Below are positions 1 to 64,000 of a DNA stretch of 64,000 bases, piece after piece. Origin of the DNA: Acidobacteriota bacterium. GTDB taxonomy: Bacteria; Acidobacteriota; Thermoanaerobaculia; Thermoanaerobaculales; Sulfomarinibacteraceae. Both the position numbers and the translations under genes were made by a program. How positions within the stretch are numbered: the stretch's first letter is position 1; each line of letters opens with the position of its first letter. The stretch spans positions 2,007 through 66,006 of the forward strand of contig JAJDNH010000025.1 in assembly GCA_022340775.1 (NCBI GenBank), given 5' to 3'. The notes below the pieces were generated by a model. That model ran no database searches, was not told where the DNA came from, and worked only from the letters and a program-made list of their open reading frames with translations.

Positions 1-122
1 GCATCCTCCTCGTCGGTGCTCGTCCCCCCCGAGCCGTGCACATTGATTGACGGTTCGATTCTACCATCGAGCAACAATGCGATCATAAGAGATTGAAGTT
101 GCGACTCTGTATTTATTAATAA

Positions 123-145
123 ACTCCTACTTGACAACTCGGAGA
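123..145 (+). promoter_or_regulatory. Imperfect palindrome overlapping a TTGACA -35-like hexamer upstream of the Rrf2 gene (candidate promoter/operator)
   Basis: ACTCCTACTTGACAACTCGGAGA has 16 of 23 positions self-complementary. TTGACA is at 131-136. The site sits in a local AT-rich patch just upstream of the ATG at 167. Confidence 0.25.
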
Positions 146-166
146 ACTGGGATTATTGATAAGTTG

Positions 167-685
167 ATGCGACTCTCCACTCGGGCTCGTTACGCCCTTC
201 GCATGATGCTCGACATTGCCAAGAACAACCAGGGCAATAGGGCGGTCAGCTTGAGCTCCGTAGCGGCGCGGACCGACCTTTCCAGGGGTTACCTCGAGCA
301 GCTGGTCGTACCGCTTCGCAACGCTCGACTCCTGCGCGGAGTGGCTGGCCGCAACGGCGGCTACCGTCTCTGCCGGGCGCCCGATGAGATCACGCTGGGA
401 GAGATCATCGAAGCAGTCATCGGTCCGGTGTGCCTCGTGGGCTGCCTGGAGGATCCTGACAGCTGTTTGCGGACGCAGTACTGCGAGTGCCGGCTGGTCT
501 ATGCCCTGATCAACCATCGGATCGCCGAGGTCCTTCACGGGTTCACGCTCGCCGACCTCCTCGACCCTGCATGGGTGCGGACAACGGGCGCCGAGGTCGC
601 CCAGCTGTCCGGTCTCTCCGTGAGCTCACCGGCAACCCCCAGTTGCCGGGTTTCCAGGCAAGGAGGTCTCGACGATGCCCATTGA
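167..685 (+). CDS. Rrf2 (IscR/NsrR-like) family transcriptional regulator, probably Fe-S binding
   Basis: MRLSTRARYALRMMLDIA...LSSVAARTDLSRGYLEQLVVPLRNARLLRGVAGRNGGYRL is the Rrf2 winged-helix signature. Cys cluster VCLVGCLEDPDSC..YCEC is present. ATG at 167 is preferred over the TTG at 131. Confidence 0.85.
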   Translation: MRLSTRARYALRMMLDIAKNNQGNRAVSLSSVAARTDLSRGYLEQLVVPLRNARLLRGVAGRNGGYRLCRAPDEITLGEIIEAVIGPVCLVGCLEDPDSCLRTQYCECRLVYALINHRIAEVLHGFTLADLLDPAWVRTTGAEVAQLSGLSVSSPATPSCRVSRQGGLDDAH

Positions 686-1346
686 AGTCTCTCGCTTCAC
701 CGAGGTCCTCATGGATCAGGCGCAGCTCGTGGCGCTGGCCATCATGGCAGCGGTCTACCTGCTCAAGATCCGGTGGATCCTCAACCATGCAGCCGCCAGT
801 GAGCGGACTCCCGCCCGCGGCGACCACGGCAAGGCGATTCGTTACTCCTACGCGACGCTCGCCATGCCGTGGGAGCTGCCGAGCACGCGTCGGCACTGGT
901 TCCACTACCTGGAGTTTGCGTTCTTCCACATCGCGGTGGCGGTCGCCATCCTGGTCACATTCGTGATGCCCTACTGGCCGCGTCTGCTTTCCGGCCGAGA
1001 CATGGTGGACCTCCTGCAGATCGTGTTTGCAGTCGGTCTACTGGCCGCCGCGTCGCGCCTGACACGTCGCATCGGGACCCCCGCCATGCGAGCCGTTTCA
1101 TCGCCGGACGACTACTTTTCCCTGCTCATGCTGGGGACATGGTTCGCGGCCGCGATCCTGGCCGCGCCTCAGGCGAGCGAGCCGGCCCTGATCGCCTTCT
1201 TCGGTCTCACGGCCTTTTTCCTCGTTTACGTGCCGTTTTCGAAGATCTCGCACTACATCTACTGGCCGTTCATCCGCTACTACACCGGCAAGCACTTCGG
1301 GCACCGCGGCGTGTACCCCGCCAAGTCGGTGCCGCGGCACGCGTGA
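675..1346 (+). CDS. Polytopic membrane protein, NarI/DsrM/HdrE-like (putative quinone-interacting b-type cytochrome subunit)
   Basis: It has about 5 hydrophobic helices, with His residues inside helices (WFHYLEFAFFHIAVAV; FSKISHYIYWPF). AAGGAGG lies upstream of the ATG. The start overlaps the rrf2 stop and the gene sits directly upstream of an HdrD/DsrK-like gene, as in DsrMK/HdrED pairs. Confidence 0.5.
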   Translation: MPIEVSRFTEVLMDQAQLVALAIMAAVYLLKIRWILNHAAASERTPARGDHGKAIRYSYATLAMPWELPSTRRHWFHYLEFAFFHIAVAVAILVTFVMPYWPRLLSGRDMVDLLQIVFAVGLLAAASRLTRRIGTPAMRAVSSPDDYFSLLMLGTWFAAAILAAPQASEPALIAFFGLTAFFLVYVPFSKISHYIYWPFIRYYTGKHFGHRGVYPAKSVPRHA

Positions 1347-1358
1347 GGAGGTTCAGAG

Positions 1359-3116
1359 ATGGCAAGCGGAAACACTCAGAGCCCCAGCGCACGAGCGGTC
1401 GTCGAGGGTTTCAAGAACGGCCTCAGCAGACAGACGGTCCTTTCTCTCGGTGCTTGTGTCCACTGCGGGATGTGCAACGACTCCTGCCACTACTACCTCG
1501 CCACCGGCGATCCCCAGATGACGCCCGCGGCCAAGACCGACAAGGTCCGCAAGCTGTACAAGCGCCACGTTGACTGGCTAGGACGGGTGGCCCCGGCATG
1601 GGTCGGCGGGGCTACGCTGCGCACGGACGAGGATCTCCAAGCCCTCCAGGACGTGGTCTACGGGTCGTGCACGATGTGCCGGCGGTGCACGCTCTCGTGT
1701 CCGTTCGGCGTCGACACCGCGCTCATCATGCGCACGGCACGCGGCCTGCTGACTGCCCAGGGTTTCGCCCCCGAAGGCGTGAAGGTGGTGAGCAAGGATC
1801 AGTGGGAGATCGGCAACCAGATGGGCGTATCCAAGGAGGACTACCTGGAAACCCTCGACTGGCTGCAGGACGAGCTTCGCGGCGATGTCGGGGATCCTGA
1901 AGCGATGATCCCAATCGACAAGGAAGGCGCCCATGTGCTCTTCCTCGTCAACCCGCGGGAGATCAAGTACGCCCCGATGTCGCTGCTGGCAGCGGCGAAG
2001 ATCTTCTACGCAGCCGGCGAAGATTGGACGATGCCCTCGGTGGGTTGGGACAACACCAACTTCGGCCTCTTTTCCGGAGACAACAAGCTCGGTGCGCACA
2101 TGGGCAAGCTGGCCTACGACCAGGCGAGGAAGCTGGGAATCGGCAAGGTCGTGATTTCCGAGTGCGGTCACGGCTTCAGGGCGACCAAGTGGGAGGCACC
2201 CAACTGGGCCAAGGAGGATCTGCCGTTCCCCATGGAGAGCTTCCTCGAGACCATGGTCGAGTACGTTAATACCGGCCGTCTGACTCTCGACCCGACCGCC
2301 AACCCGCGGCCGGTGACCTACCATGATCCCTGCAACCTGGCACGCTCCGCCGGTATTACAGAGGAGCCGAGGTTCCTGCTCAAACGCTCGTGTCTCGACT
2401 TCCGCGAGATGACGCCGAACCGTCAGGAGAACTTCTGTTGCACCGGGGGTGGCGGCGCGATGTCGATGTCCGAGTATGCACAGCGCCGCCTACAGGTGGC
2501 GAGAGTCAAGGCGGACCAGATCCGCGCTACCGGCGCCGAGTCGGTGGCGACGGCTTGCCACAACTGCATCGACGGTCTGTCTGATCTGATCAAACACTAC
2601 GAGCTCAAAGTGCCGGTTCGCAACGTTTGCGAGTACGTGGCCGATGCCCTGGTGCTGCCGGCGCCGGCAATAGCCCGTGATGCTCTGATTCCCACCGGTT
2701 TGCGCGGGAAGAGGGTGCTCGTGATCGACGACGATCCGGACACGGTCGTCTACCTGACGACGCTGTTCGAAGATCAGGGCCTGGACACGGTATCCGCGCA
2801 CAACGCCGCCGAGGGCATGACGGCGGCACGCACGGCACAACCCGATCTGATCACGCTCGACATCTCGATGCCGGGACGATCGGGAGCGGACGTTTTCGCC
2901 AAGCTGCGGTCGGATGAGGTGCTGGCGCGGATCCCCGTCGTCATAGTAACCGGAGCGATCGACTTCAGGGAGCTCATGTACAGACGCAACGTCCCGCCGC
3001 CGGACGGGTATGTAGCGAAGCCGATCGATCCAGAGCTGCTCTTGATGACGCTCCGCAAAGTGTTGGAGGTCAGGCACCGCGAGGGTGTAGGCTCTGGGGA
3101 GGGCGCTGCGGTCTGA
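1359..3116 (+). CDS. HdrD/DsrK/GlpC-like Fe-S oxidoreductase (2x 4Fe-4S ferredoxin motif + 2 CCG-type Cys-rich regions) fused to a C-terminal response-regulator receiver domain
   Basis: Ferredoxin motifs are CVHCGMCNDSCHYY and CTMCRRCTLSCPFG. Cys-rich regions are HDPCNLAR, FCCTGGGG and ACHNC. A receiver domain spans aa 451-569 (VLVIDDD, phospho-site LITLD(501)ISMPG, VIVT(531)G, VAK(554)P). GAGGAGG SD is present. Confidence 0.8.
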   Translation: MASGNTQSPSARAVVEGFKNGLSRQTVLSLGACVHCGMCNDSCHYYLATGDPQMTPAAKTDKVRKLYKRHVDWLGRVAPAWVGGATLRTDEDLQALQDVVYGSCTMCRRCTLSCPFGVDTALIMRTARGLLTAQGFAPEGVKVVSKDQWEIGNQMGVSKEDYLETLDWLQDELRGDVGDPEAMIPIDKEGAHVLFLVNPREIKYAPMSLLAAAKIFYAAGEDWTMPSVGWDNTNFGLFSGDNKLGAHMGKLAYDQARKLGIGKVVISECGHGFRATKWEAPNWAKEDLPFPMESFLETMVEYVNTGRLTLDPTANPRPVTYHDPCNLARSAGITEEPRFLLKRSCLDFREMTPNRQENFCCTGGGGAMSMSEYAQRRLQVARVKADQIRATGAESVATACHNCIDGLSDLIKHYELKVPVRNVCEYVADALVLPAPAIARDALIPTGLRGKRVLVIDDDPDTVVYLTTLFEDQGLDTVSAHNAAEGMTAARTAQPDLITLDISMPGRSGADVFAKLRSDEVLARIPVVIVTGAIDFRELMYRRNVPPPDGYVAKPIDPELLLMTLRKVLEVRHREGVGSGEGAAV

Positions 3117-3144
3117 CGCCGGGCCGCGGCCCAGGAGGTCCAGG

Positions 3145-4593
3145 ATGACCGCCGAGGCCGGCCGAACCGAGATCTCGGGGCGACAGCTTCTTGACGCCCT
3201 CGGTGGGTTCAACCTGGTGGTGAATCGGGAGCTTGAGGTGCTCCAAGTGGGAGCGCCGCTGCGGGAGGCCTTGGGTGATGCCCTGGGCCTCCCGTGCTAC
3301 GGGGTGCTCCACGGGCGGGACGAACCCTGTCCAGACTGCCCGGCGCGCGCAGTCCTGGAATCCCGACAACGGGTCCTCGGTGCGGAGCTGACACCGACGA
3401 CTGGGGGTGGTACGACCGTTGTGCCGGTGACGGCGGCGCCGGTGCTGGCCGACGACGGCACCATCGTCGCGGTCGTGCTCACCGAGCTCGCCGGCGGCGG
3501 GACCGGAAGGCCCACCGAGGCGGCCCACGAGCGTGCCTGTGCAACCCTCTTCGAAGAGGTGCCCTGCTACATCGCAGTGATCGACGAGGATTTCCACCTG
3601 CTGCGCGTGAATCGCAAGGCGCGCGACGATTTCGGCGACCCGGCCGACGTCCTCGGGGTCCACTGCTACGAGCTGTTCAAGCGGCGCAGGGAGCCTTGTC
3701 TGAACTGCCCGACGGCGGCGACGTTCCGTGAGGGCAGCTCACGGACCAGCGAGGAGACGGTCATCACACGCAACGGCGAGCCCCGGCAGGTGCTGGTGAT
3801 CACCACACCGCTCCTCGACGCCGAAGGGGAAACGAGCCGCGTCATGGAGATGGCCACTGACATCACCGAAATCCGTCACATGCAGTCGCAGCTTGAGGCG
3901 CTGGGGATGCTGGTGGGTCGGATAGCGCACGACATCAAGGGTGTGCTGACCGGGCTCGACGGTGGGGTCTACATGGTCTCGACCGGGATGGAGCGGCGCG
4001 ATCAGGACCGACTCGACCGTGGTTGGCAGATGGTCCGACGCAACGTCGACCGAATCCGAACCCTGGCCCTCGACATCCTTTACTACGCCAAGGACCGCGA
4101 GCCCGACTGCCGTCTCGCTTCCCCGATCAAGGTGTTGGACACGGTGCTGGCGCGTCTCGAGCCGAGGGCGAAAGAGGCTGGCGTGTCGGTCCAGCGCGAC
4201 GTGGACCCGGAGGCGATTCGGTTCGAGGTCGACGTTCGTGCCGTTGAAGCACTCTTGACCAATCTCGCCGACAACGCGCTCGATGCTTGCCGTATCGACG
4301 AGCGGGAGGACGGGCACACCGTGCGCATGGCGGTGCGCGACGGTGCGGAGGAGGTCTTGTTCGTGGTCGAGGACAACGGCGTCGGCATGGACTCCGAGGG
4401 TCGCGCCAAGGCCTTTACGCCGTTCTTCTCATCGAAGGGCTCCAGTGGCACTGGCCTCGGGCTCTACATCGCTCACCGCATCGCTGTCCAGCACGGCGGT
4501 GGCATTGACCTCGACAGCGAGCTCGGGCGCGGTACAACCTTCACGGTGCATCTGCCCAAGCACTCCCACAGGGCACGCGCCAAACCGGCCTAG
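3145..4593 (+). CDS. Cytoplasmic sensor histidine kinase with two Cys-containing PAS-like modules, HisKA and HATPase_c
   Basis: H-box is LVGRIAHDIKGVLTGL. ATPase boxes are EDNGVGMD and GTGLGLYI. No TM segment is seen. The motif CY-x8-PC-x2-CP is repeated. AGGAGG SD is present. Confidence 0.85.
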   Translation: MTAEAGRTEISGRQLLDALGGFNLVVNRELEVLQVGAPLREALGDALGLPCYGVLHGRDEPCPDCPARAVLESRQRVLGAELTPTTGGGTTVVPVTAAPVLADDGTIVAVVLTELAGGGTGRPTEAAHERACATLFEEVPCYIAVIDEDFHLLRVNRKARDDFGDPADVLGVHCYELFKRRREPCLNCPTAATFREGSSRTSEETVITRNGEPRQVLVITTPLLDAEGETSRVMEMATDITEIRHMQSQLEALGMLVGRIAHDIKGVLTGLDGGVYMVSTGMERRDQDRLDRGWQMVRRNVDRIRTLALDILYYAKDREPDCRLASPIKVLDTVLARLEPRAKEAGVSVQRDVDPEAIRFEVDVRAVEALLTNLADNALDACRIDEREDGHTVRMAVRDGAEEVLFVVEDNGVGMDSEGRAKAFTPFFSSKGSSGTGLGLYIAHRIAVQHGGGIDLDSELGRGTTFTVHLPKHSHRARAKPA

Positions 4594-4860
4594 CCGCAGC
4601 GCAGGCGAGCGAGCGTGGGAGCCTCGAGCGCACGGTGGTGCTGGGCCCTGCCCTGGCGAGCTCGAGTGAAATGTCTGCCGTGCAAATGGTTCTGAGTGAG
4701 GTTCCTCGATGTGGCCAGTGATAGAATGATCGTCGAGGGTACTGGAGGGTATCGATGGGTACGGCCACGTCTGCCGCGAGTTCGGCTGTCGGGAGGCGCC
4801 GGGCCAGCACCGACGTAGCAGGCTGTGGAGGGCGCCAGGAACGACGCCAAGCCGGCGGCC

Positions 4861-5337
4861 ATGTGTGACGAGGGGCGGCCCCGGGGCGTCGAGGCCGGGC
4901 TGACGGTCATCGAGCTGTTGGTCACTGGGGCGCTGATCGCGACGCTGGCGTCGATTGTCATACCGCATTACACGAGTGCACAGAAGAAGATGCGCGTCAC
5001 ACGAGCGGTGACCGAGATCCGCTCGCTCGAGGCCGATATCGGCGTCTACATCAATGATCACGGAGAGCCCCCCGACACGCTGGTTCAGGCCGGCATCAGC
5101 ACGCCGCTTGACCCTTGGGGCAACCCGTATCAGTACCTGAAGATCATCAACGGTGGACCGGGCGCGAACGGCCAATCCCGAAAGGACCACTCGATGGTGC
5201 CGGTGAACTCGGACTACGATCTCTACAGCATGGGTCCGGATGGCAAGAGCCAGCCAGCGTTCACCTCCCAATCGAGCCGCGACGACATCGTTCGTGCCGG
5301 AGACGGCGCCTATGTCGGCCCGGTGTCCGACTTCTGA
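4861..5337 (+). CDS. Type II secretion GspG-like pseudopilin / type IV pilin-like protein (orphan)
   Basis: Prepilin leader and N-terminal helix G|LTVIELLVTGALIATLASIVIP, with Glu at +5. GspG-like core is DPWGNPYQY...YDLYSMGPDGK. The start at ATG 4861 is an assumption. Confidence 0.7.
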   Translation: MCDEGRPRGVEAGLTVIELLVTGALIATLASIVIPHYTSAQKKMRVTRAVTEIRSLEADIGVYINDHGEPPDTLVQAGISTPLDPWGNPYQYLKIINGGPGANGQSRKDHSMVPVNSDYDLYSMGPDGKSQPAFTSQSSRDDIVRAGDGAYVGPVSDF

Positions 5338-5351
5338 GGACGGGGGCAGGG

Positions 5352-7565
5352 GTGAAGATCCGCCTCAGGATGCTCACGACTCGGATCGGACACAGGATCC
5401 TGCTGCTGTTCGTGCTGTGCGCGCTGGTCCCGATCGTGACCCTGGCGGTGGTCTCGTACCGTGAAGTGGTGAGCGAGCTGCGTGCGCAGAGCGCCCGCCG
5501 TCTCCGTGAGTCGACCAAGATGGTGGGGCTCTCGGTGTACAACCGGATCCTTCTTCTCGAACACGACCTGCGGGCTTCCGGCTTGGACCAGGACCTCGAA
5601 GGAGCCAGCGGGCGGGGAACGGATGAACCCGCGGCGGCCCGCTTCGAGCAGGTGTTCACAGTCTCGGACACCGAGATGCCGGCTCAGCTTCGCAGGTCGG
5701 GTGAGACCGAGAACGCGGTCCAGGAGCGGCTTCGTTGGTTGAGAGACGGCGGATCGGTGCTGCTGTCGCAAGGAGGAGAGAGCGGTCGGCCGCGAGTGAC
5801 GTTGTTCGTCCGCAACCAGCGTCCCACGCTGGGAGCCGAGACTCTCGGTGCCGATATCAACCCCAGGTTCTTGTGGGGCGGGGACGGAGGAGGGATGGTC
5901 CCAGCCGGGTACCAGGCTTGCTGGTTCGACGACCGGCTGAAGCCCCTCTTCGCGTCGTTTCCAGGGTGTTCGGCGCTGCCGGCACTGCTCGGAAACGGAC
6001 CGAACGCTTTGGTTTCTGGCAGGGTAGGGCTTACGGCGGCTGGCACCGAATACCTCGCCGGCTACCGTCGGGTGTTCCTGAAAGGGCGATTCTCGGTCCG
6101 CGACTGGGTCGTCGTGCTGTGCGAGTCGAAGGCGAGCGTGCTGGCGCCGGTGGCGCAGTTCCGGCGCGTGTTTCCTCCGGTGGTCCTGATGACCCTCTGG
6201 GTCGTGATCCTCCTGAGCCTGATTACGCTGCGCAAGACTCTCGATCCGCTCGATCGGCTCAAGGCTGCTACCGGGCATCTGGCCGATCGCGACTTTCAAT
6301 GGCGCGTGGACGTCAACAGCGGCGATGAGTTCGAGGAGCTTGCGAGTGCATTCAACGACATGGCGGGCCGTCTCAAGAACCAGTTCAAAACTCAGGCGAT
6401 GATCGCGGAGCTCCATCGCACCATCCTGTCGGCGCTGGATCCCTCCCTGGTGGTCGAGGCGACAATCTCGGGCGTGCTCAAAACGCTGGAGTGCGAGCTC
6501 GCCTGCGTGGCCCTGTCGGAGGATATCGGCGGAACGATCACCCTGTACACGGGCCGCTCGGGGGCGACGGCAGTCGAGAGGTCGACTCACCGGCTGACGC
6601 AGCGGGACCGCGAGCGGATGAGCGAGGAGGGAACGGTCATCGATCTGGCGGACCGCGACGACTCGCTGAGGCATCTGACCGATGCGGACGGAGAGCTGGC
6701 CACCGTCATCCTGGCGCCGGTCGCGCTCAGAAGACGAGGGCCGGGCGCCCTGATCCTCGGCTGGCGGACAGAGGATGGGCTCGGGAGCTCCCGGGATCTC
6801 GAGGTGCGGCGGCTGGCGGATCAGCTCGAGGTTGCGCTTGCCAACTCATCCCTGGTTCAAGAGCTCGGCGACCTCACATGGGGAACGTTGCAGGCTCTGG
6901 CTCGTGCCGTGGACGCCAAATCCTCATGGACTGCAGGACACTCCGAACGGGTGACGCAAATCGCCCTCGAGATCGGCCGCGAGATGGGCCTGTCTCCCGA
7001 AGAGCTGAGACCGCTTCGCAGTGGCGCACTGCTGCACGACATCGGCAAGATCGGGGTACCGCGCCAGATTCTCGACAAGCCGTCGACGCTGGACGGGGAG
7101 GAGCTCCGTGCGATCCGTAGCCACCCGCTCATCGGCGAGCGGATCCTCGAGCCGATCGCGGCTTTTGAAGAGGCGTTGCCGATCATCTCGCAGCACCATG
7201 AGCGCTTCGACGGCTCCGGCTATCCGCGAGGGGTGACCGGAGCTGCGATCGACATCAAGGCCAGGATCCTCGCCGTCGCCGATGTTTACGATGCGATGAC
7301 CACGGTGCGGCCGTACCGCCAAGCTCGCAGCCACGAAACAGCAGTGGCCACGATCCGTGAGGGCTCCGGCAGTCAGTTCGATCCCGCCGTGGTCGGGGCT
7401 TTTCTGAGAATTATCGAGAGCTCTGGGCAGCCCGGCAGGGAGACAGCCCTGCCCCCCTCCGATGTGCCCGCAGAGAGTCATGAGGCGAACAGCTCCGTCG
7501 CCGGAGGCGCCAGCGGCGAGCCTCAGTCAACCCGTGATGGAGCGCAGCCTCCTGGGGGGACATGA
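5352..7565 (+). CDS. Membrane-anchored HAMP / HD-GYP domain protein (putative c-di-GMP phosphodiesterase)
   Basis: N-terminal TM ILLLFVLCALVPIVTLAVV, a second TM plus HAMP (LDPLDRLKAATGHLADRDFQWRV..FEELASAFNDMAGRL), and HD-GYP motifs HSERV, LLHDIGKIGVP, HHERFDGSGYPRG. The start is GTG 5352 or ATG 5370. Confidence 0.8.
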   Translation: MKIRLRMLTTRIGHRILLLFVLCALVPIVTLAVVSYREVVSELRAQSARRLRESTKMVGLSVYNRILLLEHDLRASGLDQDLEGASGRGTDEPAAARFEQVFTVSDTEMPAQLRRSGETENAVQERLRWLRDGGSVLLSQGGESGRPRVTLFVRNQRPTLGAETLGADINPRFLWGGDGGGMVPAGYQACWFDDRLKPLFASFPGCSALPALLGNGPNALVSGRVGLTAAGTEYLAGYRRVFLKGRFSVRDWVVVLCESKASVLAPVAQFRRVFPPVVLMTLWVVILLSLITLRKTLDPLDRLKAATGHLADRDFQWRVDVNSGDEFEELASAFNDMAGRLKNQFKTQAMIAELHRTILSALDPSLVVEATISGVLKTLECELACVALSEDIGGTITLYTGRSGATAVERSTHRLTQRDRERMSEEGTVIDLADRDDSLRHLTDADGELATVILAPVALRRRGPGALILGWRTEDGLGSSRDLEVRRLADQLEVALANSSLVQELGDLTWGTLQALARAVDAKSSWTAGHSERVTQIALEIGREMGLSPEELRPLRSGALLHDIGKIGVPRQILDKPSTLDGEELRAIRSHPLIGERILEPIAAFEEALPIISQHHERFDGSGYPRGVTGAAIDIKARILAVADVYDAMTTVRPYRQARSHETAVATIREGSGSQFDPAVVGAFLRIIESSGQPGRETALPPSDVPAESHEANSSVAGGASGEPQSTRDGAQPPGGT

Positions 7566-7945
7566 TGCACAAGCAGTGGATGAGAGCCGCCGTCGTCCTC
7601 GGCGTCGCGATCGCCTGCGTGACCAGTCCCGGCTGCCGTCGCCACGACCGCGGGGTACCGGCGGTGCTGCTCGGGGTGTGGACGAGCAGCAGCCCGGGCT
7701 ATAGCGACAGGTACATCGACATCCGGCCGGACATGATCATCTTTGGCACGGGTGGAACCAGATCGCAGGGCTACCGAATCCTCGGCTGTGAGCGCCGGGA
7801 AACGCCGGACGGTCCGCTTTACATACTGGAGTTCAAGGGCGTTTCGGCTGGGCCCTACCGGCGGCCCCTGTACTACATTTCCGAAGGCGGCGGGCGGCTG
7901 AAGTTCAAGAACCAGCCCGCGGTGACCTGGGTGCGATCGTCCTGA
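7562..7945 (+). CDS. Small hypothetical lipoprotein
   Basis: Signal peptide with a lipobox-like VTSPGC. The start overlaps the upstream stop (ATGA). No family recognised. Confidence 0.5.
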   Translation: MMHKQWMRAAVVLGVAIACVTSPGCRRHDRGVPAVLLGVWTSSSPGYSDRYIDIRPDMIIFGTGGTRSQGYRILGCERRETPDGPLYILEFKGVSAGPYRRPLYYISEGGGRLKFKNQPAVTWVRSS

Positions 7946-8063
7946 CGTGGCGCGCGTGTGCCCGCCGTCCGCCCCGGCATCCTCGTGTCTTCCCAGATGA
8001 CAGCCAGCATGCAAAGTAGAATGGGGTGTTCAACGATCGAGTGGTCAATACCTGGAGGTTGTC

Positions 8064-9134
8064 ATGGGACGGTTCATGAAGCGCTACAGCGCGCCGGGCA
8101 GCGTTCCTGGGAGCTTTGCCGAAAGGGCGCCCGAGGGCCCGTGTGCGGCGCTCGAGGTGATCCTTTACTCTCCCGAAGCGTACAGGCGGTTCGAAATCCC
8201 CTCGCTGGACAAGCTCCCGGACCCGAAACCCGGGACCGTGACGTGGCTCAACGTGGCGGGTCTCGACGGCGCCGTGCTCGAGCAGCTTACCTCGCGGTTC
8301 GGAATCCATCCGCTAGTCATGGAGGATGTCGTGAACCTCGGGCAGCGACCAAAGGTCGAGGCGTACGACGGCTACCTTTTCGTGGTGCTCGACCTGGTGA
8401 CATGGAACGAGGAGGCGCTGCATGTCGAGCGAGAGCAGGTCAGCCTTCTGCTCCTCGAGGGGCTAGTGATCTCGATCCAGGAGCGGCCCGGGGATGTGTT
8501 CGATCCGGTGCGGGAGCGCATCTCGTCGGCGCGGGGGCGGATCCGCACTGTCGGCGCTGATTACCTCCTCTACGCTCTCATCGATGCGGCGGTCGATCAT
8601 CTCTTCCCGGTCCTGGAGAGCGTCGGCGACCAGATCGAGGACCTCGAGGACGAGCTCGTGGAGGAGCCGTCCCGGGAGCACGTCGCCACCCTTCACGCGA
8701 TCAAGCGCGACCTGCTCAGTCTCAGACGTTCGACGTGGCCGTTGCGCGAGATGACGTCCAGGCTCGCTCGCGGCGAGAACGCGGCGTTTGCAGCCGACAC
8801 GGTTCCCTACCTTCGCGACGTTGCCGATCACGCGGTCCAGGTGCTCGATGTGTTGGAGAGCTTCCGAGATGTCGTCTCCGGTCTCATGGACCTGTACCTG
8901 TCCAGCGTCTCCAACCGCATGAACGAGGTCATGAAGGTGCTGACCATCATCGCGACGATCTTCATCCCGCTGGGGTTCATCGCCGGTCTGTACGGCATGA
9001 ACTTCAATCCAGCGGTCAGCCCTTACAACATGCCCGAGCTCGGATGGCGCTACGGCTACCCGTTCGCGCTCGCTGTCATGGCCACGGTCGCGGGAGTGAT
9101 GGTGTTCTACTTCTCCCGCCGCAAGTGGCTGTGA
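8064..9134 (+). CDS. corA: CorA-type magnesium/cobalt transporter
   Basis: C-terminal two TM helices with the YGMNF signature (GLYGMNFNPAVSPYNMPEL). GGAGG SD is present. Confidence 0.9.
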   Translation: MGRFMKRYSAPGSVPGSFAERAPEGPCAALEVILYSPEAYRRFEIPSLDKLPDPKPGTVTWLNVAGLDGAVLEQLTSRFGIHPLVMEDVVNLGQRPKVEAYDGYLFVVLDLVTWNEEALHVEREQVSLLLLEGLVISIQERPGDVFDPVRERISSARGRIRTVGADYLLYALIDAAVDHLFPVLESVGDQIEDLEDELVEEPSREHVATLHAIKRDLLSLRRSTWPLREMTSRLARGENAAFAADTVPYLRDVADHAVQVLDVLESFRDVVSGLMDLYLSSVSNRMNEVMKVLTIIATIFIPLGFIAGLYGMNFNPAVSPYNMPELGWRYGYPFALAVMATVAGVMVFYFSRRKWL

Positions 9135-9186
9135 CCGTGCCGGAGCCGGCTTGCGGGCCGGATGGTGGTTGACTACAGTGACTCTC

Positions 9187-10155
9187 ATGAAGATCAGCGA
9201 CTTCATGGAGCGCCACTACCGCCACTTCAACGCTGCAACCGTGGTGGACGCCGCCAAGGCCTACCGGCGCCTCGTCGATGACGGAGGGTTGATGTTCATG
9301 ACCCTTGCCGGAGCCATGAGCACCGCCGAGCTCGGCATCTCGCTGGCGGAGATGATCCGCCGGGGCAAGGTTCACGCCATCACCTGCACCGGTGCCAACC
9401 TCGAGGAGGACCTGTTCAACCTGGTCGCTCACGAGCACTACGTCCGGGTGCCGCACTACCGGGAGCTGGCGCCCGCCGATGAGCAGGCGCTGCTGGATCG
9501 GCACCTCAACCGCGTGACCGACACCTGCATCCCGGAGGAGGAGGCTTTCCGGAGGCTGGAGCAGGTGGTGCTCGACCTGTGGCAGGAGGCGGATCGTGCC
9601 GGGGAGCGCTACTTCCCGCACCAGTTCCTGTACCGTGCGCTGAGGACCGGGAGGCTCGAGGAGTACTACGAGATCGATGCTCGTGACTCATGGATGGTGG
9701 CGGCAGCCGAGAAGGACCTCCCGCTGTTCGTTCCTGGCTGGGAGGACTCGACCCTCGGCAACATCTTCGCGGCCCGCCTGATCGAGGGCGAGATCAGCAG
9801 CCCATCGACGGTTCGCTCGGGCATCGAGTACATGGCGGAGCTTGCCGACTGGTACACCCGCACCTCGGCCGAGCACCCGATCGGCTTCTTCCAGATCGGC
9901 GGCGGCATTGCCGGCGACTTCCCGATCTGTGTCGTGCCGATGCTGCACCAGGACCTGCGGCGCGACGAGGTGCCCCTGTGGGCCTACTTCTGCCAGATCT
10001 CCGACTCGACGACCAGCTACGGCTCGTACTCGGGCGCGGTGCCGAACGAGAAGATCACGTGGGGCAAGCTCGGCGTTCAGACGCCCAAGTTCGTGATCGA
10101 GTCCGACGCGACCATCGTGGCGCCGCTGGTCTTCGCCTACGTGCTGGGGGACTGA
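9187..10155 (+). CDS. Deoxyhypusine synthase-like protein (bacterial DHS-like, candidate homospermidine synthase)
   Basis: DHS-family blocks TLAGAMSTAELG, ITCTGANLEEDLF, FQIGGGIAGDF and SDSTTSYGSYSGAVPNEKITWGK. It lies next to speB/speA. Confidence 0.8.
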   Translation: MKISDFMERHYRHFNAATVVDAAKAYRRLVDDGGLMFMTLAGAMSTAELGISLAEMIRRGKVHAITCTGANLEEDLFNLVAHEHYVRVPHYRELAPADEQALLDRHLNRVTDTCIPEEEAFRRLEQVVLDLWQEADRAGERYFPHQFLYRALRTGRLEEYYEIDARDSWMVAAAEKDLPLFVPGWEDSTLGNIFAARLIEGEISSPSTVRSGIEYMAELADWYTRTSAEHPIGFFQIGGGIAGDFPICVVPMLHQDLRRDEVPLWAYFCQISDSTTSYGSYSGAVPNEKITWGKLGVQTPKFVIESDATIVAPLVFAYVLGD

Positions 10156-10159
10156 GCCC

Positions 10160-11047
10160 TCACGGAGCCCCGCCGCCTCCGGCGACAATCTCGGCCAGGA
10201 ACCGGTAGACCAGCTTGGCGGCGAGAAACTCGGACGCCCATTGACCGGGGGTGGGCAGCAGCTCGACCACGTCGAAGCCGACGACCCTGCGCTGCCGCGC
10301 GACCTCGGTCAGCAGATCCTCGACGTGGTGCCAGAGCAGGCCCCCGGGCTCCGGCGTGCCGGTGGCCGGGACCAGCGACGGATCGAAACCGTCGAGGTCG
10401 ATGGTGACGTAGACATCCTCGCCGAGCAGGGCGAGCGCACGGTCGATCCACGACCTTTCCCGTGGTCCGCAGCGGACGATGTCATGCGCCCACAACACCC
10501 GCGACTCGTCGAGGGCGGCGCGTTCGGAGACGTCGATGGAACGGATCCCGACCTGGACGATCGGCGCTACCTCGCGCGCTCGGGCCATGACGCAGGCGTG
10601 GTTGCAGGCCGAGCCCTCGTAGCTTTCCCGGGTGTCGGCATGGGCGTCGATCTGCAGCACCGACGTACCGGGCACGGCCCTGACGGCGGCGCGGATGGCA
10701 CCGATCGACACCGAGTGCTCGCCGCCCAGGACCACCGGCAGCCGGCCGTCCGCCAGCTGCTCGCCGACGCGCTCCTCGACCAGCTCGGCCAGCACCTCGG
10801 GGCCTTGGCTGCAGACCAGCGGCGGCAGCGTCGCGATCCCGATTCGCCACGGCTCGGTCGCGGTCGGGATGTCGTACAGCTCCATGTTCGCAGAGGCCTC
10901 GAGCAGCGCCGCAGGTCCCTGGTCGGCGCCCTTCTTCCAGGTCGAGGTCAGGTCGTAGGGCACCGGAAGCACCGCAACCGCGGCGGCGTTGAGGTCGACG
11001 GCTACCTCGGGGCCGCCGAACGGGACGAGTCGGGCAGCCGTTTTCAT
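10160..11047 (-). CDS. speB: Agmatinase (ureohydrolase family)
   Basis: Mn-binding ureohydrolase motifs GGEHSVSIG, QIDAHADT and TIDLDGFDP. It is adjacent to arginine decarboxylase. Confidence 0.8.
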   Translation of the reverse strand: MKTAARLVPFGGPEVAVDLNAAAVAVLPVPYDLTSTWKKGADQGPAALLEASANMELYDIPTATEPWRIGIATLPPLVCSQGPEVLAELVEERVGEQLADGRLPVVLGGEHSVSIGAIRAAVRAVPGTSVLQIDAHADTRESYEGSACNHACVMARAREVAPIVQVGIRSIDVSERAALDESRVLWAHDIVRCGPRERSWIDRALALLGEDVYVTIDLDGFDPSLVPATGTPEPGGLLWHHVEDLLTEVARQRRVVGFDVVELLPTPGQWASEFLAAKLVYRFLAEIVAGGGGAP

Positions 11048-11098
11048 GCGGTCTGTCCGGTATTCATGTCCCGATCGGCGGCTGAGGTTCTCATCGGG

Positions 11099-13057
11099 CT
11101 ACTCCAGGTACGTGTATCCGGTGAGGCCGTCGTCGTAGGCGGCGAGCAGCGTACGGCTCTCGGCAGCCGTCATCCTGCCCTCGCGGACCGAACGCTCGCA
11201 GTCCCGGCGTATGGCCTGGTACAGCTGCCGGTGGTCGTACTGAAGGTAGCTCAGAACCTCGTTGACGGTGTCGCCTTCGACCAGCTCTTCGACCGACCAG
11301 GCGCCGTCCTGGTCGACGGTGATGTGAACTAGGTGGGTGTCGCCGAACAGGTTGTGGAGGTCGCCGAGCGTTTCCTGATATGCGCCGACGAGGAAGGCGC
11401 CCAGGTAGTACGGCTCGTCCGGCCGCAGCTCGTGCACCGGCAGCGTCGACGCGACATCCCGCAGATCGACGAAGTGGTCGAGGTGGCCGTCGGAGTCGCA
11501 CGTGATGTCGGCCAAGGTGGCGCGCCGTACGGGCTCCTCGTCGAGGCGCTGGATCGGCAGCACCGGGAACACCTGGTCGATGGCCCACGAGTCCGGCAGC
11601 GACTGGAAGATCGAGAGGTTGCAGTAGTAGGTGTCGGAGATCTTGTGGTCGAGCTCGGCCAGCTCCTCCGGGACCAGTTCGAGATCGCGCGTGAGAGCAT
11701 CGATCTTGAGGCAGACGGTCCAGTACAGGCGATCGACGAGGCCTCGGTGCAAGAGGCTGAGGTGGCCAACGGTGAAAAGGGTCAGGGCCTCCTGGTGGGC
11801 CTGGATGGCGTCGTGATAGCTCTCGAGCAGGGTGTCCGGCTCGACGGACTGGGCGGCGGACACCAGGTCGGAGACCACTCGTGGCAGGTCCTCGTCCTTG
11901 GCGAGCCGAGCCAGCTCGGCCTTGCCGACTTCCCAGCGGTCGATGCACGAGGCGCCCAGGACGTCGAAGACGAGCACGCTATGATGGCAGACCATGGCCC
12001 TGCCGGCCTCGGTGACGATGGTCGGGTGCTCCACGCCCGCGTCGTCGCAGACGCTCTGGAGGCGGTAGACGACGGTCATCGCGTACTCGCTGAGTGTGTA
12101 GTTGGTGGAGAAGTCCCAGTTGGTCTGGCTGCCGTCGTAGTCGACACCGAGACCGCCGCCGACGTCGATGTACTTGAGGTCGGTTCCCATCTTCTGGAGC
12201 TCGACGAAGATCTGGGCGAGCTCGGTGACTCCCGCGTTGATGACCTGAATGTCCGTAATCTGGCTGCCCATGTGGCAGTGGAGCAGCTCGAGGCACTCGA
12301 GCATTCCGGCCTTGCGGAGCCGCGACACGACCTCCAGCACTCCCGGGATGGCGAGCCCGAACTTGGCTTTCTCTCCCGACGACTCATGCCAGCGCCCACT
12401 GCCGGCCCGGCTGAGCTTCACCCGGACGCCGATGCGGGGGCGGATACCGGCTCTGCGTGCCTCGCGGAGGATGACCTCGAGCTCGGACATGTTCTCGATG
12501 ACGGCCACGATGCGGCGGCCGAGCTTGGTTGCCAGCAGGTAGTGGCGGATGTACTTGGCCTCCTTGAAACCGTTGCAGATGATCAGGCGCCGGGGTGCCT
12601 CCGAGGTGAGCCCCATGACCGCCAACAGCTCCGGCTTGGAGCCGACCTCGAGCCCGAAGCCGAGATCCCTCCCCAGGCGCTCGATCTGCTCCACCAGGTA
12701 GCGGTGCTGGTTGACCTTGGTCGGGTAGACGGGGGCGTAGCTGCCGGTGTACCCACACTCCGAGATGGCCTCGGAGAAGGCCTCGGCCATCAGCCGCATC
12801 CGGCGGGCCAGGAGATCACGGAAGCCGATCAGAACCGGAGTACTGATGCCCCGGTCCGCCAGCCCCTGCACGACCTCGTAAAGGTCGACCCGCGGACCAT
12901 CCGGGCCGTGGGGCATGACCAGTATGTGCCCGTTGGCGCCGAGCTCGAAGATATCCTCGCCCCAGCCGTCCACCATGTACAGGGCCGCCGAGTCGGCCGT
13001 TGTCCACTCTTCACTGACCCCCGCGTCCTCAGCTGGGTGCATGCGTTCGTCATCCAT
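11099..13057 (-). CDS. speA: Biosynthetic arginine decarboxylase
   Basis: 652 aa, with SpeA-type N-terminus (YMVDGWGEDIFELGANGHILVMP) and a PLP-fold type III core (YPTKVN, GGGLGVDYDG). Confidence 0.9.
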   Translation of the reverse strand: MDDERMHPAEDAGVSEEWTTADSAALYMVDGWGEDIFELGANGHILVMPHGPDGPRVDLYEVVQGLADRGISTPVLIGFRDLLARRMRLMAEAFSEAISECGYTGSYAPVYPTKVNQHRYLVEQIERLGRDLGFGLEVGSKPELLAVMGLTSEAPRRLIICNGFKEAKYIRHYLLATKLGRRIVAVIENMSELEVILREARRAGIRPRIGVRVKLSRAGSGRWHESSGEKAKFGLAIPGVLEVVSRLRKAGMLECLELLHCHMGSQITDIQVINAGVTELAQIFVELQKMGTDLKYIDVGGGLGVDYDGSQTNWDFSTNYTLSEYAMTVVYRLQSVCDDAGVEHPTIVTEAGRAMVCHHSVLVFDVLGASCIDRWEVGKAELARLAKDEDLPRVVSDLVSAAQSVEPDTLLESYHDAIQAHQEALTLFTVGHLSLLHRGLVDRLYWTVCLKIDALTRDLELVPEELAELDHKISDTYYCNLSIFQSLPDSWAIDQVFPVLPIQRLDEEPVRRATLADITCDSDGHLDHFVDLRDVASTLPVHELRPDEPYYLGAFLVGAYQETLGDLHNLFGDTHLVHITVDQDGAWSVEELVEGDTVNEVLSYLQYDHRQLYQAIRRDCERSVREGRMTAAESRTLLAAYDDGLTGYTYLE

Positions 13058-13222
13058 CCCTGGATCATATTACGAAACGCTCCCCGAGCGTGCACCGTCC
13101 TCGGTTGCCCGGCGGTGGGGGCACCGTGTGTGTGGTGATGCTGAGCCTGATCGGCGACCCCGGTCCGCCCCTACAAGGGGTACGCGGCCGCCTCGTGTGC
13201 TAGAGGAGCGAGTCTGCCGATG

Positions 13223-14188
13223 TTACCCCTCCTTGCGCTCTCGGCCTGGCAGACCGGCCGGCGACCCGGGTGCCTCGGCTCGCGCTCCCGGCTTGCCTTC
13301 GATGTAGTTGATGTAGGTGCGCCGGGTGGGGTACGCGAAGTCGATTCCGTCCTGGTCAGAGAAAGCGTCCAGGATGGCCTCCCAGATCTTCTCCCGGTTG
13401 GCACGTCGCTGGCGGGCAGGCGTGAGGTACCGGAGTGTCAGCATGACTCCGCAGTCGTGCACGGCGGTGTAGACGATCGGCGTCAGGTTGCGCAAGAACA
13501 ACGCGTGGTCGCGGGCAGTTTGTTTGAGCTGTTGCTGCGCGTTGCGGGCCAGCGGTGCCGCGAGCTCACTGTTGATTTCTGTCAGCAGCTGTTTGGCGAG
13601 TCGCCAATCGCTCTCAAAGGTGACGAGGACCGGGATCTCGTCCCAGATGTGGTCGAAGCCGCGGGTGAAGTTCGCCACCGGTGCCTGGAACACCATCCCG
13701 TTGGGTAGCATAACGATGCGCCCGGTGGACTGGTCGGCGTCTACCCACTTCCCGCACTCCAGGATGTAGGTGAGGAAGAGGCGAATGTCGATCACGTCCC
13801 CCATGTGACCGCCCATTTCGATGCGATCGCCGATCTGGTAGGGCCGCCGAGCGAGGATGAACGCCCAGCCCGCCAGGTCCTTCAGCAGGTCCCCGAGCGC
13901 CACGGCCAGTCCGGCCGTCAGGAGCCCGAGGAATGTCCCGATGTTCCCGAACTTCGTGACCCACACCCTGATCAGCAAAACGGCGCCGACGGCGGTCAGC
14001 AGATAGGTGATCAGGCGCCGCCAGTGAAAGGCCGCCTTCTCGTCTGTGACTCGCTTTCGCACGACTCGGTGCAGGAAGGCCCTTGTCGTGGACAGCGACA
14101 GGATGACCAGGACGGTCCACAGGATGCCGATCACGGTCGATGGGGCGAACCCGAGCCACTCGGCGAGCTGTTGAATCAGGCGCTGCAC
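13223..14188 (-). CDS. Mechanosensitive ion channel (MscS) family protein
   Basis: It has three N-terminal TM helices. An MscS beta-domain block follows (PYQIGDRIEMGGHMGDVIDIRLFLTYILE). Confidence 0.75.
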   Translation of the reverse strand: MQRLIQQLAEWLGFAPSTVIGILWTVLVILSLSTTRAFLHRVVRKRVTDEKAAFHWRRLITYLLTAVGAVLLIRVWVTKFGNIGTFLGLLTAGLAVALGDLLKDLAGWAFILARRPYQIGDRIEMGGHMGDVIDIRLFLTYILECGKWVDADQSTGRIVMLPNGMVFQAPVANFTRGFDHIWDEIPVLVTFESDWRLAKQLLTEINSELAAPLARNAQQQLKQTARDHALFLRNLTPIVYTAVHDCGVMLTLRYLTPARQRRANREKIWEAILDAFSDQDGIDFAYPTRRTYINYIEGKPGARAEAPGSPAGLPGRERKEG

Positions 14189-14295
14189 GGACCGAGCTTA
14201 CCCTATTCCCAGAGTCGCAAGAGGTGCGGACTTACCGTTGAGTGCCTGCATGCCGAGCCGGGAGCACAACTCGAGAACTCGAGTCCGGCCGCCGG

Positions 14296-14673
14296 TCAAT
14301 AGCGGTCCTGGCAGTCCTCGCAGGCATGCTGAATGCCCGTCTCCATGAGATCTCTGATGTGATAGTCGGCGAGGCTGTAGTACACCATGCGCCCGTCGCG
14401 CCGGGAGTCAATCAGGCGACGGTCGCGCAGCAGGCGCAGCTGGTGGCTGACCGCCGAGATCGACAGCCCGGCCCTTTCGGCGAGGTCGGTCACACAGAGG
14501 TCGTCCGCATGCGCGAGGGCGTGCAGAATACGCAGCCGCGTCGGGTCCGAGAGCGCGGAGAAGATCCGGCTCAAGCACTCGATGATCCACTCCGGAAGGT
14601 CGTGGGTACTGTCACTCCCTTCCTGCGACTGCGCCGCCGGAAGCGTACCGATCGGATCTGGCTCTTTGCTCAT
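14296..14673 (-). CDS. ArsR/SmtB family metalloregulator
   Basis: LSDPTRLRILHAL...CVTDLAERAGLSISAVSHQLRLLRDRRLI..RRDGRMVYYSL, with a C-terminal HACEDC. Confidence 0.85.
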   Translation of the reverse strand: MSKEPDPIGTLPAAQSQEGSDSTHDLPEWIIECLSRIFSALSDPTRLRILHALAHADDLCVTDLAERAGLSISAVSHQLRLLRDRRLIDSRRDGRMVYYSLADYHIRDLMETGIQHACEDCQDRY

Positions 14674-14766
14674 AGGATCATTCTTGCAAGAGTGGCTGGC
14701 GTCGTCAAGGACAAACAGGCTTCAGGGAGGAGCCGGCTGGCGCGAGAAGCCGGACCAGGGCCCGTC

Positions 14767-15855
14767 CTAATCGGAGCCAAAGGTCCTCGAGTAGCCGACG
14801 TGCAGGACCAGGTCGGCGGAGTTGTCGAGCTCGACGACGTTCTCGACCAGGGCGAAGGTGAGCGTACCCCGTCGGCCGGCGGGGACCCGTGCGCCGCCGA
14901 GCACCAGGTAGGAAGGCCTGGCGAGGTCGGAGGGTGTCGTCCCTCTGAAAACCGACGTCTCCGCGGTAGCCTGCAGGATCCAGTTGACCCTCCGTCGGGG
15001 GCTCCACAGCTCGTAGCCGGCGACGAAAGTCCAGAGGTTGTTCGCCGTCAAACCCGGCAGACTGTCGGTGCCTCCGAGAAGCGCGTAGGCCAGGTTCAGG
15101 TGGAGCCGCCCCGGCCCGACCCGGCGGCTCGCGTAGCCAGCGAGCTGAGCGTCCCAGCGTCCGGAGCCGGCGAGGTCAGCGCGGCTGCCGGTCGGCGCCT
15201 TGACTGCCACCGACACGGACGAGAGCCATCCATGCCACGTTTGCCGGGCGCGAAGCTTGAGCTCGCAGGTGGTGTCGCCGAGGACGGGGTTGGCCGATGC
15301 GCCGTCGAAAAAAACCTGCCGGCCACCGAGACGCATGAAGAGTTGGTAGTGATTCTGTGGGAAATACTCCCGTTCGGCGTTGGCAAAGCGGAACGACCCG
15401 TGGAAGGACTCGATGGAGCTGTCAGCGAACCCACCACCTTGAGTCTGGACCGCGGTACCGAGCGTGAGTTGCAGCCTGTCGGTGAGGCCGTAGCTCACGC
15501 GCAGGTTGAAGCGAGCCAGCTCACCGTCAAACATGTAGAGGTCAGTTGTCGGATAGAGCGCCAGCAACCGACCAATCTCGGTCTGGTTCAGGCCATGCCG
15601 ACCCGGCGAGCGGTAGTTCACGACCCAGTTGCGGACTCCCTTGGAGAGTATGAACGTATTCGACCACGTTACCGAGATGTCCGATCGCACTTGTCCGTGG
15701 GGTAGTGTCCCCGCTGCCTCGGGAGTCAGGGCCAGGAACAGCTGATCGAATGGGGACTGACTCCGCACGCCAACGAGACCGAGGCCTTGGGCTCCGAGTG
15801 CAGAGGAAAGCGCCAGGGCCAGGATCTCGATCAGGAGCGTCCTTCGAATCGACAT
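14767..15855 (-). CDS. Secreted protein with beta-strand-rich sequence, putative outer-membrane beta-barrel (possibly DUF3187-like)
   Basis: Signal peptide LALALSSALGAQG. Alternating hydrophobic pattern throughout. The family name is a recollection, not verified. Confidence 0.45.
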   Translation of the reverse strand: MSIRRTLLIEILALALSSALGAQGLGLVGVRSQSPFDQLFLALTPEAAGTLPHGQVRSDISVTWSNTFILSKGVRNWVVNYRSPGRHGLNQTEIGRLLALYPTTDLYMFDGELARFNLRVSYGLTDRLQLTLGTAVQTQGGGFADSSIESFHGSFRFANAEREYFPQNHYQLFMRLGGRQVFFDGASANPVLGDTTCELKLRARQTWHGWLSSVSVAVKAPTGSRADLAGSGRWDAQLAGYASRRVGPGRLHLNLAYALLGGTDSLPGLTANNLWTFVAGYELWSPRRRVNWILQATAETSVFRGTTPSDLARPSYLVLGGARVPAGRRGTLTFALVENVVELDNSADLVLHVGYSRTFGSD

Positions 15856-15950
15856 CGATCATCCCTTCGGATTGGGTTGCCGCGGCGACAGCGCCATGGG
15901 CGGCCGCTTGTCCGACGGTATTCTGCTCCTTCCCGTTCTCGCTTGCCAGG

Positions 15951-16181
15951 TTATGCCAGGGCGCCATACGCCATCCCAGTAATGGTGGCCATCACGATGA
16001 CCAGCGAGACATACGTGATGGTCTTCTTCGGGCCGAGGTACGAGTTGATCACCAGCATGTTGGGCAGGCTGAGTGCCGGGCCAGCGAGCAACAACGTCAG
16101 CGCTGGCCCTTGGCCCATGCCGGCGCCGATCAGGGTCTGCAGTATCGGTATCTCCGTCAGGTCCGCGGCCTGCGACTCCAC
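15951..16181 (-). pseudogene. 3'-terminal remnant of an ArsP/DUF318-type permease
   Basis: The 76 aa match only the last TM hairpin of this family (GAGMGQGPALTLLLAGPALSLPNMLVI..LGPKKTITYV). Full-length members are several-fold longer, and the upstream 130 nt carries no permease-like frame. Confidence 0.6.
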
Positions 16182-16310
16182 CTCTCGGGGACGGTCAGGA
16201 AGGTCTCGAGGATGCCCTCGACCTGTATGTTGAGAGGTGCGACGTGAAGAGCGCGTCCCTGGCCAGCGTATCGCTGCTCGCAGTAGATCGTGAACGGATA
16301 GCCCGGGCGT

Positions 16311-17927
16311 CTAGAAGCCGAATCCGAGGCCCCAGGTGAAGAGCCAGCGGTCATCTCGGCGGCCTTGGACCCGGCGTAGAGCCCCGAGCTCGATGTTGAC
16401 CCTGGCGATCGAGACTTCTGCCGCCGCCCCGAGGTAGGTGGTCGACGGGGGAGCGCCTACCGGGTTGCTCCAGGTCCTCAGGAGGGTGGCCTTCAAGCCA
16501 TAGCCGAGGTAGGCGTGGGTCAGCAACCGGTCCCGCCGAAGCTCACCGAGGAGCTGGCCATAGCCGAGGCTCAGGCGGCCTCCTCCGGTCCCCGCCCCCA
16601 GCTGGGCGTACGGCCCACTGATCTCGCAGAGAGTGGCGCAGTCTGCGTCGGGCTCCAGGTGGGTCAGCATGAGTGCCAGCGAGCCGGACGGGCCGTTCGG
16701 GCGCGTCCAACCCAGCAGCGGGAGGATGACCAGCCGGGCCTTCTTTCCAGCCTGCTCGTCGGCGATCTCCTGCTCCAGTGCCGGGAGGTCGACAGTCGGC
16801 GTTGCCATGACCGGTACTCGGGCGGCACCGCCGTCCAGCGGGCGCACGGGCTGGCCGCAAACCGCCTCGAGGGTGAAGCCGGTCGGGTCGGGGAGCTTGC
16901 CCTGTTCGACCATCTCGAGAACCACGGACTCGTTCAGTGTTAAGCCGTCGCGTGCGCTGTAGCGTTTCCTTTGCTCCTCGAGCCACGGGCTGTCCAGCCA
17001 GTGGCAGTATCCGCGCAGCATCGGCAGCATCGAGCTCCAACGGCCCTTGCGGAAGATCTGCGGCTCGTACGACTCGTCCCACTCCGGGGTCACGTAGCGG
17101 GCGAGGTCGATCGGTCGCCGGATCCGCCAACGGCCCTCCGAGAGCTCGAGCACGGGGTTCGGACCGCTGCAGAGGTCGCGGTAAAACCGCATCCCCTGGT
17201 TGTCGGCCTCGAGATCGGAGATCGACAGGATTCCGGAGGTACGGTATCCGAGCAGCAGGTACCGCTCGCCGACGACACCCTTGCGGATGACGGTGAGCTC
17301 CGCTTTCTCAGGCGACATGCCGTGCCGCACCAGTCGTCTGTAGCCGCGGTAGTACTTCCAACCCAGGGAAACGAAGTGGGCGAGCTTGTCGGTGCCGATG
17401 CGAACGCCTGCGACCTCAATGGTGTCCCCAAGGGGCATCCACATGCCGACGTCGAGCAGCCCATGGCGGCTGTAGATGTTGCTGCGGTGGCTCTCATGCT
17501 CATCTTGGGGAGTTCCCGGGTACCGGCCGACAAGCGGGCTGCTCGAGCTCCAGACCTCGACCGGATGGAAGATGAAGAGAAAGCGGAGCCGGCGTTGGAA
17601 GCGGACGGTGACGTCCCAGCAGGTGGCAGGGGGGCGATCGCTGGGGAGTCCTGCGAGGGTTCGCTGGAGCTCGCGGGTGAACCAGGCGTTGAGGACCTCG
17701 GTCGAGTCCTTGATCGGCTTGCCCCAGCTCGAGTACTGGTCCGTCTCCGTGGCACTGACCGACCATGTCGCGGCGAGCGCCAGGAGGACGGCAAGCGACC
17801 GGGCGAGCAGTCGCTGGCCCACGGAGGACCGTATGCTCCGCCGAGGGCAGCGGCGCGCGCCGCCGGCCGCGCCGCGCCATGTCTCAGTACCGGTAGCCGA
17901 GTACGAGCATCGCCGAGTCACGTTCAC
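16311..17927 (-). CDS. Hypothetical exported protein with a C-terminal beta-barrel-like region (ends ..WGLGFGF)
   Basis: Signal-like LLARSLAVLLALAATWSVSA, and a C-terminal aromatic residue typical of OMPs. The start is uncertain (ATG 17927 overlaps the upstream gene; GTG 17822 is possible). No family recognised. Confidence 0.5.
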   Translation of the reverse strand: MNVTRRCSYSATGTETWRGAAGGARRCPRRSIRSSVGQRLLARSLAVLLALAATWSVSATETDQYSSWGKPIKDSTEVLNAWFTRELQRTLAGLPSDRPPATCWDVTVRFQRRLRFLFIFHPVEVWSSSSPLVGRYPGTPQDEHESHRSNIYSRHGLLDVGMWMPLGDTIEVAGVRIGTDKLAHFVSLGWKYYRGYRRLVRHGMSPEKAELTVIRKGVVGERYLLLGYRTSGILSISDLEADNQGMRFYRDLCSGPNPVLELSEGRWRIRRPIDLARYVTPEWDESYEPQIFRKGRWSSMLPMLRGYCHWLDSPWLEEQRKRYSARDGLTLNESVVLEMVEQGKLPDPTGFTLEAVCGQPVRPLDGGAARVPVMATPTVDLPALEQEIADEQAGKKARLVILPLLGWTRPNGPSGSLALMLTHLEPDADCATLCEISGPYAQLGAGTGGGRLSLGYGQLLGELRRDRLLTHAYLGYGLKATLLRTWSNPVGAPPSTTYLGAAAEVSIARVNIELGALRRVQGRRDDRWLFTWGLGFGF

Positions 17928-18723
17928 CGAAACCCGCCTCCATCGTCAGCGTCCAATGCTGGCCGATGCCGGCCATCGCTCCGAGCAGGTAGTTGAGCGG
18001 TTTGGCTTGTTTGAACTCGACGCTGAACGGGAAAGTGCCGAAGTACGGCATGGTGTAGACGCCCTGGTCGCGCTCCTGGGTGTCCTGATACATGGCACCC
18101 ACCCAGACGGCCCCGCCATTTACCTGATAACCCACCTTGAGTGTGGCCACCCAGGCCTTGATCGAACTCGTGCTGACGTTGAGGCTGGTCTTGGTGTACT
18201 CGTAGGTGAGTGTCTCGAACGTCCTCTCCCAGCCGCCAGCCAGCGTGAAGCCGCCGCCGAACACCGTGCCGCTGTAATCGATCCGAAGATCGTTGAGCTG
18301 CAGCGGGACACCGAGGTCGATGTTGGAAAGGCTCACTCGGGTCTTGCCTTCAACCGTGCCGCCAAGGGCAAACACGTTGAGGAACGGTAGGACCCAGTAG
18401 TCGACCATCAGATGGGTGGTGTCGGTCTTGTTATCCACCTTGAGGCCGTTCGCCTGGCTGAGGTCGATGCCCGGAATCCCGACGTCGAGACTCTGGATGT
18501 CGTAACCCTGCCGCTGGTCGTAGACCGTGAGCGTGACTCCCAGGCGCGGCGGCAGCTGCACGCCGGCCGCCCGCGCGGCGTCGAACGACTGAGCCTGGCT
18601 GTACAGCGGGACAGCCAAGAATGCCAGCAGAATGCCCAGGCTGGTTGCCATGCACCGCTGGCCCCGCCGACGACGCGCCGCCGTCGCCAGCCGTGAACGA
18701 ATGCAGCCATCCGCCTCGATCAT
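17884..18723 (-). CDS. Putative outer-membrane beta-barrel protein
   Basis: Signal peptide ..MATSLGILLAFLAVPLYSQAQS, beta-strand periodicity, and C-terminal LVLGYRY. ATG 18723 has a GGGGGAG SD; ATG 18651 is an alternative. Confidence 0.55.
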   Translation of the reverse strand: MIEADGCIRSRLATAARRRRGQRCMATSLGILLAFLAVPLYSQAQSFDAARAAGVQLPPRLGVTLTVYDQRQGYDIQSLDVGIPGIDLSQANGLKVDNKTDTTHLMVDYWVLPFLNVFALGGTVEGKTRVSLSNIDLGVPLQLNDLRIDYSGTVFGGGFTLAGGWERTFETLTYEYTKTSLNVSTSSIKAWVATLKVGYQVNGGAVWVGAMYQDTQERDQGVYTMPYFGTFPFSVEFKQAKPLNYLLGAMAGIGQHWTLTMEAGFGERDSAMLVLGYRY

Positions 18724-18918
18724 AGCGTTCTCCCCCCCTTCTGTGATGGGTGAGCTTTCTGCGCCAATTGTACTCGCAACTGGTGGAAAGGTAAGGAGCG
18801 AGGCCTGAAGGGCAAAGTGATATTCCCGACCCGAAGAGCGTACCTGCAGCACGCTTCAGCCTATGGTGCGGTCGGCGCCACCCGCCATGTTTCGAGGATT
18901 ACGAGCTTGCTGGAACGC

Positions 18919-20685
18919 TCAGCTCAGTGCCTCGTTGATCGCGTGGCGCAGGCGCGTGAGGCCGGCCGCGAGATCGCCGGTCAGGTGTACGCGAAGCAGG
19001 CGCCGGCCACGCTCCGCCAACACCTCGAGATCGCCGCGCGCCTGTGCCTCTTCGACGGTACCGAAAGTGTAGCTCCGGCCGGGGACCGGAAGGTCGTCCG
19101 AAACAGTGGCGGTGAGCTGCAGGAAGACGCCGGAGTTGGGCCCCCCCTTGTACGCCTGGCCGGTGGAGTGGAGGAACCGGGGTCCGAAGCCGAGGCAGGT
19201 GGCAACCCGGCGATGGTTGCGTACCGTGTGTCTGAGGGCCTGGAGCTGCTCGATGTTGGCCGGACTCATGGCCAGGAATGCGACGATCGCAACGTAGTCG
19301 CTGGGCAGTGCCCGGGCAAGGTGCGCCTTGAGGTAGGCGGCAAGCGACGGGTGGCCTCCGGTAGCGGCGGCCAGCTCGGCCTCGTTCCCTTGGTCGGCGA
19401 AGAGCTGCAGGCCGTCCTCCTCGTAGAACGCGTTCTGCGGCGGCAGGGCGCCGGTGGACTCGACCTCATCGGTCAGCCGTCGTGCGGCCACTTTGGCCGC
19501 CTCGACATCGGGCTGGTCGAACGGGTTGATTCCGAGCGCCATGCCGGCCGCCGCGGTTGCGATCTCCCAGTGGAAGAACTCCTGGCCGAGGTCCTGCCGG
19601 TCGCGCAACATGATGTCGACAATGGGGTGGCCAGCCTGCTCGATCCGGTCGAGGGCCGCACCTACTCCGTCGTCGTCATCTCCCTCCACGGCTAGACGGA
19701 CGAACAGACGATCGTTGCCATACGCGCTCGGTGGGCCCGGTTGCTCCCCATCGACCGGTATCAACCCCTTGCCTCGCTTGCCGGTCGACTCGGCCAACAA
19801 CTGCTCCAGCCAGGCACCGAGACTGCGCACTCGATTCGAGGGCAGGATGGTCACCTTGTCTCGTCCCGCCCTTGCGGCCGCCCCCAGCACCGCTCCCAGG
19901 ACCAGGCCGGGGTTCTGTGCCACCGGGTTGTCGGCGGCGCACGCTTCCACCATTTCGCCCGCACGGTCGAGAAGCCCGGCCACGTCGAGACCCGTGAGCG
20001 CCGCCGGCACGAGACCGAAGTCCGAGAGCGCGGAGTACCGGCCGCCGATCGAGGGGACGCCGTGGAACAGGTGGCGAAAGCCGTCTTCCTGGGCCAAGCC
20101 CTCGAGAGGCGATCCGGGGTCCGTGACGGCGATGAACCTCCTCCCCGGGGGGCGACCCAGCGCTTGCTCGACCCGCTGGAAGAAGTAGCTCAGGAGGATG
20201 TTCGGCTCGAGCGTCGTGCCGGACTTGCTGGAGACAATGAACCACGTCGAAGCCAGGTCGACGGCGTTTTCTACGGCAGCGATCTGGACGGGGTCCGTGG
20301 TGTCCAGGACCAGGAGCTCGGGAAAGCCGTCGGCGCTGCCGAAGACGTTTGACAGCACTTGCGGCGCAAGGCTTGAGCCACCCATACCCAGCAGCACGAG
20401 GCCGGATGGCCTGTTCTGGCGGACATCCTCGGCGAGGCGCAAGAAGCGCTCCAAGTGGCCCCGCTGCTCACTGACGATGTCGAGCCAGCCAAGCCACTTC
20501 TCCTCTCCGCTCGACGTCCACAGGGAGGCGTCGTGCGCCCAGAGGCGGCCGGCCACGTCGTCAGTGGCCCATTGCTCGAGAAGAGCCTCGACTTCTGCCG
20601 CGAAAGCGGCGGGGAGACGAAGGGTCTGGTGCACCGCCGTGACAGCCTCGGCGCCCGTGCGGAGTGGTTTCTGAGTGGGGTTCAT
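18919..20685 (-). CDS. pgi: Glucose-6-phosphate isomerase
   Basis: SIS-domain blocks LLGMGGSSLAPQV and FIVSSKSGTTLEP, followed by GGRYSALS. Confidence 0.85.
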   Translation of the reverse strand: MNPTQKPLRTGAEAVTAVHQTLRLPAAFAAEVEALLEQWATDDVAGRLWAHDASLWTSSGEEKWLGWLDIVSEQRGHLERFLRLAEDVRQNRPSGLVLLGMGGSSLAPQVLSNVFGSADGFPELLVLDTTDPVQIAAVENAVDLASTWFIVSSKSGTTLEPNILLSYFFQRVEQALGRPPGRRFIAVTDPGSPLEGLAQEDGFRHLFHGVPSIGGRYSALSDFGLVPAALTGLDVAGLLDRAGEMVEACAADNPVAQNPGLVLGAVLGAAARAGRDKVTILPSNRVRSLGAWLEQLLAESTGKRGKGLIPVDGEQPGPPSAYGNDRLFVRLAVEGDDDDGVGAALDRIEQAGHPIVDIMLRDRQDLGQEFFHWEIATAAAGMALGINPFDQPDVEAAKVAARRLTDEVESTGALPPQNAFYEEDGLQLFADQGNEAELAAATGGHPSLAAYLKAHLARALPSDYVAIVAFLAMSPANIEQLQALRHTVRNHRRVATCLGFGPRFLHSTGQAYKGGPNSGVFLQLTATVSDDLPVPGRSYTFGTVEEAQARGDLEVLAERGRRLLRVHLTGDLAAGLTRLRHAINEALS

Positions 20686-20844
20686 GGTCGACCTTTCTGC
20701 TCGGTGCTCGCAGCCGGAGGCCAGCGTGCCTCTCGGTCGGGGAAAGAGGTGCGGAGCTGCGCGCGGACATCCGCTCCTCTCGCCAGTGGAACACCCGGCA
20801 ACTCCGGGCTGATTCCCCCGGAGCCGTCCTGCCGGTGGCGCTGG

Positions 20845-21237
20845 TCAGCTCAGGTCGAGGTCCACGGACGACTCCCACAGCCCGTGGATGTTGCACATCG
20901 ATACCGCAACCAACGTTCCTGGTTTCGAGATCTCGACCGAGAACGTTGCCTTTGGATGGGCGCGTATGGGCCCCTCGTTGGCGCCGCGTGTCGACTCGCC
21001 GTGGGCGCGAAAGTCCGAGTGGCCCGCGTGGTACGCGAACGCTTCCCCCAGAGGCTTGAAGTAAAGGTCGAGCCAGGCGATGAAGTGCTCGGTCGTGTTC
21101 GGATGTGGGATCTCGGTGCCGACGGCGACCGTGACGTCGAACGGAACACCGGCCGTCACCGCCTCGGGAGTCGAAATCACTGGAACGTGCTTTTCGCCCT
21201 TGAAGTCCCCTGAGCGGCAGAGCTCGCCATTCTTCAT
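20845..21237 (-). CDS. Superoxide reductase (neelaredoxin/desulfoferrodoxin Fe-centre II domain)
   Basis: GEKHVPVI, HPNTTEHFIAW and the C-x2-H ligand pair MCNIHGLW. The start is at MKNGELC. Confidence 0.85.
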   Translation of the reverse strand: MKNGELCRSGDFKGEKHVPVISTPEAVTAGVPFDVTVAVGTEIPHPNTTEHFIAWLDLYFKPLGEAFAYHAGHSDFRAHGESTRGANEGPIRAHPKATFSVEISKPGTLVAVSMCNIHGLWESSVDLDLS

Positions 21238-21461
21238 CTGCTGATCTCCTTTCACAGTGACTTCACTGCTCACCTCTTGAAAGGTAGGTCGGCGTCGGCT
21301 CCGGTGCAACCACTGGTCTCATAACGGTTGATTGTAATCAGGAGCCAATCTCGGTAATGAGCTGGGATCGTCCTCGGCCTCTCGGGGGCGACCAGGCGAC
21401 AGGAGGAAGACCTCTCGAGCTCGTCGGATCGATTCCTGTGGAGGGCTCCGGAACGGGCCGA

Positions 21462-21812
21462 CTACTGCTGCTCGGGCTTGTAGCGGATGATCTCGGCACG
21501 CTCGAGAGTGATCAGACCGCCGCAGTTGGCCTCGTCGAGCATCGCCTCGACGCGCGCAATGAACGGCTCGAGCGTCTCCTCCGACTCCACCACCTCGATC
21601 ACGATTGGCAGGTCCTCGGACAGCCGGAGAATCCGGGCGGTGTGGACGATCGAGTCGGCGCCGTAGCCCTCGATGCCGCGCAGGACGGTGGCGCCCCCCA
21701 ATCCCATCTCACGGGCGAGGTACACGATTGCTTCGAAAAGCGGCCGGCCGCGTAGCCGATCGCCCTCGCCGATGAAGATCCGCACCAGCTTGCCGTCACC
21801 GCGAACCCGCAT
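21462..21812 (-). CDS. DUF190 (PII-like) protein commonly paired with CrcB
   Basis: GRPLFEAIVYLAREMGLGGATVLRGIEGYGADS is a typical DUF190 block. It lies 14 nt downstream of crcB. Confidence 0.7.
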   Translation of the reverse strand: MRVRGDGKLVRIFIGEGDRLRGRPLFEAIVYLAREMGLGGATVLRGIEGYGADSIVHTARILRLSEDLPIVIEVVESEETLEPFIARVEAMLDEANCGGLITLERAEIIRYKPEQQ

Positions 21813-21826
21813 TTCCGTCACCTCCG

Positions 21827-22213
21827 TCAGACCATACGGCCGAGCTTCAGGCCGATCCAGCACGCACCGAGCCCGAGGACCAGGCTCACCGCCAGGTTCG
21901 CAAACGCCACCCTGAAGTCACCGAGGCGCGCGGCCTGCACCGTCTCGTAGCCAAAGGTCGAGAACGTCGTGAACGCTCCCAGCAGGCCAATGGTCAGGAA
22001 GGCTCGCCAACTGGGGGAAATCATGAGGCGACCCGCCGTGGTGGCTCCCATGACCAGTCCGAGCAGGGCCGCGCCGGCGACGTTTACCGACAGCGTCCCA
22101 TAGGGAAACGGAGACGACCGAGTGGCCGCTGACACCCAGCCAGACAGAGCATAGCGAGCCACCGCGCCGACGGCGCCACCGAGTGCAACCGCTACCAGCC
22201 GCACCAGATTCAT
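21827..22213 (-). CDS. crcB: Fluoride ion channel CrcB/FluC
   Basis: 128 aa with four TM helices. Motifs are GGAVGAVARY, PYGTLSVNVAG and GAFTTFSTF. Confidence 0.9.
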   Translation of the reverse strand: MNLVRLVAVALGGAVGAVARYALSGWVSAATRSSPFPYGTLSVNVAGAALLGLVMGATTAGRLMISPSWRAFLTIGLLGAFTTFSTFGYETVQAARLGDFRVAFANLAVSLVLGLGACWIGLKLGRMV

Positions 22214-22388
22214 GATCGGTACCTGTCTGCGCAGATACCCACCGGATGAGGCAGGCTCTCGAACCAGGGAAACTGAGTTGCCGTCTCCATCGACGGCAGA
22301 TGATACGGAAGATGGCGTCTCGCCGCAACATAGAACGCCGACCTCGCCAAGGTGCCGGTGCTCCGAAGGCGTTGGGGACAGAGGCGGA

Positions 22389-23480
22389 TCAGTCGGACGG
22401 CAGAAGGTAGATCGATCGTGCCTTCAGGCTTGCCCGCACCTCGCAGCCCGCACGGAGACCGAGGTCGTCAGCCGCACACTGGCTGACACGGGTCACGATT
22501 CGCACGCCGGCGTCGGTCTCGAGGTCGGCCTGGACGCGGCCGTCCAGACGGAGCAGCTCCCGCACGTGCGCGGTGACGACGTTGGCCTGTACCTGGGGAC
22601 GGAGCGGGCGGTCTGGATGGAGCAGCATGACCTCCTCGGGGCGGATGCCAACCAGGACCGTCTCACGGTCACACGGTGGCCGCTGCTCGGTTTCCAAAGT
22701 GAGACGGCCGTCATCGAGACGCAGCACGGTGTGGCCCTCGCAGATGGTCAACACCTGGCCGGGCCACAGGTTTTCCGGTGATAGGAAGCGGGCGACCGCG
22801 GCGTTCGCGGGGCGGTCGTAGAGTGTCCTCGGGTCGGCCAGCTGATGCAGGCGTCCGCCGAGGAGCACGCCGATCGTCTCGCCGAGGAGGAACGCCTCTT
22901 CGCGGTCGTGGGTGATGTGGACGACGGTCGGGCGGTGCTCGTGGTGGAGCTTCCGCAGGAGGAGCTGGAAGCCGCGCCTGAGATGGGGGTCGAGGGCGGC
23001 GCACGGCTCATCGATGGCGAGAAGCCGTGGCCCTGTCAGGAGCGCCCGACAGAGGGTGACCCGCTGCTGCTCCCCCCGAGACAGGGTGGCCGGGCTCGGC
23101 CGGTCGATCACTGTCTCCAGGGCGAGGACTTCGGTGAGGGTGGCCAGGAACTTCTGATCGACCTTCTGGCCCCGGCAGTCGACGCCCCATGTGATGTTGC
23201 TCCGTACATTGAGGTGGGGCAATAGCCCCAGATCCTGTGGCACGTAGGCGATCCGGCGTTGGCCGGGAGGGATGCTGGCCACCGGGCGGCCGCTGAGCGA
23301 CACGCCACCGGAATCCGGCTGGTGCCAGCCGAGCAGTGTCTCCAGGAGAACCGTCTTGCCGGCGCCGGAGGGGCCGACGAGCACAAGGTACTCACCGTCG
23401 CCGATAACGAGATCGAGCGGGCCGAGCTGGAAGCGACCGAGATGGAGGCAGAGGCCGTTGGCCGCCAGTGCGGGAGTCAC
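22389..23480 (-). CDS. ABC transporter ATPase with C-terminal TOBE-like domain (molybdate/tungstate ModC-like)
   Basis: Walker A GPSGAGKT, signature LSRGEQQRV, Walker B LLAIDEP. The C-terminal ~110 aa form a beta-rich TOBE-type tail. It is in an operon with ModA/ModB-like genes and Moco genes. Confidence 0.8.
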   Translation of the reverse strand: MTPALAANGLCLHLGRFQLGPLDLVIGDGEYLVLVGPSGAGKTVLLETLLGWHQPDSGGVSLSGRPVASIPPGQRRIAYVPQDLGLLPHLNVRSNITWGVDCRGQKVDQKFLATLTEVLALETVIDRPSPATLSRGEQQRVTLCRALLTGPRLLAIDEPCAALDPHLRRGFQLLLRKLHHEHRPTVVHITHDREEAFLLGETIGVLLGGRLHQLADPRTLYDRPANAAVARFLSPENLWPGQVLTICEGHTVLRLDDGRLTLETEQRPPCDRETVLVGIRPEEVMLLHPDRPLRPQVQANVVTAHVRELLRLDGRVQADLETDAGVRIVTRVSQCAADDLGLRAGCEVRASLKARSIYLLPSD

Positions 23481-24271
23481 GCTCGCCTCCCGGCGACGAC
23501 GCGCAGGGTAAGCAGGACGGCGGTCGCGGCGGCTACCAGCACCAGCGCCAGGCGTGCGGCGTGGGCGAGGGAGCCCGACTCGAGAGCCAGGAAGATCCCG
23601 GTGGCAAGCGTTTCCGTCCTACCGGGGATCGTCCCGGCGACGGTGACCGTGGCGCCGAACTCGCCGAGGGCACGGGCGAAAGCGAGAATCGACGCTGCCA
23701 GCAGCCCGGGGCGGGCGAGTGGCAGGGTCACCTTGATCAGGGTTCTCCAGTGTGAGGCGCCATAAAGTTCGGCGAGCCGTTCCAGACGGGGATCGACACC
23801 GGCGAACGCGGCTTCTGCAGCGCGCACGACGAGGGCGACCACGACCGTCAGCTGGGCCAGGATGACACCGGCAAACCCGAACAGAACTCCCACCCCCCGG
23901 TCCAGCCAGCTGCCGGGTGGCTGCCGCAGGAACAACAGGATCGCCGTTCCCACAGCGACCGGCGACAGCATCGTCGGCAGGTCGAGGACGGTGCTCAGGA
24001 GGCGACGGATTGGGAGACGGGTGCGGGCCAGCCAGAGAGCGGTGGGGACGCCGAGAAGCAGCGCCAGCACGGTGGCAGCGACGGCCGCGATGACGCTGGT
24101 GAGGATGAGCTGCGCCAGGGGCGTCCCACCGCCGGGTCCCGGACCGGTCGCGGCGAGACGGACGAGCGCGATCAGCAGCAGCAGCAGGTAGCCGACGAGA
24201 ACGGCCGCGGTGGTTGCGGCAAGGGAGCCGGTCGGAGCGGCCGGCGGTCGGTCCTCACGGCGTGCGGTCAC
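23477..24271 (-). CDS. ABC transporter permease (ModB-like)
   Basis: EAA-type loop ASILAFARALGEFGATVTVAG. The GTG start at 24271 overlaps the upstream stop (GTGA). The longer ORF to 24652 is an Arg/Pro-rich extension. Confidence 0.75.
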   Translation of the reverse strand: MTARREDRPPAAPTGSLAATTAAVLVGYLLLLLIALVRLAATGPGPGGGTPLAQLILTSVIAAVAATVLALLLGVPTALWLARTRLPIRRLLSTVLDLPTMLSPVAVGTAILLFLRQPPGSWLDRGVGVLFGFAGVILAQLTVVVALVVRAAEAAFAGVDPRLERLAELYGASHWRTLIKVTLPLARPGLLAASILAFARALGEFGATVTVAGTIPGRTETLATGIFLALESGSLAHAARLALVLVAAATAVLLTLRVVAGRRA

Positions 24272-25089
24272 CGCGGAGCCGAAGCCTCGGGTGCCAGCGC
24301 CAGCGCCTCCTTTGATGTCACCAAGTAGCCGTGGGCGCGCCACAGGGTGCGCCCTTCGCGGCCGGCCAGCCAAGCGAGGACTCGTTTGGCGGCCCCCGGG
24401 TGAGCGGCGAAGGTGGTCACCCCGCCAGGGACCGCCGCCACGCGGGTGACGAGCGGTGGCGGTAGCGGCACGACCTGCAGCCGGTCCGGGTACCAGGCGG
24501 CAAACACCCGCCAGCCGATGATGGCGTCGACGTTGCCGAGAGCCAGCAGGTTGGCGAGCGCGGCGCAAGAGCGGGCACGGCCCAGGCGCGGCAGGAGCTT
24601 GTTGGCGAGGCCGGCTCGCTCGAGGACGCCCTCTGCGTACGCTCCGACACACACCGTGCGCGGCTCGGCAATGGCGGCACGCACGTCAGGCCGTTCGAGG
24701 TCGGCGAGAGTGTGTATCCCGAGGGGGTTGCCCGCCTGTACGAGCAACGCCGGCACCAGGTAGGCGAAGTCGATGCGGGAGGCGGGGTCGACCACGTGGC
24801 GCGCTACCGCCCGCTCGATGTAGTCGTGACTGCCGGGGAGGTAGATGTCGCCGCGGCGCCCTAGCTCCAGCTGGCTGAGCATGCTTCCGGACCCTCCGAG
24901 GTTGAGCAGGATCCTGATTCCGAGCTCCTTCTCGATGCGCTTGGCAGCCTCCTCCAAGACTGGCTTGGAGGCCGAGCCAGCGAACATCAGGACCTCGCTG
25001 GGCTCGGCTGCGCTCGCCGATCGTGTCGGCGTCGCCGTCGCCAGCAGGCCAACCCAGAGGAGAGCGGCGGCAATACACCGCCATCTCAC
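24268..25089 (-). CDS. Periplasmic oxyanion (molybdate/tungstate)-binding protein, ModA/WtpA-like
   Basis: Signal peptide, then LMFAGSASKPVLEEAA..LNLGGSGSMLSQLELGRRGDIYLPGS, which resembles ModA-class binding proteins. Mo versus W specificity is not decidable. Confidence 0.7.
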   Translation of the reverse strand: MRWRCIAAALLWVGLLATATPTRSASAAEPSEVLMFAGSASKPVLEEAAKRIEKELGIRILLNLGGSGSMLSQLELGRRGDIYLPGSHDYIERAVARHVVDPASRIDFAYLVPALLVQAGNPLGIHTLADLERPDVRAAIAEPRTVCVGAYAEGVLERAGLANKLLPRLGRARSCAALANLLALGNVDAIIGWRVFAAWYPDRLQVVPLPPPLVTRVAAVPGGVTTFAAHPGAAKRVLAWLAGREGRTLWRAHGYLVTSKEALALAPEASAPR

Positions 25090-26087
25090 CGGCGGCCGTC
25101 TCCCGGGCTGCCCGGAATCACAGGAAGATCGCCGACCTTCGAGCTCCGCTCATCGTTGAGGTGTGTACGGCCACCGCGGACAAGCTCGACGGCGTGGGCG
25201 AGCGCTGGCAGCACCGCCTCGAGGTTCTCGGTCGCGCCCTTGCGACTGCCGGGAAGGTTGAGGATCAAGCTCGACCGGCGGATGCCCGCGACCCCCCGCT
25301 GCAGCATCGCGTGAGGGGTCAACTGGACCGAAGCTGCGCGCATTGCCTCGGCGAGCCCCGGGACCTCCTTGTCGAGCACGGCGCGGGTCGCCTCGGGTGT
25401 CACGTCGCGAGGCCCACACCCGGTGCCGCCAACCGTCAGCACGAGGTCGATGCCACGGCCGGAAAGGTCTTCGAGTCGATTGACTAGACAGTCGCGGTCG
25501 TCGGGTTCGATCCCCGTCCAGGCGACGCGGGCTTGGAGGTGTTCTTGAAGCAGGGCCGCCGTCGCCGGACCGGCGGTGTCCTCGGCAGTGCCACTTGCGC
25601 AGCTGTCGGATACTGTGAGCACCGCCGCCTGAAGCGTCTCCCTGGGCACTCTCTGGCTGACTGTCACGGAATCTCCGGGACGGACGGTGCCATCGCTCAA
25701 GGCGCGCGCAAACAGTCCGGCCCGCGGCATGATGCAGTCACCGCTTCGGTAGTAGATGGCGCACCTCGTGTGGCACACCTTGCCGATTTGCGTGATCTCC
25801 AGGCGGACGTCGTTGACCATCAGGATAGTGCCGATCCCGAGGCTCTCGAGATCCAGGCCGTCGACCACCAGGTTCTCGCCGTACGCGCCCGGCTCGATGT
25901 CGAAACCCCGGGCTCGCATGGTCGCGATGTCGGCTTCGTCGAGCAGGCTGACCTGCCGGTGCCAGTGGCCGGCGTGGGCGTCTCCCTGGATGCCGTGATC
26001 GGTGATGACGTGCGCTCCGTCCACCGGCCGCTTGACGGTGCCCCTCTTCCTGGACGTACAGACGTACTTGACGACTCCGTTCATCAC
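25086..26087 (-). CDS. MOSC domain fused to a MoaB/Mog-type molybdopterin-binding domain
   Basis: The N-terminal half is MOSC-like (GENLVVDGLDL..VRLEITQIGKVCH). The C-terminal half is MoaB-like (LVLTVGGTGCGPRDVTPEAT...LNLPGSRKGA). Confidence 0.75.
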   Translation of the reverse strand: MMNGVVKYVCTSRKRGTVKRPVDGAHVITDHGIQGDAHAGHWHRQVSLLDEADIATMRARGFDIEPGAYGENLVVDGLDLESLGIGTILMVNDVRLEITQIGKVCHTRCAIYYRSGDCIMPRAGLFARALSDGTVRPGDSVTVSQRVPRETLQAAVLTVSDSCASGTAEDTAGPATAALLQEHLQARVAWTGIEPDDRDCLVNRLEDLSGRGIDLVLTVGGTGCGPRDVTPEATRAVLDKEVPGLAEAMRAASVQLTPHAMLQRGVAGIRRSSLILNLPGSRKGATENLEAVLPALAHAVELVRGGRTHLNDERSSKVGDLPVIPGSPGDGRR

Positions 26088-26566
26088 TGCGAGAGCGCTC
26101 CGCTTTGATAGTCGCCTGAGCGGCCACCCGACTTGGCAAGCAGGCGGAGACCGGTGAGGGTCATGGTCTTGGAGAGCGCCTTGAGCATGTCGTAGAGAGT
26201 CAGCCCGGCCACGGATGCGGCGGCAAGTGCCTCCATCTCGACGCCGGTGGCGGCCCGGGTCGATGCGGTGGCGATGATCCGGATTCGGTCGGCACCGGAC
26301 TCGAGCTCGATGCCGACGTGATCGAGGGGCACCTGGTGGGTCAGGGGAATGAGCTCGGAGGTCCTCTTGGCTGCCATGATCCCGGCCAGCCGCGCGGTCT
26401 CATAGACGTTGCCCTTCGGGGTCCGGCCCTCTTCGATTGCGCTCATGATCTCTTGTCCGACGACGAGCACGGCCTCCGCGACGGCCACCCGCCGGCTGAC
26501 GGGCTTGTCGCCGATGTCGACCATGCGTACGGAGCCGTTCTCGTCGAGATGGCTGAGCTTGTCCAC
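26084..26566 (-). CDS. moaC: Cyclic pyranopterin monophosphate synthase MoaC
   Basis: LSHLDENGSVRMVDIGDK, RTSELIPLTHQVPL and TGVEMEALAAASVAGLTLYDM. Confidence 0.9.
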   Translation of the reverse strand: MDKLSHLDENGSVRMVDIGDKPVSRRVAVAEAVLVVGQEIMSAIEEGRTPKGNVYETARLAGIMAAKRTSELIPLTHQVPLDHVGIELESGADRIRIIATASTRAATGVEMEALAAASVAGLTLYDMLKALSKTMTLTGLRLLAKSGGRSGDYQSGALSQ

Positions 26567-26567
26567 C

Positions 26568-27536
26568 TCATCCCCCCACGGCCGCCATCGGCAGGCGGCT
26601 CGTCATTGCCCGGGGCGCCAGCTTGCCTCCCAGGTACTCGCGCAGGGCTCTCGCGAGGCCGTCGTCGTCTTCCCCGAACGCCGCCAGATCGAGAGCGAGG
26701 GGATCCATCAGGCAACGGCGCAGCTGTCCCCTGGCATCGAGCCGGAGCCGGTTGCAGTCGCTACAGAACGGGTGCGATCGTGGAGTGATCCAGCCGACGA
26801 TCACCTCACCGTCTCCCCACCGGACCCGGGTCCGGCGAGCCGGCGTGGTCTGTCGCGCGCCCAGCTCCGAGACGGTTCCATGATGCTCGAGCCAGGAACG
26901 CACCTGGGCGGCGGTGACCAGCTCGCTTTCCGCCCATGCCGCCTCCGTACCGGTACGCATCAGCTCGATGAGGCGGAGCTCCAGGCCGCGGCTGGCCGCG
27001 AGGTCGAGGAGACCAGGAACATCTTCTCTCCACGATGAGGCGAGCAGGACCGCGTTGAGCTTCACGGGCGTCAGCCCGGCGTCCAGCGCGGCCTCGATAC
27101 CGGCAAGGGTGTTGCTCAGACGGCCCCCCCGGGTCAGCAGTGCAAAACGCCGCTCGTCGAGGGTGTCGAGAGAGATGTTGACGCGCCGCAGGCCGGCTCG
27201 ACGCAGCCCCTGCGCGTGTCTCGCCAGCAGCGTACCGTTGGTCGTCATCGAGACTTCGCGGATGGCGGGGATCGACATCAGGAGGGTGACGAGGGTCTCG
27301 ATTCCCTCCCGAGTCAGGGGCTCACCTCCGGTGAGCTTGACACTCGCCACACCGACCTCGGACGCCAGCCGTTTCACGATGGCTGACAGCCGCTCGAGCG
27401 TGGGCAGGCTGCGACGCGCGATCTTGCCGACGCCGCCAGCCGGCATGCAGTAGTGGCACCTGAGGTTGCAGCGATCGGTAACCGACAGCCGCAGAACGTG
27501 GCTGTCGGCGTGCGCGGCGGCTGGAGCGCGGGTCAT
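26568..27536 (-). CDS. moaA: GTP 3',8-cyclase MoaA (radical SAM)
   Basis: LRLSVTDRCNLRCHYCMP is a CxxxCxxC motif. KLTGGEPL is present, with a C-terminal second cluster motif CSDCNRLRL. Confidence 0.9.
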   Translation of the reverse strand: MTRAPAAAHADSHVLRLSVTDRCNLRCHYCMPAGGVGKIARRSLPTLERLSAIVKRLASEVGVASVKLTGGEPLTREGIETLVTLLMSIPAIREVSMTTNGTLLARHAQGLRRAGLRRVNISLDTLDERRFALLTRGGRLSNTLAGIEAALDAGLTPVKLNAVLLASSWREDVPGLLDLAASRGLELRLIELMRTGTEAAWAESELVTAAQVRSWLEHHGTVSELGARQTTPARRTRVRWGDGEVIVGWITPRSHPFCSDCNRLRLDARGQLRRCLMDPLALDLAAFGEDDDGLARALREYLGGKLAPRAMTSRLPMAAVGG

Positions 27537-27557
27537 CCTCGAGCGATCGTAGCAGAT

Positions 27558-28745
27558 CTACAGGGGGTAGCAGACGACCCTGCTGCCCGCGGTGAGATCG
27601 GCTCCCGGCTCGAGCCGTACGAGAGCGTCCGCGCCGGCCCCCGCGACCAGGTCGTGGGAACCCTCCCAGGTTTTGATGGTGGCTCGAAGGCCCTCCGGCC
27701 CTCCTTGGAGCTGGGCCGGCCGGAGGTGAGTACGTTCCTCGCGATTGGCCGCAGCCGTCGTGAGGGCGGCGATCAAAGGGCGCTCGTCGAATGCCGCCGC
27801 GTCGCCGCTCAGAGCGCGGACGAGCGGCAGAACATAGAGACGCCATCCAACCAAGACCGCCAGCGGGTTGCCGGGGAGCCCTACCAGCCAACCGGCCGGG
27901 AAGCGGGCCACGAGGAGCGGCTTGCCGGGCTTCTGCGAGACCTTGTGGAACACGACGGCGCCGCCGAGCGAGGCGACGGCTTCCGGCACCAGGTCGTGGT
28001 CGCCCACCGAAACCCCGCCGGTCGAGACGACAACGTCGGCGTCGGCAAGAGCTTCAGCGAGGGTCGCCCTGACAGCGGACGCCGAGTCTCCGACCCGCCG
28101 GCAGGATGGGGGTGCCAGACCCTGGCTGCGCGCGAAGGCATCCAGCAGCGGCCAGTTCGCGTCCCGGATCTGGCCGTGCCGGGGCCGTTCGCCTTGGGAC
28201 GCGAGCTCGCTGCCGGTTGAGACAATCGTCAGGCGGGGTCGTCGGATGACGGTCAGGCGCCCCGGTGACCCGGCGGCGAGCAAGGCCATGGTGGTCGGCG
28301 TGACTTCAGCTCCGGCGGGAAGGAGCGTCGTACCCGCCGGGAACACCTCGCCCCGTCGGCGCACGTGGGTCCCCGTGGGGCATTGTGCCAGCAGGACTCG
28401 ACCGTCGGCCCGGGGCTCGGCGAGCTCCTGCTGCACGATCGTATCCGCGCCGGCCGGGAGAGCGGCACCGGTGAAGATGCGTGCTGCGAAACCTTCGGGG
28501 AGCCGCTCCGGAACGGCACCGGCTGGCACCTCGAACGCGACCGGCAGGGGTGTTCCCGCTTCCAAGTCCGCGGCACGGACCGCGTAGCCGTCCATGGCCG
28601 AGACGTCGGCGAAGGGCAGGTCGACGTCAGCGACGGCAGGCGCCGCCAGGCGGCAGCCGAGCGCGGCACGGAGTGGGACCTCGACCGGGTCCAACGGCTC
28701 GACTCGGGCGGCCAGAAGGGAGCGGGCCTCATCAATCGTCAGCAT
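27558..28745 (-). CDS. moeA: Molybdopterin molybdotransferase MoeA
   Basis: VSAMDGYAV, STGSEL, TTGGVSVGDHD and GLPGNPLA. The start is at MLTIDEA (ATG 28745). Confidence 0.85.
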   Translation of the reverse strand: MLTIDEARSLLAARVEPLDPVEVPLRAALGCRLAAPAVADVDLPFADVSAMDGYAVRAADLEAGTPLPVAFEVPAGAVPERLPEGFAARIFTGAALPAGADTIVQQELAEPRADGRVLLAQCPTGTHVRRRGEVFPAGTTLLPAGAEVTPTTMALLAAGSPGRLTVIRRPRLTIVSTGSELASQGERPRHGQIRDANWPLLDAFARSQGLAPPSCRRVGDSASAVRATLAEALADADVVVSTGGVSVGDHDLVPEAVASLGGAVVFHKVSQKPGKPLLVARFPAGWLVGLPGNPLAVLVGWRLYVLPLVRALSGDAAAFDERPLIAALTTAAANREERTHLRPAQLQGGPEGLRATIKTWEGSHDLVAGAGADALVRLEPGADLTAGSRVVCYPL

Positions 28746-28830
28746 CAGCCCAGGATAGCGCAGGCGACGGTCGCCTCGCGGTCTTCCGTATTCCCTGCGG
28801 TTGGGCAGGTGTCTGCCGACTTGTGAATGA

Positions 28831-28859
28831 TTGCGCAAACTGGCCAGCGCTGCTAGAAT
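28831..28859 (+). promoter_or_regulatory. Sigma70-like promoter for the cytochrome gene (TTGCGC-17 nt-TAGAAT)
   Basis: -35 is at 28831-28836 and -10 at 28854-28859 with exact 17-nt spacing, about 50 nt upstream of ATG 28910. Confidence 0.35.
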
Positions 28860-28909
28860 CCGCGTCGCACGCCGCGCGGCGCCGGCCGCAGGCGGGGGGG
28901 ACCGAGAGA

Positions 28910-30373
28910 ATGGCTGACCTATCCAAGCGGCGAGACACTCTGGGCCGGGCTTTCAACTACGCCAACAACCCGACGACGCTGACTGGGATCGTGATCGCGA
29001 CGGTCGCGGCACTGACGATCATCATCTTCATGGTCGCGCAGTTGGCGGGTGCCTTCAAGAATCCGTACATCGGCATCTTCTCCTACCTGGTGCTGCCGGC
29101 GCTGTTCGTGCTCGGCCTGCTGATTATCCCGGTCGGGATGTGGCGTCGCCGCAGGAAGCTCGTGGCCTCGGGAGCGACGGTGGAGGAGCTGTCTCACTAC
29201 CCCCGCCTCGACTTCAACGATCCGCACCTGCGACGCATCGCGACCATCGTCCTCGTGCTGACGGGCGTCAACGCGATTATCCTGGGTTCGACGTCCTACC
29301 TGGCGGTCGATGAGATGGATACGGTCCAGTTCTGCGGTGCGACCTGCCATACCGTGATGCGCCCCGAGTACACCGCATACCAGCAGTCCGCGCACTCGAG
29401 GGTGCGCTGCGTCGAGTGCCACATCGGCCCGGGAGCGTCCTGGTTCGTGCGCTCCAAGCTGGATGGCCTCCGTCAGGTCTGGAAGACCGCGTGGGGGACC
29501 TACGACCGACCGATCGAAACCCCCCTCCACAACCTGCGCCCCGCGCGCGAAACGTGCGAGCAATGTCATTGGCCGGAGAAGCACCACGGCGACAAGCTCG
29601 CAGTTTTCGCTCGTTACGGAACCGACGAGAAGAACACGGCGAGCTACACCGTCATGTTGCTCAAGACCGGTGGCGGCAGCCTCGATCTCGGGAGCCATGG
29701 CGGCATCCACTGGTGGCACATCTACTCCGACAACAAGATCCGCTACGTCTCCACGGATGCGAGACGGCAGAAGATCGGCTGGGTCGAGCTGACCACCCCG
29801 GATGGCAAGGTCCGCACCTACACGCGGCCCGGGGAAAAGGCACCGTCGGCCGAGGAGATCGCGGCCAAGGCGCGTGTCATGGACTGCATCGACTGCCACA
29901 ACCGGCCGACCCATCTGTTCAAACCGCCGGCGAAGGCCCTCGATGACGTGCTGGAGGCGCACAAGGCGTACGCAAGTCTGCCGTTCTACAAGCGGACGGC
30001 GCTGGCGGCGATCAACGACGACTACCCGGATCACGACACCGGCGTGGCACGGGTCCGCCAGGCGATAATCGACTTCTATTCCAAGACCTATCCGGAAGTG
30101 GCGCGGGACCAGGGGAAGATGGTCGCGGCAGCGGCCGACGCCGCCTCCGAGGTGTACGCCCGTTCGGAGTTCCCCGAGATGCACACGACCTGGCGCACGC
30201 ACCCCAACGACCTCGGCCATGACGACTTCCCAGGATGTTGGCGGTGTCACGACGACGAGATGCAAACCGCTGACGGCAAACACACCATTCCGCAGGACTG
30301 TGATACCTGCCACGTCTTCCTCGTGGAGGACAGCCCGACCCCGCCGGTGCTCGCGGATCTGGTCGAGAAGTAG
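28910..30373 (+). CDS. Membrane-anchored multihaem cytochrome c (six CxxCH; NapC/NirT-like N-terminal part)
   Basis: It has three N-terminal TM helices. Haem motifs are CGATCH, CVECH, CEQCH, CIDCH, CWRCH and CDTCH. The start is at MADLSKRR. Confidence 0.85.
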   Translation: MADLSKRRDTLGRAFNYANNPTTLTGIVIATVAALTIIIFMVAQLAGAFKNPYIGIFSYLVLPALFVLGLLIIPVGMWRRRRKLVASGATVEELSHYPRLDFNDPHLRRIATIVLVLTGVNAIILGSTSYLAVDEMDTVQFCGATCHTVMRPEYTAYQQSAHSRVRCVECHIGPGASWFVRSKLDGLRQVWKTAWGTYDRPIETPLHNLRPARETCEQCHWPEKHHGDKLAVFARYGTDEKNTASYTVMLLKTGGGSLDLGSHGGIHWWHIYSDNKIRYVSTDARRQKIGWVELTTPDGKVRTYTRPGEKAPSAEEIAAKARVMDCIDCHNRPTHLFKPPAKALDDVLEAHKAYASLPFYKRTALAAINDDYPDHDTGVARVRQAIIDFYSKTYPEVARDQGKMVAAAADAASEVYARSEFPEMHTTWRTHPNDLGHDDFPGCWRCHDDEMQTADGKHTIPQDCDTCHVFLVEDSPTPPVLADLVEK

Positions 30374-30457
30374 GCCCGCCACCGCGCGACGGCGACCGCT
30401 GCCGGATGGGGCCGTCCGGCCCTTGTGTCCCTGGTGCTCGCGGGCTATATTGGGACC

Positions 30458-31198
30458 ATGCGAGGCCGCAGCGCGTTGCAGGTGGCGATCGTGCTGGCCG
30501 TCGTGGGTATTGCGACGGCGGCTGTGGGCGGGGAGCGGTTCATTCCGGTCGTGGCACAGGTCCAGGGAGCCGAAGGTGCTTACTGGAACACCGAGCTGTG
30601 GGTGTCGAACGTCTCCGACGCGGTTGGAACCTACGTTCTGACCTTCCTGCCCTCCGGCAGCGACAACTCGCGGCTGCTGGCCGAGGAGGTTTCTCCAATC
30701 AGCATCGGTCCCGGCGAGACGGTTCACCTGCGGGATGTGGTTCCCCCGGGGAGTACGGGGGCGCTTCGCTTTGCGGGTTCGGAGGGCGTGGTGGTGCGCT
30801 GCCGAGTCTACAACGCCCGCGGGCAGAGCTCGGTGGGGCAAATGGTGCCGGCGTTGACCCGCGAAGAGATGGTTCGTGCTGGAGGCGAGGGCGTGCTGGT
30901 GCCGCTCGTCCGCAGCTCGTCGTTCCGCACCAACGTCGGGTTCTTCAACCCAGGAGAGAACGCCATCAGGGTCCACGCAGTGCTGGTCGACGCCCACGGG
31001 CAGCGGGTTGGCGCGGCAAGCTATGGTGTCGAGCCGGGCTCGCAGGTGCAGATCAACGATTTTCTGCTTTCCTACCGGGTCAGCAAGGCAGATGGCTACC
31101 AGGTGGTTCTCACCGCCAACGACACCTTTGCGGCGTACGCTACGATCGTCGACAGCAGAAGCGGCGCCGCGGTCTTTGTCCTTCCGGTCGTCCGGTAG
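30458..31198 (+). CDS. Hypothetical secreted protein, beta-rich
   Basis: Signal peptide MRGRSALQVAIVLAVVGIATAAVG, with balanced composition unlike the antisense ORF. No family recognised. Confidence 0.5.
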   Translation: MRGRSALQVAIVLAVVGIATAAVGGERFIPVVAQVQGAEGAYWNTELWVSNVSDAVGTYVLTFLPSGSDNSRLLAEEVSPISIGPGETVHLRDVVPPGSTGALRFAGSEGVVVRCRVYNARGQSSVGQMVPALTREEMVRAGGEGVLVPLVRSSSFRTNVGFFNPGENAIRVHAVLVDAHGQRVGAASYGVEPGSQVQINDFLLSYRVSKADGYQVVLTANDTFAAYATIVDSRSGAAVFVLPVVR

Positions 31199-31321
31199 GT
31201 CGCTCTTCCTCACGGTCGTGACAGCCCGGTCCTCAACAAGGCCAGGGTGAAGGTCTTCTGCGGTATCGTTGAAGAGAATAACTAAATAGTGATATAGTGA
31301 TCGTGACGAAGGGAGGACCGG

Positions 31322-31810
31322 ATGGGAACAGAGCTCCTCGTCGCTGCGGTCGCTGGGGTCACGCTGGGTCTGGCTGGCGCAGCTTTGGCCTTACGGCTGC
31401 TCGCCCGGCACTTGCTGATTGTCGAGAAAGCAAGCCCGCTCGGTTTCGATGAGACTGTCGAGGGCATCGTCAAGGAGGCCGAGAAGAGCGGTTGGAGAGT
31501 ACCGATCGTGCACCAGCTGCACGGCTCGGCGCAAGAGGCGTCAGGTCACCTGTTACTTCCAGCCTCCGTTATCGAGCTCAGCCGGCCCGACTACGCGGCA
31601 GTGGTCCTCGGCAACGACGGCGGCCGGATGGCCAGCTCGCTGATGCCGTGTCGTGTGGCGGTGTACATGACGGCCGACGGTGAGGTGACCGTCTCGCGGG
31701 CCAATACGCGCCTTCTGCGACGCATGTTCGGAGGCGTGGTTTCCAGGGTGATGGGCCAAGCTACCGCGGATGCCGAGCAGTTTGTCGGCTCCGCCCTGAC
31801 GAGGACCTGA
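31322..31810 (+). CDS. DUF302 domain protein with N-terminal membrane anchor
   Basis: ELSRPDYAAVVLGND..MASSLMPCRVAVYMTADGEVTVS resembles the DUF302 core. GGGAGGA SD is present. Confidence 0.65.
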   Translation: MGTELLVAAVAGVTLGLAGAALALRLLARHLLIVEKASPLGFDETVEGIVKEAEKSGWRVPIVHQLHGSAQEASGHLLLPASVIELSRPDYAAVVLGNDGGRMASSLMPCRVAVYMTADGEVTVSRANTRLLRRMFGGVVSRVMGQATADAEQFVGSALTRT

Positions 31811-31823
31811 CCCGGTCATTGTG

Positions 31824-33158
31824 TCAGCGGCGGTTGAGGGCTCGCTCCAGGCGGCGCAACCGCTTCTTGATGGCGCGCGCCTCTTTCTTGCGATGTAGGG
31901 AGCGCAGCAGACCATACTGCCGTTGCAGGACCGGCAGCAGTGACTGGTCGCTGGCTCCGCGGACGTTCTCCAGGCGATGCAGGAGCTCCGCGTTCGCATC
32001 GACGGCCTGTGTAGAGCGGCCGGCGGTGGTCAGGAGAGCGGCCCGATCTTGGAGGGCGCGGAGCTCCGCGGCGGTGTTCCCGGACTCACGGTATTCGCCG
32101 ATGAGCTGTGTGAGCGAGGTGAGGACGGTGTCGGTGTCGCCGGCGAGGGCGGCACAGCGCAGGAGCCGCTGTCGGGTCTGCACCAGCGCCGGGTCGTCGG
32201 GCGGGAGCTGCCGCTTCTGGAGCGCGGCCAGCTCCTCGAGCCGCCGACGTGCCTCCTCGACCGCGGGTTTTCCTTTCCCAGCCCCCATCAGGTCCACGAG
32301 CCCGGCATCGCTGTGCGGCATCTGCAGCCATGCTGCGTCGGCGAGAGTCGCGCGGGCGGCGAGCTGCGCCTTCTCCGACGGTTGGCTCGCCAATGCCCGA
32401 TTGGCTAACTGGTCCGCTATGTTCGGATGACCGGCGCCGAGGGCGAGAGCGGCGCCGCGTGCCAGCACGATGGCGGCATCCTCCGGCCGATCCCCTTTTG
32501 CTACGAGCTTGAAGGCCTTGATCAAGAGCTGCTCACCGGCCTCCGGTGAGCCGTGGCGTAGCTCGAGCTTGGCCAGCGTCTCGAGCATGGCTGCCCGCTC
32601 TGCGTTGTCAGCCGTGCCGGAGTCGAGAAGCGCGACGGCCTGACGCTGGTAAGAAAGTGCGTCGCCCTCGTGCCCGTCCAGGACAGCCATCCGTGCCAGT
32701 GCGGCCAGCACCAGCCGGTGTTGGTCGGGGTCCGCAGCGGGGTTGGCGGCGGCCAGCTTGGCGTAGCGGCCGAAGCTAGCTTCGGCGGTTGCAGGATCGC
32801 CGGCGGCAACGGCGACGCGGCCGAGCGCAGCAAGAGCGTCGAGCAGCTCTGGGCTGTCCTCGCCGGCGCGCACCTCGATTGCCGCGACCAACAGGCCGTA
32901 CATCGATTGGGCCTGGTCGAGCTGCCCTTGGTGCTCGTACAGGCGGCCGAGGTCCTCCAGGGTTCGTTCGAGCCGCCGGTCCCCAGGTCGAAACCCGTTG
33001 GCAATCCGCAGTGCCGCCTTGAGCTCTGTCTCGGCACGCTCGACCTGGCCATGAGCGTAGTACCACTCACCAGCCGCGAAATGCTGGTACCAGTCGCCGT
33101 TGTTGGAATGAGCGATGACAGCGGTGAAGAGAAGCAGCACCAGCACCAAACGTCGCAT
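31824..33158 (-). CDS. TPR-repeat protein with signal peptide
   Basis: MRRLVLVLLLFTAVIAHS, then repeated A/L/Y-rich 34-aa-type helical repeats (WYYAHGQVERAETELKAALRI..). The start is ATG 33158. Confidence 0.7.
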   Translation of the reverse strand: MRRLVLVLLLFTAVIAHSNNGDWYQHFAAGEWYYAHGQVERAETELKAALRIANGFRPGDRRLERTLEDLGRLYEHQGQLDQAQSMYGLLVAAIEVRAGEDSPELLDALAALGRVAVAAGDPATAEASFGRYAKLAAANPAADPDQHRLVLAALARMAVLDGHEGDALSYQRQAVALLDSGTADNAERAAMLETLAKLELRHGSPEAGEQLLIKAFKLVAKGDRPEDAAIVLARGAALALGAGHPNIADQLANRALASQPSEKAQLAARATLADAAWLQMPHSDAGLVDLMGAGKGKPAVEEARRRLEELAALQKRQLPPDDPALVQTRQRLLRCAALAGDTDTVLTSLTQLIGEYRESGNTAAELRALQDRAALLTTAGRSTQAVDANAELLHRLENVRGASDQSLLPVLQRQYGLLRSLHRKKEARAIKKRLRRLERALNRR

Positions 33159-33315
33159 CAGGCCGACCTCCGAAACCCTCGGCCGGGATGCCGGGGAGGC
33201 GAGGATACACCAGGCAGGGCCGCCGTTCGATACAACCCTTTGTTGCCCAGCGCCATATTGAGAGTGATGGGTGGCGCGGACAGCTCCCTGAGTTTGTAGC
33301 GAAGGGGACAGACCG

Positions 33316-33813
33316 ATGGCACGGAAGAAACGCATCTTCGTAGATGCCGATGACAGAGCGTGGTTCGTGTGCCGGGAATGTGGTGCGGTGACGACCCTGC
33401 AGGTTCCAAGGCGGTCGGGCTGGTCGACACCGCTGCGGGAGCGGTTTCGTTGCAGCTGTGGCCGATCCCACATCGTCTATCTCGAGCACCGAGTCTCGAC
33501 CCGCCGGGAGGTCTGCCTGCCCGGGACCTACCGGACGGAAGGAGAGGCCGCTGTGCATCAGATGACCGTGCGCAACCTGTCACGGACCGGCCTTGCCTTC
33601 GACATCGGTGAGGGAGAAAGGGCAGTGCCGGGGACCCGCGCCGTGGTCGAGCTCGAGCTCACCCACGCAGAGCGAACGCGCTTCGTCAAGCAGGTTCTCG
33701 TGAGCTGGGTCAATGGCCGCAGGGTGGGCGCCGAGTTCTGGGTCGGGGAGGGCGAGGATGCATACGATCCGCGTTACGACCTGGCCCTGGCCCAGCTCAC
33801 CGCGACCGAGTAA
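33316..33813 (+). CDS. PilZ domain protein with N-terminal Cys4 zinc-ribbon-like segment
   Basis: The Cys pairs are CRECG...CSCG. PilZ motifs are RVSTR (RxxxR) and VRNLSRTGLAF (N-x-S-x-x-G). Confidence 0.7.
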   Translation: MARKKRIFVDADDRAWFVCRECGAVTTLQVPRRSGWSTPLRERFRCSCGRSHIVYLEHRVSTRREVCLPGTYRTEGEAAVHQMTVRNLSRTGLAFDIGEGERAVPGTRAVVELELTHAERTRFVKQVLVSWVNGRRVGAEFWVGEGEDAYDPRYDLALAQLTATE

Positions 33814-33921
33814 GGTGGCGCCAGGAGCCGGGGGTGGCGGTCGTCGGTCACCGCTGACCATGTACACTGTCTTGACTTGACATGCTCCGTCCGGCAGGAC
33901 GACGAGGGAAGGAGGTAGGGG

Positions 33922-35250
33922 ATGCGAAAGCGGGGATTGCTCGTGGCGGCCGTGGCCGTGGCCGCGACGATTGCGCCGGGGTGCTCCAAGCTCCAGGCGC
34001 CGGCACAGAGTGAGGCCGGCGCGTACAAGGCGGCGAAGGCCGCCTACTACAAAGCCGAGACTTCGCAGCAAAAGGCCAAGATTGGCGAGGACTACCTGGG
34101 GAAGTACCCGGGCGGCCAGCATGCGGCCGGTATGGCCAGCCTCGTGATCGAGTACGAAGGCCATCAGCTGAAAGAGCCTGATCGAGCGTTTGCCACGGTT
34201 GACGGTGCGCTTCAGAAGGTGACGGATCCCGAGGTCCGCTTCGAGGTCGGGATGGAGCTGCTGCCGTTGTCCTATGAGGTCAACAAGCCGATCGACCTCG
34301 ATCAGCTCGTTCAAGGCCTCGAGGGCAAGCGACCTCTGACCTTCAACGAGAACTTGGATGTCATGGAGGCGGCGGCGAAGCACGAGAGGTGGCAGCTGGC
34401 CGAGGCGCGGGCCGACCTGGCGCTGGGCCAGGCGACCCCTGAGACGTACAGGGCCGACCATCCCAACAGCAAGGCGGGCGACGCCGCGATCAAGCGCGCC
34501 GTGAGCCGGCGGTCCACGTATGCCCTCGCCTACAAGGCATGGGCGCTGTTCAACCTGGGACACCAGGACGAGGCCATGAGCCTGTTCAAGACGGCGGACA
34601 AAGATGCCACGTTCAACTACCTCGGTGTCTGCAACACGCCCCTACGGCAGTTCTGGGGCGAGGCCGAGCTGGCGCAGGGCAACTGGGCCCGTGCAAGCGA
34701 GCTGCTGGAGCCATCGGCCCTGTTCGGAGCCAATGACACGGCTCTGGCGGACTTGCGCAAGGCGTACGCCGGTCGTCATGGCTCGGAGGCGGGCTTTGAT
34801 GCCTACCTGTGGAAGGAGCGCGAACGGCGGGCCCGCAAGGTCGATGACTTCAAGCTGCCCGACTACAAGGGCACGAACCACAAGCTTTCATCCCTGGAAG
34901 GGAAGGTGACCTACCTGGCGTTCTGGTTCCCCACCTGAGGCGGTTGCCGCGCGGAGTTGCCGCGCCTGCAGCCGCTTTACGAGAAGTACCGGGACCGCGG
35001 GTTCAGGGTCGTTGCCGTGGAGGCCACGCACAACACCGATGCTGCCAAGAAGTTCATCGCGGAGAAGGGCCTGACGTACAGCTTCCTCGAGGACAATGAC
35101 AACGCCAACGTGGTTCATGGCCTGTTCGGTGTTCACTCGTTTCCGACTGCCTACGTGATCGACCGAGACGGCAAGATCATGTACTACCACCTCGGTTTCG
35201 AGCCGGGAGACGAGAAGACAATCTCCGAGGAAATCGAGACATTGCTGTAG
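33922..35250 (+). CDS. Lipoprotein with helical-repeat N-domain and C-terminal TlpA/ResA-like thioredoxin fold; in-frame TGA (34936-34938) read as selenocysteine in a UxxC motif
   Basis: ORFs 33922..34938 and 34957..35250 share a frame. The junction reads FWFPT-U-GGCRAELPRLQPLYEKYRDRGFRVVAVE and aligns to WCxxCRxE of TlpA-like proteins. A hairpin lies immediately 3' of the UGA. Confidence 0.7.
34940..34975 (+). promoter_or_regulatory. SECIS-like stem-loop immediately downstream of the in-frame UGA
   Basis: An 8-bp lower stem (34940-47 with 34968-75, one G.U) and a 6-bp upper stem (34949-54 with 34960-65) are capped by pentaloop AGUUG. The loop GU lies 21-22 nt from the U of UGA. Confidence 0.55.
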
Positions 35251-35403
35251 CTGCAGCAGGGCCGAAGGCTGGTTTCGGGGTGGATTGACGTTCGACAGGA
35301 ACCGGTGCCGCGGACACGGCCAGGAGGCCTTTGGGTCTCTTTCTTGGCTAGGCGGGCTGGATGCGCAGCACATGCCCCCAGAGGTCGGCTACAATCGCTA
35401 GCC

Positions 35404-37536
35404 ATGAAACGATGGCTCCTCATTGCCGTTGCGGTGATGGCCGTCAGCGGCAGCGCCATGGCGGCCGCTGACGGGCGTCTGATCATCCTCGGTTTCGACG
35501 GCGCCGATGCGCGCCTGACCGAGAAGTGGATGGCCGAAGGCGAGCTGCCCAACCTCGCCAGGCTGGCGGAGGCGGGCGGATACGCGCGGCTGAATCCCAC
35601 GGTTCCAGCTCAGACGCCGGTCTCGTGGTCGACCTTCACGACCGGTCGCGATCCCGGAGGCACCCGGATCTTCGACTTCCTGGTCCGTGACCCAAACACC
35701 TACATGCCGGCGTTCGGGGTCGCACAGGAAACCGAGCGCCAGTTCCTGTGGGGGAAGCACAACCCGGTGGTTCTGCTGGCAATCGCCGCGGTAGCCGGCT
35801 GGCTGCTGCTTTTCGTGCCGCTGAGGCTGTTCAAGCGACGTTGGGCGTGGGCGACGGCGCTGCTGCCGGCTGTCCTGTTGGGAGCCGGCGCCTTCTGGGT
35901 CGGAAGCCACTGGGTCCCGACCAAGATCCCACAGGTCATCAACAACCGTCAGGGCACGCCCTTCTGGCGAGTAGCGGGTGAGCACGGGATCGAGTCAGTG
36001 GTCGGGCGCATCCCTGTGACCTTCCCGGCGCGGCCGTTCCCAAATGGGCACCTGCTGTCCGGCCTGGGCGTGCCCGATGTGCGGGGGCGAATCGGCAGTC
36101 CGTCGCTGTTCACGTCAGATCCCTTCTTCAACCTCGGTTCGGACAACGAGTTCTCCATCGAGGTGGTCCACCTCTCGAAGGCCAGCGGCACTATCCACAC
36201 CAAGATTCCCGGCCCCCCGAACCGGCTCTTCGGATCGCCGCCGGAAATCGATGCCCCCCTGACGCTGACGGTTGCCAAGGACCGCAAAGCCCTCGAGCTC
36301 GAGACCTGTGGCCAACACGTGACCCTGCATCCTGGCGAGTGGAGCCCATGGATGTCGGTAGCGTTCAAGTTCAACCCGCTGCTCGCGGTGCATGCTCTGG
36401 CCCGCTTCCGGTTGCTCCAGCTCAACCCGGAGATCCGCCTCTACCTGACGTCGTTGCAGTTCGATCCGGAACACCTGCCGCCCGGCTTCCTGATCTCGGC
36501 GCCCGCAAACTGGGCGGCCATCCTCAAACGTGAGGTGGGTCCATACAAGACCGCGGGCTGGGCTGTCGACACATGGGGTGTGAGCGAAAGAGTGGTCGAT
36601 GAGGACGTATTTCTCGAGGACGTGAAGAATACCGAGGAGGCGTTCCGCGCACAGCTCAGAAGGTTCCTCGTCGGCAACGAGCGGCTCCTGGTCCAGTACT
36701 TCGAGTTCACCGACCGGGTCGGTCACATCCTCTTCCGTTTCATGGACCCGGGCCATCCGGCGTACGATCCTGCGCGCGCTCCCCGATACCAGAAGGCGTT
36801 CCTCGACACCTACAAGACCATGGACTCGATCGTCGGCGAGGTTGAAAAGAGCCTGCATCCCAATGACGTACTCATCGTGCTGTCGGACCACGGTTTCTCG
36901 AGTTGGCGACGCTCGTTCAACATCAACACCTGGCTGGCCCGCAACGGATACCTGGCACTGACGGGCGGTAAGGGCAAGGTTCAGGACCTGGAGACGCTGT
37001 TCGACCGCGGCCAGTTCTGGCCCAACGTCGATTGGAGCCGCAGCAAGGCCTACTCGCTGGGCCTTGGCGGGCTTTACATCAACCTGAAGGGGCGCGAGGC
37101 GAAGGGTACCGTAGCGGCCGGCAGCGAGTATGAGAACCTCCGCCGGGAGCTGGCTCGGCGCCTGGAGGCGATTGTCGATCCCGAGACCGGGGTTCACCCC
37201 GTGGCCAAGGTCTACATGCGCGAAGAGGTGTACCACACGTTCGATCCGGACATCGTTCCCGACATGATCGTGACCACCGCTCAGAACTACCGCATCTCCT
37301 GGCAGAGCGCGTTGGGCGGGATGCCGTCCGAGCTGTTCATGGACAATGCGCGGCCGTGGAGCGGCGACCACTGCACGATGAACCCGGCCGTCGTGCAGGG
37401 CATCCTGTTCGCCAACCGCCCTCTCGAGCGCCAGCAGGTCGACATGATCGACGTGTACCCTACGGTGTTGGGCCTCCTCAAGCAGGAGCCTCCCGAGAAG
37501 CTGGAGGGAACTCCGTTCATCCGTACCGGCGGCTGA
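35404..37536 (+). CDS. Alkaline-phosphatase superfamily enzyme (type I phosphodiesterase/nucleotide pyrophosphatase-like) with an inserted TM hairpin
   Basis: Signal peptide, then ILGFDGAD..PTVPAQTPVSWSTFTTG (metal/nucleophile Thr region) and LSDHGF. Two hydrophobic helices fall at about aa 125-165 of the mature protein. Confidence 0.7.
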   Translation: MKRWLLIAVAVMAVSGSAMAAADGRLIILGFDGADARLTEKWMAEGELPNLARLAEAGGYARLNPTVPAQTPVSWSTFTTGRDPGGTRIFDFLVRDPNTYMPAFGVAQETERQFLWGKHNPVVLLAIAAVAGWLLLFVPLRLFKRRWAWATALLPAVLLGAGAFWVGSHWVPTKIPQVINNRQGTPFWRVAGEHGIESVVGRIPVTFPARPFPNGHLLSGLGVPDVRGRIGSPSLFTSDPFFNLGSDNEFSIEVVHLSKASGTIHTKIPGPPNRLFGSPPEIDAPLTLTVAKDRKALELETCGQHVTLHPGEWSPWMSVAFKFNPLLAVHALARFRLLQLNPEIRLYLTSLQFDPEHLPPGFLISAPANWAAILKREVGPYKTAGWAVDTWGVSERVVDEDVFLEDVKNTEEAFRAQLRRFLVGNERLLVQYFEFTDRVGHILFRFMDPGHPAYDPARAPRYQKAFLDTYKTMDSIVGEVEKSLHPNDVLIVLSDHGFSSWRRSFNINTWLARNGYLALTGGKGKVQDLETLFDRGQFWPNVDWSRSKAYSLGLGGLYINLKGREAKGTVAAGSEYENLRRELARRLEAIVDPETGVHPVAKVYMREEVYHTFDPDIVPDMIVTTAQNYRISWQSALGGMPSELFMDNARPWSGDHCTMNPAVVQGILFANRPLERQQVDMIDVYPTVLGLLKQEPPEKLEGTPFIRTGG

Positions 37537-37543
37537 GGAGCCG

Positions 37544-38695
37544 ATGCGCAGCAGGGCGTTTCCGCTCCTCGCGGTGCTCCTCGTAATAGCTGCAGGAGTC
37601 CTCGAGGGCTCGTCGTCGGTCGGGCCGGTGAAGCCGCAGCTGGAGGTCGTCCGCAGTCGTATCCGTCAGCTGAAGCAGGAGCTCGACGACCTGGACCGCC
37701 GGACCGCGGACGCTCGTTCCAAGGAGCTCAAGCTGACGGCGCAGCTCGACCTGGCGCAGGCACGGGTCGAAGAGCTCGAGCTGGTACTTACCGGCAGTCG
37801 CGACGAGATTATCCGTCTGCGTGCCGAGGCGGAACGGACAGCCAAGGAAATGCAGCAGCGGCTGGGGGTACTGAACCAGCAGCTCCAGATGATGGCGCTG
37901 CTCGGGCGCCCCGGACCGTTGCAGCTGCTGTTTGATGCTGCCCGCGGTGGTCAGTTGGGGCGGGCCATGGGGACGATCTCGGTCATGACCTCCGGCCAGC
38001 TGCGCCTGCTCGATGAGTATGGCAGGCTCGAGACGCAGCACCGAAAGCGGCTCAACGAGCTGAGCGCCGTGCTGAGCCGCGCGCAGGGTGAGGCGGTCGA
38101 GCTGGAGGCACGCCGACGTGAGCTCGAGACAGTGCGGACGCAGGTCAGTCGCGAGCGGCGGCGGCTCGAACACCGACGTAGCAGCACCGAGAACCGGCTG
38201 GCGGAGATGCAGCAACGCGAGCAGGCTTTAGAACGACTGCTCGGGGTGTTGGCCTCCCACCGGCGCGTGACCGGTCGGGATGATATTCGTCGCTACCGCG
38301 GTGCGCTGCCGTGGCCGGCTACAGGCGAGATTGTCGAGACCTTCGGTCGGCATCGGCTGCCGCGCTATGCCACATACACCGTTTGCAACGGGCTTCGGTT
38401 GCGGGTGACCGGGGGTAGCCCGGTGGAGGCGGTGTTCCCTGGAGTGGTGGCCTACGCGAGATACTTCAAGGGCTACGGCAACATGGTCGTTTTGGACCAT
38501 GGACGGGACGTATACTCGCTGGTGGCGGGGCTTGCTACAATCCTCGTACGGCGGGACCAGAACGTGGTCATGGGAACGCACCTCGGTCTGACCCCGCCCG
38601 CGGGCGACGGCGGCAACCTGTACCTCGAGTTCCGCGATCGTGGCAAGGCGTCGAACCCGCTCACGTGGCTTCGACTCAAGGAGGGACGATCCTGA
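37544..38695 (+). CDS. EnvC-like coiled-coil / M23 (LytM) domain protein
   Basis: Signal peptide, then about 220 aa of heptad-rich coiled coil. The C-terminal LytM fold is GLRLRV..GSPVEAVFPGVVAYARYFKGYGNMVVLDHG. Confidence 0.8.
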   Translation: MRSRAFPLLAVLLVIAAGVLEGSSSVGPVKPQLEVVRSRIRQLKQELDDLDRRTADARSKELKLTAQLDLAQARVEELELVLTGSRDEIIRLRAEAERTAKEMQQRLGVLNQQLQMMALLGRPGPLQLLFDAARGGQLGRAMGTISVMTSGQLRLLDEYGRLETQHRKRLNELSAVLSRAQGEAVELEARRRELETVRTQVSRERRRLEHRRSSTENRLAEMQQREQALERLLGVLASHRRVTGRDDIRRYRGALPWPATGEIVETFGRHRLPRYATYTVCNGLRLRVTGGSPVEAVFPGVVAYARYFKGYGNMVVLDHGRDVYSLVAGLATILVRRDQNVVMGTHLGLTPPAGDGGNLYLEFRDRGKASNPLTWLRLKEGRS

Positions 38696-39825
38696 ACATC
38701 CGTAGAGCCCGAACCATCCTCCTGATCGCATCACTGACGGTGGTCCTGTGTGGCACGGGTCTGGTGCTTGCAGACCGCAGCTTCAAGGACGATCTGTACC
38801 GAGCTCTCGGCAACCTCGCGGAGGTCGTGCACCTGATCCATACCCAGTACGTCGACAAGGTCGATCTTGGAGCTTTGGGCGAGGGGCTCGATGGCGGGAT
38901 TGTCGAGTCGGTCGACCCGTGGGCGGCGGAGCTCAACGACGCAGAGCTGGGGCCGTACAAGGAGCTGCTCGCCGGACCGCCACCCTTCGGTATCGAGCTC
39001 GGGCTGCGCTTCGGGACTGCAGCAGTGAGAGGCGTGGTGGCAGGGTCACCGGCCGATGCAGCAGGTTTTGCGCCGTGGGAGATCCTGGAGAAGGTGGAAG
39101 GGCGGCCGACCCGTGGGATGCCGCTGTGGAGGGTCCGGCTGATGCTCGCCGAGCGCGAGAAGGCCGGCGGTGCCCTCAGCCTTGTCGTCGTCGACCGGCA
39201 GGTGGAGAAACGGCGCACGGTCGAGCTCGAGGCTCGGAAGTGGCAGCCGCACAGCATCGACCACGAGGTCCGCGACGGCGTGGTGGTGATCTCGCTGCAC
39301 GCTTTGCCCGCGGGTACCGCAGCAGCGGTCGCGTCGGCTGCCGGTGAGGGACCCAGGGTGCTCGATCTGCGCGCGCTCAGCTGGGGGGTCGAGGACGAGG
39401 CGCTGGCTGTCGCCGACCTTTTCATCGGCCGCGGACAGCTCGGCAACTGGAAAGGCCGTCGAGCTGGAGAGCGGAACTTCCCAGCGAGCTCCAAGTCACT
39501 CGCCGGTCCGCCACCCGTGGTGGTGATCGGGGGCGACACGGAGGGCGTTGGCGAGATTCTCGCTGCGGCGCTGCAGGCGGGGGGGTGCAAACTGGTGGGA
39601 GGTCCCACGCTGGGACATGCACCTCACATGATGTTCGTGAGCGAAGGGGACCTCCACCTGTGGATCCCTGTTGCCCACTGGATGCGGGCCGACGGGAAGG
39701 CAATCGACGGCAACGGCGTTGAACCGGACATCAAGGTTGCGCAGCCGGCGAAGCCGGAAGAGGACCCGGCCCTCCAGCGGGCCCTCGAGATCGCACGAGA
39801 AGGGCGGCATGCCGCAGCGGCGTAA
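38665..39825 (+). CDS. S41 (C-terminal processing peptidase, Ctp)-like protein with PDZ domain; catalytic Ser/Lys apparently substituted
   Basis: A Ctp-like N-terminal block (YRALGNLAEVVHLIHTQYVDKV), a PDZ (GVVAGSPADAAGFAPWEILEKVEG) and LDLR are present. However, GGDTEGVGEILAAAL replaces G-S-A-S-A-S-E-I, and GPTLGHAP replaces T-F-G-K-G. The start is uncertain (GTG 38665; in-frame CTG 38692 follows AAGGAGG). Confidence 0.7.
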   Translation: MASTQGGTILNIRRARTILLIASLTVVLCGTGLVLADRSFKDDLYRALGNLAEVVHLIHTQYVDKVDLGALGEGLDGGIVESVDPWAAELNDAELGPYKELLAGPPPFGIELGLRFGTAAVRGVVAGSPADAAGFAPWEILEKVEGRPTRGMPLWRVRLMLAEREKAGGALSLVVVDRQVEKRRTVELEARKWQPHSIDHEVRDGVVVISLHALPAGTAAAVASAAGEGPRVLDLRALSWGVEDEALAVADLFIGRGQLGNWKGRRAGERNFPASSKSLAGPPPVVVIGGDTEGVGEILAAALQAGGCKLVGGPTLGHAPHMMFVSEGDLHLWIPVAHWMRADGKAIDGNGVEPDIKVAQPAKPEEDPALQRALEIAREGRHAAAA

Positions 39826-40990
39826 GAAGTCCCGTTCCAAACAGACACCGCAGCTACGGGCCCTGGCGCTGTTGGCCTGTCTGATTGTGATCGCAGGTGC
39901 GGTCTGGTACTTCGCTCGTGACCGGGGTGCGGCGACTGCTCACCACGCGGTCGCCCGGGCGGACTTCGGAGACCGCCTGCGGACGCTCGCTGGCCGGCGC
40001 GGCGCGCGGCCAGCCGAGATCGATGCCGATGACCCGATCCGCAGGGTCGGAGGCGTCTTCGTCAGAACCTGGAAGATTTCGCTGCCCGACCAGGAAGCGG
40101 TACGCCTGCTGCGCGGCGACCTCAAGGCGGAAACTGCCACGTGGCAGGGACGGCTCAGCACTCCGCCCCGTTGGGAGTCGGATGACGGCCGGATCCGGGT
40201 CGATCTCGAGGGTGAGGCTTTCGATATTCACCTGCGGGTCGCGGGCGGGAAAGCGGCCAGCGTACCTACGAAGCCGCCGACGGCCCCCCCAAGGCCGACG
40301 GAGCGACCCACCCTCCCGGCATCGGCCCATGGGCGCCTGGCCATCCTCCTCGACGATGCAGGCCAGAACCGCGAGCTGGTGCCGGAGGCAGCGGCCTTGC
40401 CGGAGGCGATCGCGGTCGCGGTGCTGCCGTTCCTGCCCCACTCGGTGGACACCGCGGCCGAGCTCCACCGAACGGGGCACGAGGTGTGGTTACACCTGCC
40501 AATGGAGCCACGCGGCTACCCCAAGGAGAATCCCGGGCCGGGCGCCATCCTGGTGTCCATGCCGGAACGGGAGGTGCGCACCACCGTGCGCTCCGCGCTC
40601 AACAACGTTCCATTCATCGTCGGTGTCAACAACCACATGGGGTCTCTGGCAACCGAGAATCTGCGGACGATGACGTGGGTGATGCAGGAGATCGCGGGCC
40701 GGGGCCTGAAGTTCCTGGACTCCCGCACTACGGCCGGCACCGTCGCCGAGGAAGCGGCGCGGGCGCAGGGCATTCCCACTGGGCGACGCAACGTCTTCCT
40801 GGACAATGACGGGCACGCCAACGCCATCGAACGCCAGCTTGATGAAGCGATCTACCTCGCCCGCAGAGATGGGTCGGCGATCGCCATCGGCCACATGCAC
40901 GCCCGGACACTGCGGGTGCTGGAACGCGAGGCGGAGCGGTTTTCTGCCCGCGGCGTCACCCTCGTGCCCCCCTCCAAGCTGCTGCATTGA
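39809..40990 (+). CDS. Divergent polysaccharide deacetylase family protein (YibQ-like)
   Basis: N-terminal TM, then LAILLDDAG...VLPFLPHS...HLPMEP...GVNNHMGS...AIGH. ATG 39809 overlaps the end of the upstream gene. Confidence 0.8.
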   Translation: MPQRRKKSRSKQTPQLRALALLACLIVIAGAVWYFARDRGAATAHHAVARADFGDRLRTLAGRRGARPAEIDADDPIRRVGGVFVRTWKISLPDQEAVRLLRGDLKAETATWQGRLSTPPRWESDDGRIRVDLEGEAFDIHLRVAGGKAASVPTKPPTAPPRPTERPTLPASAHGRLAILLDDAGQNRELVPEAAALPEAIAVAVLPFLPHSVDTAAELHRTGHEVWLHLPMEPRGYPKENPGPGAILVSMPEREVRTTVRSALNNVPFIVGVNNHMGSLATENLRTMTWVMQEIAGRGLKFLDSRTTAGTVAEEAARAQGIPTGRRNVFLDNDGHANAIERQLDEAIYLARRDGSAIAIGHMHARTLRVLEREAERFSARGVTLVPPSKLLH

Positions 40991-41121
40991 GCCCGGGTCA
41001 TCATTCGCGGTCGCAGCGAATCGCGAGTGCATGAGCCCGCCACGCCAGATCCGCGGCCTTCGGCCGCACATCTCGGGGGTCGTTTCTGGGGAGAGTTGCC
41101 TTCTGGGCCGGGATATCCGGG

Positions 41122-41784
41122 CTACGCGATGCCGGTGAAGGTGTGCCAGAGCAGGAAGAGGCCGAAGCCGACCATGGCCACGCCAACGATGGTGAGGAGG
41201 CGCTGCTGCGCCTTTGGCGAGAAGATCTGTCGGCCGCGGTGCAGGGCGTACAGCAGAGGTAGGTACCACGAGAGGACGCCGGCCAGAAAACCGAGCAGGA
41301 CGGCTGTCAGGCCGAGGCGGCCCCAGTGGCGGGACGCGTGCACGAATGCCGTACCGACGGTGGTCCACCAGATCCAGTAGCCGGGGTTGGCGAGCGGAAT
41401 CAGGAGGCCGGAGATAAAGGGGCCGTGGAGTGCCTGCTCGCGATCGGCGAGTTTCTTGCCGCGTTGACTGACCAGGCGAGAGACGTCCTTGGGGGCGGCG
41501 ATGATCATGGCAGTTCCAGCAATCACGAGCAGGGTGCCGGCGATCGGCGGCATGTACTGGGAGCCCCCGATGCTGCGCAGCCATGGTTGCAGCCCCAGCG
41601 CCAGGCCGAGAAAGACGAGGATGTCCAGCATCACGACCGCACTGAGGCAGGCAGCTGCCGCACGGGTGCCCTGAGTCACCGCGTAGCGGCTCGCTGCCAG
41701 TGTGCTCGGGCTGGGGATGACGACGGTCGCGAAGCTGACGAAGAAGGCTGAAGCCACGATGGCCGGGAGCGACGACAGATCCAT
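41122..41784 (-). CDS. Small-molecule exporter-like membrane protein (LysE/RhtB-type topology)
   Basis: It has six predicted TM helices and is about 220 aa. The N-terminal FFVSFATVVIPSPSTL resembles the LysE PGP region. The assignment is weak. Confidence 0.45.
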   Translation of the reverse strand: MDLSSLPAIVASAFFVSFATVVIPSPSTLAASRYAVTQGTRAAAACLSAVVMLDILVFLGLALGLQPWLRSIGGSQYMPPIAGTLLVIAGTAMIIAAPKDVSRLVSQRGKKLADREQALHGPFISGLLIPLANPGYWIWWTTVGTAFVHASRHWGRLGLTAVLLGFLAGVLSWYLPLLYALHRGRQIFSPKAQQRLLTIVGVAMVGFGLFLLWHTFTGIA

Positions 41785-41795
41785 CCCGGCCCGTC

Positions 41796-43211
41796 CTATC
41801 GTTCCCGGCGCCACACGGTGCCGTGCGCCGTGTCCTCGAGCAGAATTCCCTGCTCGCGCAGCTGGTCGCGAATTGTGTCGGCGCGGGAGAAGTCGCGGGC
41901 GGCGCGGGCTCCGTTGCGCTCATCGATCATGCGTTGGATGTGCTCCTCGTCTGCCGGTCCAGGGTCGGCGGCTGCCGGCATCAGGTCGAGCACCGCGTCT
42001 GCCTCGCCGAGCGCCGCAAGGACGTTCGCATGAGCAGCCCCAGACAGACCACCTGCGTCAAGGGCGATATTGACCGTGCGCAGCAGCGTGTGGAGTGCGG
42101 CCAGTGCACGGGCAGTGTTGAGGTCGTCGCCCAGAGCCTCGAGGAAGTCGTTGCGAAACCGGGCAATCTCCTCAGCTGGCAGGGCACCGGGTCCGGTCGC
42201 GATCGGTGTAGTCCGCAGCCGGTGAAGCGTGTTCGAGATCCGGTCAATCGCCTGATCGGCAGCGTGGAGACCGTCGAACGTGAAGTTCAGCTTCTGTCGG
42301 TACGGGACCGAGATCAGCAGATAGCGGATAGCCAGAGGGTCGTGGCCCCGCGCGAGCAGATCCCTGAGGGTGAAGAAGTTCCCCTTCGACTTGGCCATCT
42401 TCTCGCCCTCGACGATGAGGTGCTCGGCGTGAAGCCAGTAGCGGACGAACGGAGCGTTCGTGGCGCCCTCCGACTGTGCGATCTCGTTCTCGTGGTGAGG
42501 GAAGATGTTGTCGACGGCACCGGTGTGGATGTCGAAGCTGTCGCCGAGAAGGCTCATCGACATGGCGGAGCATTCCAGATGCCAGCCCGGCCGCCCACGA
42601 CCGAGGGCGGTCTCCCAAGCAGGTTCTCCCTCGCGTGCCGCCTTCCACAGCACGAAGTCTCGTGCGTCCTCCTTTTCGTACTCGTCGGAATCGACTCGTG
42701 CCCCTGCCAGGTTGGCCTCCGGGCGAACGCCGGACAGCTTGCCGTAGCCGGGGAAACCCGAGATCCGGTAGTACACGGAACCGGCCGAGGTGTAGGTAAG
42801 GCCGTTGTCGCTGAGGCGCTGGACGAGCGCGACCATCTGTTCGATGTAGTCGGTGGCGCGGGGGTAGTGCTCCGCCGCCTCGGCCCGCAGTGTTGCCAGG
42901 TCCTCGAAGAAGGCTTCGACGTACCGGTCGGTGTAGGTGCGAAGGTCCAGCCCGGCCCTTTGGGCGCCCAGGATCGTCTTGTCATCGACGTCGGTCAGGT
43001 TCATGACCTGGGTAACGCGGTACCCGAAGAGCTTCAACGTGCGTCTCAGCACATCCTCGAACAGGAAGGTGCGGAGGTTGCCGATGTGAACGTGGTCATA
43101 GACGGTGGGTCCACAGGTGTAGAGGCGGGCGTGCCCAGGCTCGATGGGCGCAAACGTCTCGAGCCTTCGGGTGAGGGTATTGTAGAGCCGAAGCTCCCCC
43201 GCCATGGCCAC
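41796..43211 (-). CDS. cysS: Cysteine--tRNA ligase
   Basis: Class I motifs are HIGN (DHVHIGNLR) and KMAKSKGN (KMSKS). Zn-binding CGPTVYD is present. Confidence 0.95.
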   Translation of the reverse strand: MAMAGELRLYNTLTRRLETFAPIEPGHARLYTCGPTVYDHVHIGNLRTFLFEDVLRRTLKLFGYRVTQVMNLTDVDDKTILGAQRAGLDLRTYTDRYVEAFFEDLATLRAEAAEHYPRATDYIEQMVALVQRLSDNGLTYTSAGSVYYRISGFPGYGKLSGVRPEANLAGARVDSDEYEKEDARDFVLWKAAREGEPAWETALGRGRPGWHLECSAMSMSLLGDSFDIHTGAVDNIFPHHENEIAQSEGATNAPFVRYWLHAEHLIVEGEKMAKSKGNFFTLRDLLARGHDPLAIRYLLISVPYRQKLNFTFDGLHAADQAIDRISNTLHRLRTTPIATGPGALPAEEIARFRNDFLEALGDDLNTARALAALHTLLRTVNIALDAGGLSGAAHANVLAALGEADAVLDLMPAAADPGPADEEHIQRMIDERNGARAARDFSRADTIRDQLREQGILLEDTAHGTVWRRER

Positions 43212-43253
43212 CTCCGCGTGGGATTGTACACGTCGCGGCTCGGTGTCCCCGGG

Positions 43254-44207
43254 CTACTCCTGGACGACGGGGACCGCCAGGGCTTCGACGACGTCGATCT
43301 CGTGATCGGTTGCGCAGTGCATGCAGCGGGCGTGGATCTGCTTGCCTTCGGAACGAAAGTCGAGGTCCTTGGCGCCGCAAGACCCGCAGATGAAGCGCCG
43401 TGCGAACGCCCAGTCCATGATGACGTTGGCGGAGAAGCTCGACTCCTTGTCCAGCTGCCACGCGAGGCTCTTCGAGACCTTCTCCCCGAGCTCGATTGGC
43501 ACCTCGAACGTGAGCTGAAGCCGAACCTTGTCCTTCTTCTGGACCAGCTTGCCGCCGATGTCGACGTCGGCGACGAGCTCGAACGGGAACGACAACGTAC
43601 CCTCTTCGCGCTGGGTGAGAAAGCGGCGCGAGGTCAGAAGCAGCGGCCCTTCGTCGCTGCGCAGGAGCAAGAACGGAATCTCCTCCTGTCCCAGCGCCTG
43701 TGCGAAGAGAACCGTGGCGTCCTTGTCCAGAGGGTGACTCTCGAGGTAGCCCTTGGCCCGGTCATCCCACTCTCGCCGCACTTGAATCGCCTTCGTGACA
43801 GCCTCCTCGAGGCGGGCCTCGCGCTGCATGCGCTGCACCTGCTCGCGTTCCCACTTGGCGAACACGAGGCCGCAGCGGGCGCATTCTGGATCGGTGGTTG
43901 GCTGGACGAAGCCGCACCGCGGGCACTCCTGGGTCGCGAGCGATCCTTCCTCGGCCGGAGGCATTTCCGTGTTTGGTCGGACCTCGATGCAGACGCCGGC
44001 ATCGTCGAGAGCGTTGACGGTGGTTCGAGCCTGGTCGGAAGACAGACGCTGGAACAACGGAGCCGAGGGGCGGCGCAGGAGCTCCAGGCTCTCCTCGGTG
44101 GAGTGTCCCGTCAACCGTTCGAAGGCACTGGCAAACCGGGTTCGACCTGCCGGCGACGGATCTCGCAAACCCAGGAGGTAGATATCGAATGAGATGACAT
44201 CGGCCAT
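43254..44207 (-). CDS. Hypothetical protein with two CxxC...CxxC zinc-ribbon segments
   Basis: The ribbons are CPRCG..CARCG and CGSCG..CMHCA. A central region is LLLTSRRFL.. (bacterial PH-like?). The start is at MADVISF. No family recognised. Confidence 0.5.
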   Translation of the reverse strand: MADVISFDIYLLGLRDPSPAGRTRFASAFERLTGHSTEESLELLRRPSAPLFQRLSSDQARTTVNALDDAGVCIEVRPNTEMPPAEEGSLATQECPRCGFVQPTTDPECARCGLVFAKWEREQVQRMQREARLEEAVTKAIQVRREWDDRAKGYLESHPLDKDATVLFAQALGQEEIPFLLLRSDEGPLLLTSRRFLTQREEGTLSFPFELVADVDIGGKLVQKKDKVRLQLTFEVPIELGEKVSKSLAWQLDKESSFSANVIMDWAFARRFICGSCGAKDLDFRSEGKQIHARCMHCATDHEIDVVEALAVPVVQE

Positions 44208-44433
44208 GGGAATGCCCCTTTCGGTGGCTCCATTATCTCGAATCCTCACCTCAAACTCCACCGCTCGGCTCGGGCTTCGGGCAAGGCCGGCGCTCTACTG
44301 TGTTGCCGAGCCCGAGGTCGCTGCAGAGCTCGCCCCGGTCCGCACGGGGTGGGGGCGGTGCGGGCCGGAGGAGGAGACTACTCGTTTGGCGAGCAGTGTC
44401 CCAGTAGTACGAACGAGCCTCCAGCAGTCTTGG

Positions 44434-45384
44434 TTACTTGTGGTGGCCGCCCGCGTACGCCTTTTCGCCCGCACGAACCGCGATCGGTAGATCGTTGCCG
44501 GGAATCGGCAGCGGACAGGTCGCGAACGGCGTGAAGGCGCAGGGCGGGTTGTACGCGCGGTTGAAGTCGAGAACGACCGTACCGTTGTCGTCCGGAGCCG
44601 CTGCCGACAGGAACCGTCCTGCTCCATATGTCTGGCTGCCGCTGGTCGCGTCGCGAAAGACGAAGAACAGCTCCTGGTCCTTTGGGGACTCAACCAGCGG
44701 TTTGAGACTCAGCTGGTGGCCTTCGAGGGTGAAGTGGACGATGCCGGGGACCAGCATCTGCTGCGTCGAGCCGACGACCGTCGGCACATCCACGGGCTGC
44801 GGCTTCTCGAACCTCACCAACCTGCCCTTGACCCGGTACTCGGGATCGGGTGGGAAGTACTGGAGTCCGAGAAAACCGGTCCTCGTCTCCGCCTGCGGGT
44901 CCTTCACCCTGATCGCGAACCTGGTTCCCCGCTTGATCAGGTAGAAGGAGATCCGCCCGGCGTGAAGCACGTCCGGGGCGCCGTCGGCGTCGCTCGCCAG
45001 GGCTCGTCGGGTCACCGGCTCGCCGGCGACGGTGACGCCCGCATCCGGGTTACAGTCGATTGTGACGGTGCCGTTGGTTGCGAGTTCGAAGCGGCCGGCG
45101 TGACCGGCGGTCTCGGGGATGACGACCGAGTTGGACAGGTCCGATCCGAAGTCGTTTCTTCCTGGTTCGAGCCAGAACAGGCCGACCAAGGTCAGCCATC
45201 CGTCCTCGGAGGTGAGGCTCTCCAGGCGGTGTGCCCGCCACGCCTGCTCCTCGGCAAGGAACTGCGGGTCGGCGTTCGGGGACGTTTTCCGGCTGCAGCC
45301 GGTGATCAGGACGGTCGTTCCCAGGAGCATCGCGGTCAGGAACGACAGGGCAAGCGGAGCTGCGAGGCGAGCATGGCGCGTCAT
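44434..45384 (-). CDS. DUF1684 family lipoprotein
   Basis: Lipobox LITGC. The C-terminal block is TYGAGRFL...[37 protein letters not shown]. The start is ATG 45384. Confidence 0.7.
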
Positions 45385-45505
45385 GCCGTTCTTGTACCAC
45401 AGCCAACGGGTTTGCGTGCGTCGCGCGGACCGACCAGCACCAGAGAGGGCTTTGACTTCCAAGCCGCGGAGTGGTAAAAGCCGCTGCCTTCGGGGGACGC
45501 GAGAG

Positions 45506-47317
45506 ATGACCGAGCTGTTATTCAGAAACATTGCCATCATCGCCCATGTCGACCACGGCAAGACGACCTTGGTCGACGCCATGCTGTGGCAGAGCGGGAT
45601 CTTCCGTTCCAACCAGCGCGTCGCCGAGCGCGTGATGGACTCCAACGACCTCGAGCGGGAGCGCGGCATCACGATTCTGGCGAAGAACACCGCGGTCCGC
45701 TACCGCGGCGTCAAGATCAACATTGTGGACACTCCTGGCCACGCCGACTTTGGCGGTGAGGTTGAGCGCACGCTGCAAATGGTCGACGGCGTCTTGCTGC
45801 TCGTAGACGCCGCCGAGGGGCCATTGCCCCAAACCCGGTTCGTGCTCGAAAAGGCACTCCAGCTCGGGCTGCCGGCGATCCTGGCCATCAACAAGATCGA
45901 CCGCGACGATGCACGGCCCGAGGAGGTGCTCAACGAGGTCTACGACCTCTTCATCGATCTCGATGCCAACGACGAGCAGCTCGATCTCCCCGTCTTCTTC
46001 ACGGACGCACGCAAGGGGATCGCACACCGTGAGCTGGGCGACGCTTCCAGGGACCTGCGGCCACTGCTTGACGAGATCGTCGACACCTTGCCGCCGCCGA
46101 GTGGTGATCCGGAGCAGCCGCTGCAGCTCCTGGTAACCAACTTGGATTACAACGATTACGTGGGGCGGTTGGCCATTGGGCGCATCTTCAACGGTCGCCT
46201 CGAGGCCGGTGCCAGAGTGGCTGTGTCGCGTGCCGGGGGCCTGGGCGAAGCCAAGGTAGGCACTCTCTACACCCATGAGGGGCTCGATCGTCTCGAGGTC
46301 GACGAGGCCGTGACCGGGGACATCGTAGCCCTGGCCGGGCTGGGTGAGGTCTCCATCGGCGACACGCTCACCGATCTGGAGCGGCCGCGGCCCATGAAGC
46401 GCATCGTGGTTGACGAGCCCACCCTTGCGATGGTGTTCTCGCCCAACACCTCGCCGTTCGGCGGGCGGGAGGGGAGCTACGTCACCTCGCGCCAGATCCT
46501 CGGGCGTCTGGAGAAGGAGACGCTTCACAACGTGAGCCTGCGCCTCGAGGTTCTGGATGCGGACGCCTTTCAGGTGATGGGGCGCGGCGAGCTGCAGATG
46601 GCAGTCCTGATCGAGACGTTGCGGCGCGAAGGGTACGAGCTCAGCGTGTCGCAACCGCAGATCCTGACCCGCGAGGTCGACGGGCGGCTCCAGGAGCCGA
46701 TGGAGTTGGTGCTGGTGGACTGCCCCGAGGAGTTCACCGGGATCGTCACCCAGAAGCTCGGCGGGCGGCGTGGGCGGATGCTCAAGATGACCAATCACGG
46801 ACACGGCCGCGTGCGGTTGGAGTTCCGGGTGCCGACCCGGGGCCTGATCGGTTTCCGCTCCGAGTTCCTTACCGATACCAGGGGAACCGGGATCCTCAAC
46901 ACGCTCTTCGACGGCCACGAGCCGTGGCAAGGAGAGATCCCGGGCCGCACCACCGGCGCCATGGTGGCCGACCGGCCGGGTCGAGCGACGCCGTACGCGC
47001 TGTACCACCTGCAGCCGCGCGGCACGCTGTTCGTGCGTCCGGGAGTCGACGTCTACGAGGGAATGATCGTCGGCCAGTACAACCGCGAGAACGACCTTGT
47101 CGTGAACGTCACGCGCGAAAAGAAGCTGACCAACATGCGGGCGGCAGGAGCCGACGAAGCGCTCCGTCTCGCACCCCCGCAACGGATGACCTTGGATCGT
47201 GCCCTGGAGTGGATCGACGGCGACGAGCTGGTCGAGGTCACGCCATCGGAGGTCCGCCTGCGCAAGCGCGTGCTGGCAGAGAACCAGCGACCACGCCGAA
47301 GGCACGGAGACTCCTAG
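45506..47317 (+). CDS. typA: Translational GTPase TypA/BipA
   Basis: [36 protein letters not shown], and EF-G-like domains through to the C-terminus. Confidence 0.95.
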
Positions 47318-47412
47318 GCAAGAGCCGGTGTGCCACTGACTGTGGTGAATCGGGAGCTAGTCGGCGCCTCACCGACAGATCCGCGGCCTACGGCCCGCAC
47401 CCTTGACGCGAG

Positions 47413-48000
47413 CTAGAGCGAGACGGGGCGGGAGCCGGGCTTCTCGATCGGCCTGCCCTCCGCACACAGCGGGCACTGAGCGGGGTCCCAGGTCGGGAAG
47501 CTCACCGTCAGCAGGGCCGCATAGGGTAGGTTGTCGAACGGATTCTCGCTGCCGGAACGGTTCACGATTGACGCCAGGGCGATGACCCGCGCGCCCGCCT
47601 TCTCCAGAACCTCGATGACCTCGCGCGTCGACTTTCCTGTGGTCACCACGTCCTCGACCACAACGGCTCGTTGCCCCGATCTCACTGCAAAGCCGCGACG
47701 CAAGGTCATGTTGCCTTCCTGACGTTCGGTGAAGATGAAAGGCAGCTCGAGGGTGCGAGCCGTTTCGTGACCGATAATGAGACCACCCAGTGCGGGCGAC
47801 ACAATCAACTCCGGCTCGACCTCAAGCCGTGACACGGCGGCCGCGAGGAGCCTGCCGGCACGCTCGGCGCGACGCGGGTCGGCAAGGAACAGGGCGCACT
47901 GGAGGTAGTCGCCGGAATGCAGCCCTGAGGAGAGGCGGAAGTGGCCACGCCGGTGGGCGCCCGCTGCGGTCAGGTCATCGAGGGTCAACGGCGTCGTCAT
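47413..48000 (-). CDS. pyrE: Orotate phosphoribosyltransferase
   Basis: GHFRLSSGLHS is present. The PRPP loop is VVVEDVVTTGKST. Confidence 0.9.
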   Translation of the reverse strand: MTTPLTLDDLTAAGAHRRGHFRLSSGLHSGDYLQCALFLADPRRAERAGRLLAAAVSRLEVEPELIVSPALGGLIIGHETARTLELPFIFTERQEGNMTLRRGFAVRSGQRAVVVEDVVTTGKSTREVIEVLEKAGARVIALASIVNRSGSENPFDNLPYAALLTVSFPTWDPAQCPLCAEGRPIEKPGSRPVSL

Positions 48001-49346
48001 GAGGGCTCCCGTTCGATCCCGTAGGTCTGGATTTTCTTGTACAGGTTGGAGCGCGGCGTGTCGATGGCGCGAGCCGTGGCGGCAATGTTCCAGCCGTTGA
48101 GCTCCAGCTGATGGGCGATGTAGGCTCGCTCCGCGGCCCGCTGGAAGTCGTGAAGCGTCGGAGCGTCCAGTAGCCCGCTGGTCTCCGCGGCGGCTGGTGC
48201 GCCCAGAAAGTCAATGCTGCGGATGACATCATCGAGCTCCATGATGACGGCGCGCTCGACAGTGTTTTTGAGCTCGCGGACGTTGCCGGGCCATGCGTAG
48301 CGGCAGAGCTCGGCGAGGGCCGCCTCGTCCCACCGCTTGAGGCGTCGGTTGTACTCCTCGCATGAGGCCCTCGTCAGGTGCTCCACGAGCAGCGGGATGT
48401 CCTCGGCGTGCTCGCGCAAGGGGGGCGTTCTCAACATGACCACCGCGAGCCTGTAGTAGAGGTCCTCGCGGAACCTCCCCTCGGTCACCTCGTGTACCAG
48501 GTCCTTGTTGGTGGCTGCGATGACCCGGACATCGACCGTGAAGGGCTCGCCGGCGCCGACCGGCTCGACCTCGCCATCCTGAAGCACGCGCAGTACCTTG
48601 GCCTGGGTCTTAAGCGACATGTCGCCGACCTCATCGAGGAAGATCGTTCCGCCGTTGGCTTGCACGAACTTCCCCACCTGTCGCCGGTGGGCGCCAGTGA
48701 ACGAGCCCTTCTCGTGCCCGAACAGCTCGGATTCGATCAACTCCTCGGGGATGGCGGCGCAGTTGACGCGGATGAAGGCCGCCTTGGCTCGGGCCGAGAG
48801 ACGGTGGAGACGACGAGCCACCAGCTCCTTTCCGGTGCCGGACTCACCTCGCACGAGAACGGTTGCCCGTGACGGGGCAACACGCGCGATCTCCTCGCGC
48901 AGCCGGCGCATGACGAGGCTGTCGCCGAGCAGTGGAGGCGGCTCGAGGTCGGTGGTTTCTTGACGGGCGAGGCGCCCTTGAGCAACCGCGCCGCGGATTG
49001 CCAGCAGCAGCTCGGAGCGGTCCGGCGGCTTGGTCAGGTAAGAGGCCGCTCCCGCCTCTAGGCAGTCGCGTGCCGTGAACTCGTCGCCGTGGCCGGTGAG
49101 GATCACTACCGGGATCTCCAGCCCGCGCTGGCGGAGGTTCTCCATCAAGCGCAAGCCGTCCATGCCGGGCATCTTGATGTCGAGCAGCATCGCGTCGGGA
49201 GGCGTCGTGTCGAGCCTGTCCAGCGCCTGAAAAGCATCCGACGCCTCATCGACCTGATAACCGGCGCCGCTCAGGATCCGCTGCAGGATCTTCCGGACCC
49301 CCTGTTCGTCGTCGACGATCAGAACCCGGCCTTCCACCGATCTCAC
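47997..49346 (-). CDS. Sigma54-dependent response regulator (NtrC family: REC + AAA+ + Fis-type HTH)
   Basis: VLIVDDE...LLDIKMPGMDG, GESGTGKE, GAFTGA-like GSFTGA, and a C-terminal HTH AATARAIDTPRSNLYKKI. Confidence 0.9.
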   Translation of the reverse strand: MRSVEGRVLIVDDEQGVRKILQRILSGAGYQVDEASDAFQALDRLDTTPPDAMLLDIKMPGMDGLRLMENLRQRGLEIPVVILTGHGDEFTARDCLEAGAASYLTKPPDRSELLLAIRGAVAQGRLARQETTDLEPPPLLGDSLVMRRLREEIARVAPSRATVLVRGESGTGKELVARRLHRLSARAKAAFIRVNCAAIPEELIESELFGHEKGSFTGAHRRQVGKFVQANGGTIFLDEVGDMSLKTQAKVLRVLQDGEVEPVGAGEPFTVDVRVIAATNKDLVHEVTEGRFREDLYYRLAVVMLRTPPLREHAEDIPLLVEHLTRASCEEYNRRLKRWDEAALAELCRYAWPGNVRELKNTVERAVIMELDDVIRSIDFLGAPAAAETSGLLDAPTLHDFQRAAERAYIAHQLELNGWNIAATARAIDTPRSNLYKKIQTYGIEREPS

Positions 49347-50872
49347 CCCTCCACGTCGAACGTTACGCCCTGGGCCAACGGCAGCTCGCGGCCCCAGTTG
49401 ATGGTACAGGTCTGTCGGCGCATGTAGGCCTTCCAGGCGTCCGATCCCGCCTCACGTCCGCCGCCGGTGTCCTTCTCCCCGCCGAACGCGCCGCCGATCT
49501 CCGCCCCGGAGGTTCCGATGTTGACGTTGGCGATGCCGCAGTCCGAACCCTCGTGAGACAGGAAACGCTCCGCCGTGTACAGGTTGGAGGTGAAGATCGC
49601 CGATGACAGGCCCTGGTCCACCGAGTTGTGGAGGGCTATCGCCTGCTCGAGCTCATCGAACTCGAAGATGTAGAGGATGGGGGCGAACGTCTCGTCGCGC
49701 GTGATCTCCATGCCGGCATGCGCCCTGACGAGGGTTGGCTCGACGTAATATCCGGGGCGATCGAGGCGCCGGCCGCCGTACAGAATCTCGCCTCCCTGCT
49801 CGCGAATGGTATCGATGGCCGAAAGGTAAGACTGCACGGCGGCCTCGTTGACCATCGGTCCCATCAGCGTTCCCGGATCGAGGGGGTCTCCGATCGGGAT
49901 GCTGCCGTACGCGCTGACCAGTCGCTGGGTCATCGCTGGCGCAGCGCCTTTCTGCAGGAAAAGCCGCCGCAGCGACGTGCAGCGTTGGCCTGCGGTGCCG
50001 ACAGCGGCAAACAGGATCGCACGCAGGGCGAGGTCCTGGTCGGCATCGTCAGTGACGATGACGCCATTGTTGCCGCCCAGCTCGAGGATCGAGCGGCCGA
50101 AGCGGCGGGCCACCGCCTCGCTGACGTGCCGTCCCATGTCGCATGAGCCGGTGAACGAGACGAGTGGCACCCGGCGGTCGTTGATCATCCGTTCGCCGAC
50201 CAGTGACCCGGAACCGATCGTGAGATTGAAGATGCCCTCGAGGCCGTGCCGCTTCATGATCGGGTTGACGATGTTCTGGACGGCGATCGCGGTCAGCGGC
50301 GTTGAGGACGAGGGCTTCCAGATCATGGTGTCGCCGCAGGCGGCGGCGACGGCGGCGTTCCACGCCCATACCGCGACCGGGAAGTTGAAGGCGGTGATGA
50401 TGCCGACGATGCCGAGCGGATGCCACTGCTCGTACATCCGGTGGCGGGAACGCTCGGAGTGCATGGTGAGACCCGAGAGCTGGCGCGACATGCCGACTGC
50501 GAGGTCACACATGTCGATCATCTCCTGCACCTCCCCGAGGCCCTCGGAGAGAATCTTGCCCATCTCTAGAGACACCAGCCGGCCGAGGTGTTCCTTGTTT
50601 GTGCGCAGAGCGTCCCCCAGCTCCCTCACGATGAGCCCCCGTTGCGGGCCCGGCATCATCCGCCACGACGAGAACGCCGTCTGCGCGGTTGTGACAACCT
50701 GCTCGTAGGCTGCCTCGTCGGCCTGGACCACCTTGGCGATCGGGGTGCCGTCCGCGGGGTTGATCGACACCAACTCGCGGCCGCCGGCCACCGAGATCCA
50801 CTCGCCGGCGCAGGCTCCGGGATTGCTCTCCTTGATGCCGAGCTCGTCGAGCAGCTTCCTGATATCGGTCAT
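49343..50872 (-). CDS. Aldehyde dehydrogenase, ALDH7/piperideine-6-carboxylate (aminoadipate semialdehyde) dehydrogenase-like
   Basis: ILELGGNN, FAAVGTAGQRCTS (catalytic Cys), and an ALDH7-like N-terminus GIKESNPGACAGEW. The start is ATG 50872 with an AAGGAGG SD. Confidence 0.85.
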   Translation of the reverse strand: MTDIRKLLDELGIKESNPGACAGEWISVAGGRELVSINPADGTPIAKVVQADEAAYEQVVTTAQTAFSSWRMMPGPQRGLIVRELGDALRTNKEHLGRLVSLEMGKILSEGLGEVQEMIDMCDLAVGMSRQLSGLTMHSERSRHRMYEQWHPLGIVGIITAFNFPVAVWAWNAAVAAACGDTMIWKPSSSTPLTAIAVQNIVNPIMKRHGLEGIFNLTIGSGSLVGERMINDRRVPLVSFTGSCDMGRHVSEAVARRFGRSILELGGNNGVIVTDDADQDLALRAILFAAVGTAGQRCTSLRRLFLQKGAAPAMTQRLVSAYGSIPIGDPLDPGTLMGPMVNEAAVQSYLSAIDTIREQGGEILYGGRRLDRPGYYVEPTLVRAHAGMEITRDETFAPILYIFEFDELEQAIALHNSVDQGLSSAIFTSNLYTAERFLSHEGSDCGIANVNIGTSGAEIGGAFGGEKDTGGGREAGSDAWKAYMRRQTCTINWGRELPLAQGVTFDVEG

Positions 50873-50944
50873 CAGCAGTCCTCCTTGACTTCTCCGATCC
50901 TCCGGACGCGGGGAGTGTACCACCGGCGACGGCCGCTGAAGCCG

Positions 50945-51388
50945 TCAGGAGTCGCCCGAGAAGTACGCCTCCCAGTCGGCGATCTCACCGGCGGTGAGAG
51001 GAGAGTCGTCGTTCTTATAGGTTCTTGCACCGGGCATCAGCTTGCGCAGCCAGTCAGCTGGCCGACGCACCTGGGCGCCCCGGCGGCGAGCGCGGTCGGC
51101 GAGGCCGCGATCGGCAGTCACCACAACCCATTCTCTGGCTGACGAGCCGGCCGGGAGCGAACGGACGATGACGTCGTCCGCCTTCTCGGCGCCGGAGTAC
51201 ACGATCGTGGTGCGACCGAGGCGCTCCCGCTCCGGCACGCCGTCCGGAGCGGGACCGTCGAAGACAACGGTGACCGACGTCTTTTCGCTCCGGGCCAACT
51301 CCAGGGTGCTCCGGCGCACCGCTGCTCGGGTCCGGTCGTGGGTAGGGAAGCTGTGCATGAGGTTGTTGCCGTCGACGAGTACCGGCAC
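50945..51388 (-). CDS. NYN/PIN-like domain protein (YacP-like putative RNase)
   Basis: The N-terminus is MPVLVDGNNLMH. Further motifs are VVFDG and VVTADRGL. Confidence 0.55.
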   Translation of the reverse strand: MPVLVDGNNLMHSFPTHDRTRAAVRRSTLELARSEKTSVTVVFDGPAPDGVPERERLGRTTIVYSGAEKADDVIVRSLPAGSSAREWVVVTADRGLADRARRRGAQVRRPADWLRKLMPGARTYKNDDSPLTAGEIADWEAYFSGDS

Positions 51389-51559
51389 GGCTGCCTCCAG
51401 GGTAGCTAGCGCAGCGTCAGCGATCCAGCCGGCTCAGAGGGACAGCTCCACACCCGCCCGTGGAGGGCGGCTTTCGCGCCCCCTCTCTGGCCTCGTGTGG
51501 GGGAACCGAGCTCGCTACCGTTGCTGCGCTGGCTCCATCGTTACCACCGACCGGACTGC

Positions 51560-53125
51560 TCATCGCTGCTGGTCGCGGGCGCGGCGCAGCAGGCGCTCGA
51601 GCTCGCGCCGGCCTCTCAGCTGCTGGTACATCTGAGTGGCACGAGGGTGTTCAGGCTCGGATGCGAGGGCTCTTTCGAGGGCCTTTCGTTGCCGCTCCGG
51701 GTCGTTCCGACGACGCCAGAATTCGGCCAGCTCGAGCCACGCATCGACATAGGCTGGGTTGGAATCGATGGCCTTGCGAAGGCTGAGCAGGGCGCGTTGG
51801 CTCCAGAGTGGGTTGCGCATCAGCAGGCGGGCGAGCTTGAGGAGCTCAGGAGGCCGCGGATCGAGCTCGCAGGCCTGTTCGAGGAGCTGGATCGCGAGGT
51901 ACACCTCACCGTCCTTCACGAGCTCATCAGCGCGCTTGAAGTTGGCCTCGACAAGTTTGGAGCGAGCCGCCTGGCTCGCCGTGCGGCGCTTCTTGCCTTC
52001 CTCGATCTGGGCCTCCTGCTGTTCCTCGATCGATCGCAGCACCTTGTCGTAGCGGCTGCGCGACGAGGCAGCCGAGAGCACCTCGTAGGCCTCTGCAGAG
52101 CGGCTGAGGATCGTCGTCAGCTGCGGCTTGAGATCACGGAGGTGAATCTCGAGCGACCGCTCCGGTGAGAACTCCCGCTGAGCGCGGTTCCACGCGTTCT
52201 CGATCTCCTCGAGCCGGACCGACCGCTCGAGGCCGAGGGCCCGATAGTGATCGACGCGCGGGCTCTCATCCGCGAGATTCTGGATGTGTTCGCGCTCCGC
52301 CAGCTGGGTGGAGGTGAGGAGCGATTCGTCGACGACCGCAAGGTGCTCGCCGGAGCTCGCCTTGCGCGTGCTGACGTCCGGGAGAGGGGCCGGGGCCAGG
52401 TCCGGAGAGGTCCCCACCGAAAGCACGCCGGCGGTCTTGAGCGCATAGAGCGTCGCCAGGGCCTTGTCCTCGGCGAGAGGGGAGACGGAGACGAGCTCGG
52501 AGAGCCGGCGAGTGCCGTCGAGGCGGCTCAGGAAGTACGCCTCGCTCGGGGTCAGCGCGAGCTCGCTCAACAAGGTATCGAGGGTGGTGCTTGGCCAGAC
52601 GATCTGCGACATGGGCTGCAGCGCCGCCCGCATCGCACCGACATCCGTGAACGCGCGTGCTGCAAAGAGAATCAGCTGAGTCGTGGTCAGATTCGGCAGG
52701 GTGTCGGGCTGGCCCTCGGCGCGTCCCTCTACGAACTCACAGAACGTCCGCGGGGCTGCAGCTGCCCGGCAGATGATCGTGACCGCGAGCTCCTCCAGCT
52801 CCTGCTCGAGCCGCGCTTGTTCGAGGCAGCCGCGAGTCACCAGCAGGTGCCCAAGGGGGGGAGCGTCGCCTCCGCCCTGGGACAACAGCGTGAGTGCCTT
52901 CTCATTGTCCGAGATGAGGCCGCGGAGAACGAGCCAGCTGCCGAGCTTTTCCTCCTCACTGTTGGAACGGGCGGCGCGCAACTCCCCATCGACGAACAAC
53001 AGCTCGCGCAGGGTCTCGCCGGCGAAGGCGGTGAGGATGCCGGTGGACTGGCTGCGCGCGACCCGTGCCATGTAGTCGGGCAGTGGGCGCGAGCGCCGCA
53101 GGTCGAAGCGGTCGTCGATGGGCAT
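51560..53125 (-). CDS. DUF4388/PATAN-like N-domain protein with degenerate J-domain-like segment and C-terminal TPR-like repeats
   Basis: A DUF4388-like STGILTAFAGETLRELLFVDGELRAARSN is present. The J-like segment is DHYRALGLERSVRLEEIENAWNRAQREFSPE..YEVLS...SRYD, with no HPD. The C-terminal helices are TPR-like. Confidence 0.6.
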   Translation of the reverse strand: MPIDDRFDLRRSRPLPDYMARVARSQSTGILTAFAGETLRELLFVDGELRAARSNSEEEKLGSWLVLRGLISDNEKALTLLSQGGGDAPPLGHLLVTRGCLEQARLEQELEELAVTIICRAAAAPRTFCEFVEGRAEGQPDTLPNLTTTQLILFAARAFTDVGAMRAALQPMSQIVWPSTTLDTLLSELALTPSEAYFLSRLDGTRRLSELVSVSPLAEDKALATLYALKTAGVLSVGTSPDLAPAPLPDVSTRKASSGEHLAVVDESLLTSTQLAEREHIQNLADESPRVDHYRALGLERSVRLEEIENAWNRAQREFSPERSLEIHLRDLKPQLTTILSRSAEAYEVLSAASSRSRYDKVLRSIEEQQEAQIEEGKKRRTASQAARSKLVEANFKRADELVKDGEVYLAIQLLEQACELDPRPPELLKLARLLMRNPLWSQRALLSLRKAIDSNPAYVDAWLELAEFWRRRNDPERQRKALERALASEPEHPRATQMYQQLRGRRELERLLRRARDQQR

Positions 53126-53129
53126 CAGC

Positions 53130-54233
53130 CTACCCGCCCTCGTCCCCCGAGGGCCCTGTGGGAGTGTGGCGTGTCAGCTCGACCACGGCCGGAGTCACGC
53201 CTTCCTGGACCAGAGCCTTGGGTACCGAGCCGATGGCATCCCGAGCGGCCTCAGACGAGCCGTAGTCTCCCCACAGCAGCTGCCAGCACGGGACTCCCCC
53301 TTTGAGGTCTCGGCGTTGCGCGGTGAGATCCTCGGGGTGTTGGCCGGCCTTCCTGAGGATCCTCTGCAGGTCCTGAGGATCGCACCCGGAATCGACCACG
53401 ATGCCCCAGTGACCCTTGACAGCCGCCTGCCGGCGGTTGTGGCCGAGGACCAGCGCCACCGCCGCCACGGCGATCACAAGGGCAACCACTGCCGCCGCGA
53501 TGAGCCATGCCCTACGCCTGCCGGCGGGCCGTCCTACATCCTCCAGGGGAACCGGAGCGACCGAGACCACGGGTTCTGAAACCTCCGCCACCGGTACCGC
53601 TTCGAGCAAGCCTGCCGCCGCCAGGCCTGCCAGGAGACGTGCTACCTCCGACGGGTCATGCGGCGACCGGCTGGCAATTTCCTCGGCGGTGCGCTGGCCG
53701 GTGACCTTGGCCACGACAAGGTCCGCTTCCTCGGCCAGCTGCAGCGCCGCGTACGACTCCAGAAAGCCCGCCGTCCGGCGGAGGAGGACGTTGAGGTTGG
53801 GGAGGATAGCGGAGGTGATGTCGTCCCCATCATCCGACAGGACGGCCTCGACGATGGCGTGGGACAGCGAGATCGTCGGCCGGTCGTCTTCCTCGACCTC
53901 GTATTCGGCCGCCTCCAGGGTGCGGTCGGGATCGAGCAGCCATGAGTGCAGCGCCCTCTCCAGGACCGACTTGACGATTGCCAAGGCGTCGGTCTCACTG
54001 CGGCCCGCCTGTACGGCCGCGGCCTTCGCCTCCTCCAGAAGGTCGGCATGGCCGGCCGGCCTGCAGCCGAGCCGGCGCGCAACGACGGTCGGGTCAGGGC
54101 CCTCGATGCCGATCGCCCTACCGAGGCTGATCTGCAGCGTGAGCTCACCGCCGCCCCAAGCCAGGTGCAGGTCCCCGCTCCTGCGGGCGGCGATCCAACG
54201 CCCAAGCCGCCAGATCGACTGCGGATCGTTCAT
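53130..54233 (-). CDS. DUF4388/PATAN-like protein with one TM helix and C-terminal SPOR-like domain
   Basis: SGDLHLAWGGGELTLQISLGRAIGIEG is followed by the TM WLIAAAVVALVIAVAAVALVL. The C-terminal part is HWGIVVDSG..CWQLLWGDYGSSEAARDAIGSVP. The start is ATG 54233. Confidence 0.5.
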   Translation of the reverse strand: MNDPQSIWRLGRWIAARRSGDLHLAWGGGELTLQISLGRAIGIEGPDPTVVARRLGCRPAGHADLLEEAKAAAVQAGRSETDALAIVKSVLERALHSWLLDPDRTLEAAEYEVEEDDRPTISLSHAIVEAVLSDDGDDITSAILPNLNVLLRRTAGFLESYAALQLAEEADLVVAKVTGQRTAEEIASRSPHDPSEVARLLAGLAAAGLLEAVPVAEVSEPVVSVAPVPLEDVGRPAGRRRAWLIAAAVVALVIAVAAVALVLGHNRRQAAVKGHWGIVVDSGCDPQDLQRILRKAGQHPEDLTAQRRDLKGGVPCWQLLWGDYGSSEAARDAIGSVPKALVQEGVTPAVVELTRHTPTGPSGDEGG

Positions 54234-54309
54234 GGTGCCAGGGTAGTCGATTGCCGCGTTGTTGCCAAGCTGCAGGCAGGCGACGATGATGGTCCTTCCG
54301 GAGGACGTA

Positions 54310-54774
54310 TCAGCTTTGCACTCTCTTGCGGCGCATCGGGATCGCAAGTACTGGGCACGGCGCCATCCGCAGGACCTTGTCGGTGACGCTGCCGAGAATC
54401 GCATGCTCGAGCCCCCGCGTTCCGTGGGTGTTCATGACGATCAGGTCCACCTTCTCCTCGGCGGCGACATCGACGATCACGCGAGCGGGGCGCCCGCGCG
54501 AGACCATAATCTCGATCTTGAGGCCCGAGGGCGCCTCCTCGACGACCTCCTGCAATGTGGACAGCGCGCGACTGCGGATCGAGCGGTAGTAGTCCTTGTT
54601 GGGAGAGTGAAAGGAGAAGATGTCGGGGTACGGGAAGGTGTCTTCGACCACGGCCAGCATGATCAGCTCGGCACCGTTGAGCTTGGCCAGCTGCACGGCC
54701 AGGTCGAACGGCCGCCGGCTGAAGTTCCCAACGTCGACGGGAATCAGGATCCGTGTCGGCAATGGGTTCCGCAT
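54310..54774 (-). CDS. Universal stress protein (UspA family)
   Basis: ILIPVD is present, followed by DLIVMNTHGTRGLEHAILGSVTDKVLRMAPCPVL. Confidence 0.85.
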   Translation of the reverse strand: MRNPLPTRILIPVDVGNFSRRPFDLAVQLAKLNGAELIMLAVVEDTFPYPDIFSFHSPNKDYYRSIRSRALSTLQEVVEEAPSGLKIEIMVSRGRPARVIVDVAAEEKVDLIVMNTHGTRGLEHAILGSVTDKVLRMAPCPVLAIPMRRKRVQS

Positions 54775-54832
54775 GGCGTACCTCCCCGTTTTCGTGTCGC
54801 TTCAACACCAATATGGGAGGCTACCGAAGGGC

Positions 54833-54861
54833 TTGACAAGGGTTATGCCACCCACTAGGAT
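54833..54861 (+). promoter_or_regulatory. Sigma70-like promoter for the tRNA pair (TTGACA-17 nt-TAGGAT)
   Basis: A consensus -35 at 54833-38 and -10 at 54856-61 have 17-nt spacing. The pair lies about 25 nt upstream of tRNA-Val. Confidence 0.5.
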
Positions 54862-54886
54862 GACGCTCCCAACGGTGGTTCCGTTT

Positions 54887-54961
54887 GGGAGGTTAGCTCA
54901 GCGGCAGAGCACCTGCCTTACACGCAGGGGGTCGTGGGTTCAAATCCCCCACCTCCCACCA
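54887..54961 (+). tRNA. tRNA-Val (anticodon UAC), CCA encoded
   Basis: Cloverleaf folded by hand: acceptor GGGAGGU/ACCUCCC, D-stem GCUC/GAGC, anticodon stem CCUGC/GCAGG with loop CUUACAC, T-arm GUGGG-UUCAAAU-CCCCC (one U.C mismatch). Length 75 nt. Confidence 0.85.
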
Positions 54962-54978
54962 CCTGCCGCGCCTGATGC

Positions 54979-55055
54979 GGGGTCGTAGTTCAGCTGGTTA
55001 GAACGCCGGCCTGTCACGCCGGAGGTCGAGGGTTCGAGTCCCTTCGGCCCCGCCA
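54979..55055 (+). tRNA. tRNA-Asp (anticodon GUC), CCA encoded
   Basis: Acceptor GGGGUCG/CGGCCCC (one U.G), D-stem GUUC/GAAC, anticodon stem CCGGC/GCCGG with loop CUGUCAC, T-arm GAGGG-UUCGAGU-CCCUU. Length 77 nt. Confidence 0.9.
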
Positions 55056-55068
55056 CTCCACTCACACA

Positions 55069-55097
55069 GCCGCCCTCCAGGCGGCCGTTTTCGTTTC
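55069..55097 (+). terminator. Rho-independent terminator after tRNA-Asp
   Basis: GCCGCC-CUCCA-GGCGGC hairpin (55069-55085) followed by CGUUUUCGUUUC. Confidence 0.55.
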
Positions 55098-55248
55098 GTG
55101 TCCGGGCCAAAGGGAGTCGAGCGCCGCGCAGCCAGCGGGTGGCCGTACACCGTTCCCGCCCTCTCCCTGCGACCCCGCCAGCCCACCGGCTGGGTGGGGG
55201 AACCTGACCACCTCAGCGCTCGATCACCTAGCTACTCTGGGATCGCGC

Positions 55249-57741
55249 CTATACCGTGAGTCCGGGGACCTTCACGATCGGGTGCCCCTCGTCGTCGACC
55301 TCGAAGCCGGTAGGCAACCTGAAGTCGGGATCCAGGGACCGGTAGTAGTCCACGTCGTAGGCCGTGAGCCGTAGCCGAGCTAAGCCGCGGCGGTGACCGT
55401 TGACGATCTCCGCGGTGAGGCCGAAGTCGACCTCGCCGAGGTCGGTGCTGACAATGTAGCGGGGTAGCTCGCGTCCACTGCCGTTCGTTCTCAAGGAGCT
55501 GGCGATGTCCAGTACCCTGGACAAGGGGATCGGTTGCTTGGCGTTCCACCATTTCTGGGGCGGCAACCCGGCCACGTAGAGGTGGTGGACCTCGATGCCG
55601 AGTCGACGGCAGGCCGCCGTGATGTCGGTGATTGTCCGACAGTTGTCGTTGATGGCAGCAAGCAGGGGAATGCTGGCGTGGACGGTGACCCCCCGCCTGC
55701 GGAGCGCCTTGACGAGTCGCTGGTGGTCCGGCTTGAGATCGGTCGGATGGAGGAGGAGAGTCTCGACCTCGAGGCGTGTCGGGTTGACGCTCGACAGCCG
55801 GTTCAAGGAGGTGATCCGGCGCACCATCCCGTCCGAGAAAGCCTCCGGTTCAAAAGCCGCAGCCAGGCTCCGCAGCCGCACGGCGTTGACATGGGGCAAC
55901 GGTTGCAGGCGCTCGACGATCACCCCGACTTTGTACAACGTGTGGGCCACGTCCCGGCGGGAGAAGAGGACGACATCGGTGATGCGGGTGTTGGAGGAGA
56001 TGTACTCGACGGAGCGCGCGATCTCCTCCTCCGCTGCCTCACAGTCGAGCTCCACGCGGGTCATGTGCGGGCGGGACAGTGACCGGAGGCCGGTGTCGAC
56101 GAGGGAAGGCCCCAGCAAGGGGTCGTGTCGAAAGCGCTGCCGGATCTCGTTGAGAGCTTCCTCTCGGGCGTGTTCGGGCAGGGGAGTGGCTTCGGCCAGC
56201 GGGCGCGCCCAGCTGCGTGCCTCGCGTGGCCCTAACAGAAAGGCAGAGTCGCCCACTTTGGCCATCAGCTTCGCATCGAGGGTTCCTTCCCGGTTGGGCC
56301 TTGCTATCCGGGACAGGTCGAGGATCGGGGCGAACGTCTCGAGGTACTCGAGAGAGTAGGGTGTTCGCAGCCACACGAAGCGTTCGTCGTCCTGGTCGAT
56401 TTCTACCGCCCATCCACTGGTGCCCCAGTCGATTTTGCCGATGGAGGTCGCGGTGCACAGATGCGGGACTGCGCGATCCGAGAGGGTTGCCCTCAGGACT
56501 CGGGCGGCCTGGAGGCCGGAGGAAAGCGTTGATGCGTACCTGCGGTTGCCCTGGATCGGGCTGCACGGCATGAAGATGTAGTGCATTTCGGCGCCGGCGC
56601 CCCGCAGCCTACGGTAGAGCTCGGCGAGGGTCTCTCCCAAGTCGTTGCAGCCACCGACATAGGGAGTCTGCACGTAGACGCCGATGCCGTTCCCCACCAA
56701 CTCGGTAATGACCTCGAGGCTTCTGATGGTCACCTCGTCGGGGTGGATGAAATGGGTGGCGATCTCGATCTTCCTGTCTCTCTGGGCCAGCTCGAGCTGC
56801 TTGCGCTTCAGGTAGTCGAGCCAGAAGCCGTCCCGGCCGGTGAACAGGGCAGGGTGGTAGGAGAGCGCCCGGGTGGCGACCCGCAGCGTCTCCACGTGGG
56901 GGACCTTGGCGAGGCCGTCGATGGCTTGAGTCAGGGTAGGCCGGTTCATGAAAGGATCGCCCCCGGTGAGGACGACCTCCTTGATCTCGGGGCAACTCTT
57001 GATGTACGCCACTCCCAGGTCGACGTGCTTCTGAGTCGGCGCTCTCTGGGTCCGACACTCCTTGTGCTTGCGGAAGCAGAACCGGCAGAAGACGGGACAC
57101 ACCATGTTGAGGATGAAGATCACCCGGTTGCGGTACATCTGCTCGATGACCCCGCGGTGGAACTGGCCGACCCAGGTGTGGACGAGGCCCTCGCGGTCCA
57201 ACTCGTCCGCGAAAGGCTGGTACTGGTAGGCGACGGCGGGCGAAAGCCGCATCTGGCGAATGGTGTGGGCCGAGAAGCGAGCTGGGTAAACCGCAAGCAC
57301 CTCTCTCAGGGCGTCACGTTCCTCCTCGGGGACCTTCCGGTTGGTGAGCTTCTCGAGACGGCTGAGAGTCTTGACATCGATGATCGCGTCTCCGGGAATC
57401 AGCACTTCCAGGATAGCGAGCAGGAGAGCGTAGGGGATCCGGACCCCGTCCACCGCGACCTGTGCGGCTACCTGTCCGTTGGCCAGTGCGAGCTGCGCCA
57501 GTACCTCTTCGAAGAATCCCTGTGCGTCGTCCTCGTAACCAGCCGCAGTGAGCAGCCTCAGGAGGCGGCTTTCGCCGTCCCCCTCGCCGGTCACGGTACA
57601 AAAGTCCGTGTCGACCAGCGGCTCCGCACCGTACAGCTCAAGGAACTCGACTGTGGCCCGTTCGAGTGCCTTGAGGGGAACCTGCAGCTTCTCCTTGGAG
57701 GGAAGAAACTCGACTGAAAGATCTGCCTGCGGTGTCTGCAC
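55249..57741 (-). CDS. Large KamA-family radical SAM protein (aminomutase-like) with a second, degenerate KamA-like module
   Basis: CPVFCRFC (C215/C219/C222), LTGGDP, THFIHPDE and SIGKIDW are in the first module. The second module (about aa 560-775) parallels it but lacks the Cys triad, GGDP and the Lys. GTG start with an AGGAGG SD. Confidence 0.8.
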   Translation of the reverse strand: MQTPQADLSVEFLPSKEKLQVPLKALERATVEFLELYGAEPLVDTDFCTVTGEGDGESRLLRLLTAAGYEDDAQGFFEEVLAQLALANGQVAAQVAVDGVRIPYALLLAILEVLIPGDAIIDVKTLSRLEKLTNRKVPEEERDALREVLAVYPARFSAHTIRQMRLSPAVAYQYQPFADELDREGLVHTWVGQFHRGVIEQMYRNRVIFILNMVCPVFCRFCFRKHKECRTQRAPTQKHVDLGVAYIKSCPEIKEVVLTGGDPFMNRPTLTQAIDGLAKVPHVETLRVATRALSYHPALFTGRDGFWLDYLKRKQLELAQRDRKIEIATHFIHPDEVTIRSLEVITELVGNGIGVYVQTPYVGGCNDLGETLAELYRRLRGAGAEMHYIFMPCSPIQGNRRYASTLSSGLQAARVLRATLSDRAVPHLCTATSIGKIDWGTSGWAVEIDQDDERFVWLRTPYSLEYLETFAPILDLSRIARPNREGTLDAKLMAKVGDSAFLLGPREARSWARPLAEATPLPEHAREEALNEIRQRFRHDPLLGPSLVDTGLRSLSRPHMTRVELDCEAAEEEIARSVEYISSNTRITDVVLFSRRDVAHTLYKVGVIVERLQPLPHVNAVRLRSLAAAFEPEAFSDGMVRRITSLNRLSSVNPTRLEVETLLLHPTDLKPDHQRLVKALRRRGVTVHASIPLLAAINDNCRTITDITAACRRLGIEVHHLYVAGLPPQKWWNAKQPIPLSRVLDIASSLRTNGSGRELPRYIVSTDLGEVDFGLTAEIVNGHRRGLARLRLTAYDVDYYRSLDPDFRLPTGFEVDDEGHPIVKVPGLTV

Positions 57742-57821
57742 CCGGCCACCTCCTAACGATCCAAGTCGAGACTGGAGAGGAGCGACCTGCCCTGCTCATC
57801 GCGACCGTCGATGCGAAGCCG

Positions 57822-58700
57822 TCACCGCAGCGTCTTGCACCACACGTGCATGTTCTCGAAGCGGCCTGCGATGTGGCAGTTTTTGACCAACGTGCCGGTC
57901 CACTCGTAGCCACGGTTGTAGAACACGCGGTTCATGCCGGCCGAACGGGCCCTGGCGATGGTGTACAGGTAACGAATGTCCCGCTCCGCCATGTCCTCCT
58001 CGAGGGCTGCGAGGGTGTGCTGCGCCAGTCCCAGCCCTCTCCGATCCGGAAGCGTGGCGAAATCGGTCATTTCCGCGTTGTGGTGTGCACGAATGGTGTC
58101 TGCTGATGCGGCGGCGATCAGGGATCCTCCGTCGTCCCGAACGATCCTATAGACCACGTCGGACAGCATGGTCTCGATCAGGAAGCCGGGGTCCGTTATC
58201 GGGAACGGATAGCTCTTGAAGACCGTGTCGTAGAGCGCGGCGAGCTCGTCGGCGTCTTCCGGCCGTGCCACCCGCATCAGGTAGCCGTCGGGGAGCGCCG
58301 GCACGGAGGGATCTGCAGGGCGGGAGCGGATCTTGCGGAGGATTGATTCCTCCTCTTCCGCAGCCGGGCGCTGCCGACGGTTCTGATCGAGAAACCTCGA
58401 CATCACCACGGCGGGCTTCCCGTTGAAGTAGCCGGAGATCGTGGCTTCGGCCTGCATGCCGGCAGCCTCGAGAGCGGCTCGATCCTCGACCGGCGCCTTC
58501 ACGAAGATCTTGCCGAGCTTCAGGTCAAGCGCCTTCTCGGCGAGCTCTTCGACCATGCCGATGAGGTTGGATCCCTCATAGTCGAGAATGTGGACCCTGC
58601 GGTTCAGTCCGCTGAAGACGGCTCGGGCTCTGTAGCCCTGTCCGTCGACAGAGAGTCGGGTATCGATCTCGGAACCCGCGGTGATTCGGACTGCGGTCAT
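57822..58700 (-). CDS. ablB: GNAT acetyltransferase, AblB-like (putative beta-lysine N6-acetyltransferase)
   Basis: A two-part architecture typical of AblB (N-terminal regulatory-like half, C-terminal GNAT with ATLPDRRGLGLAQHTL). The start overlaps the ablA stop (ATGA). Confidence 0.7.
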   Translation of the reverse strand: MTAVRITAGSEIDTRLSVDGQGYRARAVFSGLNRRVHILDYEGSNLIGMVEELAEKALDLKLGKIFVKAPVEDRAALEAAGMQAEATISGYFNGKPAVVMSRFLDQNRRQRPAAEEEESILRKIRSRPADPSVPALPDGYLMRVARPEDADELAALYDTVFKSYPFPITDPGFLIETMLSDVVYRIVRDDGGSLIAAASADTIRAHHNAEMTDFATLPDRRGLGLAQHTLAALEEDMAERDIRYLYTIARARSAGMNRVFYNRGYEWTGTLVKNCHIAGRFENMHVWCKTLR

Positions 58701-60037
58701 GCGCTCCTCCCTGTCGGTTCCTCCTCCTCGCCTTCCTCCTCTGGCGACAGGGCAGATGGAATGAGTGCGATGTTACCTGGGTCATCGTCGAATAGGCCGG
58801 CCACACCGACCGTTTCCAGTCCCTCGCGGAGGACCTCGCGGCAGTGCGAGCAGGGGTGCCCCTCCGAGCACATCCCGATGTAGTCCCTGGGCTCCTCGTA
58901 GGCGACGATACGGCCTTCGAAGTTGCGGAGGATCACCTTGTGCTCGTGCTGCGAGACCACGTAGTTGGGATGCACGGGGATCTTGCCGCCGCCACCGGGG
59001 GCATCCACGACGAAGGTGGGTACGGCGAGGCCCGAGATGTGGCCGCGCAGGTGCTCCATGATCTCGATTCCCTTGGCGACAGTGGTCCGAAAGTGCATGA
59101 GACCCTCGGCGAGGTCGCACTGGTAGATGTAGTACGGACGAATACGGTTGACGGTGAGCTTGTGCATCAGCTTGCGCATCAGTGCCCAGCAGTCGTTGAC
59201 GCTTCGCAGCAACACGGTCTGGTTCCCGAGGGGGATGCCGGCGTCGGCCAGGAGTGCCACTGCGGCCTCGGACTCGGAAGTGAACTCCTTGGGTACGTTG
59301 AAGTGCGTGTTGAGATAGATGGGGTGGTAGCGTTTCAAGGTCGCTGCCAGGTTCGGCGTGATCCGCTGGGGCATGGTCACCGGCAGCCGCGAGCCGATGC
59401 GGATAATCTCGACCGACGGCGCTTCCGCACGCAAGCGCTTCAGGATGTGCTCGAGGCGTTCGTCGGACAGCAGCAGGGGATCGCCGCCCGAGAGGAGCAC
59501 GTCCCTGATTTCCGTGTGCTCGTTCAGGTAGGCGATTCCGGCATCCAGCTGGGCATCCGTGATCGCAGCCGGCCGCTCGCCGACCTTGCGCTTTCGGGTG
59601 CAGTGCCGGCACAGCATGGCGCACTCATGCACCACGACCCACAGCACGCGGTCCGGGTAGCGATGAGTCATGCCCGGAGCCACCGAGTCTCCCTCCTCGT
59701 TGAGGGGGTCCTCGATGTCAAAGTCGCTCAGCGTCAGCTCGCCCTCACCGGGAATCGCCTGCAGCCGGATCGGGCACTCGGGGTCGTCGGGGTCGATCAG
59801 CGAGGCGTAGTAAGGCGGAACCGCGAATCGGAAGCGATCGAGGGCGCGCTCGATCGTACGTTGCTCGCGGGGCGTCATGGGCAGGATGCGGGCGAGCTCC
59901 TCGGCGGTAGTGATGCGGTGGCGCATCTGCCAGTGCCAGTCGCGCCACTCCTCGTTGGGAACGTCCCGCCAGATGGAGCGCTCCTTGTAGGAAGGCTGAG
60001 CCCGGGACGCCGAACGCTCGGTGACTGGGATCGTCAT
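58697..60037 (-). CDS. ablA: Lysine 2,3-aminomutase (KamA/AblA)
   Basis: CAMLCRHCTRK (CxxxCxxC), LSGGDPL, NTHFNVPKE, GNQTVLLRSVND, YYIYQCD and VVDAPGGGGKIP (PLP Lys). The start is ATG 60037 with an AAGGA SD. Confidence 0.9.
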   Translation of the reverse strand: MTIPVTERSASRAQPSYKERSIWRDVPNEEWRDWHWQMRHRITTAEELARILPMTPREQRTIERALDRFRFAVPPYYASLIDPDDPECPIRLQAIPGEGELTLSDFDIEDPLNEEGDSVAPGMTHRYPDRVLWVVVHECAMLCRHCTRKRKVGERPAAITDAQLDAGIAYLNEHTEIRDVLLSGGDPLLLSDERLEHILKRLRAEAPSVEIIRIGSRLPVTMPQRITPNLAATLKRYHPIYLNTHFNVPKEFTSESEAAVALLADAGIPLGNQTVLLRSVNDCWALMRKLMHKLTVNRIRPYYIYQCDLAEGLMHFRTTVAKGIEIMEHLRGHISGLAVPTFVVDAPGGGGKIPVHPNYVVSQHEHKVILRNFEGRIVAYEEPRDYIGMCSEGHPCSHCREVLREGLETVGVAGLFDDDPGNIALIPSALSPEEEGEEEEPTGRSA

Positions 60038-60256
60038 GGTTTTTCCTTTCGGGCACGCCAAACGGCTAGCGGGTCTCGCCTGGGGAGATGCAGCCGCACT
60101 GGAGGACGAATGGGGGGAGCATTACAGACACCAATTGCATTGCATGCTAAATATTATCACACAGAACGCTTCGGGGCAAGAGATGAGAAGAGACCAGGGG
60201 GCCGGGGTCGAGGGTGAGGAGCGGGGCCGAATCCCCGAGCGCTCGAAGGCTGATCT

Positions 60257-60832
60257 CTACCGCTTTGCCTTGTCCGGCTGGAGCCGCTTCAGGAACGTCT
60301 CGGTCCCTTCCGAGCTGGCATCGAGGGGTCCGGTGGACAGGATCGGGCCTGCTTCGACGCTCTCCGCCTCCATCAGGGCCACAATCCGCTGTAGCGAGGA
60401 CAGGATCTGGGTCTGTTCCCACTCCGGAAGCCCGCTGAACGCATGCGTGAAGTGCTCCTGCAGCAGGGGCGGTGCCTGTGCGATGAGCGTCTCCGCCGCG
60501 TCTGTGGAGGAGACGATGACCTTCCTTCTGTCCTCTGTGCTTCTCACCCGTTCAACAAGGCCCTTCCGATCCAGGCGGTCGAGGATGCCGGTGAGCGTCG
60601 CCTGGCTCAGGTTGACCGCATGTGCGAGCTCGCTGACGGTTTGGGGAGAGCTCTCGGCAAGCTCCTTCAAGACGACGAGCTGAGGCCCGGTGAGGCCATA
60701 GCGTTGGACGAGCGTGCGCGAGTGAAGGTCGATGGCTCGAATGATGCGTCGCAGGGCCGCCAGAACCCCCCTCGTGGTCCGTGGCTCTGAGTTCGATCCG
60801 GACGGTATGGCCTTGGCACTCATCGACGGCAT
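60257..60832 (-). CDS. MarR family transcriptional regulator
   Basis: GLTGPQLVVLKELAESSPQTVSELAHAVNLSQATLTGILDRLDRKGLVERVRSTEDRRKV. The start is ATG 60832. The 443-aa ORF to 61588 is an antisense-of-infC extension. Confidence 0.85.
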   Translation of the reverse strand: MPSMSAKAIPSGSNSEPRTTRGVLAALRRIIRAIDLHSRTLVQRYGLTGPQLVVLKELAESSPQTVSELAHAVNLSQATLTGILDRLDRKGLVERVRSTEDRRKVIVSSTDAAETLIAQAPPLLQEHFTHAFSGLPEWEQTQILSSLQRIVALMEAESVEAGPILSTGPLDASSEGTETFLKRLQPDKAKR

Positions 60833-60906
60833 TGTACTTGAACGCGGAAGCAATTCAGACTCACCTCGGTGCGGGCGATTTGACGTATTGCGGCGGACAT
60901 AATAGT

Positions 60907-60916
60907 TTGAATTCAA
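60907..60916. promoter_or_regulatory. Perfect 10-bp palindrome TTGAATTCAA in the AT-rich marR/infC divergent region (candidate MarR operator)
   Basis: The palindrome is seen directly, 75 nt upstream of the marR ATG, in a local AT-rich patch (ACATAATAGTTTGAATTCAATGTTTC). Confidence 0.25.
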
Positions 60917-61012
60917 TGTTTCGTGGTGCGGGTGCGAGAGAATCCCGAGGAGCCGGCGAAGCGGCAGCGGGCCTCCACCTGTCGGTACAAACCCACGGAA
61001 AGGAGGGTTCCT

Positions 61013-61564
61013 ATCAGAGGAAGAAGACGGTTTTTTCGCGAGCCGCCGCCTCGCCCCGAGCATCGACTCAACGAGATGATCCGGATCTCGCCGGTGCGGG
61101 TGGTCGGCACCGACGGCGAGCAGGTGGGGGTGATTCCGGTCGAGGAGGCCAGGGCAATGGCCGGCGAACTGGGGCTCGATCTCGTCGAGGTCGCCCCGAC
61201 TGCCCGTCCTCCCGTGTGCAAGATAATGGACTATCACCGGTTCCTGTTCGAACGCGAGAAAAAGGCCAAGGAGGCCAAACGGCACCAGCACCGGATCGAG
61301 ACCAAAGAGGTCAAGTTCCGGCCGAACATCAGCGACCATGACTTTTCCACCAAGGTGAAGCTGGCGGAGCGGTTTCTCCGCACCGGCTTCCACGTCAAGC
61401 TCACCGTGATGTTCCGCAGGCGCGAGCTGCGGCGCCCGGAGAATGGATACGAGCTCCTGACACGGGCGTGCGAGCGTCTCGACGACGTGGCAGACGTAGC
61501 AAGCGCACCACCGGAGAACCTGCAGGGCCGGGATCTCTCGATGGTGCTCAAGCCCGACAACTGA
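61013..61564 (+). CDS. infC: Translation initiation factor IF-3, probable non-canonical AUC start
   Basis: RLNEMIRISPVRVVGTDGEQVGVIPVEEARAMAGELGLDLVEVAPTARPPVCKIMDY..VKFRPNISDHDF aligns to IF-3. A strong SD (GGAAAGGAGGG) lies 6 nt before in-frame ATC 61013. GTG codons at 60923-60932 lack an SD. Confidence 0.8.
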   Translation: MRGRRRFFREPPPRPEHRLNEMIRISPVRVVGTDGEQVGVIPVEEARAMAGELGLDLVEVAPTARPPVCKIMDYHRFLFEREKKAKEAKRHQHRIETKEVKFRPNISDHDFSTKVKLAERFLRTGFHVKLTVMFRRRELRRPENGYELLTRACERLDDVADVASAPPENLQGRDLSMVLKPDN

Positions 61565-61580
61565 CTCCAGAGATCTGCAT

Positions 61581-62972
61581 GTGCACATCGCCGACTACCT
61601 GATCCTCGCTGCGTACTTTCTCGGCATGCTGGGGATCGGCATGTACTTCCAGCGTCGCCAGACGAGTCTCGAGGAGTACTTCGTTGGCGGCAGGGACATG
61701 AGCGCCCGGCACATCGGGCTGTCCGTGGTGGCGACCGACGTCGGTGGGGGTTTCTCGATCGGGCTCGGAGGCCTCGGCTTTGTGATGGGGATCTCCGCTT
61801 CGTGGCTGCTTTTCTCGGGCCTCCTCGGTGCCTGGGTCTCGGCCGTCATCCTGGTGCCGAGAGTCAAGAGCCTGGGTTCCATTCACCAGCACAGGTCGTT
61901 TCCCGACTTCCTGGCTCACAGGTTCGGGGAGCCAACACGACTGGTGGCAGCGGTCGTCTCGGCCGTCGGCTACGCGGGCTTCACCGGCTCACAGCTGCTG
62001 GCCGGAGGCAAGCTCGCGTCGGCGGCTTTCCAGTTCAACCTGACCACTGCGGTGCTGCTGATGTCTTTCGTCATAGTCGGTTACACCGCTCTCGGCGGCC
62101 TCGAGGCGGTCGTCTACACCGATACCGCACAATGGGGAATCCTGTTTGTCGGTCTTCTCGGCCTTGGCGTACCGCTCGGCTTCTACGAGGTCGGAGGGTG
62201 GTCGGGGCTCAAGGGCGCCCTGCCGCCGAAGTTCTTCTCGCTCGGCAACGTGAGCACGATGCAGATCGTGACCTGGATGGTGACCATCGTGCCGATCTGG
62301 TTTGTAGCGATGACCTTGTACCAGCGAATCCACGCCTCGCGCGACGTCGCTACTGCGCGCCGGGCGTGGTTCATGGCAGGGCTGCTGGAGTACCCGGGAA
62401 TGGCGTTCATGGGGGCCGTCCTCGGCATGTTCTCGAGGGTGCTGTACCCCCACGTCGACCCGGAGATGGGCTTGCCGCTGCTTATCCGAGACGTGCTACC
62501 CGCCGGCGCCACAGGCCTGATCCTGGCCGCCTACTTCGCGGCCATCATGTCGACTGCGGACTCCTGTCTACTGGCCAGCGTGGGTAACCTGGTCGATGAC
62601 ATCATCGGACGCCATGTGGCTCCCTCGGCATCGGAGCAGTCCATGCTCCGCCTCTCTCGGATCCTGACCGCAGTCGTCGGTTTCGGCTCAGTCGCGTTTG
62701 CCCTCTACATCCCTCAGGTGATCGACTCGATCCTGCTTGCCTATTCCTTCATGGTGGCGGGCCTGTTCTTTCCCACCCTGGGGGCCCTGTTCTGGCGCCG
62801 CGTCAGCGGAACCGCAGCCTTCTGGAGCGTGGTCGGCGGCGGCGGGACGACGGTATTCCTGACAGTCGCCCACACCGCCGTTCGGCTGGACCCGGTGTTT
62901 TACGGCCTAGCGGTTTCCGGGGCTGTGCTTGTGATCCTCACCTTCTGGTTTCCTTCCAAGCGGTTGGCCTGA
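61581..62972 (+). CDS. Sodium:solute symporter (SSS) family transporter
   Basis: About 13 TM helices, with an N-terminal block YFLGMLGIGMYFQRRQTSLEEYFVGGRDM typical of the SSF. GTG start. Confidence 0.85.
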   Translation: MHIADYLILAAYFLGMLGIGMYFQRRQTSLEEYFVGGRDMSARHIGLSVVATDVGGGFSIGLGGLGFVMGISASWLLFSGLLGAWVSAVILVPRVKSLGSIHQHRSFPDFLAHRFGEPTRLVAAVVSAVGYAGFTGSQLLAGGKLASAAFQFNLTTAVLLMSFVIVGYTALGGLEAVVYTDTAQWGILFVGLLGLGVPLGFYEVGGWSGLKGALPPKFFSLGNVSTMQIVTWMVTIVPIWFVAMTLYQRIHASRDVATARRAWFMAGLLEYPGMAFMGAVLGMFSRVLYPHVDPEMGLPLLIRDVLPAGATGLILAAYFAAIMSTADSCLLASVGNLVDDIIGRHVAPSASEQSMLRLSRILTAVVGFGSVAFALYIPQVIDSILLAYSFMVAGLFFPTLGALFWRRVSGTAAFWSVVGGGGTTVFLTVAHTAVRLDPVFYGLAVSGAVLVILTFWFPSKRLA

Positions 62973-63116
62973 TCCCCCGAGAACCTGGCTTCCAGTGTCG
63001 GCAAGCCGGCCCCGCCCCAACGGCTGTGGCACGGAGTGGCTTCCCGATCTGGGACACCCTGAACCAGGATGGAACGAGTAGCTCGGGTCACGCAGTCATC
63101 AGCAGTGCCCCAGCTG

Positions 63117-63132
63117 TGGCATCGATCTTGCT
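63117..63132 (+). promoter_or_regulatory. Sigma54-type -24/-12 promoter (TGGCAT-N5-TTGCT)
   Basis: GG at 63118-19 and GC at 63130-31 have canonical spacing. It lies 23 nt upstream of ATG 63155 and just before the GGAGG SD. Confidence 0.4.
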
Positions 63133-63154
63133 GTCCCGCTGCGTGGAGGTGACG

Positions 63155-63547
63155 ATGCCTGATCGCGCGCCAGCCACGCCCAGCAGGAACGTCTCGGCGC
63201 TGGTTCTCGCTGAATCCGTGAGCGAGGCGGACGCTCTGGCCGACGGCCTGAGAGGGAGTTACGGGATCGAGGTTCTGGCCGTCGGCTCGCCGGGCGCGGC
63301 CCGCATGGCACTGATCGGGGGCGACTACGACCTGCTGCTGGCGCCGGGCGGTGCCGAGGTCGATTGGGTTGCAGAGGTTGCGCCGCAGGTCACGGTGGTG
63401 CTCCTCGGGTACGCCGCCACGGCACCATCGATCCCCTCCCTGCTGATCATTCCCGACTGGCCACAGCCGCTTGACTCGTTGGTGCGCGCGATCAACTGGC
63501 ACCTCGAGACATGGAGCGGACCACAGCAGGCTGTCCCCAGCAACTGA
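63155..63547 (+). CDS. Hypothetical protein, receiver-like fold lacking phospho-acceptor residues (pseudo-receiver?)
   Basis: An alternating beta/alpha pattern (ALVLAES..IEVLAVGS..YDLLLAPGG..VVLLGY) resembles REC, but the acidic pocket and Asp are absent. GGAGG SD 5 nt upstream. This is a weak call. Confidence 0.4.
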   Translation: MPDRAPATPSRNVSALVLAESVSEADALADGLRGSYGIEVLAVGSPGAARMALIGGDYDLLLAPGGAEVDWVAEVAPQVTVVLLGYAATAPSIPSLLIIPDWPQPLDSLVRAINWHLETWSGPQQAVPSN

Positions 63548-63598
63548 ATCGCGAGCCTCCGTAGATACCCGGGTTAAACTGGTCCGGGATCGCAGCCG

Positions 63599-64000
63599 AT
63601 GAGCACCTTCGACCGCAACTGGCGCGAGCTCCAGCTCGAAACCCTCGTCGATCTTTCTCTGTCGATCGGGGGTGTTCGGGCAGAGGAAGAAGTGGTCGAG
63701 GAGCTTCTGCAGAGGGCGGTTGGCACTCTGGATGCCCGTGCTGGGCTCGTCGTAACCCAACATTCCGGGGGGCGTGAAGGGGTCGCTCGGGCCGTCGCGA
63801 TGTCAGCCAGCCTGGACTCGGCTCGCGGCCTGGTCGAGGTTGAAATAGACAAGCTGGCCGGCGGCGATGCTGTCCGCCTTGCTCCTTCGAGGGACGGCGC
63901 GCCGAGTGAGATCATCGCCGCACCCATGCTGTGGCAACGAGAGCTGATCGGCCTCGTAATCCTCGGTGACAAGGAGGCGCGCTGGGGACAGATTCCCTTC
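63599..64000 (+). CDS. GAF-domain protein, 3'-truncated by window end (possibly RsbU/SpoIIE-type phosphatase N-terminus)
   Basis: My translation from ATG 63599 is MSTFDRNWRELQLETLVDLSLSIGGVRAEEEVVEELLQRAVGTLDARAGLVV...APMLWQRELIGLVILGDKEARWG, which looks GAF-like. The frame stays open to nt 64000. Confidence 0.55.
   Translation, partial: MSTFDRNWRELQLETLVDLSLSIGGVRAEEEVVEELLQRAVGTLDARAGLVVTQHSGGREGVARAVAMSASLDSARGLVEVEIDKLAGGDAVRLAPSRDGAPSEIIAAPMLWQRELIGLVILGDKEARWGQIPF

Follow-up and report, generated by a model that had tools for sequence, protein, structure and literature searches.

The KamA-type aminomutases are a textbook case of radical SAM/PLP catalysis, and a PLP-binding lysine, a carboxylate-binding arginine, a GGDP motif and an N-D pair are hallmarks of PLP-dependent aminomutase chemistry. 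To our knowledge, the KamA family is represented by one structure, and few of its specificities have been established (lysine, glutamate, arginine). Lysine 2,3-aminomutase (LAM) of Clostridium subterminale (PDB 2A5H) is a protein of 416 aa with one barrel, which reportedly forms domain-swapped dimers that zinc staples together and whose Asp293 and Asp330 are said to bind the epsilon-ammonium group of lysine. The proteins described by the models for glutamate 2,3-aminomutase (TIGR04368), arginine 2,3-aminomutase (TIGR04468) and EpmB (TIGR03821) are all single-module. For N-epsilon-acetyl-beta-lysine, the described route is the AblA/AblB pathway (TIGR03820/TIGR03827). Here, we analyzed a stretch of 64,000 nucleotides from an Acidobacteriota bacterium (contig JAJDNH010000025.1; hereafter the window), in which genuine ablA and ablB genes lie in the same apparent operon as a gene for a long KamA-like protein that, unlike LAM, has two barrels per chain and a novel N-terminal domain (Table 1).

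The reading frame of the long gene is free of interruptions in the ORF list, and AGGAGG lies 7-8 nt 5' of its GTG start. The original prediction had described, for 55417..57099, an intact radical SAM module followed by a degenerate copy; this interval corresponds to aa 215-775, its ends being the leading Cys of CxxxCxxC and the GE motif of the second module. BLASTP, profile-profile comparison with hhalign and the homologues agree that an intact radical SAM/PLP module and a degenerate copy of the same fold are indeed joined in a genuine gene. At least 388 species-level genomes, spread over many phyla that include sediment and soil phyla, encode a full-length homologue of 808-850 aa. More than 120 full-length proteins, from independent projects, align over 99-100% of the 830-aa protein, with the two-module architecture held down to 38% identity. 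Since this same unbroken architecture recurs in independent assemblies and in the cultured strains Desulfocicer vacuolatum DSM 3385 and Desulfopila sp. IMCC35006, we consider it ruled out that a sequencing or assembly error joined two neighboring KamA genes into one, an explanation of the ORF to which we give a negligible chance. The long family, for all its at least 388 species-level genomes, has neither a curated model nor a published study that we could find, and full-text literature searching gave no account of a long or duplicated KamA.

Table 1. Positions of the long gene, its parts and its neighbors, numbered along the window
Feature	Position	Strand	Basis and remarks
Long two-module KamA-like radical SAM gene, 830 aa	55249..57741	-	ORF list; GTG start at 57741; stop codon included
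N-terminal domain, aa 1-~120	57382..57741	-	beta-hairpin and five helices
KamA/LAM N-terminal-like helical region, aa ~121-195	57157..57381	-	ends in family motif HTWVGQFH
Module 1, KamA-type radical SAM/PLP barrel, aa 196-480	56302..57156	-	catalytic motifs intact; profile vs 2A5H E 4e-30
CxxxCxxC, C215/C219/C222, predicted [4Fe-4S] cluster ligands	57076..57099	-	80/80 homologues; aligned to LAM C125/C129/C132
GGDP, G260 G261 D262 P263	56953..56964	-	80/80 homologues; aligned to LAM G170 G171 D172
K436, putative PLP-binding lysine	56434..56436	-	80/80 homologues; GK at LAM G336-K337 position
Linker, aa 481-544	56110..56301	-	two short strands, low-confidence loop, helix 523-539 (model secondary structure and pLDDT)
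Module 2, degenerate KamA-type barrel, aa 545-830	55252..56109	-	without Fe-S loop, GGD and PLP lysine; hhalign to module 1 E 2.6e-30
SRRD, aa 594-597, counterpart of GGDP	55951..55962	-	three-way alignment
E770, acidic residue at PLP-lysine position	55432..55434	-	K436 counterpart in BLASTP and hhalign alignments
ablB, putative beta-lysine N-acetyltransferase	57822..58700	-	TIGR03827 288 bits vs cut-off 205; 80 bp upstream of long gene
ablA, canonical lysine 2,3-aminomutase	58697..60061	-	TIGR03820 563 bits vs cut-off 525; LAM_C E 2.4e-33
MarR-family regulator upstream of ablA	60257..60850 (start approximate)	-	MarR-type NCBIfam matches
Sodium/solute symporter, PutP-like	61581..62972	+	TIGR00813 and TIGR02121, both under cut-off

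The relationship between the two modules, homologous over aa ~200-480 and aa ~556-830, was recovered by self-alignment, by profiles and in the structural model. A BLASTP comparison of the N-terminal half with the C-terminal half aligned aa 237-472 with aa 571-805 (25% identity over 241 columns, E 4e-17); every sequence block that had been quoted for the two modules is present, and the same pairs come out of this unbiased comparison. Profiles of the two modules, built from 41 sequences each, aligned to one another over 246 columns with a probability of 99.8% (Table 1). When each profile was searched against the PDB on its own, both found lysine 2,3-aminomutase 2A5H, module 2 with an E-value of 8.7e-17, which makes the C-terminal half a relative of the KamA fold in its own right. 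The AlphaFold model of the full-length protein is compact (pLDDT 90.3, pTM 0.93), 19 secondary-structure elements pair one to one between its modules, and its top PDB match in Foldseek is again 2A5H (E 1e-17, target-normalized TM 0.65), which is the sole solved structure matched by module 1, module 2 and the full-length model alike.

Seven derived residues are common to both modules and absent from AblA-type KamA proteins (E326/E658, R380/R712, G383/G715, E385/E717, H387/H719, R423/R757 and T432/T766). Neighbor-joining trees pair the modules as sisters in 163 of 200 bootstraps (82%) and place both within an unnamed clade of KamA-like proteins that are short, 340-410 aa (among them P0157, P0158, P0174, P0177 and P0180). 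Among single-module proteins, these, uncharacterized and under all NCBIfam cut-offs, come closest to module 1 (31-35% identity, 140-198 bits), with which they have in common the derived E326, R380, G383, E385 and R423 and a short xGK loop. They also carry a C-terminal "D-x-D/E-G-x-I-V" tail, as found at the end of module 2, but differ from the long protein in having a single barrel and no N-terminal domain. At the three loci of such short relatives that were inspected, the neighboring genes are unrelated and variable and give no pathway clue. The common derived residues and the sister grouping inside the short clade indicate that the two modules probably arose by internal (tandem) duplication of the catalytic barrel, while long-branch attraction could partly explain the sister grouping.

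Module 1, the better conserved of the two (mean column identity of 78%, compared with 63% for module 2), is the only one to carry the radical SAM Cys motif; its scores against the Pfam radical SAM models lie just on either side of the cut-offs (PF04055, 26.3 bits with a cut-off of 29.5, E 9.4e-6; PF13353, 22.4 bits with a cut-off of 22). Module 1 and LAM are alike in CxxxCxxC, GGD, an Arg two residues past the third Cys, an N-D pair and the PLP lysine, and both this Arg (R224, in 80 of 80 sequences) and the N366-D367 pair are invariant in the long family. The differences from LAM lie around these motifs. The GGGGK loop of LAM is shortened to IGK, with the GK dipeptide two residues nearer P325 than in LAM, and the position of LAM Cys268 is occupied by L368 and is variable. 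The LAM_C domain (PF12544) found in the AblA of the window is undetected in the long protein, which also lacks the CxCxxC motif, and no conserved Cys cluster follows K436. At positions that are invariant in KamA proteins, module 1 shows the changes H131F, N228A, R283G, Y287H, R302W and G321D. LAM Asp293 and Asp330 correspond to C393-S394 and A431, which are invariant or nearly so in the long family, and AblA-type sequences keep the Asp in seven of eight cases. Given these remodeled positions and the loss of both aspartates, the enzyme may act on something other than lysine, and perhaps by a different chemistry. We also considered an auxiliary metal site built on a third Cys and set it aside: C365 and C393 do not vary, but C429 is conserved in just 77-94%.

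These differences also bear on the label "KamA-like" that the original prediction had given to the protein. The fold part of that label holds, as Foldseek and both module profiles lead to 2A5H. In contrast, every curated KamA-family threshold is failed: the protein scores 140.9 bits against TIGR00238 (KamA family; cut-off 199.2) and 142.8 bits against TIGR03820 (AblA/KamA; cut-off 525.4), and TIGR04368, TIGR04468 and TIGR03821 are weakly similar to module 1 at 120-160 bits, scores that fall short of their cut-offs by a factor of 3 to 5. Among NCBIfam models, arginine 2,3-aminomutase matches best, and identity to the AblA of the window itself is 29% over 237 residues. With the thresholds failed and the lysine-recognizing aspartates absent, the label needs qualifying. 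The automatic annotation "lysine 2,3-aminomutase" is misleading for the long family, and recognizing this family would correct it.

In module 2, the catalytic apparatus has been lost in the manner that had been foreseen. It has no CxxxCxxC, the whole loop equivalent to LAM residues 122-143 being deleted in a three-way alignment; GGDP has become SRRD, of which the Asp (D597) alone is conserved (76 of 80 homologues); and GK has become GE, with Glu in 72 and Asp in 8 of the 80. Judging from these residues, module 2 is a catalytically dead copy, in which neither cluster binding nor a PLP Schiff base should be possible. It has the properties of a pseudoenzyme, in other words a homologue of an enzyme fold that has lost catalytic and cofactor residues and has been kept under purifying selection, with 25 invariant columns. 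Positions on the former active-site face are among those that stayed invariant (R562, D589, D597, R622, E658, E660, N698, D699, H719, H720, R751, S755, G756, R757 and E/D770), and this pattern would suit a ligand-binding or interface role better than that of a passive spacer. The linker between the modules is the least conserved stretch of the homologue alignment.

The N-terminal region, some 200 aa that had been described as free of recognizable motifs, turned out to consist of two parts, and the description is right for the first of them. Residues 1-~120 are conserved (mean column identity of 54%) and had zero matches in Pfam and NCBIfam, zero matches when their profile was searched against PDB sequences, and no match in a Foldseek search of the PDB with a dedicated model of the domain (pLDDT 81; best E-value 1.7). 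Residues ~120-200, however, align to the N-terminal helices of the KamA family: the NCBIfam KamA-family alignments start at aa 120-137, and T189, W190, G192, Q193, F194 and H195 are invariant among homologues.

The gene order of the window (MarR, ablA, ablB, an 80-bp gap, long gene) is also found at loci L007 and L009, and the MarR position is likewise occupied in L002/L009 and L007. The ablA gene, stop codon included, runs 4 bp into the start of ablB, and a scan between ablB and the long gene found no terminator-like site and no convincing internal promoter, consensus scans being a weak guide at 65% G+C. Homologues of the PutP-like symporter lie beside the gene set in L007, L009, L010 and L001. 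No riboswitch came up when the window and 11 related loci were scanned with Rfam at gathering level; the matches were confined to tRNAs, pieces of group II introns and a HEARO RNA. In 17 of 83 non-redundant loci, the long gene has an AblB, AblA or other KamA-type gene no more than 10 kb away; 12 of these 17, drawn from at least four lineages, have AblB at 1 kb or less. Four loci (L030, L031, L036 and L047) have an AblB past the equivalog cut-off near the long gene (283-328 vs 205 bits) and no canonical AblA within the flanks examined (3.8-10 kb on each side). In Desulfobacterota, a Pot-type ABC importer, an Amidohydro_3 hydrolase and a proline-racemase homologue are linked to the long gene in 25-27 of 59 loci, and in 23 loci the long gene is followed, after a few bp (typically 10-14), by an M23-like hydrolase whose HxxxD/HxH motifs are intact. 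Most loci outside Desulfobacterota have no Abl linkage and variable neighbors. The recurrent pairing with AblB, sometimes without AblA, together with the importer and hydrolase genes, gives a testable hypothesis on how beta-lysine-type osmolytes are made or dismantled, a poorly understood step.

In our main reading, to which we assign a probability of roughly 0.55, a single chain of the long protein would form a pseudo-dimeric aminomutase that serves beta-lysine/acetyl-beta-lysine metabolism; both its substrate and what module 2 does are inferred here. Module 1 would be the live enzyme, carrying out a PLP-assisted 1,2-amino shift with a 5'-deoxyadenosyl radical as in the 2,3-aminomutases, most likely to interconvert alpha- and beta-lysine or the corresponding N-acetyl derivatives. 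Module 2 would act as a built-in partner subunit, the resulting intramolecular pseudo-dimer replacing the zinc-stapled homodimer of LAM, and may add a ligand-binding or regulatory pocket. The compact and confident model, the missing LAM_C domain and Cys motif, and the residues invariant in both modules would all fit such a pseudo-dimer. The enzyme would then be built differently from LAM, with a tandem of live and dead barrels in each chain, no zinc-stapled dimer, a remodeled substrate pocket and an orphan N-terminal domain. It is the gene neighborhoods that suggest a place in the metabolism of beta-lysine and the osmolyte N-epsilon-acetyl-beta-lysine, in which AblB would serve synthesis as the partner acetyltransferase and the hydrolases would serve breakdown. 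Against this proposal stands the canonical AblA in the same window, next to which a second lysine aminomutase would be redundant.

Several alternatives bear on parts of this reading. Module 2 might mainly be an allosteric or ligand-binding sensor, in which an effector such as an amino acid, an osmolyte or a cofactor-like molecule, bound in the old active-site pocket, tunes module 1. We regard this as possible, if on the unlikely side: so many positions of the former active-site face are invariant despite the lost catalytic groups, and a partner with a purely structural function should conserve surfaces rather than a pocket, yet several of these positions are just as invariant in module 1 and the short single-module relatives, so that they may be fold or interface determinants, and no ligand can be inferred from them. 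The sensor and pseudo-dimer roles of module 2 are compatible with one another. Somewhat less probable is an enzyme unrelated to beta-lysine osmolytes that acts on another amino acid (ornithine-, proline-, arginine- or glutamate-related), with the adjacency to ablAB reflecting a general "osmolyte/amino-acid island". The missing counterparts of LAM Asp293/Asp330, the best match to arginine 2,3-aminomutase and the absence of abl genes from most non-Desulfobacterota loci argue for it, as do neighbors such as the proline-racemase homologue of Desulfobacterota, an ornithine aminotransferase (L079; 538 bits vs a cut-off of 378) and a glutamate-2,3-aminomutase-like protein (L006). It is harder to reconcile with the rare and specific AblB that lies so close to the long gene in 12 loci of at least four lineages, several of them without AblA nearby.

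The long family could also be a new radical SAM/PLP aminomutase for a substrate new to KamA, a candidate being N-epsilon-acetyl-lysine/N-epsilon-acetyl-beta-lysine, with a neutral tail that would fit the Ser/Ala/Thr/Cys pocket in place of the two aspartates of LAM. Such an enzyme might provide a missing turnover step or an alternative synthesis of acetyl-beta-lysine in bacteria, with the dead barrel acting as partner subunit and as a metabolite sensor that switches between synthesis and breakdown; this extended scenario is speculative, and we hold it to be improbable as a whole. More improbable still is that module 1 re-uses the KamA scaffold for radical SAM chemistry other than a 1,2-amino shift. 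Its active site is heavily remodeled relative to AblA-type enzymes, and the curated KamA models are missed widely (141 vs 199 bits for the general family, 143 vs 525 for AblA), but the PLP lysine, the carboxylate-binding R224, GGDP and N366-D367 are all invariant.

A further observation concerns proteins in the databases that appear to consist of module 2 only. We considered these as a natural split-gene (heterodimer) version of the long protein and rejected the idea on the one readable contig (P0155/L090, from a metagenome-assembled genome), which holds a frameshifted full-length gene: here the error is the opposite of a fusion, the frameshift splitting the long gene into calls of 494 aa and 320 aa.

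The window encodes an 830-aa KamA-like protein (the long protein) in which an intact radical SAM/PLP barrel (module 1, aa ~200-480) is followed by a degenerate copy (module 2, aa ~556-830). The original prediction, which spanned 55417..57099 (aa 215-775 of the protein), had paired the two modules block by block, and this pairing was borne out by BLASTP of the N-terminal 480 against the C-terminal 350 residues, in which aa 237-472 aligned with aa 571-805 at 25% identity over 241 columns (E 4e-17). Profiles built from 41-sequence alignments of each module, with homologues from several phyla, matched one another with a probability of 99.8% (E 2.6e-30, 246 columns). Searched separately, both also matched the fold of lysine 2,3-aminomutase (LAM, or KamA; PDB 2A5H), module 1 at E 4e-30 and module 2, independently of module 1, at E 8.7e-17; no other KamA-type structure was found in the PDB copy searched. 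In an AlphaFold2 model of the full-length protein, built on 56 homologues (pLDDT 90.3, pTM 0.93), 19 strands and helices follow in the same order in both modules, and the two-barrel chain is predicted to form one compact body, with 2A5H as its top PDB fold match (E 1e-17). Given the module-2 profile and this model, the alternative of a C-terminal half with no relation to the KamA fold can be set aside.

To compare individual residues, we aligned both modules with AblA-type sequences (AblA being the canonical lysine 2,3-aminomutase) in a three-way comparison, with LAM numbering rebuilt from HMMER alignments. Module 1 retains C215/C219/C222, R224 (aligned to LAM Arg134), G260 G261 D262 P263, N366-D367 and K436 (aligned to LAM Lys337) in 80/80 homologues; at the sequence level, no hallmark of a [4Fe-4S]/SAM/PLP aminomutase is missing from it. 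Module 2 had been predicted to lack the CxxxCxxC triad and to have altered both the GGDP motif and the PLP lysine (GK to GE), and all three changes were recovered: the cluster cysteines are missing because the whole loop equivalent to LAM 122-143 is absent, GGD has become [S/A]xxD, and an acidic residue always takes the place of the lysine (E in 72 and D in 8 of the 80 homologues). Judged by these residues, module 2 can bind no cluster and form no internal aldimine, yet it is strongly constrained and far from decaying, with 25 invariant columns and a mean column identity of 63% (module 1, 78%; N-terminal 195 residues, 60%). Former active-site-face positions hold many of the residues that are invariant in module 2 (R562, D589, R622, E658, E660, N698, D699, H719, H720, R751, S755, G756 and R757). 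The description of a ~200-aa N-terminal region with no recognizable motif held for its first ~120 residues, a conserved domain of a beta-hairpin plus five helices for which neither sequence nor structure searches found relatives; aa ~120-200 match the helices that KamA proteins usually have at their N-terminus.

An assembly error that fused two genes could give rise to such a chain. We rejected this explanation, since the same architecture occurs in more than 120 full-length homologues and in 388 genomes, cultured strains included. The homologues, from a search of 5.8 billion proteins, measure 814-859 aa, share 48-90% identity at 99-100% query coverage, and are annotated as ‘radical SAM protein’, ‘KamA family protein’, ‘lysine 2,3-aminomutase’ or ‘hypothetical’. 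The 388 genomes, from a scan with one genome per species, belong to taxa including Thermoanaerobaculia, Holophagae, Aminicenantes, Gemmatimonadota, Calditrichota, KSB1 and Muiribacteriota, and above all to Desulfobacterales, with Desulfocicer vacuolatum DSM 3385 and Desulfopila sp. IMCC35006 as cultured examples. When 1.84 billion cluster representatives were searched exhaustively with HMMER, ~14 full-length ones emerged, down to 38% identity, and all those inspected have both modules. No natural split version of the gene was found among the entries of this search, its ‘module-2-only’ entries being fragments. One of these entries, P0155, proved on its contig to be the 3' portion of a full-length gene broken by a frameshift (locus L090, Table), so ‘module-2-only’ database proteins can be gene-calling artefacts.

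The long protein missed every curated KamA-family threshold, scoring 141 bits against a cut-off of 199 for the general KamA family, 143 against 525 for the AblA model and 160 against 600 for the arginine 2,3-aminomutase model, and the label ‘KamA-like’ is best taken to denote homology, without placing the protein in any of the characterised aminomutase families. The two LAM aspartates that, as Lepore et al. reportedly found in 2005, bind the epsilon-ammonium group of lysine are replaced in module 1 by C393-S394 and A431, which are invariant or nearly so, and further KamA-invariant residues are replaced as well (H131F, N228A, R283G, Y287H, R302W and G321D). The neighbouring AblA has a LAM_C domain with its Cys motif, both of which the long protein lacks, and the position of LAM Cys268, a zinc ligand bridging the subunits, is not conserved in the long-protein family. 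For a live-plus-degenerate two-barrel architecture, we found no curated family in Pfam or NCBIfam, no solved structure in a PDB search and no paper in a literature search.

In a neighbour-joining tree (189 barrel columns, 200 bootstraps), modules 1 and 2 were each monophyletic in 200/200 bootstraps and were sisters in 163/200, nested among short single-barrel KamA-like proteins of 340-410 aa. This uncharacterised short clade comprises the nearest relatives of module 1, and its members miss all NCBIfam KamA cut-offs. Given the simple method, the sister grouping may be a product of long-branch attraction. At seven positions, both modules share a derived residue where AblA-type enzymes have a different conserved one: LAM positions 226 (AblA-type Y/W; E326 in module 1 and E658 in module 2), 280 (T/L; R380 and R712), 283 (R; G383 and G715), 285 (R/K; E385 and E717), 287 (Y; H387 and H719), 322 (L/M; R423 and R757) and 331 (A; T432 and T766). 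Most of these residues also occur in the short clade, and a ‘D-x-D/E-G-x-I-V’-like tail ends both modules and the short proteins. The simplest reading would be that a whole short-type gene was duplicated in tandem and that the second copy then lost its cofactor sites; we consider this evolutionary account, like the architecture itself, very likely. Members of the short clade (P0157, P0158, P0174, P0177 and P0180; loci L087-L089) are hosted by Myxococcota, other Deltaproteobacteria, Patescibacteria and DPANN archaea; they too are without LAM's two lysine-binding aspartates, and constitute another uncharacterised aminomutase-like group.

The genes for AblA and AblB (beta-lysine N-acetyltransferase), which belong to the pathway of the osmolyte N-epsilon-acetyl-beta-lysine, lie directly upstream of the long gene on the same strand (Table). 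The ablA stop codon and the ablB start overlap by 4 bp, and a scan of the 80-bp gap from ablB to the long gene, which starts with GTG preceded by AGGAGG, found no terminator-like site. A MarR-type regulator is encoded upstream of this gene set, with a PutP-like sodium/solute symporter further out. The nearest relative of the locus (L007, from an uncultured Thermoanaerobaculia (Acidobacteriota) MAG; 83% identity) has an identical gene order. On the other side, a tRNA-Val/tRNA-Asp pair, on the strand opposite to the long gene, sits in the 474-bp gap to a universal stress protein gene, and genes for a 521-aa and then a 424-aa protein lie between the latter and an L-piperidine-6-carboxylate dehydrogenase gene of lysine catabolism. 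This dehydrogenase gene, ~4.3 kb downstream of the long gene, is probably in another operon, as several unrelated genes and two tRNAs intervene.

Table. Features of the window (unprefixed coordinates) and of related loci (prefixed by locus)
Feature	Coordinates	Strand	Details
Long KamA-like gene	55249..57741	-	single ORF, 830 codons
AblA	58697..60061	-	TIGR03820 563 bits (cut-off 525); LAM_C domain present
AblB	57822..58700	-	TIGR03827 288 bits (cut-off 205)
tRNA-Asp (GTC)	54979..55055	+	
tRNA-Val (TAC)	54887..54961	+	
Universal stress protein	54310..54774	-	
424-aa protein	53130..54404	-	no family match
521-aa protein	51560..53125	-	J-domain-like segment, C-terminal TPR repeats
L-piperidine-6-carboxylate (alpha-aminoadipate semialdehyde) dehydrogenase	49343..50923	-	526 aa; NF050084 760 bits (cut-off 730)
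Group II intron	L001:3444-5569		Rfam D1-D4 and domain V/VI matches either side of a reverse-transcriptase ORF
Glutamate-2,3-aminomutase-like KamA	L006:10614-11861		Desulfobacterota-like metagenome contig; TIGR04368 543 bits (cut-off 650); Gln at LAM Asp293 position
M23-like protein	L059:12458-13120		
M23-like protein	L046:12476-13144		
Conserved 105-138-aa ORF	L059:9618-9980		no family match; also in 8 other loci
Ornithine-oxo-acid transaminase	L079:13673-14875		TIGR01885 538 bits (cut-off 378)
Frameshifted long gene	L090:3466-5963		GCA_036734665.1; annotated as 494 aa + 320 aa; frameshift near residue 455-460

For the wider gene context, ORFs were called in 83 non-redundant loci (24 outside Desulfobacterota, 59 within) and their neighbours clustered. 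Outside Desulfobacterota, the long gene is often solitary; of the 24 loci, 5 link it to AblB, 6 to AblA or another KamA and 5 to a PutP-like symporter. In L001 it stands among BCCT and SSF transporters, and in L006 a glutamate-2,3-aminomutase-like gene comes after it, beta-glutamate being another osmolyte. Within Desulfobacterota, three recurring arrangements are all tied to one neighbour set, consisting of a Pot-type ABC importer (27 loci), an Amidohydro_3 hydrolase (25) and a Cys/Cys proline-racemase homologue (26). In the first arrangement, the long gene is last in one long operon with this set; in the second, it is divergent from the set with an IclR regulator between (19 loci); in the third, it is convergent with the set and has an ablB gene immediately upstream. 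In 23 Desulfobacterota loci (two of them in the Table), the long gene is followed at a distance of a few bp (typically 10-14) by the gene for a 221-aa cytoplasmic M23-like protein in which both zinc motifs, HxxxD and HxH, are invariant. This protein corresponds to the central part of the 1015-aa model NF004799/PRK06148 and, with L047 as the one exception, does not co-occur with AblB. Altogether, a link to AblA, AblB or another KamA-type gene is present in 17/83 loci; this total includes L070, where tblastn detected the AblA. AblB genes adjacent to the long gene score 283-346 bits, well over the AblB equivalog threshold; the fetched flanks (3.8-10 kb each side) of L030, L031, L036 and L047 contained no canonical AblA. 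Rfam scans of the window and 11 related loci turned up neither a riboswitch nor any other informative RNA element.

We propose that module 1 would generate the 5'-deoxyadenosyl radical and shift an amino group from one carbon to the next in an amino acid bound to PLP, while module 2 would take the role that the second subunit fills in canonical LAM. Such a built-in partner would make a zinc-stapled dimer unnecessary, and module 2 may also keep a binding pocket; we regard this pseudo-dimer role as plausible. The alternation of partners, AblB versus the hydrolase/importer group (M23-like, Amidohydro_3, ABC), would fit a reversible alpha/beta isomerase of lysine/beta-lysine or their N-epsilon-acetyl forms, which could serve synthesis or breakdown depending on the genome. 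An acetylated tail would suit the neutral Ser/Ala/Thr/Cys pocket of module 1; a cationic substrate is also conceivable, as module 1 gains the acidic residues E326, E385, D422 and D438 as well. We give the link of the long protein to beta-lysine roughly even odds. The finding is directly testable, and relevant to radical SAM enzymologists and osmolyte researchers.

Some loci carry further features of their own (Table). In L001, a group II intron lies beside the symporter gene that adjoins the long gene. In one Desulfobacterota operon type, a conserved short ORF directly upstream of the long gene overlaps or abuts its start. Finally, in L079, an ornithine-oxo-acid transaminase gene lies directly downstream of an AblA-plus-long-gene pair and faces an amidohydrolase/proline-racemase/ABC operon, an arrangement that may point to a connection with ornithine/proline metabolism.
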